From a virus (lineage: Duplodnaviria; Caudoviricetes): a stretch of DNA of 33,342 bases. The stretch covers positions 1 to 33,342 of the IMG/VR virus record IMGVR_UViG_3300044676_005230; one strand, 5' to 3'. This document shows positions 1-33,342 of the stretch, piece after piece; within the stretch, counting starts at the first letter, position 1, and each line of letters opens with the position of its first letter. The position numbers were made by a program, and so were the translations under genes. The notes below the pieces were generated by a model. It did not search any database. It was not told the origin of the DNA and saw only the letters and a program-made list of their open reading frames with translations.

Positions 1-179
1 TCTGCGCAACCTGCTCTTGGCTGTGTGTTCTAGCGTTCCCCGGATAAGGCAGAAGGCTTGATATTTCCCTCTCTTTTATTGTGTCTACTTTCATCCCAGT
101 CCTTTCGGGTGTTGGGTTAATGATTTAAGTATTTTGCTGCGTCAAAATAGTTGTGGTCTGCGTGCATACCTAGCTTTCG
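1..179. repeat. Terminal direct repeat, left copy (circular assembly overlap)
   Basis: Matches 33164-33342 except 4 substitutions at 128, 129, 131 and 132. The genes at the two ends join across it. Confidence 0.95.
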
Positions 180-1031
180 AGCTATAGCTGGCACCAGTCC
201 AGTGCCGTGAACAATAATTACGAACGGCTGTTTTATGCGGTCTAGTATTGACTGATCATACAGCCGGACCATTTCAACAAACTCGTTAGCTTGCCTGGCC
301 ATATCGTTGTTAGTCTCAAAAGTTTTGCCGTCAAAATGCACTTGTACGTGGCCGTCGCCATATCGCTCTTTAAGAAAAGGACTGTATTCGCCCTCGTCAC
401 CAAACGATGAGTCAACACCAAACAAATGGATTTCGGTAAAACCAAGAGTAGCCCCGACCTCAATACTACGCATGGCAACAGTGCTTGAGTAATTTGGACA
501 ACACACCCAACTCTCATGTGGGTACTGTTGTTTTAACCACTCTGGTTCAATGTAATCGCTCTGGCAGTGCCACAAGTAAGCGTCTGTGTGCTTGAGCGCC
601 TCGATTGTATCCGGGTGAACCTGTGAGGCTATAAGATATTTTGTGGTCGTTTTTTTAGGCTTCTTAGCCATAGGCTTTTTAACGTATCCAGCCACCCAAT
701 CCATCGGATCGAGAACAGCGTGGTAATCAGGAATGATTGCCTTGCCTCTTAGGTAATCGTGAACCTTGTTAACCGAGAGAATCTTAGCCTTGCGCTTCTT
801 TTTTAAGCCCTTGATCGTTTTAATTTGATCTTTGAGCGAGGGGCCACCACCACATATGCAGAGAACGCCTGATTCTGAACCAACCAAACTAACCATGCTC
901 GGCAGCTTTGGTGCATTTTCTTTAACCCGCTTGCGCTCTGTCTCTGCTCCGTGCAGACGGCCTGTGTTAGCCCCCAGCGCAAAATGTAGCGGTGCCAGAC
1001 GGGTTGGCGCGGTCTCGAATAATGGCTTCAT
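117..1031 (-). CDS. DUF115/Maf/MptE-like protein, probable CMP-sugar (sialyltransferase-fold) glycosyltransferase
   Basis: Motifs ICGGGPSL, SVN, IIPDYHAVLD, ASQVHP and STVAMR...LGFTEIHLFGVDSSF are typical of DUF115/Maf. ATGA overlap with the upstream gene. Confidence 0.75.
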   Translation of the reverse strand: MKPLFETAPTRLAPLHFALGANTGRLHGAETERKRVKENAPKLPSMVSLVGSESGVLCICGGGPSLKDQIKTIKGLKKKRKAKILSVNKVHDYLRGKAIIPDYHAVLDPMDWVAGYVKKPMAKKPKKTTTKYLIASQVHPDTIEALKHTDAYLWHCQSDYIEPEWLKQQYPHESWVCCPNYSSTVAMRSIEVGATLGFTEIHLFGVDSSFGDEGEYSPFLKERYGDGHVQVHFDGKTFETNNDMARQANEFVEMVRLYDQSILDRIKQPFVIIVHGTGLVPAIARKLGMHADHNYFDAAKYLNH

Positions 1032-1900
1032 GCCTCAAACTCGTGCCAGCCGGGGTGCCGGTATGTCTCGTTGAACTTCTCGATTAGGGTGTCCAGGTTA
1101 CTATCAGACCAGGCTATGTGTTGGTTGATCGTGCCCCAAGGACACTGACCGCCCGGCTCTATACCGAGCATGTTACACCATTGGCCCTCAGTGAAGACAT
1201 CTCCCCTCAAGTTATCAAACATCAAATAGGGCGCGTCTGAGTAAAACATCATCGCAGGCGGGCCGTTGGCGCTGCATACGTTCAAGCTGGCTTGCTCATA
1301 GAGCGCCATGCGTAGCCGCAAATCCATAGCCGCAGGCTCGTAAACGTTCCAGTCAAACGTCTTGTACCTCTGCCCACCAAGTAAATCCTCTTGGTCCGGC
1401 ACCACCACAACTCTGAATCCCCGTTCGGTAAGGTGGTCGTAGAAGTCATGCCACTCCCGCATATCCACGTTCCGCTGTGGGAAGTGGTTGGACGTGCGCA
1501 ACGTTAGTGTAACATCGCACTCAGGGACAATAGACCGCGCGTAGCCCGGCGCAGTTAAAACCCTGGGCTTTGCACCCTGCTTGAATAGTTCCCCAACCGC
1601 CTTGGCAAGATAGGGTGTCTCGTGAGCGGCAGACGGGCTGCGATCTACCGTGCAAGTCATTAGCGTAGGTAGAAGCTCGTTTACCTCAAGCAAGATGCCC
1701 CGAATACGCCAGTTCTTTTCCTGGGGACTCGTCTCAACGTCCCGCTGTGTGACGCCACGGAATCCGTCCGCCTGGATTTTCACGCTCAAGGTGTCGTGCT
1801 GGGTGACCTGCCGGTAACATTCGCAGATCGTGAGAAAGGTTCCGTAATCGAATGTAACTGGCGCTGATTTTAAATCGTAAACCGCGTCCAGAACCTTCAT
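1028..1900 (-). CDS. Putative GT-B fold glycosyltransferase (GT9-like C-terminal domain)
   Basis: VTLTLR...RN...W, RVVVVPD and LRLRMALYEQASLNVCSANGP resemble the GT9-type nucleotide-sugar binding region. GGAGG RBS upstream. Confidence 0.55.
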   Translation of the reverse strand: MKVLDAVYDLKSAPVTFDYGTFLTICECYRQVTQHDTLSVKIQADGFRGVTQRDVETSPQEKNWRIRGILLEVNELLPTLMTCTVDRSPSAAHETPYLAKAVGELFKQGAKPRVLTAPGYARSIVPECDVTLTLRTSNHFPQRNVDMREWHDFYDHLTERGFRVVVVPDQEDLLGGQRYKTFDWNVYEPAAMDLRLRMALYEQASLNVCSANGPPAMMFYSDAPYLMFDNLRGDVFTEGQWCNMLGIEPGGQCPWGTINQHIAWSDSNLDTLIEKFNETYRHPGWHEFEA

Positions 1901-2026
1901 AAGCCTCCAAGGGGTTCGCCCCGTCTGTTCCTGCCTTGCGCTGATTTAGCTGCTATAAGTTGCTGGCGACTGCCGGGCGATTTCGTTGCAACGACCCTAA
2001 TCTTTAGGGATTAGATCGCCGCACAT

Positions 2027-2057
2027 AAAAAAACCCGCCGGACGTTGCGCCAGCGGG
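2027..2057 (-). terminator. Rho-independent terminator (tR'-like) just downstream of the late promoter
   Basis: Minus strand CCCGCTGG-loop-CCGGCGGG followed by T7. Confidence 0.8.
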
Positions 2058-2082
2058 CATAAAAGTTCATTCAATAGAAATC

Positions 2083-2111
2083 GTCATACCACATCTTGAG
2101 TATTTTTTCAA
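2083..2111 (-). promoter_or_regulatory. Late promoter (pR'-like), sigma70 type
   Basis: TTGAAA-17nt-TATGAC with extended -10 TG. Lies downstream of the Q-like gene and upstream of a terminator. Confidence 0.65.
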
Positions 2112-2115
2112 GTTG

Positions 2116-2295
2116 CTACAACATGGGCGTAACTTTGTTGCGTATTTCATTTGATACTTTTTCAAGGTCGTCTGCCAATTTTTCCATCTGAATCAAATTC
2201 TCTGGATTTTTCGGTAACCGTTGAAACGTTGCAAATATTGCTTCAGATAATTCTTCAATGCTGTGTAACGCAAACGCGTTTGAGTTATATTTCAC
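2116..2295 (-). CDS. Small hypothetical helical protein (59 aa, below the ORF-track cutoff)
   Basis: GTG...TAG, MKYNSNAFALHSIEELSEAIFATFQRLPKNPENLIQMEKLADDLEKVSNEIRNKVTPML. Fills the gap between the Q-like gene and the late promoter. Confidence 0.6.
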   Translation of the reverse strand: MKYNSNAFALHSIEELSEAIFATFQRLPKNPENLIQMEKLADDLEKVSNEIRNKVTPML

Positions 2296-2303
2296 AGCGT
2301 AGC

Positions 2304-2762
2304 CTAAACAGGTTGCATTTCTAAAATCGCATCCAGCCCTTGCCGCAATGCGTAATATTTGTTTTGCCTAGCTTCGTGTAGCCAGCACATTGATTTAACA
2401 ATATCAAGTCGGCGTACTGAACGCAGAGCGCAATTTATTTTAGACAGTAATTTTTGACGTTCCACATCCTTAAACGTTTCGGTATCCACACCATTGCCGC
2501 CGCCGGAGCTAAAACTTGCGGTCTTGGCGTGTGGCTGACCATACACAAGCGTCATTAATTCTTCATAGCGTCTGCCAGCGTCATATTGGCTTCGCGTAAT
2601 CTCATTTTGACCCAACGCCCGACCAAGCGGATCGTCGGGTAAATCCGGGTGACCAATTGTCGCCTCTTTCATCGCACGATGCAGTGTCACAAATTGATTC
2701 ATTTCCTGACGAGCTGCGGCTTTGCTGCGACGTTTTTGTATTAATTGGGCGTTCTTACTCAT
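2304..2762 (-). CDS. Putative late-gene regulator/antiterminator (Q-like position, DUF6456-like)
   Basis: Near the end of the early operon, before the promoter+terminator unit. ITRSQYDAGRRY and LRQGLDA motifs as in alphaproteobacterial phage Q-like proteins. Confidence 0.55.
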   Translation of the reverse strand: MSKNAQLIQKRRSKAAARQEMNQFVTLHRAMKEATIGHPDLPDDPLGRALGQNEITRSQYDAGRRYEELMTLVYGQPHAKTASFSSGGGNGVDTETFKDVERQKLLSKINCALRSVRRLDIVKSMCWLHEARQNKYYALRQGLDAILEMQPV

Positions 2763-2959
2763 GCCGCCCTCACCTTTGCTGGCGGTGCGCCGTCACTTTC
2801 ACTTACAGCAGCAAACTCCTCTTTGACCTGTTGCGGTGCCGCATCAACGGCTAGTTTTCCAGATCGTCGGTTGCATTTTGGGCATTGCGTCCAGACTGGA
2901 GGACCGCCCGAAACGTCGTTTAAAACAAACCATTGATGACCGTCGCAAAAACAATTCAT
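2759..2959 (-). CDS. Small zinc-ribbon hypothetical protein
   Basis: CFCDG...CPKC. Start/stop overlaps with both neighbours. Confidence 0.65.
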   Translation of the reverse strand: MNCFCDGHQWFVLNDVSGGPPVWTQCPKCNRRSGKLAVDAAPQQVKEEFAAVSESDGAPPAKVRAA

Positions 2960-3522
2960 TACTGACCTCTCATTTCAATGGTTTTTCGGCGCTTTGATTT
3001 GAACCTGTTTCGGCAATCTCGCATCAACGCATCTAATTCTGCAGACTCAATTTTTTCCTTGGCGGGTGGCGGTATACGCCGCAGCGCCATAGATATTTTA
3101 CCAGCCATCATAACTCGGTTGGTCATTTCGGAATTAACCATCTCAGCCACTTCCGCTGGTGTCGGCAAACGGTTACCCCACTTCCAGCAACCCAAAATCA
3201 ACGTCACAGACCTCTCCAGCAAATCCGCTGGCAGTTTGTTTAGATACAGGTTGTAGGTCGCCGCTAGTTGTTGTGGGTCGTTTATTTTCACGTTGAACGC
3301 CCGACCAAAATCCAGAAGTCGTTTGATCGCAACTGCCCGATCTGCAGGGCTGGCCGGGATCAGTTTGCTTTCCAGAACATTCTGCGCCTCGGTAAGCCGC
3401 CGCGCTGTCGCGGCTTTCGGTAGCTCCATGCTGGGAGTCCAATTTTCCAAGCCCAACCGCGTCAAGGACTGCTCTAGCGTCGTCGGCTCGGTCTGGTTCG
3501 TTAGCGCGGATGTGGTTGTCAT
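2959..3522 (-). CDS. Replication accessory protein (helicase-loader-like position)
   Basis: Follows the initiator. LPADLL...W..RLPTPAE motif is typical of P-like partners. Confidence 0.55.
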   Translation of the reverse strand: MTTTSALTNQTEPTTLEQSLTRLGLENWTPSMELPKAATARRLTEAQNVLESKLIPASPADRAVAIKRLLDFGRAFNVKINDPQQLAATYNLYLNKLPADLLERSVTLILGCWKWGNRLPTPAEVAEMVNSEMTNRVMMAGKISMALRRIPPPAKEKIESAELDALMRDCRNRFKSKRRKTIEMRGQ

Positions 3523-4198
3523 AGCTACCTTCCATAATTTTTGTGAAACTCTGTGCCTTAATTACGAAATCAAAATCAGCTTTCCAGTTCGTTGATTTGC
3601 CGCTCAAAAAATCTGAATTTTCAATTTTATCTAGCGCGTGACGCCAACCGTCTAGTCCACCACACTCTTGCAGCCTTCGGTCTAGGTTTGCCGTGCGCCG
3701 CGCGTTTAAATTCTGAGGCACAGACAAACCAACTCGCTTTGCCATATCAACAAATTGATCAAACGCTATTTGCGTATATTCCTCTTCCCTTCCCTTCCCT
3801 TCCTTTCCTTTCCCTTCCTTTCCGTCTGTGAGGACTCCATGAGTACTCACTGATGACTCAGTGAATGGTCCTAATTTGGCTATATTGCTAGGGGTTGGTC
3901 GGTTTATTCGTTGATGTTCTGTAAATTTTTCAACGCAACCATAGGTTTTTCCGTCGCTGCCAATGCCCGTGGTAATAAAGCCTATTTTTTTGAGTTCATT
4001 GAGACTGTCTTGAACGCTCACGGGGTCCTCACGAAGCGGACAGCACTCGGCCTTAACTAATTTTGGATTAGCGTTAAAATACCCCTCATCGTCTGCATAA
4101 TTTAAAAGAGCAGCTGCAAGCATGTGCGTCTCTGGAGCTAAATCGCTTAACTCTTCGTGCTTCCAAAAACCCGGTTTAACCGTTCGTATTCTGCCCAT
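3173..4198 (-). CDS. Phage replication initiator (O-like)
   Basis: MGRIRTVKPGFW...NYADDEG N-terminus, HQRINRPTPS, GKEGKG linker, WKADFDFV...KIMEGSY C-domain. Confidence 0.8.
   Translation of the reverse strand: MGRIRTVKPGFWKHEELSDLAPETHMLAAALLNYADDEGYFNANPKLVKAECCPLREDPVSVQDSLNELKKIGFITTGIGSDGKTYGCVEKFTEHQRINRPTPSNIAKLGPFTESSVSTHGVLTDGKEGKGKEGKGREEEYTQIAFDQFVDMAKRVGLSVPQNLNARRTANLDRRLQECGGLDGWRHALDKIENSDFLSGKSTNWKADFDFVIKAQSFTKIMEGSYDNHIRANEPDRADDARAVLDAVGLGKLDSQHGATESRDSAAAYRGAECSGKQTDPGQPCRSGSCDQTTSGFWSGVQRENKRPTTTSGDLQPVSKQTASGFAGEVCDVDFGLLEVG
3781..3861. repeat. Putative replication origin: three 11-bp iterons next to a pyrimidine pentamer tract
   Basis: TGAGGACTCCA/TGAGTACTCAC/TGATGACTCAG in tandem at 3829-3861; TTCCC/TTCCT-type pentamer run at 3781-3823. 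Inside the initiator gene, as for the lambda ori. Confidence 0.6.
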
Positions 4199-4201
4199 CT
4201 A

Positions 4202-4762
4202 TCATAACTCCACACACGCTGCTGCGGAGGTCGAGCAACCGCTTGCTGCAAACTCCGGTGTTATAAATCGACAATCTATTGGTCTGCCTCGCTTTATTGG
4301 TAAATTCTCTGTCGAATAATCACACCAGACCTCTTTGAGAACGACTGGCGGCGGCGGCGGCGGGCTGAACGACTTTTCTGTCACGCGCTCCCCAAATTTT
4401 CGCGACCACAAACTTACTAGCGAATCAGCGCGCTCTGGATAATCAATTGCAATTTTAATCTTGCTCCACGTAACGCCTAAATTTTTCAATGAGCGCACCA
4501 AAGACCAATCAATATCGTTCTTTTTTTGGCGCTCCTCATGCTTTTTCATGCCGTGAGAAACGCAAGTATGATCTGATCTGCCCATCATTTTAGCAATTTG
4601 CGGTTGACTCAAACCACACTCGTTATACAAGCGAAAATAAGCCTCCTGGCGCGCGGCGGCAATTTTTCTCCCGCGCTGCCGTCCCGTCAACATTGCTTTA
4701 GACACACGATGACTTTCCATAACTTCATCAAGAATCGTTTTTGCGGTTTTGTACCTTTCCAT
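4202..4762 (-). CDS. DnaA C-terminal-like HTH protein
   Basis: ARQEAYFRL...LSQPQIAKMMGRSDHTCVSHG matches the DnaA_C RDHTTV-H motif. Confidence 0.75.
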   Translation of the reverse strand: MERYKTAKTILDEVMESHRVSKAMLTGRQRGRKIAAARQEAYFRLYNECGLSQPQIAKMMGRSDHTCVSHGMKKHEERQKKNDIDWSLVRSLKNLGVTWSKIKIAIDYPERADSLVSLWSRKFGERVTEKSFSPPPPPPVVLKEVWCDYSTENLPIKRGRPIDCRFITPEFAASGCSTSAAACVEL

Positions 4763-4950
4763 TACTCATCAACTCCCTGAACAAAATGTTTGCTGCGAAT
4801 CGCTGGTGGTTCGTTGCGTAATTGGTCCGCAACTAAATTCACTAATTTTTTGTAAGTTCTTTCCGCTCCTGTTTTTGTTAATTTAGCAATGCGGTAATCG
4901 TTTGCCGCTCTCTTTGCTTCTGGGGTTAGGTGGTCAAGATTCGGCTTCAT
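4762..4950 (-). CDS. Hypothetical protein
   Basis: 62 aa ORF translationally coupled to both neighbours. Confidence 0.65.
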   Translation of the reverse strand: MKPNLDHLTPEAKRAANDYRIAKLTKTGAERTYKKLVNLVADQLRNEPPAIRSKHFVQGVDE

Positions 4951-5282
4951 GCGCTCGCCTCCGCTAGCTCAACCCTGCAACCCATTGGAGCCTTGCCCCA
5001 TTGCAGAGTGATTTTTTGGATAAAAGAGTCGTCTTGAATCACACCCATCTTTACGAGAATGTCAGAGACCGCTTTTTCTAAGTTGCCTAAATCACGCTTG
5101 CGCTTGTCAGGTCGTGCGAATGTGTAAACGACGGTTACGTGACCATCTAACATCGGCGCTCGGCACAATGCCTGAGTCGCCCTTGACTTCCATTCCTTGT
5201 ACTTAGGTGAGGTATAGCGGCGTGACTTGCCAGAATATAACGCGTTGACACTTGGTGGATATGGGAGGTCTAGGCTAATCAT
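4947..5282 (-). CDS. rusA: RusA-family Holliday junction resolvase
   Basis: LPYPPSVN, PDKRKRDLGNLEKAVSD and IQDDS motifs. ATG at 5282 overlaps the upstream stop. Confidence 0.9.
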   Translation of the reverse strand: MISLDLPYPPSVNALYSGKSRRYTSPKYKEWKSRATQALCRAPMLDGHVTVVYTFARPDKRKRDLGNLEKAVSDILVKMGVIQDDSFIQKITLQWGKAPMGCRVELAEASA

Positions 5283-5740
5283 TTTTTTGCAGCAGACGTT
5301 AATTGTCGATTGCAATAATCGCGAATAGCTAAAGCCACTCTACCAACACTGCTTGCTTTCTGACTGATTTCTCGTAATTCGCTTGCAGTAAATTCTGAAT
5401 GCGTCATCGCCGCGTCTATCGACGTTGATACCTGCCCAACTTCGACGTATAGACGCCGCAGTTGCGCGCCAATCTCAAGAGCTTCAACGCGCTGATTTTT
5501 CAGCGCTTTATCAAACGCCTGTTCAAAAACCTCTTTGAAAACTGCGCCTTTGCCACGCGCAACCAGTTGAGCGTCTAACCGCGCGCCTAACTCTAAATCT
5601 AAATTCAAACGTTTGCGGTAGTCTGCCAACTTGTACAGAGCGTCAGCGTTAGTTTGACAATTTGCCAATTCGTTATCTGACAACTCTCTGACCGCAATAA
5701 TCAGTGCATTTCTGCGAGGCGTTTCCACTGCGGCTGTCAA
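5279..5740 (-). CDS. Hypothetical protein in the CII position
   Basis: 153 aa ORF directly after cro. Start uncertain (TTG). Confidence 0.55.
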   Translation of the reverse strand: MTAAVETPRRNALIIAVRELSDNELANCQTNADALYKLADYRKRLNLDLELGARLDAQLVARGKGAVFKEVFEQAFDKALKNQRVEALEIGAQLRRLYVEVGQVSTSIDAAMTHSEFTASELREISQKASSVGRVALAIRDYCNRQLTSAAKK

Positions 5741-5768
5741 AACGTCATGACCTTTTGGCAGTGACTTT

Positions 5769-5999
5769 TCATAAAGTCGTGTGCCACTTGGTCAATGTCT
5801 TCTCATCTAAAGGCACGTCACGTTGATTTGCCAAACTCAAAAGTCCAAGCCAGTACGCGACAGGCGCGCGACCGCGATTTTTCCACTGCCGCACACGCCA
5901 ATGTTTGTCAGGAAAACCGAGGCCAGCAGCGATCTCCATCGCACCGCCAAGCGCCTCAATCAGTTGCGGAATGTTGTCAGGTGTATTCTTCATGCTCAA
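5769..5999 (-). CDS. cro: Cro-like HTH regulator
   Basis: LIEALGG...IAAGLG...VRQWKNRGRAP motif. Divergent from cI. Start may be the ATG at 5993. Confidence 0.8.
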   Translation of the reverse strand: MSMKNTPDNIPQLIEALGGAMEIAAGLGFPDKHWRVRQWKNRGRAPVAYWLGLLSLANQRDVPLDEKTLTKWHTTL

Positions 6000-6058
6000 A
6001 TATGTACCAAAATGTACAATTCAACGCAAGCCCAAATGTACAACGCCGTGTTGTACAA
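6000..6058. promoter_or_regulatory. OR-like operators and cro promoter
   Basis: ATATGTACCAAAATGTACAA (6000-6019) plus TGTACA sites at 6037 and 6052. Minus-strand TTGCGT-17-TACATA. Confidence 0.75.
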
Positions 6059-6065
6059 ATAAAAA

Positions 6066-6731
6066 ATGGTAGAATTCCGAGAACGCGGTGACCGATTGCG
6101 CTGGGCGCGGGAGCAGGCTGGCTACGAAAATGCGCTTGATTTTGTTCGAGCGCATGACATCTCGCAATCTGCGTACTATCATCATGAATCGAACAGGCGC
6201 GGTTTTTCGTCAGCAGTCGCTGAAAGATATGCGCGTTTGTTGAGAATTGACTATACTTGGTTGCAAACAGGGAAAGGCTCACCGACAAAATCGGCAACAA
6301 ACAGTATTATTGGATTTGTCGGAACAAACGCTGAAGTTGAATTATTTGATGACGAAAATGCTCGGGTTTTTACTGACTACAAAAATTGGTGCATTAAAAC
6401 TGAATCGAGAGAAAACTTAGAAGCGGCGCCCTCGACGCCGGAAGGATCTGCCTTGGCAGAAGTCATAAAAGTTAAAGGGAATTCCAATTACCCGGCTTAT
6501 CAAAACGGCGACTTAATTTATCTGGCAGATAAGACAGCTAAGACAGACGATATGGTTGGGATGGTTGGGCGAGAATGTATAATTCAGCTTGCCGACGGTA
6601 GAAAATTGTTAAGAACCTTGTCGCGCGGATCGCGTAAAGGCGTTTTTACCCTTTTGTCGTACAATTCGCCACCGATTCACGACGTTAAAGTTGCTTGGGT
6701 TGCACCAATCAATTGGATTAAGCGATCATAA
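6066..6731 (+). CDS. cI: CI-like repressor (XRE HTH + degenerate S24 peptidase domain)
   Basis: RLRWAREQAG...YYHHESNRR...WLQTGKG HTH. C-terminal VKGNSNYP...GRECIIQLADGR S24 fold. Confidence 0.9.
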   Translation: MVEFRERGDRLRWAREQAGYENALDFVRAHDISQSAYYHHESNRRGFSSAVAERYARLLRIDYTWLQTGKGSPTKSATNSIIGFVGTNAEVELFDDENARVFTDYKNWCIKTESRENLEAAPSTPEGSALAEVIKVKGNSNYPAYQNGDLIYLADKTAKTDDMVGMVGRECIIQLADGRKLLRTLSRGSRKGVFTLLSYNSPPIHDVKVAWVAPINWIKRS

Positions 6732-6820
6732 ATATAATGACGTGCTGACGGGTTCTGAGCTAGCCTTTTACGGACTTATCTCCTTTTTCTCTTAGCCCAA
6801 TTACCTCAATAAAAAAAAGA

Positions 6821-6876
6821 ATATGTGCCACTTTGTACAATATTGCTTGATTGCTGTTGTACATTTTGGTACATAT
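6821..6876. promoter_or_regulatory. OL-like operators and plus-strand early promoter
   Basis: 6857-6876 is the exact reverse complement of 6000-6019. Variant ATATGTGCCACTTTGTACAA at 6821-6840. TTGATT-17-TACATA promoter. Confidence 0.8.
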
Positions 6877-6901
6877 GTCTCCGTCAAAAGGGAGACAGAC
6901 C

Positions 6902-7243
6902 ATGAATTATCAACCATTTGCGGCAAATCACCCGCTTTCACCTGAAAATCAGTACGCCGAGGATTCAGAAACTATTTTTGAGTTTCAGAGGGTCTGCACC
7001 CGCGCAATTAACTCAATGCGCGCAAGTGCAGAGACGTTAGAAAACCTCAACACAATCGACGGCAAAAAGAAAGCGCAAGCGGCGCGCGACCTGATTGAAG
7101 ATCTGCAATTGCAATTATTTGATGAGGGTCTTTGCTCAGACGAACAGGGCAACGCGTCAGTTTTGCCGCTACCAGATTACGTAGATTTTTTAATTGATGC
7201 TGGTCGGCACCCAAGGTTTTTGTGCGGGGAGTCAGAATTATGA
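6902..7243 (+). CDS. Hypothetical early protein
   Basis: GGGAG RBS before ATG 6902. First gene after the OL promoter. Confidence 0.7.
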   Translation: MNYQPFAANHPLSPENQYAEDSETIFEFQRVCTRAINSMRASAETLENLNTIDGKKKAQAARDLIEDLQLQLFDEGLCSDEQGNASVLPLPDYVDFLIDAGRHPRFLCGESEL

Positions 7244-7464
7244 GTTTGATGTTTTGCGACAAATGCCAAACTAACGTCGATACAGATTTGCATGGCGGTA
7301 TATCGCCTAGCCTGAGAAATAATGACGATTCGGGTGTCGATTATATCTGTGATAACTGCATCGAAGATTTGACCCCACTGGACTTGCAAAAATTGGGGTT
7401 TGACTACGACACACTTTTGCCTCTTAGCGACGAGGCGATGGCGCGCGCAAAGGCAACGCCATGA
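7240..7464 (+). CDS. Small zinc-finger hypothetical protein
   Basis: CDKC...CDNC. ATGA overlaps on both sides. Confidence 0.7.
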   Translation: MSLMFCDKCQTNVDTDLHGGISPSLRNNDDSGVDYICDNCIEDLTPLDLQKLGFDYDTLLPLSDEAMARAKATP

Positions 7465-7637
7465 TTACTTACTGGCGCAACCTTAGTCGCACAACTCAAG
7501 TGTTTATTGATGCCTTTGGCTTTGCCCTAAGTTTTATCACCATTCTGGTTGTTCTCGCCATTGTTGGTGGCGTGCTAACGGGCTGTAGCGAGTCACGTGA
7601 GTACGTTTGTGCTCAGCATGAAACATCTTGTGTTTAG
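7461..7637 (+). CDS. Small membrane protein/lipoprotein (58 aa, not in ORF track)
   Basis: MITYWRNLSRTTQVFIDAFGFALSFITILVVLAIVGGVLTGCSESREYVCAQHETSCV. Hydrophobic stretch ending in LTGC. Confidence 0.65.
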   Translation: MITYWRNLSRTTQVFIDAFGFALSFITILVVLAIVGGVLTGCSESREYVCAQHETSCV

Positions 7638-7647
7638 GAGAGAGTAA

Positions 7648-8316
7648 ATGGAAATGAGTTTAGAGTGTACCAAAGTCGTTGGCGCGTTTATCAGCGCGCA
7701 AAGCAGCCTAGAGAAAGCATCCAAGGATACCGAAAACCCGTTTTTTAAGTCCAAGTATGCAGACCTTAACTCTATCTGGTTAGCCTGTCAGACCGCGCTA
7801 TCTGAAAACAAACTCGCCGCAATTCAAGATGTGACCACCAATGACAATGGCGTGGCGGTGTCCACCCGCATTGTACATGAGTCTGGCGAATGGATTGAAT
7901 GCGGACCTTTGACGGTTCCGCTAGGCAAGCCGGACGCGCAGGGCGTTGGGTCTGCAATTACCTACGGGCGGCGTTACGGACTTTCGGCAACGCTCGGAAT
8001 TGTTGCAGACGAAGACGACGACGGGAACGCAGCTGTTAAGAACGCTCCAAAGCCCGCAAAGCCTACCGTCACGGTAGCCGAAGACAGCTTCAAGATTAAG
8101 ACCAGCGGTTACAAAGACAAAGAGGCAGCGGGCAGGGCGTGGACTAAGAGGTTTGCCGAGATGTGCGACCGCGCCGAAGACACCCCACAACTCTTTGCCG
8201 TGCAAGCCGACAACATGGACACCCTCGCCATATTCAAAGAGTCGGGGATGTACGACCCAATCCAAATGGCTATTGACCGCAATACAGCGCGGTTAGCCCC
8301 ACAAGCAGCGGAGTAG
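7648..8316 (+). CDS. erf: ERF-family ssDNA annealing protein
   Basis: NPFFKSKYADL, HESGEWI and QGVGSAITYGRRYGLS...DEDDDGN motifs. Confidence 0.92.
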   Translation: MEMSLECTKVVGAFISAQSSLEKASKDTENPFFKSKYADLNSIWLACQTALSENKLAAIQDVTTNDNGVAVSTRIVHESGEWIECGPLTVPLGKPDAQGVGSAITYGRRYGLSATLGIVADEDDDGNAAVKNAPKPAKPTVTVAEDSFKIKTSGYKDKEAAGRAWTKRFAEMCDRAEDTPQLFAVQADNMDTLAIFKESGMYDPIQMAIDRNTARLAPQAAE

Positions 8317-8318
8317 AT

Positions 8319-8579
8319 ATGACAGACCAATATGACAACAGAAACAAAGGCGTTTTATTCAAAAACGATAACCCTGGCGAAAAACGACCCGACTACAAAG
8401 GCACGATCAATATTGACGGCGTGGAGAAAGATTTAGCGGCGTGGGTGCGAGTGTCTAAAAAGGACAATAGCAAGTTTATGTCGGTGTCTGTTAGCGAGAA
8501 ATGGGTAAACCCTAAGTCAGCGACAGACGATTTACAGACTCAAGCACCAGATTTTCCAGACGACGGCATTCCGTTTTAA
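8319..8579 (+). CDS. ssb: Small single-stranded DNA-binding protein
   Basis: GVLFKN...PDYKG...AAW...FMSVSV with acidic DDGIPF tail. Follows ERF. Confidence 0.8.
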   Translation: MTDQYDNRNKGVLFKNDNPGEKRPDYKGTINIDGVEKDLAAWVRVSKKDNSKFMSVSVSEKWVNPKSATDDLQTQAPDFPDDGIPF

Positions 8580-8677
8580 TAAATAAATCTACTGGGCTTG
8601 GCAACGCGTGTTGCGTCCCCTTCCCCAACCCGGCTGTGTTGTAGTGCCAAGAATCAACCAGCATCGGAGCATCGACA

Positions 8678-9091
8678 ATGACTGAACTTTTTATGCGTCG
8701 AAATTTGAGCGGTCTAGAGCCAGCGGACGGTGCAGAAATGCCGCGCGTGAAAGTTGGCGACGTAGTAAAGGTAAGGATCTCGCAGCCCCGGAACACCAAG
8801 CACCACCGCAAATTTTTTGCACTAATGAATTTGGTTTTTGAGAACCAGGAATACTACGACACGCTCGACGATTTGATATTTGCGGTTAAAGCGGCAACGG
8901 GTCACTGCAAGGTTTATGAGAAGCCGGACGGAACAACCTTTTTTGCTCCGCGATCTATCGCCTTCCACAACATGGATCAAACCGCGTTCAACCTGTTTTA
9001 CGACCGAGTTTTAGAACTTGTATGTACGCGGATTATTCCGGGTCTCGACGACGGCGATTTAAGGGTCGAGATTGAAAGGATCGTAGCCTAA
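8678..9091 (+). CDS. DUF1367-family (NinB-related) protein
   Basis: PRNTKHHRKFFALM and PRSIAFHNMDQTAF..FY motifs. Confidence 0.8.
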   Translation: MTELFMRRNLSGLEPADGAEMPRVKVGDVVKVRISQPRNTKHHRKFFALMNLVFENQEYYDTLDDLIFAVKAATGHCKVYEKPDGTTFFAPRSIAFHNMDQTAFNLFYDRVLELVCTRIIPGLDDGDLRVEIERIVA

Positions 9092-9447
9092 TGTTTATTG
9101 GCGACCGCTCCACAGTGTCTCTTGCAAAGGCACCCCCACGCATACGGGATAAGAAGCACCTACAGTTTCTCCATGAGCTTCCCTGTATCTGCACAGGTGG
9201 GATGCAACCCATTGTGGCCCATCATCTACTCAGATGCTCGTCACGGTTAGGGATGAGTGGCAAGTCTTCTGACTCTCACGCCGTCCCATTGCTTCACAGA
9301 GTCCACGTTGAATTACACCGCAATGGTGATGAGAAAGCCTTTCTTGCCAACTACGGAATTGCAGACGCAGAGGCGCTGGCCCAAAAGATTTACGACAACA
9401 CGGGCGACTTTGAGGCGTGCATTCAAATCATAGGAGAAAAACAGTGA
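9091..9447 (+). CDS. DUF968/HNH-like zinc-binding nuclease
   Basis: HLQFLHELPCIC...AHHL...K.SD...VPL...H.ELH..G motif. Confidence 0.75.
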   Translation: MFIGDRSTVSLAKAPPRIRDKKHLQFLHELPCICTGGMQPIVAHHLLRCSSRLGMSGKSSDSHAVPLLHRVHVELHRNGDEKAFLANYGIADAEALAQKIYDNTGDFEACIQIIGEKQ

Positions 9448-9842
9448 GCAAACTAGCACACAGCAACGATGAAACAATGGCGCTGATTGATATGCAAAGA
9501 GCGGTTGAAGATGGTGAAGTGGAGTATCTAATGAGTAACCCCTACACCCCAGACACACTTGCAAAGCGGTGGAATTGTTCATCAGGCAAGGTACGGCGGC
9601 TCTGCCGCACGGGCGCACTGGATCATTTCAAGTTAGGACCAAAGCTGATCAGAATAACCGCAAAAGCGGTGCAGGATTATGAGAGGGGCGTATGCGACTC
9701 AGACTTATCAAAGGATGGTGGTACGTCGTCTTCAGAGACGGGCGCGGTAAACCAAAACGAGTTAGCCTCAGAACCCAAAACAAGGATGAGGCTGACAGGC
9801 AACTCGCAAATTTCCAGCGAGGGCCGAGTGGTGAGACTGTAA
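9444..9842 (+). CDS. xis: Excisionase (HTH_17/MerR-like)
   Basis: PYTPDTLAKRWNCS...VRRLCRTGAL..FKLGPKLIRI. AGGAG RBS before GTG 9444 (alternative ATG at 9531). Overlaps the int start. Confidence 0.75.
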   Translation: MSKLAHSNDETMALIDMQRAVEDGEVEYLMSNPYTPDTLAKRWNCSSGKVRRLCRTGALDHFKLGPKLIRITAKAVQDYERGVCDSDLSKDGGTSSSETGAVNQNELASEPKTRMRLTGNSQISSEGRVVRL

Positions 9843-10654
9843 AAGAGATATTCGCAGTGTATCAGGCTGACAAGGCCAACTCAGGCGCATCTGAACGCAT
9901 AGAGATGGCATGGAAAGCTCTTGCCCCACACTTTGGCCAATACCGCCCCGATCAAGTAGACCGCGCCCGGTGTCGCGCCTACACAGAGCGCAGAATTACA
10001 CAGGGCAAGCGACCCGGCACGATCCGCAAGGAGTTAGGCACCCTCCGCGCCGCGCTTCGCTACAACAACAAAAACACGCCGGCAATTATTGAGATGCCAG
10101 AGGACTCGAAACCCCGTGAGGTATGGCTAACCAAACCAGAGTTTAACAAGCTCCATGAGGCGGTGAAGTCCACCCACGTCAAACTGTTCCTGACGCTTGC
10201 GCGACACACGGCGGCCCGTAAAGAAGCTATCCTTAGTCTTGAGTGGGATCAGATCGACATAAACCCAGAGAACCCGCAAATCAATTTCGGTGCCAATGTC
10301 GGCAACAAGGGGCGGGCAATAGTCCCAATCAACGGAACGCTCATGATTGCCCTAGAGGAAGCCCGCAAAGGGCGCACAACAGACTATGTGATCGAATATG
10401 GTGGAGACCGCGTTAAGTCAATCCGCAAGGGTTTTGATACCGCCAAGGTCAAGGCTGGGCTACCGCACATCACCCCGCATGATGTCCGCCGGTCAGCCGC
10501 GCGTTGGATGGTTGAGCGAGGCGTTTCTATGGAGGAGGTCAGCCAATACCTGGGCCATTCGACAACAGAGGTCACCCGCAGAGTGTATGCACGCTTTAGC
10601 CCCGGCTACCTCGCGAAAGCCGCAGAAGCCCTAGAAGATGATGACGAAGACTGA
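9692..10654 (+). CDS. int: Tyrosine integrase
   Basis: Catalytic residues: AARKEA (R), K, HDVRR (H-x-x-R), YLGH, VYA (Y). N-terminal beta-sheet arm-binding-like segment. Confidence 0.95.
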   Translation: MRLRLIKGWWYVVFRDGRGKPKRVSLRTQNKDEADRQLANFQRGPSGETVKEIFAVYQADKANSGASERIEMAWKALAPHFGQYRPDQVDRARCRAYTERRITQGKRPGTIRKELGTLRAALRYNNKNTPAIIEMPEDSKPREVWLTKPEFNKLHEAVKSTHVKLFLTLARHTAARKEAILSLEWDQIDINPENPQINFGANVGNKGRAIVPINGTLMIALEEARKGRTTDYVIEYGGDRVKSIRKGFDTAKVKAGLPHITPHDVRRSAARWMVERGVSMEEVSQYLGHSTTEVTRRVYARFSPGYLAKAAEALEDDDED

Positions 10655-10655
10655 G

Positions 10656-10681
10656 AGGCAGTGCTCTTTAACCCAATCTGC
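10656..10681 (+). repeat. 26-bp direct repeat, copy 1 (attP arm)
   Basis: AGGCAGTGCTCTTTAACCCAATCTGC, identical at 10842-10867. Confidence 0.9.
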
Positions 10682-10692
10682 CCCAATAGCGT

Positions 10693-10707
10693 GAACGCAA
10701 ATGGAAC
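10693..10707. promoter_or_regulatory. Alphaproteobacterial LexA box (GAAC-N7-GAAC)
   Basis: GAAC GCAAATG GAAC(A), in intergenic attP DNA. Could instead be Xis repeats. Confidence 0.55.
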
Positions 10708-10768
10708 AAAGAAGCAAAAACAGCATAATTGATGGTGAAAAACTCGCAGCACCTAATAGGTCCGGTGT

Positions 10769-10814
10769 CTTCGGGAGGCAGGGGCCGGAAGTTCGAATCT
10801 TCTCACTCCGACCA
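10769..10814 (+). mobile_element. attP core = 3' half of tRNA-Pro(CGG)
   Basis: CTTCGGGAGGCAGGGGCCGGAAGTTCGAATCTTCTCACTCCGACCA: anticodon loop with CGG, T-arm GTTCGAATC, acceptor 3' strand + CCA. No 5' half. Adjacent to int. Confidence 0.9.
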
Positions 10815-10841
10815 GTAAAACCGCCATTTTTAAGGGGTTAC

Positions 10842-10867
10842 AGGCAGTGCTCTTTAACCCAATCTGC
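10842..10867 (+). repeat. 26-bp direct repeat, copy 2 (attP arm)
   Basis: Identical to 10656-10681. Confidence 0.9.
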
Positions 10868-10995
10868 TTTAATAACAATCCGACCTTCTGCCGCAGCGAT
10901 AACCTTCCAGCCCCTGATTGACCACACGAGTCCTGATGAGTCTAGACGCCTTACGTTCGGACTTTTCAGCCACCCGGTCTGTGTCACTGACAACA

Positions 10996-11059
10996 GTGCC
11001 AATAGGTGACAACAGGACTTTGGAATCCTCTGCCAAAGGCTCTTGGCACCTATTGGCAC
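10996..11059. repeat. Long imperfect hairpin/inverted repeat
   Basis: GTGCCAATAGGTG (10996-11008) pairs with CACCTATTGGCAC (11047-11059). Inner CTTTGG/CCAAAG stem. Confidence 0.75.
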
Positions 11060-11150
11060 AAATGACATTGGCATGATTGGACCCAAACTTATCCAAGAAC
11101 TTCGCACCCCCCCCCCCAGTAACGACCCCTGGTGGCAGTTAGAATCACCC

Positions 11151-11606
11151 TTAGAGCGCGACCAACCTCTGGCCCTCTACAGCAAGTCCAGATTTTAGGT
11201 ACGCCACAAGCTGCTCAAAAAACGAGCCAGACACTTCGGCAGGAACCTCTTGAGTAGTCCCGGCTTCTGGAAATCGACGCGCCAGCCGGGCATTAAGTTC
11301 TGGCAGAACATGACCGTCAAACCACTTCTTCGGCCCACCCCACTCCGAAATCATATCGTCGAACGTCATTGTTTTTGTGCTCCCATCTGGCATAGGTAGC
11401 TGGCTGATAACTCCACCCTCTGGCGGTCCCTTAAAAACAATGCGGCGGCGACCGTTTGCGTCGAAAGTGTAGAGCCATTGGTCTGAATTTTTCTCAAACT
11501 CAAACAACTCAACCTCTGTCGAAAACGGCGATTGATCCATTTGAAGCGCAAAATCTACCCCGCTAATAGAGAAAAACTTTGCATCACCTGATATTTTAGC
11601 GGCCAT
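11151..11606 (-). CDS. Hypothetical protein
   Basis: 151 aa from ATG 11606 (MAAKISG), just after the upstream stop. Confidence 0.7.
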   Translation of the reverse strand: MAAKISGDAKFFSISGVDFALQMDQSPFSTEVELFEFEKNSDQWLYTFDANGRRRIVFKGPPEGGVISQLPMPDGSTKTMTFDDMISEWGGPKKWFDGHVLPELNARLARRFPEAGTTQEVPAEVSGSFFEQLVAYLKSGLAVEGQRLVAL

Positions 11607-11610
11607 TTTA

Positions 11611-11937
11611 TCACCCGAACCTGTGCTTCTGCGACTTAGGGGGGCTTTTCTTAGAACCTTTTTTACCAGACCAAAATACTTTATCTGCCCAATAAGCAGC
11701 ACTGGTCTTGCCCTTGGCAATATTCTTTCCGTGCCTTGCTTTGAAAGACTTACGGGCCTCCGGGCTATAGTTATGCCCCATCCCCTGGGCTCCGAACCGT
11801 ATGACCTTTATGTCTCCATCGTCTCGTACAGCAACCACAGCCTTCTTAGTTTTATGACCAGGAGTTCTTTTAGGTTTGTTCAACCCCTTTAAGCCAAACC
11901 TGTTAAGTTTCTTCCTCTCGGTTTCTGATAAACTCAT
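11611..11937 (-). CDS. Highly basic phage protein (IRFG..G / RKSFKARH / SAAYW family)
   Basis: Lys/Arg-rich 108 aa. Motifs recalled from marine phage and large-virus hypothetical families. Confidence 0.75.
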   Translation of the reverse strand: MSLSETERKKLNRFGLKGLNKPKRTPGHKTKKAVVAVRDDGDIKVIRFGAQGMGHNYSPEARKSFKARHGKNIAKGKTSAAYWADKVFWSGKKGSKKSPPKSQKHRFG

Positions 11938-12179
11938 GCCTTTCTGTAGCTCCTCGTTTTCGCGGCAATCTTTTTAGGTTGCTTGCTAAATTGCTTGCCC
12001 TTCTTTGTGTCTGCTCGTTTCTTTCGAGTGGTCGCCGCATACTCTTTATCGGGCATGGCTTTTATGGCTTTTTCAGGTAAATACCTTTCTCCGGTCTTAC
12101 CAGAGGGTTTACCCGATTTGGTACGCCAATTTTGCTTAGTCCATTTACTTAGACTTTTTTGTGACTCTTTTTTTGTCAC
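11934..12179 (-). CDS. Highly basic protein, DUF5872-like C-terminal half
   Basis: SQKSLSKWTKQNWRT...GERYLPEKA...KGKQF motif. Confidence 0.75.
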   Translation of the reverse strand: MTKKESQKSLSKWTKQNWRTKSGKPSGKTGERYLPEKAIKAMPDKEYAATTRKKRADTKKGKQFSKQPKKIAAKTRSYRKA

Positions 12180-12354
12180 TTAGCCTCTCCTTTATTTTCG
12201 ACTGCACAGATTTAGGCAGTTCTTCCTTATGGAAGAGCCTCTTACTCTTATCTGTGTGCTTCGCCCCAGAGTGAAGTTGCCCATTAGCCATCTTGTGCAA
12301 ACCTCCTCTATGAAGAGTGCCATCCCTGAAGTAGTGCGGTACACCTTTAGCCAC
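12145..12354 (-). CDS. Basic His-rich small protein
   Basis: From GTG 12354: MAKGVPHYFRDGTLHRGGLHKMANGQLHSGAKHT... Confidence 0.7.
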   Translation of the reverse strand: MAKGVPHYFRDGTLHRGGLHKMANGQLHSGAKHTDKSKRLFHKEELPKSVQSKIKERLSDKKRVTKKSK

Positions 12355-12541
12355 GATACCCACCCCCTGCTTTCTTGTAACTAGACGCAAGCAGCTGTGC
12401 CTTCCTAGCAGACCATTGCCCTGCCTTACCGCCCTTGGTTCCCGCTTTAATTTTACTGAACAGTCTCTTACGCATCGCAGGTTTGGTGTAGTTACCCGCT
12501 TGGTTTACCTTGCTTTTAGTTTTCTTTTTAACAGCCATCAC
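12347..12541 (-). CDS. Highly basic protein, DUF5872-like N-terminal half
   Basis: NYTKPAMRKRLF...GGKAGQWSARKAQLLA..YKKAGGGY motif. Confidence 0.78.
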   Translation of the reverse strand: MMAVKKKTKSKVNQAGNYTKPAMRKRLFSKIKAGTKGGKAGQWSARKAQLLASSYKKAGGGYRG

Positions 12542-12633
12542 TTCCCGCCTTTCGAGGAGAAGCCAAAATACGCTCCCACCACCCCAGACATCGCAAGGTA
12601 CTGTGTCATAATAATAGACTCAGCCTCGGCCAT
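12538..12633 (-). pseudogene. Possible 5'-truncated membrane (holin-like) gene remnant, 31 aa
   Basis: MAEAESIIMTQYLAMSGVVGAYFGFSSKGGK. A single TM with a holin-like GAYFG + basic tail. Confidence 0.4.
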
Positions 12634-12635
12634 CC

Positions 12636-12782
12636 TTATTGCAACAGCCAAGTTGCGACACCTTGCACGATGCCGGCCACTAAAATTGCTGTAGCAAACC
12701 CAACGAACAATTGCTTCTGCCAAGGCAGATCAAAAAACTGTTCAACTAATGCGTCTACATATTGTGAGAATGTTTGTTTCAT
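12636..12782 (-). CDS. Small single-TM protein (48 aa, not in ORF track)
   Basis: MKQTFSQYVDALVEQFFDLPWQKQLFVGFATAILVAGIVQGVATWLLQ. ATGA overlap with the upstream holin stop. Confidence 0.65.
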   Translation of the reverse strand: MKQTFSQYVDALVEQFFDLPWQKQLFVGFATAILVAGIVQGVATWLLQ

Positions 12783-13183
12783 TTATTTTTTCCGTTCATT
12801 ACTTGCTGAAATTTGCTAACGCCGAAAGCGGCTGAAATAGCAACGCCCAAAGCGGCCTTGTACCAGTCCGGCATTGTTTCCAAGACAACAAAGCCTTGAG
12901 CGATATGCGGCGCTGTGTTTGGGTAAAAGACGAGAATTGCCGGGATAGATAAAACGATTGTCCAAAACTCATCTTTCCAAGAGCTTTTAGACCCCTCGGC
13001 CATAAGTTGGTCCCAATTAATATCTGCTGTTTGCTGTGTCGCTATAAGCCGTTGCTTTGCAAGGGCTATGGCTTTTTTTAATTCTCGCTTTTGTTGAAAA
13101 TGATCTTTGATGCTGCCAAATATTTCGCCGGCCAAACCGCCGCCCGTTACAAATGATTTGATTAATGATAACAATTTATTCAT
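12779..13183 (-). CDS. Holin-like membrane protein (3TM/GTA-holin-like)
   Basis: SWKDEFWTIVLSIPAILVF...GF..LETMPDWY...AISAAFG motif. Confidence 0.7.
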   Translation of the reverse strand: MNKLLSLIKSFVTGGGLAGEIFGSIKDHFQQKRELKKAIALAKQRLIATQQTADINWDQLMAEGSKSSWKDEFWTIVLSIPAILVFYPNTAPHIAQGFVVLETMPDWYKAALGVAISAAFGVSKFQQVMNGKNK

Positions 13184-13409
13184 CCATCCAATGCGCGATT
13201 GTTTCTTTCACGTATTCAGCGTGGTCTTCGCTAGTGTTTGGAAACGACCACCGCACAACCTCTGTGGTTTCATCCCACGCAACTATAAGAAACCCGGTTA
13301 GCTCTGGAACTTCGTAAGCAACTTCCGCCGCTTCGCATATCAAGTGATCTTGCGCGTCTGTCCTGTGTGATTCATGTATGGCTAGAATGGTCGCTTTGTT
13401 TTCTGGCAT
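13176..13409 (-). CDS. Hypothetical protein
   Basis: 77 aa in the operon. GAGGG RBS. Confidence 0.65.
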   Translation of the reverse strand: MPENKATILAIHESHRTDAQDHLICEAAEVAYEVPELTGFLIVAWDETTEVVRWSFPNTSEDHAEYVKETIAHWMDE

Positions 13410-13566
13410 TCACACCCTCGCAAAAAGCTGTGTGTTGGTAGGTATAAACAATTTTGTAGACGCGCCTTGCTTGATCTGCTGGCAACCCCTCAGACGTAAT
13501 CTTTGCCCGGTCATGCCATGCGCCTCTGTGAGCATCAGTGACTAACGGCTCGTCCCAGTCACCCAT
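13372..13566 (-). CDS. Hypothetical protein
   Basis: 64 aa. GAGGA RBS. Confidence 0.55.
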   Translation of the reverse strand: MGDWDEPLVTDAHRGAWHDRAKITSEGLPADQARRVYKIVYTYQHTAFCEGVNARKQSDHSSHT

Positions 13567-13586
13567 GAGGATCCTCTAGTTCTGAT

Positions 13587-14732
13587 TCAATCACTAAGCA
13601 TCCCAGGACTAACGATGTTTCGGCCCTGCTCTCCATATTCTTTGTGAAGCACAATGCTTTTCATATCTGGCAGTGCTCGATAGCCGCTCGTATGGTGCCA
13701 GGCATCTTGGGGCGCTAGTACGCGGAATGATTCAACAACAGCCCCGCCGTATTCAGCTTTGGTTTCATGGTGAATGTGGCCTGTGTACCAGTAACGATAA
13801 TCTGTCTCTCCCCATTCTGCGGGGGCGTCTGTAGCCAGCAAAAGCGGCAAGTCTTTTGCTTTAACTTTGTGGCCGTGGTGCGTTGCTATAAGAACTTTAC
13901 CAAAGCAAAAAAAGTGAAAGTGCTTCGGACTGGTATCTACCGTTACCCTGGGTTCGTTCTCGTAAAGCGCGTCTAGAGCTTCCATCAGCCATATGCTAGA
14001 CGCAGTGTCGTGGTTCCCTATCTCAATGATAAGACGTACTTGCCCGTGTTTCTTGAGCGCCTCGGAGATTAGAAACCTAATTGCTCGGATTGCTGCGCGC
14101 ACAACAACCGGAAAACGGGTATCACTGTCTAGTTGGTTCCGGCTCTGCGGAGTCACGCTTTCCATAGAGTCGTAGTGCAAGAAGTCACCAAGCAGTGGTA
14201 TTAGCGCGACAGACGCAGATGGCGACTTGTCTACTAAATACCGCATGGCGCGGTAGAGCAAATTCTCGGCAATTTCTATGTCGTAGTCTGCGCCGGTTTC
14301 TTCTTGCCACGCATACATGCCTAGATGATGGTCTCCAACCGGGTAGGCGACCATTAGACTCTCATTCCAATCTGGCGGCAGTTTAACGGCAGCGGCCCTG
14401 GGTATCTCGGCCTTCATACCCTCAAGCCACGCCTTGACCTTTTCTTGTCGGTCAGTTTCTTCGGGTTTCTCTTTGACCCACTGCTGCCTGATTCGTCCAT
14501 TCCCATCGAATTGGGTGGAGGTTCCGATAACTTGCCCGTTGTCAATCTGAGTAAAGCCTTGAGAGTCGTCTATTTGTGGCGTGAGGTCGCGGGCTATGGC
14601 CTCACTTAACCTATGCTTAAACGTATTGATTTGAAGGCCAATCTGTCGAGCGGCCTCCGCCTTGGTTCCATACTGTGCGTAATAATCGAGCGCCTCTTGA
14701 CACTGTTCGTCGTTAAGCGTCTTTTGACTCAT
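13587..14732 (-). CDS. Calcineurin-like metallophosphoesterase with N-terminal HTH
   Basis: GDHH, GDFLH, GNHD, HHGH and GHIH motifs. N-terminal TKAEAARQIGLQINTFKHRL HTH. Confidence 0.85.
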   Translation of the reverse strand: MSQKTLNDEQCQEALDYYAQYGTKAEAARQIGLQINTFKHRLSEAIARDLTPQIDDSQGFTQIDNGQVIGTSTQFDGNGRIRQQWVKEKPEETDRQEKVKAWLEGMKAEIPRAAAVKLPPDWNESLMVAYPVGDHHLGMYAWQEETGADYDIEIAENLLYRAMRYLVDKSPSASVALIPLLGDFLHYDSMESVTPQSRNQLDSDTRFPVVVRAAIRAIRFLISEALKKHGQVRLIIEIGNHDTASSIWLMEALDALYENEPRVTVDTSPKHFHFFCFGKVLIATHHGHKVKAKDLPLLLATDAPAEWGETDYRYWYTGHIHHETKAEYGGAVVESFRVLAPQDAWHHTSGYRALPDMKSIVLHKEYGEQGRNIVSPGMLSD

Positions 14733-15180
14733 GCAATAACCCTGGGCTAACGCCCTTGCTGTTAATGGTAAGAATCTGTCCCCTATTCTCCCCTTCAACT
14801 ATTGAGCAATGCACCCAGCCAGACTCTGACTTTCCTGGGGTGTAGAACTCTAAAATCAGTTGATCAAATGTAAGATTATCCCGGCACCATTCCGCCAACT
14901 TGTAGTTGGTAATGCCTGGAACCTCAAAGTCTACAGCTTGCGCCTTAACGTGCTGAGATGTGTCCTTGCTAAGTAGCTTGCGATTCAGGTCAAGACACCT
15001 GTACCAACTCGACGGGCTAAAGGGCTTGCCAAAGTGAGCGCGGACAGGCTCTAGGATTTTCGTTGCAACTGTTATTAGTCGTGGAACTAATTCAACGGGT
15101 GGCGTGTTGTCTATGTCGTTACGTTCTGCTGTCTGCGATTTGTAAGACTCTAAAAAAGTAAAATGCGGCGACAGCCTCAT
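14713..15180 (-). CDS. Endolysin, peptidase M15 family
   Basis: LSPHFT..E, LEPVRAHFG, SSWYRC..LN, SQH...AVD, FDQLILE, WVH. Confidence 0.9.
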   Translation of the reverse strand: MRLSPHFTFLESYKSQTAERNDIDNTPPVELVPRLITVATKILEPVRAHFGKPFSPSSWYRCLDLNRKLLSKDTSQHVKAQAVDFEVPGITNYKLAEWCRDNLTFDQLILEFYTPGKSESGWVHCSIVEGENRGQILTINSKGVSPGLLHESKDA

Positions 15181-15737
15181 TCAATTACCTCAAAGGTAAT
15201 GCGCCGCGCTAACCGAGAAACACCATCTCTTGAAGAATACTGAAGTCCGTTTCTAAAATATGTATACTTTAATTGAAGATAGTATTGTCCCGGCGGTAAC
15301 GTTTTTGGCACAACAATCTCTTTAGTAACGTCATAACAACCTGGCGCTATTCCAAACGACTTTTCTGGAAGCGGTAAGGAAACTCCATCGACAAATTGAC
15401 CCCCCGTTAAGCCGTAAATTATTTTAGTTTTGCTGCCAGTATCTAACGCGAGTTTGTCAAAGGGTCTTGCATTCAATAACATCTGTTCTGCAAGTTTGTC
15501 TGGATTATCCAGTGATACACAAAACGCTTTTCTGTGCTTAACTTTTTGGCCGGCATTTACTTTGCGTATTGGGGACCCTTTATCGTCTGAAAAATAATCG
15601 TTTTCATAGATAATTTTAGCTGGATAATCTCTATCAAATTTTAGCGAATACAAAATATAGCCGGCACACAAGGTAACAAAGCTAAAGGCAATAATCACAA
15701 GCCCAATTATGCAGTGATATGCTTTAATGAGTTTCAC
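15177..15737 (-). CDS. Single-pass membrane protein with soluble beta-rich domain
   Basis: GTG 15737 overlaps the upstream TGA. N-terminal TM (IIGLVIIAFSFVTLCAGYILY). C-terminal VPKTLPPGQY. Confidence 0.7.
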   Translation of the reverse strand: MKLIKAYHCIIGLVIIAFSFVTLCAGYILYSLKFDRDYPAKIIYENDYFSDDKGSPIRKVNAGQKVKHRKAFCVSLDNPDKLAEQMLLNARPFDKLALDTGSKTKIIYGLTGGQFVDGVSLPLPEKSFGIAPGCYDVTKEIVVPKTLPPGQYYLQLKYTYFRNGLQYSSRDGVSRLARRITFEVIE

Positions 15738-15949
15738 AAGCCCAGTGCCTTGTAGATAAAAGCACCAAGCAAGCCGGACGCTGAAACAAGCGCTCCAATC
15801 CAAAGCGCCCACGACAAATCCACTTTCCACTTTGCTGGAATTTTGATGTTTTGATCGTCAATTTTGGTGTTAATAAGTTGAATTTTTGCGTCATGCTGCT
15901 CTAGCGTTAATTCAACGCGAACGAGCCTAACTTCGGTTGGCTCCGACAT
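15734..15949 (-). CDS. Holin/XhlA-like coiled-coil + TM protein
   Basis: N-terminal coiled coil and C-terminal TM. First gene of the lysis cassette. AGGA RBS. Confidence 0.65.
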   Translation of the reverse strand: MSEPTEVRLVRVELTLEQHDAKIQLINTKIDDQNIKIPAKWKVDLSWALWIGALVSASGLLGAFIYKALGL

Positions 15950-15966
15950 TTTTTCCTGTAAATTAT

Positions 15967-15990
15967 AAAAAACCGCAGAATAGCGGGGTT
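15967..15990 (-). terminator. Rho-independent terminator between structural and lysis genes
   Basis: Minus strand CCGC-TATTCT-GCGG-TTTTTT. Confidence 0.65.
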
Positions 15991-16060
15991 AAGTGAATAC
16001 CAAAAACAACAAGCGTTTTTGCACTGACGGACCAAGCCATGTAGGGCTAGGGTCTGCGGT

Positions 16061-16276
16061 ATGTTTAATGGTGTGGCACCGAGAGACTCTATCGTAACAG
16101 GTTTGGCCTTCTTTCTAGGGCTCCTCGGCAAGGGGCATTTTATAGATGGAAACGTCTTGCCCTCTATTGTGCCAGCAACGGTTTGTCTGCTTGCCGGATT
16201 GGGCATTGCCCTTGGCAGATGGTTTATTCTCCGAAAACGCCCTGACCACCAAGATTTAGGGCCTTGGCAGCAATAA
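16061..16276 (+). CDS. Putative counter-oriented small 2-TM membrane protein (moron)
   Basis: Two hydrophobic segments followed by RKRP. Occupies an otherwise empty gap. Confidence 0.4.
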   Translation: MFNGVAPRDSIVTGLAFFLGLLGKGHFIDGNVLPSIVPATVCLLAGLGIALGRWFILRKRPDHQDLGPWQQ

Positions 16277-18191
16277 GAGTATTTCGCACAGAGGCACCGC
16301 CAGATTTTCGTATTTTAAGCAGTTCGTTTACAGCGTCATCACTCGTAATAATCCTGGCAATGTCCATTACGTTGCGCTCAGACGCGGCCTCATCTAAAGC
16401 TCTTGTTGCACGCCCTGGAATACCGAAAGGATTGAGGGCTGCTTTTGCAACAATACCTGCGGCGTTACTGTCATCTAGCATCTTCTGCCCTGCGGCCTGG
16501 GAAACAGTCGTGCTGTTGAAATTCGTTGCCCTGGCCGTTGCCTCGAACACGTCCATAAGATTCTTAAAGGCTTTGAACCTATCTGGACCAAGTGCGGATA
16601 TTAATCGTCTTTGTTGAGCGCCATCGCCATAAGTTGCGGCCCAGAACCTTGCAGCCTGTGAGGCTTTTGCTCTATTCGGTTCCGCAATGTTAGAAAGCGC
16701 AACGTTGCCTGACTTCTCCCATGTATCTTCTAAAAAGCCACGAATAGTCGCGTTCCAGGCGTCTTCTCCTCCCTCTGTTTTTAGGACAATCTTTCTCGCC
16801 CTGTTTATCTCTCCAGGCGTAGCGCCACCAAAAAACTTACGGCCAACATTTGCCCAATCCTTTGAGGAGGTGTTTGCAATGGTCGGCAAGATGCCGCCCT
16901 CTGCTCTCGAAACCGGATCGCTCAACTCCCCCCAGATACGGCGGGCCTCTTTGTATTGAGGCACTGAGCCGTCAGCGATAGCAAGAGACTCGTTCAAAAC
17001 ATCCTGCAAGGCATTTGCGATTTTGGCCCTGCCATTTTTTTGTTCTAGTTTAATCAGCCTATTTAGTTCTTCTTTCGCGTTGTCTTGAAAAACCTCTAAG
17101 TTGCCACCACTCTCTTTGAGTAGTTTTTCAACGCGCGCAAAACGAGATTTAGCCCGTGGAAACCGCTTTGCATAATCTGCAAGCGTTTCACTGACTGGCC
17201 CAAAATCCAGCACCCTATCCTGACTCTCGAACGCCTTTTTATACGCTGGGGAGCCTTGTGACACTCGCGCGGCTTTAATAGAATCTACGGCATTACCAGC
17301 CGCTCTAGCCAGGGATTCACCCGCAGCATCCGAACTTATCTGTGGAGAGACCTCATCAAAAAACCCTAACGCCGCCTTATCCATCTCGTTAGCGTTTAAT
17401 GCCCTAGAGTCTTCAATAATTGGGGCAGACATGGGGCGTGCCTCTAGCGCCTTTTGTTGTGCGCGTAAGGCAGCGTCATTTGTTAATTCTGCCGGGGTTA
17501 AACGTATCTGCGTGCCATACTGCTTGTTTACAGAGTCCAAAGTCTGTTGCAACGCCCGCGCGGTATTGCCCCCAACATCTTTAAGCGCGTTTGAAAAACT
17601 TTGAGCGGCGCGCGTTGCGGCTACTCTTGAAAGCCCTTTTCCAACAAGAAGACCGCCAAGAGTTGATGCAATATCAATCGCGCCCTCTGTTGCTATTCGC
17701 TTGAGCGACACCTCTTGATCCCCAAGAACATTAGACACGGCTTCTCTAACCGCTTGCCCACCAGAAGCGCCAAGAAACCCACCAGCGCCAGCACCAGCAG
17801 GCCCACCAGCAGGCAGTCCAGCTACAGCGCCAACCATCCCACCCAGACCCGGAATTGAAGGCCCAACACCAGAGGCTACTCCGCGCGCAAAACCTGGAGC
17901 GACAAGCTGGAGCGCTCCATTATCCGTCTTGTAGCCAAGCGCCCCAGAATGTTCGCCACCCTGTACCGTTTGAAACTTGTCTATCGGAATGCCCATTCTC
18001 TCAGAGTAAAACTGTTTCATTGCCTCTGGGTCGCTGAACATACTTGCGCCCATAACGTCCACAATGTCCGCAGCACCATCTACCTCATCACTGACTTGTA
18101 AATCGGCACCGTCAATCAAATGCGCGGCATAGTCATGCTTGGTGGCTACTGGCGAGTTGGGTTCGCCGGTTTTATTGAACCAGTCTATCAT
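16224..18191 (-). CDS. Internal virion/DNA ejection protein (large)
   Basis: Helical, Ala-rich, with a Gly-zipper hydrophobic segment. Last of three genes after the nozzle. Confidence 0.7.
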   Translation of the reverse strand: MIDWFNKTGEPNSPVATKHDYAAHLIDGADLQVSDEVDGAADIVDVMGASMFSDPEAMKQFYSERMGIPIDKFQTVQGGEHSGALGYKTDNGALQLVAPGFARGVASGVGPSIPGLGGMVGAVAGLPAGGPAGAGAGGFLGASGGQAVREAVSNVLGDQEVSLKRIATEGAIDIASTLGGLLVGKGLSRVAATRAAQSFSNALKDVGGNTARALQQTLDSVNKQYGTQIRLTPAELTNDAALRAQQKALEARPMSAPIIEDSRALNANEMDKAALGFFDEVSPQISSDAAGESLARAAGNAVDSIKAARVSQGSPAYKKAFESQDRVLDFGPVSETLADYAKRFPRAKSRFARVEKLLKESGGNLEVFQDNAKEELNRLIKLEQKNGRAKIANALQDVLNESLAIADGSVPQYKEARRIWGELSDPVSRAEGGILPTIANTSSKDWANVGRKFFGGATPGEINRARKIVLKTEGGEDAWNATIRGFLEDTWEKSGNVALSNIAEPNRAKASQAARFWAATYGDGAQQRRLISALGPDRFKAFKNLMDVFEATARATNFNSTTVSQAAGQKMLDDSNAAGIVAKAALNPFGIPGRATRALDEAASERNVMDIARIITSDDAVNELLKIRKSGGASVRNTLIAAKALNLGGQGVFGE

Positions 18192-18193
18192 AA

Positions 18194-19420
18194 TTAAAGG
18201 CCAAACTCTTCTTTTAGGGTTGCGGTTATTTGCATATAAGACATGCCTTCGGCTTCAAGTTGTGCTCCCCTCTCATTCACCTTTTCCCGAACTTTGCCCA
18301 AGGGTAAGCGCTGCGCCCAGGCCGAGAACTCACCGTCTAAAACCCCGTCGCGCATAGCAATTTGCTTACGGGCCATCATCAGGCGCGTCATCTGCACAAG
18401 TTTGGACATTTTTCTTTGGTATTCTTGCGGACTATCACTGACGTTTGGAATTGACGCCTCAATATCCGCCATCTCGCGTTCACCGGCAGCCACACCAGTT
18501 ATGTTCTTTCTGTAGTTATTGAAGAACTGTTTGTTATCAGCAACCCACTCAGAGCGGGCCGCTGCAAACTCTGATTTTCTACTAGGATCCATCTTATTCA
18601 AGACGTTCGCAAACTTTGCTTCGCCCGCGCCGCCATAGGTTAGAAAGTCTGGGCTAAATGCGTTTTGAATGGACTCAAGGCGCACCAACAATTCATCACC
18701 ACCAATAATATCTTGTTCTATCTGTGAAGCTGTAGAGTTTGTTACGGCATTAACGCCAGCGGTGCCAACGCCACGGCCTTGCGTCAACGTAACCCCACCC
18801 TGGCCGTCTGTTGTTAGAGAGAGGCCGCTACTGGGCGGGCCTGGTGTTCCAGGAGTCTTAGCTCCGTAACTCACACCCGTTGGACTGTTTGCATCGTAGA
18901 CCAAGCCGATAGGGTTGTTGACGGGTGTTCTATAATCCCCAATAACTCTAGCGTTGTCTACGTTAACAAGCTGGTCGTTTATGACCTCTGTTTGTGGCGG
19001 CGGCGGCATGTACTTTTCTTTTATTTGCGCCAGCGCGCTTGTTGGATCTAATTTTGCGTATTCTCTCATGAAGTCTAGTTTGGCGACTTGCTGATTAGGC
19101 GATATTCTGTTGTCGCCCGCAACGCGCGCACCACTGCGGGGCTGATACGCAATTGCATTAGGTAGCATTGATGTGTCCAAGGGTGTATCGGGCGCTAACA
19201 TAGGGGGCGGGGCCAACCCATTGTTTGCAAGCCCAGCTTGAGTAATCTTTACCTCTGGCTCTGGCGCATATGCAGCGCCCACAAGAGCGCCTAGCCTTCT
19301 TTGCTGATCTAATATTTTTTCTTGTTCTTTTTGCCTGTTCCGAAACTCGGACAGGTTTTTACTGCCTGTCAGAAATTCAAATAGTCCGCCGCCGCCGCCT
19401 AGCGTTACATTAACTGCCAT
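18194..19420 (-). CDS. Internal virion/DNA ejection protein
   Basis: Position. ITGVAAGEREM motif seen in podovirus ejection proteins. Confidence 0.65.
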   Translation of the reverse strand: MAVNVTLGGGGGLFEFLTGSKNLSEFRNRQKEQEKILDQQRRLGALVGAAYAPEPEVKITQAGLANNGLAPPPMLAPDTPLDTSMLPNAIAYQPRSGARVAGDNRISPNQQVAKLDFMREYAKLDPTSALAQIKEKYMPPPPQTEVINDQLVNVDNARVIGDYRTPVNNPIGLVYDANSPTGVSYGAKTPGTPGPPSSGLSLTTDGQGGVTLTQGRGVGTAGVNAVTNSTASQIEQDIIGGDELLVRLESIQNAFSPDFLTYGGAGEAKFANVLNKMDPSRKSEFAAARSEWVADNKQFFNNYRKNITGVAAGEREMADIEASIPNVSDSPQEYQRKMSKLVQMTRLMMARKQIAMRDGVLDGEFSAWAQRLPLGKVREKVNERGAQLEAEGMSYMQITATLKEEFGL

Positions 19421-19445
19421 TATATTATCTCATTTCAGTTTGCTA

Positions 19446-20411
19446 TCATGCTGATAGCTTAAAGCCCTTGCCTGTACTGCCGCCTGTTGACCTTGAATCG
19501 ACAGTTGCATCTGACTGCGAAGTTGACCCGCTCGATTCGGACGACTCAGCCGTGTCGCCAAATGTTTTGGTGCCAATATTCAGAAGGTTGGTTAGATTGC
19601 CGACCGCGCCCTGACCCATTCCATACAACTGATTTCCAGCATCGAAACGGTAAGCATCTGCAACGCCAGCTTGATTTACGTCAAACATATCGCGCTGATT
19701 CTGCATTCTGTTGTTTTCTATTTGCTGTTGCATTAGGGCGTTTTGATTAGCAAGCTGGGCGCGTAGAGAGTTGTCCGCAGATATTTGCTGCCCTTGCAAG
19801 TCAAAACCTTTGTCTTGCTGAGTTAATCCCGCCGCTGTGGCAAATCCTTGGTTTCTTAAATTAGCCGCTGTGCTGCCAACATTTCTAAGGTAATCGTCGT
19901 CTAGTTGCGCGCGGCGAATAGCATCTCCGCTTCCGCCCATGCCGTATGGATTAGCGCCGGCCTGGGCTAACTCACCCTGATTTCTAAGGCGGGCGTACCT
20001 TTCATCTAGGTCGCCTAAAGCGGCAGAAACCACTTGATCTGTATACGGGCTTTGCCATTTATCAAGCTCAGACGCCCCCCTTTCAACGCCAACATTTTGC
20101 TGTTGAACTTGTTGTGCTTTGACTGGCGCTAACTCTTGGTATGTGTCGGGATAATCAGCTTGGATTGACTTTAGCGTTGTGGCGTCTTTGTCCATCCAAT
20201 TATCAAAATATTGAAGGGCGGTTTTTTGCTCTGGTGTGTATCCGTCACCAGACAGCAAGCCATACAGACCACCTTGTCTTTGCCTCCAGTCCTCATCAAT
20301 GACTGGCATTCTTTTCATAAAGCCGTCTGCAAAACTTTCTTCTGATGTAGTTTCGCTTGTTGTGCCAGACGTGGTTAAATTTTCTTTGTTTTTAGTCCCG
20401 CCAATACTCAT
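19446..20411 (-). CDS. Pilot/DNA ejection protein
   Basis: Gln/Gly/Ala-rich. SPYTDQVV and GGS...AANLRNQGF..A motifs. Confidence 0.7.
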   Translation of the reverse strand: MSIGGTKNKENLTTSGTTSETTSEESFADGFMKRMPVIDEDWRQRQGGLYGLLSGDGYTPEQKTALQYFDNWMDKDATTLKSIQADYPDTYQELAPVKAQQVQQQNVGVERGASELDKWQSPYTDQVVSAALGDLDERYARLRNQGELAQAGANPYGMGGSGDAIRRAQLDDDYLRNVGSTAANLRNQGFATAAGLTQQDKGFDLQGQQISADNSLRAQLANQNALMQQQIENNRMQNQRDMFDVNQAGVADAYRFDAGNQLYGMGQGAVGNLTNLLNIGTKTFGDTAESSESSGSTSQSDATVDSRSTGGSTGKGFKLSA

Positions 20412-20776
20412 GGCAAATCCTTATACATATGTGTCCCGCCGTATTCGTAATTGAGAACTCGCTCCCAGCCCTTGCGCCCACCGCCCTGGACTCTCTTGCA
20501 TCCATTAGCCGCAGCAAAAGCGCAAATTGTTGGCTCTAGCTCATTTAATAATTCGTCTAGGTCGCCGCCTATTAAAAAGAAGCCTAAGACCTTCATTCTT
20601 GGATATTCAATAAATTCTGTAACGACAGCGGAGTTTTGGCTGCGCCACAATTTTAACTGACCTTTCATTAAGCCAATTAAAACATCATCCTCTGTATGCG
20701 TGCCGTTTGTGCGCTCTATTGCTGGCAACATTATGTGACGGCATCCGTCCCAATCTTTAAAAAGGTCGTAGATCAT
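20408..20776 (-). CDS. GNAT-fold-like virion assembly protein
   Basis: VTE..EYP, GGDLDEL, GCKRV..GRKGWERVL motif common in podovirus tail modules. Confidence 0.65.
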   Translation of the reverse strand: MIYDLFKDWDGCRHIMLPAIERTNGTHTEDDVLIGLMKGQLKLWRSQNSAVVTEFIEYPRMKVLGFFLIGGDLDELLNELEPTICAFAAANGCKRVQGGGRKGWERVLNYEYGGTHMYKDLP

Positions 20777-22551
20777 TATTTTCCGCGCCCGCCCAAGCGA
20801 ACATCTGCCTTAAATGTACCCATCCGATAGAATGAAGGGCTGTCAGACCCCTCAAAAACAAACGCGTGGTCATCGCCCCACGCCCTAACGGCGCGTGAGC
20901 CAGAATTGCTGACAAAATTATATGGCCCTGCTGTCCGTGTTTTTTTGGTGCCGTCTCGGTTTTTGCGGCTGGTTACGGACACGGTGTATCCGCCTTGCAA
21001 ATCTTCTGGCTCGTCGCGTATGCGAACAATCTTAGACGTTCTTTGACCGTCGCCTGGATCAAAAGGCGCTGCCGTTAAAGACCAGCTTAACGGCGCGCCA
21101 GCGGCGCTATTGCCCTTCTCGTGAAAATAAATGTATCCATCGTTCGAGACTAGCAGTGGGTAGGGGAATATTCCCGAATCGCATCCTGATGTTCTATCAA
21201 ACTTCCCGGTCGCCCAGGTTCGCTCTAGCGTGTTGTAAATAACGTATCTGGAGCATTCATTCCCGTCCCGTTTGTCGGGGAACAGCCACCAAACCTCGTT
21301 GTACGCGGCTATTGTAAGGCAGCTTATTTTATCATGCTGTGCGCGGCTTAAATTATCCGCAATGTCTCGGCGCACTGTGCAATCAAGAGGAATTACACCA
21401 TTCTGATAGGTATAGAACTCACCTTGCCCTGGAGCCATCCAGTACGGAATGCCCTGCAACATACCCACGGCGTTTGGGCCGATTAGGCCGCAATTATCAA
21501 AGCCAACGCGATCCAGCCGATACACTATTGTTGGGTCAGGAATGTAGGTCATTGTCCACATGCCGTCTAATGTCCATATGTAATTCTGCCCAACCCCTGG
21601 CAAACCACGGACAATCCTGCTTCCTTGAGAGATCGTAGTGTTTCCCGCCGATACTGTCGCAGACGCAGCCCAGGACGTTCGATCTCCTAATTTAGTCCAG
21701 CGAACATTGCGTGGGTCAAATGTTCCCGCACCGCCAACGCCGTTGTTTCCGCAAGAGACCAAAGACCGCTCTTGCGTAACAAATATGCAAGTGTTTTGCG
21801 TAGGCGCATTTGTAACCGCCGTAGCTATTGCAGAGCCGTCTGATGCGTAAATGCCGCTGCCGCGTGGGTTTGCAAGTAAATCTTGTCCCCACAGGTCTAG
21901 CGTATAGGTTAGCGGACTCAGGCCGTAGCCAGTTGCGGCTAGGCCAAAATAGCCAGTTGAGAATTGACCCACGCCAAACCCAAGGCCACCAATGCCGTGT
22001 TCATTTCCCGCCACATAATATGTGGCAACCGCAGAGCCGCCGCCCAAAGCCGTAGACGTTGCGGCTGTGCCGTGCTGGACGGCTATTGTTGATGCGTTTG
22101 TGACCGAAACGGAATAGTCGCCGTTTAGCGTTATGCCTCCAACTGCTGTGGTGCTCGTCCAGTTGATTTTTTGACCCTCAAACAGTGGGTGGTCAGAACC
22201 CCAAGCAATGGAAACGGTTGAGCTTCCAGCCGTTGTTGAAAACCCATTAACAATTGTTGAAGATCCAGCAACCGGAGTGATGTCTGTTAATGTGCCGCCA
22301 ACATCCATCGCGTAAAGGCGAAGATGTGTAGCAATTGCCAGCCGCTTTTTGGCAGCGTTATCAGACCATGCCTTTACAGTTCGCGCTTTGCCAACAACAG
22401 TGTCGGTTGAGGCTTTTTCCCAACCCCCAATAGTCTGCGCTTTGCCACGGTGAAAACGCACCTTGTTTGCATCCGTAAAAAAACCCTCTGCTGTGAGAGG
22501 GCTATCATCTTTATATATGCCCGCCATAAGCGGGATTTTTGCATATGCCAC
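20776..22551 (-). CDS. Tail nozzle / packaged-DNA stabilisation protein (gp10-like)
   Basis: Beta-propeller-like. VRF..G...IGGW N-terminus, CGLIGPNA, NEVWWLFP...YVIYN..E..W. Confidence 0.8.
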   Translation of the reverse strand: MAYAKIPLMAGIYKDDSPLTAEGFFTDANKVRFHRGKAQTIGGWEKASTDTVVGKARTVKAWSDNAAKKRLAIATHLRLYAMDVGGTLTDITPVAGSSTIVNGFSTTAGSSTVSIAWGSDHPLFEGQKINWTSTTAVGGITLNGDYSVSVTNASTIAVQHGTAATSTALGGGSAVATYYVAGNEHGIGGLGFGVGQFSTGYFGLAATGYGLSPLTYTLDLWGQDLLANPRGSGIYASDGSAIATAVTNAPTQNTCIFVTQERSLVSCGNNGVGGAGTFDPRNVRWTKLGDRTSWAASATVSAGNTTISQGSRIVRGLPGVGQNYIWTLDGMWTMTYIPDPTIVYRLDRVGFDNCGLIGPNAVGMLQGIPYWMAPGQGEFYTYQNGVIPLDCTVRRDIADNLSRAQHDKISCLTIAAYNEVWWLFPDKRDGNECSRYVIYNTLERTWATGKFDRTSGCDSGIFPYPLLVSNDGYIYFHEKGNSAAGAPLSWSLTAAPFDPGDGQRTSKIVRIRDEPEDLQGGYTVSVTSRKNRDGTKKTRTAGPYNFVSNSGSRAVRAWGDDHAFVFEGSDSPSFYRMGTFKADVRLGGRGK

Positions 22552-22982
22552 TAGGTCGGCCAGCCATCCAGAACCGCTGCGCGCTCGGCTTCACTTAAAA
22601 TCCCACCAGCAACGCCGGCAGTTAAAAATTCGCTTACGACCTTTTTAGTAAAAACTGTAGCCTTATCGTATTCTTGATAAGCATATCGAAGGTCAGGTAA
22701 GGAATGATCACGGAACCCTTCAATAATTGTCGTTACGCGACCGCCGCCGCCTGCGATGTTAGCCGCCGCGTGTCTTATAAACTCAAGGTCTGAAAGAACA
22801 ACGGGGCTAGGTTCTGGGACAACTTTTGGCGTGTAATGCCCCTCAAAAAAAACCATGCCTGTTAGGGTTGTTATTCTAACCGCATCACCCAAAACAGGCT
22901 CACCGTCTAAAATGTTGTAATCTACTCCCTCAGTGGCGTTTACCACGGATGGCATTGCATCAATTTTGGCAATTGTCGTCAT
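22551..22982 (-). CDS. Tail fibre-associated/chaperone-like protein
   Basis: ATG 22982 follows the upstream stop. C-terminal GILSEAERAAVL. Confidence 0.55.
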   Translation of the reverse strand: MTTIAKIDAMPSVVNATEGVDYNILDGEPVLGDAVRITTLTGMVFFEGHYTPKVVPEPSPVVLSDLEFIRHAAANIAGGGGRVTTIIEGFRDHSLPDLRYAYQEYDKATVFTKKVVSEFLTAGVAGGILSEAERAAVLDGWPT

Positions 22983-22983
22983 A

Positions 22984-23634
22984 TTATAACCCCAGTCGGT
23001 ACTGAACCGCGCTGTAGGCGGTCGCGGTTGAGTTGGTAATGTCGGCTGAGTGCTTGGCACGCAAGAGTAGACTGGTATTAAATTGGTACAGAGGGGCACC
23101 AAACATTCCTAATTGACGCCAAGGAAGCACACGCATAGCGGTCGATGACATCGCTCCGAATGTTGCTTTGTCTGCTTCCATAACCTCTTGGCCAGGTCGC
23201 GTTGGCTGTCCCGTTGTCGTGTAAATGTTAGTGAACGTCGGCGGAACAGCATACAGGACCGCTCGTTCGCCTGATGCCAAACCGGCAACTGCAATCGTCT
23301 CGACAGTACCGGAGTCATTTGTAAACTCAAACGTGGTTGTTGATGCCCCGCCCGCAGTTGGACCAACGATTGACGCAACAAGACCCTTACCAGACGCGAC
23401 GTTTAAAATCGTCTTGTAGGTATCCGCAGTCCAGTCTGTTGTGTCTTGCAGCCCCATGGTTGCATACTGCGTGAAGAAAGCCGTTGTTGTAGAGTCCGGG
23501 GCTGCGCCGGTTGAGTCGGAAACCTCAAGGCTGGTGGTTGTTACAATGTACGGGTAGAATTGCCATGCGTCGGTAAAATTAATTCCGCCACCGCTGCTGC
23601 CGCCTAATCCAAATTTTGAAGCAATATCAGCCAT
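22984..23634 (-). CDS. Tail fibre/receptor-binding-associated protein
   Basis: Thr-rich beta protein with an N-terminal Gly linker. Follows the fibre gene. Confidence 0.55.
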   Translation of the reverse strand: MADIASKFGLGGSSGGGINFTDAWQFYPYIVTTTSLEVSDSTGAAPDSTTTAFFTQYATMGLQDTTDWTADTYKTILNVASGKGLVASIVGPTAGGASTTTFEFTNDSGTVETIAVAGLASGERAVLYAVPPTFTNIYTTTGQPTRPGQEVMEADKATFGAMSSTAMRVLPWRQLGMFGAPLYQFNTSLLLRAKHSADITNSTATAYSAVQYRLGL

Positions 23635-24632
23635 TACGGCGTACTCCCAATTAGCGTTGATGTGACTGCACCCGCGCTTGCATATGAATATAAAATAACA
23701 GGACCGTTTGAGCCGTCGCCCGCGTAAGTGTCATCGGACGACTCACCGTCAATCGTTTGTGAGTTGCGACCCACCGTTCCAGTAACCCCATTGCCAACCG
23801 TAAACTCTACAATTACGCCCTGACCGTCAGTTAGCGTTGGTAGCGTTCCCGTAGCCGTGCCGCTAATCCTGTAGCGCCGGTTCGCTGTCATGGCCGTTGT
23901 GCCGCTTGAAAACGTGCCGGTTAATTTTCCGGCAAGAGCTTGTTCCCAATTGGTATCAACCGCAGGGACAGTGACGCCAATATCTAGCGTGTCGCCATTG
24001 TCGGTAAGAACTACGTCACCCGACGCCGTAAGGACCGATCCGAGGTAGCCCGCAGTAGCAGTGACATCAACCTTAACCGTCCCATCAGCGGCACCCGTGC
24101 CACCACCAGCGGCAATTAATGAGTTGACTTGGGTCAGGTTCACCGCGTCGGTTCCAGAAACGCCAGATGAAACACCTGACAAAATTCCAGATATTTGAAG
24201 CGCACCATTAATCTGTGCCGCGCCATTTACAAACAACGGCTCACTAATAACATTTGAACCATCGCAGCGCAGAATGCACGAAAAGCCGGTGGGAATAGCA
24301 ACACCGCTTCCAGCCGAAGTTTTAACCGTGACTGTTTGGCCCGTTTCATTTTTATAAATTTGTGTTCTTTTGCGCGATGGCACTGTGTAGGTTGCTGCGC
24401 TACTTAGAGAACCAGTTAACAGGATTCCCTGATATTCAGTTTCGTTTGACGTTGAGTAATCCGACTCCGATACTGTTTTGTCGCCCGTCAAGGCGACAGA
24501 GTTCCAGTCATGGATCATTCTAACAATTATTGTTTGGTTATTTACAAGGTTGGGGTCACCCCACTCATTTAGGTTGTCACCTTGCTCCATATCTCTGACG
24601 CCAATTGCAATGGCGTTTGGGCTGTTTGTCAT
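23634..24632 (-). CDS. Tail fibre protein
   Basis: GDNLNEWG...N N-terminal anchor, DAVNLTQV neck, Gly/Ser/Thr-rich. Confidence 0.75.
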   Translation of the reverse strand: MTNSPNAIAIGVRDMEQGDNLNEWGDPNLVNNQTIIVRMIHDWNSVALTGDKTVSESDYSTSNETEYQGILLTGSLSSAATYTVPSRKRTQIYKNETGQTVTVKTSAGSGVAIPTGFSCILRCDGSNVISEPLFVNGAAQINGALQISGILSGVSSGVSGTDAVNLTQVNSLIAAGGGTGAADGTVKVDVTATAGYLGSVLTASGDVVLTDNGDTLDIGVTVPAVDTNWEQALAGKLTGTFSSGTTAMTANRRYRISGTATGTLPTLTDGQGVIVEFTVGNGVTGTVGRNSQTIDGESSDDTYAGDGSNGPVILYSYASAGAVTSTLIGSTP

Positions 24633-24844
24633 ACGGCTGTTCCGTCTTGATAGCGCCAAACTGTCCCGTCGCTAATGACAGAGGGGCGGTTTGATGCACC
24701 ATCGGTTACAAAAAGAGTTGCCCCTAAGTATTCAACGGGGTCTGGTAAAGCGGTAATCGTATATCCGCGTTTTCTTGTCGGCGCTTGGATTTGCTCTCTA
24801 ACCCAAGCAGCAAGTCCTGGGTCAGTTACGTCAACATTCTTCAC
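24629..24844 (-). CDS. Small tail protein
   Basis: LP...GATLFVTDG...SDGTVW motif typical of tail-associated domains. Confidence 0.65.
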   Translation of the reverse strand: MKNVDVTDPGLAAWVREQIQAPTRKRGYTITALPDPVEYLGATLFVTDGASNRPSVISDGTVWRYQDGTAV

Positions 24845-25458
24845 ACTACTGGCCCGTTAACAAAAACTTGAGACGGCGTGGACAACTCTAGTTGTTTTGA
24901 GTTCTCATCAATCCCAGAGATTGCATTGTTGTACAGGGCCACAAGGTTTTGTGTTTCCGTGTTTTCTAAAGATGGGTCTGTGTATATTGCTGCCATTGCC
25001 TGGCAACCAAATAGGTAAACGTCTGGGTGATTAGACAGAACCCAGTTCGTTGTATTTGAGTCAGAAAGCGCCTCTATTTTTTGATAATATCCAAGCTGGA
25101 CCGAATAGTTGCTGTCAGGTGATGGCCCAAACTTTATGTTAGTTCCAATGATCGTAAAGTTTTTTATCGCACCCGGCCCGGTCGGCCACATAGCGTCAAT
25201 TTGACCTGGCTGCACATAAGATAGTGTTACCAGCGGGTTTGTTTGAACAGTTGCAAACCGGTGATCTACAAAATCAGTGGGCAACGCAATGGTTTGCGCC
25301 GTTGTGTTAAGGGTTGTTGTGGTGATTTGGTTGTGTGTCCGCAACTTACGGTTTAGGTCTGCCTCAACAAGATCAATAAGCGTATCTTGTGGTAACGTGT
25401 CATCATTAGACCAGTTTGCTATTTCTATTTTTAGGTTTGCGTAAGTATCAAGACTCAC
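24841..25458 (-). CDS. Head-tail adaptor protein
   Basis: TYANLK..IANW, EADLNRKLR, LPTDF, PSPD..Y, TNWVL..HPDVYLFG. Confidence 0.85.
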   Translation of the reverse strand: MSLDTYANLKIEIANWSNDDTLPQDTLIDLVEADLNRKLRTHNQITTTTLNTTAQTIALPTDFVDHRFATVQTNPLVTLSYVQPGQIDAMWPTGPGAIKNFTIIGTNIKFGPSPDSNYSVQLGYYQKIEALSDSNTTNWVLSNHPDVYLFGCQAMAAIYTDPSLENTETQNLVALYNNAISGIDENSKQLELSTPSQVFVNGPVV

Positions 25459-25838
25459 AATCGACCCCCGCCAGTGCGAAGTTTCTTAAAATCAATATCA
25501 TTAAGAAGTTTCAAATATTTCTTGCGGTCATACTGACCACCGCTTTTCGGATCAAACCCACATTGCTTTATGAGTTTTCCGTGTACTTGCTGTGGAATAC
25601 TGGCAACCATTCCCACGTCTTTACCGCTCCAACCTGACCACGCGTTTTCTAGCTCGGCGTTGGTTTGAAGAGTTGAGTTTATTGCAGACTGCGGGGCCGT
25701 TACCCTAACGGTTGCCTTACCGTTGCTTTCAATTTTTAGCCACTTTGTTTGCTGAGTTTCGGGGTCGTAATCAAACTTTACCCACCCGTCGTCAGGAACA
25801 TGAAAAGCGTCTGATGGTTTTTGACGGACCAACTGCAT
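25455..25838 (-). CDS. Conserved head-module hypothetical protein
   Basis: VASIP...LND.DF.KLRT motif. GGAG RBS. Confidence 0.7.
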   Translation of the reverse strand: MQLVRQKPSDAFHVPDDGWVKFDYDPETQQTKWLKIESNGKATVRVTAPQSAINSTLQTNAELENAWSGWSGKDVGMVASIPQQVHGKLIKQCGFDPKSGGQYDRKKYLKLLNDIDFKKLRTGGGRL

Positions 25839-25848
25839 AACAACTCCA

Positions 25849-25887
25849 TAAAAAAAAGGGCCGGGATTAAAGGCTCCCGGCTGGCCT
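25849..25887 (-). terminator. Terminator/attenuator after the capsid gene
   Basis: GCCGGGA-loop-TCCCGGC followed by CC and a T-run on the minus strand. Confidence 0.75.
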
Positions 25888-25895
25888 GTTCACAC

Positions 25896-26867
25896 TCAGG
25901 TAATAGCGAGGTCTGCGACTGCCGCGTGAGCGTTAGGCGCTGAGACTTCTAGTGTGTACTCAATTAAAATCTGGGACTTTGTACTGTCGCCAGTTTTTGC
26001 AAGAGTCATGTTTTGGAAGGGTCTGAGTTCCTTGACACTGTAGTGTTCTGGATCAAGGAAAAACGAAATCCCTTTCAGGAAATTGCTGGTCATTTGACGG
26101 TTGATGATCGTATCAACTGGGCCAAAATCTGACAGCAAAACGTCCACTGCGCCGATGGCGGTGGCTGGCGCGTCTTTCTGTGTCGTGTACCTAATATCTG
26201 CAGTATCAGAAACGCCACTGCCAAGAACGAGGCTGGACAGCTTGCGCTTTTGAACAGAAGACATCATCAACATTGTTGGGTTTCCACCGTCATCGTATGC
26301 TGATTGATGCGCGTCAAAGTACATTGAAATAGTCGGAGTACGAAGGACCGTGCCTGGCACGTAGGCAGTTGTACCCTTGCCGCTTGACGCAGTCCCCGAC
26401 GTAGTGTTGATATTGGTTAGGTAAGCCGGTAGACCGCCAACAACGCGCGCAGAGGCGCTAGAGCCAGCGTCATAGGCTTGGTTAGCAAGCAGTGTGACTT
26501 CAACGTCACGGCGCAACTCACGGCCCTTCAACACAGTCTGGTAAGCGTGTTCTTTTGCCCGGCCATACTGCTTGATAGCATCCTCAGTTCCAGAGGTCTT
26601 ATACGACTTCTCAGAAATATTTGTGTAGTTGCTAATCAAAACCGTAGGTGTAACAGCGGGGGCTGTTGGGTCAGCACCTTCGACTGCACTATTAGTTGCT
26701 GCGGCAGTTAAATCTTGAGTCTGCCAGTCGTAACGCTTTGAAGACGTTTTGCCTTTTTTAGCGTTGGAGTAAAATGGAGTTTCAAACGGCGCAATGTTTG
26801 AGATGATGTCCGAAACATCCTCGGCTTGGCCGATTGATTCGTAAGTTGTAAATGTCGTATCTGACAT
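25896..26867 (-). CDS. Major capsid protein (DUF5309/SU10-like)
   Basis: EDVSDII.NI.P.ETPF, WQTQDL, NYTNI..K...SGT, ELRRDVE, SDFG, LAKTGD...EYTLEV. Confidence 0.92.
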   Translation of the reverse strand: MSDTTFTTYESIGQAEDVSDIISNIAPFETPFYSNAKKGKTSSKRYDWQTQDLTAAATNSAVEGADPTAPAVTPTVLISNYTNISEKSYKTSGTEDAIKQYGRAKEHAYQTVLKGRELRRDVEVTLLANQAYDAGSSASARVVGGLPAYLTNINTTSGTASSGKGTTAYVPGTVLRTPTISMYFDAHQSAYDDGGNPTMLMMSSVQKRKLSSLVLGSGVSDTADIRYTTQKDAPATAIGAVDVLLSDFGPVDTIINRQMTSNFLKGISFFLDPEHYSVKELRPFQNMTLAKTGDSTKSQILIEYTLEVSAPNAHAAVADLAIT

Positions 26868-26894
26868 AATGTTTTCCTTAGTTTAGGGTAATGA

Positions 26895-27872
26895 TTACCC
26901 CGTCCGACGTTGTTCCAGTAAAGCAACAGCGTCCTCAACGGAGCCTGATTTCATGGCCCGCGCTGCAATTTTCTTAGACTTTCGCACTTTGTTTGTTTCA
27001 GACTGACGAACGCCCGGTTTTGTAACCTTTGGCTTACGTTTTGCCTTCTTTTGCTGAATGGGCTTTTCTTTTTGCAAATTGTCCCATTGCAATGCCTTCC
27101 ATAACGACTCAACGTAAAACGGCTTTGTGTCGGCTAGTTGCAAATCTTCTTTGTCTGCCCCAGCGGACTTGGCCCACTTTGCAACCGATTCCATATCGCT
27201 CACAAAAGCTGACTCATCGCTCCATTGTGGTAGCGACCGCAACACGTCAACAGTGTTGCTTCTAGCTGCTTCCACAGCTTGTTGATCACGTTGCTTAATT
27301 AATATTGCAGCGTCATCAAGCGTTTTTTGCCGTTTTTCCCATTGGAACTTTAATTTAGGCGCTTCTAAGGGGTCTTCTTCAAATAGCGTTTCCCAATTCG
27401 GCTCCACGGGTTGCATCTGACTCAAATTATCGTGCATTTGTCTTAGTTCTTGCGCGACCACTGCCGCAGTTTCATCAAACTTTTTTGCTTTCTCAGCAAG
27501 TGTTTGAGATTTGCGGGTATAATCCGACTGGCGTTGGTATCCCTTAACAAGCTCGTCCGTTGTCACTTGAGATTCTTCACCGTCAATTTTGACTGTGTGG
27601 GCCTCTAGGGCGGCGGTCTGGTCTTCGGGGTCTTCGTCTTGTTCGGTTTCGTCACCATCAATATCGTCTTCAGATTCTTCATCTTCCGACTCATCTTCTG
27701 GCTCATCTTCCGGCGGGTCCGCTTCGGGGGTGTCCTCCGGTTCTATTTCCTCGGCGTCTGTAGCCTCGGCTTGCTCTTGCTCTGCTGGCTTTTCCTGTTG
27801 ACCAGGGGCCGGGCGCGCAGCAAGGGCCGCTGCCGCTTCCTCAATAGAAAGCGGACCAGTATCTTCGCTCAT
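26895..27872 (-). CDS. Capsid scaffolding protein
   Basis: Acidic N-terminus, VKIDGEE..VT.DEL.KGYQRQSDYTRKSQ.LAE. Precedes the MCP. Confidence 0.9.
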   Translation of the reverse strand: MSEDTGPLSIEEAAAALAARPAPGQQEKPAEQEQAEATDAEEIEPEDTPEADPPEDEPEDESEDEESEDDIDGDETEQDEDPEDQTAALEAHTVKIDGEESQVTTDELVKGYQRQSDYTRKSQTLAEKAKKFDETAAVVAQELRQMHDNLSQMQPVEPNWETLFEEDPLEAPKLKFQWEKRQKTLDDAAILIKQRDQQAVEAARSNTVDVLRSLPQWSDESAFVSDMESVAKWAKSAGADKEDLQLADTKPFYVESLWKALQWDNLQKEKPIQQKKAKRKPKVTKPGVRQSETNKVRKSKKIAARAMKSGSVEDAVALLEQRRTG

Positions 27873-27910
27873 GTTTTATTCTCCGACGTATCCGAATTAA
27901 CGGGTGTCTG

Positions 27911-28189
27911 TTACCAAGACTTAGGTATGCGCTTGGGTGTGAGGTTGTTCTCACGCTCTCTGTCCGCAGCCTCTTTGCCGTGAACAATCGCCGTTCTCAG
28001 GTGTGAGTTGACGGCATCAACCACTTTTAAAGCAATTAAGTTTAACGCTCGTTCTTCGTGGTATTTCTCATGCAAAGGCAACGCCAAGGATGCCTCTAAA
28101 TAATTATCTTTGATCTCTTGTAGCGCCTCAGTAAATACAGGGCTGTCAAGTAACCGCTGCGCCTCTTGGGCGCGTTCCTCTGTGTTCAT
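27911..28189 (-). CDS. Conserved small helical protein between portal and scaffold
   Basis: A.EA.RLL.SPVF.EA motif. Position. Confidence 0.75.
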   Translation of the reverse strand: MNTEERAQEAQRLLDSPVFTEALQEIKDNYLEASLALPLHEKYHEERALNLIALKVVDAVNSHLRTAIVHGKEAADRERENNLTPKRIPKSW

Positions 28190-28192
28190 TCA

Positions 28193-28318
28193 TTATCCAT
28201 CGCTAGTTGGAAGCCGTTGAAACGCTGCCTTAAACTCAGGTGGCACAAAGCCCGTTATGCCATAGCGTCTGTAGTGTTCCCTGGCTTCATCTAGCGGGCC
28301 ATCAAAAAGGCTAGGCAT
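28193..28318 (-). CDS. Small hypothetical protein (41 aa, not in ORF track)
   Basis: MPSLFDGPLDEAREHYRRYGITGFVPPEFKAAFQRLPTSDG. TGATG coupling to the portal stop. Confidence 0.5.
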   Translation of the reverse strand: MPSLFDGPLDEAREHYRRYGITGFVPPEFKAAFQRLPTSDG

Positions 28319-30504
28319 CAGTTGGGGATAATACCGTTGCCAGATGGGGCTTTAGCCCGAATTGCCATCTCCTCTAATCCTATCTCAGCAATAAGCTCGT
28401 CAGCTTTAAGGGAGTGGCTCATTTCCATCTTGTCTCTTTCTCGCTGATCTTTGCGAAGCATGTCCTCGTATTTCAACGCGAGATTAATTATTTTTGACTC
28501 GTCAACACTTTGGCCGGTGTCCTTGAGTAGTTCAGCCTCTTTCATTGCTAGTTCACGGGCTTTAATCATAACAGTCGCGGCATCGAGCATCCCGTCTTGC
28601 TGTATTTTCTGGGCTTCAAGCTGAATGCGTTGTTGGCCTTGTTGCAGCTTTCCTTGCACCTCAATCATTTTCGGATCAGGCGGCGGCTGTTGCGCGGGTA
28701 TTTGGAAGTCTGCCGGAACCTCTGTAAAATATTTATCAGCATCAAAGCCCATGCAAACCGCCATATCACGGTATGTATTAACAATCTGATTAACCTTTAC
28801 CGCCGGGTTTTCTGGGCCGTACTGTGCGAAGACTTGCTCTTGCTTGGCAGCAATCAAACTTAACCCTTGCAAGTCGCGCTCTTTGGTTCCACTGCCTAAA
28901 CCCGTCGAGACGTTAACGTCAATTTCAGTTAGACGGCCCCACTCGCGTGGATCAATTGTTTGCTCTTCACCGCGCAATCTGACAACCCGCGAGAAATCCT
29001 GATATTTGATCAAACTTTTAAGAATCGCGCGGCCTAACTTACGCATTCCGCCGTGCGCCCAAATCCGCGCAAATTGCTCTATTTTTCCTTGTGAAGCGTC
29101 ATACGCAATGTTGGCGGCGGTTGCCGATTGGTTAGCTAGCGCCTCTGGACTTAGGCCCATAGAGCCGCGAGAAACGCCAGAGCGGCGCTCTGCTAGGTCA
29201 TTGTAGTATTGCAGACCAGTTAGCGCATGTTGGCCCACAAACGGCACCGTTAGCGGCGCAATAGCCCCGGCTTGTTTGACACCCACCGGCTGGCCCGCCG
29301 CATAACTCAGGACCGCATCCATCGACCCTTTCTCTAGCTTGCTGGTGACAACCTCTAGCTTTGGCCTGTTCGTCAGATACAGGTTATCCAGCATTTGCCG
29401 CTGCAAAACCGTCGATACCTCTTGGTTCTCAGTTAAAGCGTCAGCCGGGCATCGCCCATAAAAAATGTGGGGCAGTGGGATCGGGCAAAAATCAACAAAG
29501 AACATCTGGCAGTCGTGAGGCTCAATCTCAAATACCCGGACTGTTTCCTCGTTTCCCGCAGCCTTAAAATACCAGTCCCTAATGCCCGTACCATCGTAGT
29601 CGCATTTTATAATGCCTTGATGAACCGCAACTTGGCGCATCATCGGGTCTGTGCTGTCTAAGCGCGGCCTGTCGGTATTACGCAACAGGCTTAATCTCTC
29701 ATCTGCAAAATCATGCTCAACATAATCTGGCAACGATGCCGCAAAATCTGGGTCAAGACCCTGGCTAATTAAATCCCCAACCCGTTCAAATGTCCTGTGC
29801 GATTTAAGAACCGCGCCTTCCATTGAACGAGCGTCGCGGCTAATTACAAATTCCTCTGGCGGTATTGGTTCAATGCAAACTTTTGAGCGGTTAATTGTTT
29901 TTTGAACCGTAATGTCAAAGGTTACATTTACGTCGCCGCCATCGCTGCTTTGATTTTCAGTGACCGCAACAATTTCTTCATCTTCTGCCGCCTCTGTTCT
30001 TATGCCGGCTTGCACAAATTGCTCAGTCGTCAGCCCTTCGTAATCCTCTGTGACAATCTCAATATCTTGTTCCCACCACACTTTGAGAACGCCAACGATA
30101 TTAACGAGAGCGTCAAAGCCCCATTGCCAGAGCATATTTTCGCCACGATTATCTTTGCGAATAACTATCTCGTTCACAAAATCCGTAACTGTATTAACCA
30201 GATTGTCGTCTACACCGGGGGCTGGGTCGTACTCAAAAACCCGTGGTCCGCTGGTAAAGATACGCAAAAGGCTTGGCAAAATGAGGTTAATTTGATCCGC
30301 AACCGTTGAGTCAATAACTTGCGATTGACCGCGCTGCGTTGGCAGATTGGACATATCGCCAATGTAATAGCCGTAGTTTTTCTCTCGCCGCGCTGCTATT
30401 TCCCCGTCAGTATAATCTAAAGCGTCTCGCACTTCCGCAGCAATAAATTGACGCAATTCATCTTCACTCATTCCGTCTTGCTTTGGCGTTGGTGTTTTAT
30501 TCAT
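28318..30504 (-). CDS. Portal protein (P22-like with barrel coiled coil)
   Basis: YYIG, LPSLLRIF, IPPEEF.IS, P.PH.FYG, RQMLDNLYLTN. C-terminal Gln-rich helix. Confidence 0.92.
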   Translation of the reverse strand: MNKTPTPKQDGMSEDELRQFIAAEVRDALDYTDGEIAARREKNYGYYIGDMSNLPTQRGQSQVIDSTVADQINLILPSLLRIFTSGPRVFEYDPAPGVDDNLVNTVTDFVNEIVIRKDNRGENMLWQWGFDALVNIVGVLKVWWEQDIEIVTEDYEGLTTEQFVQAGIRTEAAEDEEIVAVTENQSSDGGDVNVTFDITVQKTINRSKVCIEPIPPEEFVISRDARSMEGAVLKSHRTFERVGDLISQGLDPDFAASLPDYVEHDFADERLSLLRNTDRPRLDSTDPMMRQVAVHQGIIKCDYDGTGIRDWYFKAAGNEETVRVFEIEPHDCQMFFVDFCPIPLPHIFYGRCPADALTENQEVSTVLQRQMLDNLYLTNRPKLEVVTSKLEKGSMDAVLSYAAGQPVGVKQAGAIAPLTVPFVGQHALTGLQYYNDLAERRSGVSRGSMGLSPEALANQSATAANIAYDASQGKIEQFARIWAHGGMRKLGRAILKSLIKYQDFSRVVRLRGEEQTIDPREWGRLTEIDVNVSTGLGSGTKERDLQGLSLIAAKQEQVFAQYGPENPAVKVNQIVNTYRDMAVCMGFDADKYFTEVPADFQIPAQQPPPDPKMIEVQGKLQQGQQRIQLEAQKIQQDGMLDAATVMIKARELAMKEAELLKDTGQSVDESKIINLALKYEDMLRKDQRERDKMEMSHSLKADELIAEIGLEEMAIRAKAPSGNGIIPN

Positions 30505-31760
30505 ACGATCCAATCGGTGTTTACAATAGGCACGGTTTCGATGTGTGTGTCCGGCAAGCCAACCGCTAAGTATCGGAAAGCATCAGCCGCGTGGCTTGTC
30601 CAGTCGTGCAGCGGGCGGTTCTTGAATGCCTTTCGCTTGTCATCGAACTCAGTTCTATATTGTTTCAGCGCCTCTATGCCTTGGTTACACTTATCCGCGT
30701 CAATCCAGCACTTTGTTAAAAGCGCCCGTGCCGCGTTAATTCCATCATCTACTGGCAGCTTTGGGGCGACACTTACCCGAAGCCCAAGACCCTCTAGCGT
30801 CTCTCTACGGCTACAGCCAGTGCCTAGCTCTTTTACCTCAACGTCGTGGGGCAATACGTGTTCTGCGTAGACATATGGCTTGCTTCTGAGGTGGTTGACG
30901 TAGTGATCAAGCCCAACGCCTGATGACTCGTAATAGTCAATCAACCTAACTTCGTTTCCGATTTGCTGGGCAAACCATATCGCCGTCGCATCACCTATGC
31001 CCAAGTCCCAGGCGGTGATTACGTCTAGGTCACGCTCCCACGGCACCGAACCAATACGACTTTCGCTCTCTAAAAACTTAAACTCAGTGGCGTAGTAAGC
31101 GCCTTGTATAGCAGCATCAAAACTGCACTCGTACTCTTGCTGGTACTGGTCTTCAGTTAGGTCGCGCTTTGCGGCTTCCAGTTCTTCTTCATCAACAATG
31201 CCCGTTTCTGAGGCTTTTAGCGACAATGCTTGGTATTGGTCATTTGCCTGGGCTTCATTCCAGACGTTGTAAAATTCGTTATGCCCAGCGGGCGTGCCGA
31301 TCCACGTACACCAACCTTTGCGGTCACTGAGCGCCGGTCTGATGACCTCCCATATCCTCGGGTCCATAGTGGCGAACTCATCAAGAATAACGCCGTCGAA
31401 GTATAGCCCCCGAAGCCGGTCGTAGTTCTCGGCACCGTAAAGCCTAACGCGTCCGCCGTTGGGAAGGTCAACCCGCAGTTCTGACTCATTAGGCGTTATG
31501 TCGTAATGCTCAATGACTGGGGCTGCGTACTGCTTCACATATTCCCAAGCAACGTCTTTTGCTTGGTTGTAGTGCGGCGCAATGTAGGCAAACCGTGGAT
31601 TCTTGTTTGTGCAAGTCAACGCGCCTTTAATTAGCTCGTTAATGCAAGCAACCGTCTTACCGGCCCGGCGATGGGCGACAATGCAACTAAACCTTTCTGA
31701 GCGGTTATGGAATGGCTTGAACTGGTCCCTGGGTTTGTAAGGGATGACTAGCTCTGCCAA
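30501..31760 (-). CDS. terL: Terminase large subunit
   Basis: HRRAGKT Walker A, LRG...VILDE Walker B, GTP, AWDLG..D, HDWTSHAADAFRY. Confidence 0.97.
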   Translation of the reverse strand: MAELVIPYKPRDQFKPFHNRSERFSCIVAHRRAGKTVACINELIKGALTCTNKNPRFAYIAPHYNQAKDVAWEYVKQYAAPVIEHYDITPNESELRVDLPNGGRVRLYGAENYDRLRGLYFDGVILDEFATMDPRIWEVIRPALSDRKGWCTWIGTPAGHNEFYNVWNEAQANDQYQALSLKASETGIVDEEELEAAKRDLTEDQYQQEYECSFDAAIQGAYYATEFKFLESESRIGSVPWERDLDVITAWDLGIGDATAIWFAQQIGNEVRLIDYYESSGVGLDHYVNHLRSKPYVYAEHVLPHDVEVKELGTGCSRRETLEGLGLRVSVAPKLPVDDGINAARALLTKCWIDADKCNQGIEALKQYRTEFDDKRKAFKNRPLHDWTSHAADAFRYLAVGLPDTHIETVPIVNTDWIV

Positions 31761-32080
31761 CTAACTTTTACCTCTCCAGAATGCTCCGTAACCTGTGTTT
31801 CTTTCCACCCCATTCGGGTCTTTGTCCACCAGATCGAAGCCGTGGTGTTTCCCGCTATGGCTTGCTTGTAAAGGCTCTCTGCAATCTTGGCGCTCGCCTT
31901 GGCGTCCCCGACCTCTAGTTCACGGGCAAAGTGTTTGCGTAGAGTCTCCCGGCAGATAGCACCGCCCGTGTTTGGGTTAGTGATTAGCTTGGCAATCTGC
32001 TCTTCTGGTATGCCATAGCCCTTCATCGCTTCGACTTGCTTACGGTGTTCTTCGGTGGGTTCAAACGGTTTATTCGGCAT
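31748..32080 (-). CDS. terS: Terminase small subunit
   Basis: HTH (TLRKHF..EL..G), A.IWWTKTRMGWKE. Directly upstream of terL. Confidence 0.8.
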   Translation of the reverse strand: MPNKPFEPTEEHRKQVEAMKGYGIPEEQIAKLITNPNTGGAICRETLRKHFARELEVGDAKASAKIAESLYKQAIAGNTTASIWWTKTRMGWKETQVTEHSGEVKVSWQS

Positions 32081-33257
32081 TAGCCCGCTCCGCTTTTTCC
32101 CCTGTAAATTCTTCCCACCGCTTTACCGCAACATCAACGTATGTCGGGTTTAGTTCGATTGCGTAGCAGCATCTCCCGGTCATCTCAGCCGCGATAATTG
32201 TAGTCCCTGACCCACTAAACGGCTCGTATACCGCTTGACCGGGGCTTGAGTTGTTTTCAATAGGTCGCTTCATACACTCGACAGGCTTCTGGGTGCCGTG
32301 GCCCACACCAGAGTCATCCCGAGACTTAATGCTCCATATCGTGCTTTGAGAGCGGTCACCCGCCCACCCAGCCGTGTCCCTCACCGCATACCAGCAAGGT
32401 TCATGCTGCCAATGGTAGTCCCCTCGAGACAAAGCAAACCGATCCTTGGACCATATGATTTGGGAACGTATAGAGAAGCCGTTTGTCTCTAAGCTTTCCG
32501 CCACCGTTCCAGCGTGAAGACCTCCATGCCAAACGTAGGCCACAGAACCAGGGAATAGCGACCAAGCCTCACCCCAGTCTGCGCGGTCGTCGTTTTCCAC
32601 CTTTCCCATCTTTTCAGTGTTCTTATTAACGCCAGCCTTTGCTCGCCAGGATGGGTCATAATCTACCCCATAGGGCGGGTCCGTAACCATTAGGTGCGGG
32701 CTAACACCTTCCAGACACTTATCAACCACTAAGGGGTCGGTGCAATCGCCACACACCAAACGGTGTCGGCCTAGCTGCCAAACATCCCCCAACTCAGTTA
32801 TGGGGTTCTCCGGTGTCTCCGGTACATCATCCGGGTCCGTTAGCCCCTCGGTCTTATCCAGAAGCCCGGCAAGCTCCGAGTCATCAAAGCCCGTGAGGGA
32901 TAGGTCAAAGTCTAACTCTTGCAGCCCCTCGATTTCCGCCTTGAGGGTTTCAATATCCCACCCTGCGTTTAGTGCCAGCTTGTTATCAGCGATTATGTAC
33001 GCCTTGCGTTGGGCGGGCGTTAAGTGTGCAAGCTCTATCGTGGGCGCGGTGCTAAAGCCAAGCAATTTGGCCGCTTCCAACCGCCCATGCCCCGCAATTA
33101 TGCCGTTCTCTTCATCAATCAGGATGGGGTTGTTAAACCCAAACTCTTTAATGCTCGCCGCGATCTGCGCAACCTGCTCTTGGCTGTGTGTTCTAGCGTT
33201 CCCCGGATAAGGCAGAAGGCTTGATATTTCCCTCTCTTTTATTGTGTCTACTTTCAT
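32070..33257 (-). CDS. ParB-like N-domain fused to beta-class N6/N4 DNA methyltransferase
   Basis: NARTHS...IIAGHGRL...ADNKLA (ParB). TDPPY, HGTQKPV, EPFSGSGTT (MTase). Confidence 0.93.
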   Translation of the reverse strand: MKVDTIKEREISSLLPYPGNARTHSQEQVAQIAASIKEFGFNNPILIDEENGIIAGHGRLEAAKLLGFSTAPTIELAHLTPAQRKAYIIADNKLALNAGWDIETLKAEIEGLQELDFDLSLTGFDDSELAGLLDKTEGLTDPDDVPETPENPITELGDVWQLGRHRLVCGDCTDPLVVDKCLEGVSPHLMVTDPPYGVDYDPSWRAKAGVNKNTEKMGKVENDDRADWGEAWSLFPGSVAYVWHGGLHAGTVAESLETNGFSIRSQIIWSKDRFALSRGDYHWQHEPCWYAVRDTAGWAGDRSQSTIWSIKSRDDSGVGHGTQKPVECMKRPIENNSSPGQAVYEPFSGSGTTIIAAEMTGRCCYAIELNPTYVDVAVKRWEEFTGEKAERANAE

Positions 33258-33342
33258 CCCAGTCCTTTCGGGTGTTGGGTTAATGATTTAGTTGCTTTGC
33301 TGCGTCAAAATAGTTGTGGTCTGCGTGCATACCTAGCTTTCG
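33164..33342. repeat. Terminal direct repeat, right copy
   Basis: Matches 1-179 with 4 mismatches at 33291, 33292, 33294 and 33295. Confidence 0.95.

Follow-up and report, generated by a model that had tools for sequence, protein, structure and literature searches.

The repressor gene at 6066..6731 (plus strand) of the window, by which we mean the whole 33,342-nucleotide stretch of phage DNA analyzed here, encodes a 221-residue cI-like protein with an XRE helix-turn-helix and a catalytically degenerate S24-fold C-terminal domain. Judging from the residues that this protein has lost, we predict with high confidence that it does not cleave itself, and RecA-stimulated self-cleavage has very likely been lost, as the initial annotation of this DNA had proposed. 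CI matches phrog_4 (E 2.9e-15) in a PHROG scan; a Pfam scan gave no match to PF00717 at E 0.05, and CI by itself, run with phmmer against the PDB, returned chance matches only. The AlphaFold model of CI has a mean pLDDT of 87.5, with residues 100-115 below 50, and a Foldseek search with this model places the CI of phage 186 first (2fjr, E 7.7e-6) and lambda CI next. For the C-terminal domain, the structural Z scores are 9.2 with T. maritima LexA, 8.9 with lambda CI (2ho0) and 8.6 with 186 CI, values that should be read as ties, and the domain is predicted from the model to have a LexA/lambda-type fold.

The register of the active site was set with a profile of 29 family C-terminal domains, which aligns to E. 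coli LexA with an E value of 0.0016. LexA A84-G85 falls on the Ala-Gly of the family, S119 on the family Ser and K156 on the family Lys column, and these LexA residues are given as the scissile bond and the Ser-Lys dyad in PMC9926225. In CI, T87-N88 (6324..6329, plus strand; T87 at 6324-6326 and N88 at 6327-6329) aligns to A84-G85, S140 (6483..6485, plus strand) aligns to S119, and R183 (6612..6614, plus strand) aligns to K156. Of the features of a RecA-cleavable repressor, then, CI has the helix-turn-helix, the S24 fold and the Ser, and lacks the Lys and the Ala-Gly or Cys-Gly bond. The claim that the scissile Ala-Gly and the catalytic Lys are both lost is borne out by the T-N and R that the profile alignment puts at these columns, and the translation and the LexA alignment place T87-N88, S140, K180 and R183 where they had been said to lie, with S140 coming 53 residues after T87. 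The K156R change alone is described as leaving LexA uncleavable (PMC5760743). K180 (codon 6603-6605), which the initial annotation had considered as a possible occupant of the catalytic position, falls on LexA V153, three columns off the Lys column, and Lys is found there in only 11 of 149 homologues among the best 150 of 2939 matches; we reject it as a plausible substitute base.

Close relatives of the window CI have broken active sites as well. A sister phage (L004) encodes a repressor, P0002, that is 86% identical to CI, with P-N at the cleavage site, Ala at the Ser column, Arg at the K180 position and the Lys kept. Two marine runs, which may be a single data set, each contain one contig with Phe at codon 140. 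Among close kin, the nucleophile column is therefore Ser, Ala or Phe, Ala-Gly occurs in none, and the P1' Gly is gone from both CI and P0002. Because the dyad is broken differently in the window, the sister phage and the marine variant, it appears that catalysis is no longer selected in this lineage, and as far as the sequences go the close kin show relaxed selection on the CI active site. The helix-turn-helix codons differ from those of the sister phage by 14 synonymous and 2 replacement changes, a pattern that indicates purifying selection on this domain, and since the helix-turn-helix is conserved, cI is not a repressor gene in decay.

That a dead CI is exceptional is not supported by the wider family: about one-fifth of the nearest homologues share the loss, in repeated independent events. 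A representative search gave 2939 matches, of which the best 150 were used, and counts on 149 exclude P0002. Ser or Lys is missing in 31 of the 149 nearest other homologues among these best 150 of 2939 matches, a share that the CI query itself may bias toward dead proteins, and both residues are kept in 118; Lys has become Arg in 19 of the 149. Within the same best 150 of 2939, Ser has been lost from 20 of 24 homologues without the Lys versus 7 of 125 that keep it, and the P1' Gly from 20 of 31 dyad-dead versus 2 of 118 dyad-intact homologues. On a tree of all 151 rows (the window plus the best 150 of 2939) with the catalytic columns removed, the dead state takes 13 changes, at least 4 of them forced by well-supported branches, and a single origin is rejected (p-AU 0.0013; quick tree, LG+G4); from these sequences the dyad appears to have been lost in several independent events.

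An independent set of 59 IMG/VR loci was fetched by a C-terminal pattern that includes no catalytic column. Ser or Lys is missing in 30 of the 59 (21 of 46 after merging at 90%), many of these loci being distant (20-35% identity). By eye, the 15 dead-CI loci with ORFs listed are mostly in a repressor-like position, divergent from replication genes. One large viral CI group (L093-L119) has a fully eroded active-site region, with the Ser motif replaced and mostly Ala, Gly or Cys in the Lys column. Four dead-dyad members (L042, L051, L026 and L045) lie among host genes, with no phage neighbors recognized in the stretch fetched, which suggests that they are domesticated regulators. A literature search that covered few subscription papers turned up no paper on the loss of the dyad from phage repressors of alphaproteobacteria, and the portions available of PMC8053113, PMC8565304 and bioRxiv 10.64898/2026.07.02.736140 contain no like case. 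With non-cleavable repressors already known and the loss frequent, the single case is ordinary and the survey is the more useful result. About one-fifth of the CI family and nearly half of the sampled related viral CIs are not expected to respond to RecA, and a recognized antirepressor family was found in none of the dead-CI phages tested. If this is so, mitomycin assays would overlook many such lysogens.

The window is near-certainly a complete phage genome. The opening 179 bases are repeated at the far end (175 identical), an overlap that bears out the apparent completeness noted at first annotation, though CheckV describes the record as linear and 87% complete. Genes for terminase, portal, major head protein and endolysin are present, along with a replication arm and an arm carrying ERF, SSB, NinB and integrase. 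Pfam and PHROG scans identify the tyrosine integrase at 9692..10654 (plus strand), and an intact attP follows at 10656..10866 (plus strand), in which a tRNA-Pro(CGG) 3' core at 10770-10814 lies between 25-nt direct repeats (at 10656 and 10842). As the core is flanked on either side by phage DNA and a 25-nt repeat, the window is the excised attP form of the phage and not a prophage; the earlier description as a prophage is corrected by this intact attP and by the 179-nt terminal overlap. The 45-nt core is found exactly at 18 genomic loci, with a tRNA-Pro(CGG) called by ARAGORN at 17 of them, and Alphaproteobacteria are named for 15 of the 18 (9 Rhodospirillales, 3 Parvularculaceae and 3 unspecified). 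The host is likely a marine alphaproteobacterium. Sequencing runs with window DNA are estuary or marine where labeled, and the attP-form contig is present at a depth of 474-621 in one estuary run, which may be the source. No lysogen of the window phage was seen, and neither CI nor the integrase, each used as a single-protein query, gave a match among viral contigs. An Rfam scan of the window gave no match at E 1, and a generic promoter and terminator scan of it stayed at chance level.

Several other parts of this genome deserve a brief description. L004 lacks about 230 nt that lie between attP and the late genes (10870-11110), and run X8 skips part of them; no ORF family or Rfam match was found there. 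The lysis region contains a group of small and highly basic ORFs (11614-12723), with matches to PHROGs 7595, 14910 and 17747 (unknown function), which L004 lacks at the corresponding place. We guess that two genes after the early leftward operon (117-1900), of which one has an MptE-like domain (PF01973), may alter surface structures of the virion or the host. A Rhodospirillaceae genome (JAVKEJ010000036.1, at about 120-170 kb; loci L009 and L011) contains an element of about 47 kb that is bounded by the same tRNA-Pro core. Its integrase is related (33% identity), and the window CI as query gave no CI match in it.

The immunity region has a lambdoid arrangement: there is a divergent cro-like gene, operator repeats flank cI, and an integrase and attP are present. 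One putative operator, TGTAC-N6-GTACA, lies between cro and cI (6003..6018) and two more (6824-6839 and 6858-6873, together spanning 6824..6873) lie before the rightward early operon. No window sites other than those at 6003, 6824 and 6858, which flank cI, fit this pattern with one mismatch or none, a count that is no independent test because the pattern was read off those sites. Two of the three operator-like sites (6003 and 6858) are identical in the sister phage. The divergent Cro-like helix-turn-helix gene (5769..5999, minus strand) is YdaS-like at E 0.019 and matches phrog_8008 at E 6e-5, and the gene in the cII position (5279..5740, minus strand) offers a weak CII-like lead, with scores of 0.84-0.86 and one cluster that is 30% PF06892. 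We infer that CI binds the operator repeats and oligomerizes. The two phages have different genes at the start of the rightward early operon (6851-7243 in the window, 3174-4020 in L004) but share repressor specificity and most operators.

How such a lysogen would leave the prophage state is a matter for more tentative proposals. CI would be the lysogeny repressor of a temperate phage, no longer self-cleaving, whose protease-fold domain has likely been kept only to dimerize and to link operators. A small, non-proteolytic antirepressor of no known family would likely switch it off, and this antirepressor could be encoded by the phage, or the host or a different prophage could provide it in trans. 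The non-cleavable repressors that have been studied (186, Gifsy and N15) are inactivated by small antirepressors, and we hold this reading with somewhat less than even confidence. The initial annotation had recognized no Ant, BRO or Rha antirepressor, and our searches agree: Pfam and PHROG scans of the window ORFs found no antirepressor family, BRO included (Tum being covered only so far as PHROGs and Pfam hold it), and six-frame searches of the window genome found no ANT, Rha, AntA or M78. ANT, Rha and AntA are likewise absent from all 17 other dead-CI records searched in six frames, in which M78 gave one sub-threshold match, and Bro-N was found in 0 of 48 related records. The absence of ANT, AntA, Rha and Bro-N says little, however, because nearly all of the relatives with an intact dyad also lack them; only 1 of 19 intact-CI records passed the cut-off for ANT, Rha and AntA. 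Two of the small ORFs put forward earlier as candidates fared poorly. ORF 10701 is rejected and is unlikely to be a gene, since it runs across the att core and the sister phage has not preserved it. ORF 6902 has no family match and no usable Atlas match, and different ORFs stand in its place in the sister phage.

We also considered a circuit in which a LexA-controlled gene acts on the repressor. The alphaproteobacterial LexA box is given as GTTC-N7-GTTC in PMC3323433. Two boxes in the window are perfect; the attP arm contains one of them and a tail gene the other. The 19 window matches with at most one mismatch are no excess over the 26.6 expected. No box was found before a credible small gene in the window among perfect or near matches, a search that degenerate boxes could escape. 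Because perfect boxes are not enriched in dead-CI phages (6 of 23 records versus 13 of 25 with an intact CI), a LexA-controlled circuit of the 186/Gifsy kind is without support here. The box in the attP arm is a GAAC-N7-GAAC match at 10693-10707. In the window, the sister phage and a few related att arms (L132, the same as L011, with two in tandem; L137; and L120), perfect GAAC-N7-GAAC/GTTC-N7-GTTC boxes follow the integrase stop at a distance of 33-52 nt. A perfect box within 120 nt after the integrase stop is seen at 3 of 41 loci, the window included, versus 6 of 1027 control windows (L120 is a fourth case only if the first stop is used), and other spacer lengths there give 0-2 of the 41. 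These boxes may reflect LexA control of att recombination or may be GAAC-rich integrase arm sites, and we regard them as a weak lead.

A second reading, to which we assign a lesser but still appreciable probability, is that there is no dedicated inducer. The lysogen would ignore DNA damage and escape only by way of chance falls in CI and the Cro/CI balance, with the phage spreading mainly by lytic growth. In its favor, no antirepressor family or LexA-box signal was found in the window, the dyad is easily lost (the 13 changes on the 151-row tree, from the best 150 of 2939 matches), and the contig is in attP form, at a depth of 474-621 in the estuary run that may be its source. A tyrosine integrase is found in 6 of 17 dead-CI versus 15 of 19 intact-CI records, many of the dead-CI records being fragments, and half (3 of 6) of the near-complete dead-CI records (at least 89% completeness) have none, so some dead-CI phages may need no induction at all. 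Against this, the integrase, attP and operators of the window phage are intact and conserved in the sister phage, and small antirepressors are described as usually escaping family searches (PMC10432266).

It is rather unlikely, in our estimation, that a host protease or a small-molecule signal acts directly on CI, with an inserted loop as the cut or binding site. The insertion itself, which the initial annotation had pointed out, is real: the distance from cleavage site to Ser is 30-40 residues in 145 of the 151 aligned rows (window plus best 150 of 2939) and 52-70 in the other six, and CI on this basis carries about 15 extra residues, in a segment at about residues 97-117 (6354..6416, plus strand). 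The insertion is an exposed loop, of low confidence in the full model and in a domain-only model, and it differs from that of the sister phage by 3 replacement and 0 synonymous codon changes. In two marine runs, contigs depart from the window sequence at 6352, and another contig rejoins it at 6435; these contigs, perhaps not one molecule, point to a second insertion type, giving at least two sequence types in close kin between matching flanks. Dead repressors also have long linkers slightly more often than intact ones (3 of 31 versus 1 of 118, p 0.03, best 150 of 2939). The counts are small, however, and fit a loop that simply tolerates change. No insertion is present in 28 of the 31 dead homologues among the best 150 of 2939, the four other long linkers are unlike in sequence, and one of them (P0023) belongs to a repressor that keeps Ala-Gly, Ser and Lys. 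The window genome has no PF06114 match, that is, no ImmA/IrrE-type protease. On these data the insertion fits a tolerant loop and a variable binding site equally well.

That CI is still cut, slowly or in trans, at a new bond by S140 with R183 or K180 or by the dyad of another protein, is very improbable: S140 is kept, K180 is nearby in sequence, and PMC9926225 describes RecA contacts that tolerate divergent cleavage-site regions and UmuD cleaved in trans, but K180 has the misplaced and rarely conserved position noted above (11 of 149, best 150 of 2939), in the sister phage this position is Arg and the Ser column Ala, neither phage retains the Gly, and K156R LexA is reported as uncleavable (PMC5760743). 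We would also call improbable, though less so, the broader idea that dead-protease CIs form a large, repeatedly evolved class without RecA cleavage or a LexA-controlled antirepressor, and that in this lineage the swappable inserted loop docks an SOS-independent inducer. Being compact, at 33 kb, and having a defined repressor and operators, the window genome suits a simple reporter screen for the missing trigger.

The small-antirepressor reading draws on comparison with known systems. The direct family of the window CI is the alphaproteobacterial XRE-S24 phage repressors (for example, that of Ruegeria phage 45A6; PHROG 4), with 30-40% identity over the whole length, in which it belongs to a recurrent minority without Ser or Lys (31 of 149, best 150 of 2939). 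With lambda CI, P22 C2 and LexA it shares the helix-turn-helix and S24 fold, the retained Ser, the cro-cI layout and operators on both sides; it differs in having no Ala-Gly, no Lys, about 15 added residues and no PF00717 match. Phage 186 is described as induced by LexA-controlled Tum binding to CI (PMC7708051). The C-terminal domain of 186 CI resembles that of the window CI (Z 8.6, rmsd 3.3, 106 aligned; 2fkd), but identity is 15%, the window layout is lambdoid rather than P2-like, and the window yielded neither a gene resembling Tum nor a small gene under LexA control. The CI of phage 186 lacks the catalytic residues of the dyad. The N15 CB and Gifsy GfoR/GtgR repressors are uncleaved proteins on which antirepressors act, and the window CI is predicted to be non-cleavable as well. 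According to PMC10432266, the N15 repressor is non-proteolytic, loci of the N15 type make up 210 of 271 linear plasmid-phage loci, and small antirepressors, often without homologues, inactivate CI without cleavage. Gifsy repressors are likewise described as uncleaved and acted on by antirepressors, also in trans (PMC3121763). At 136 aa they are short, and LexA controls their antirepressors, whereas the window CI is full length and, unlike them, recently derived from cleavable relatives. The window CI shares with the antirepressor-induced class a repressor without autocleavage residues, and our verdict is that it works like a non-cleavable repressor of the 186/N15 type.
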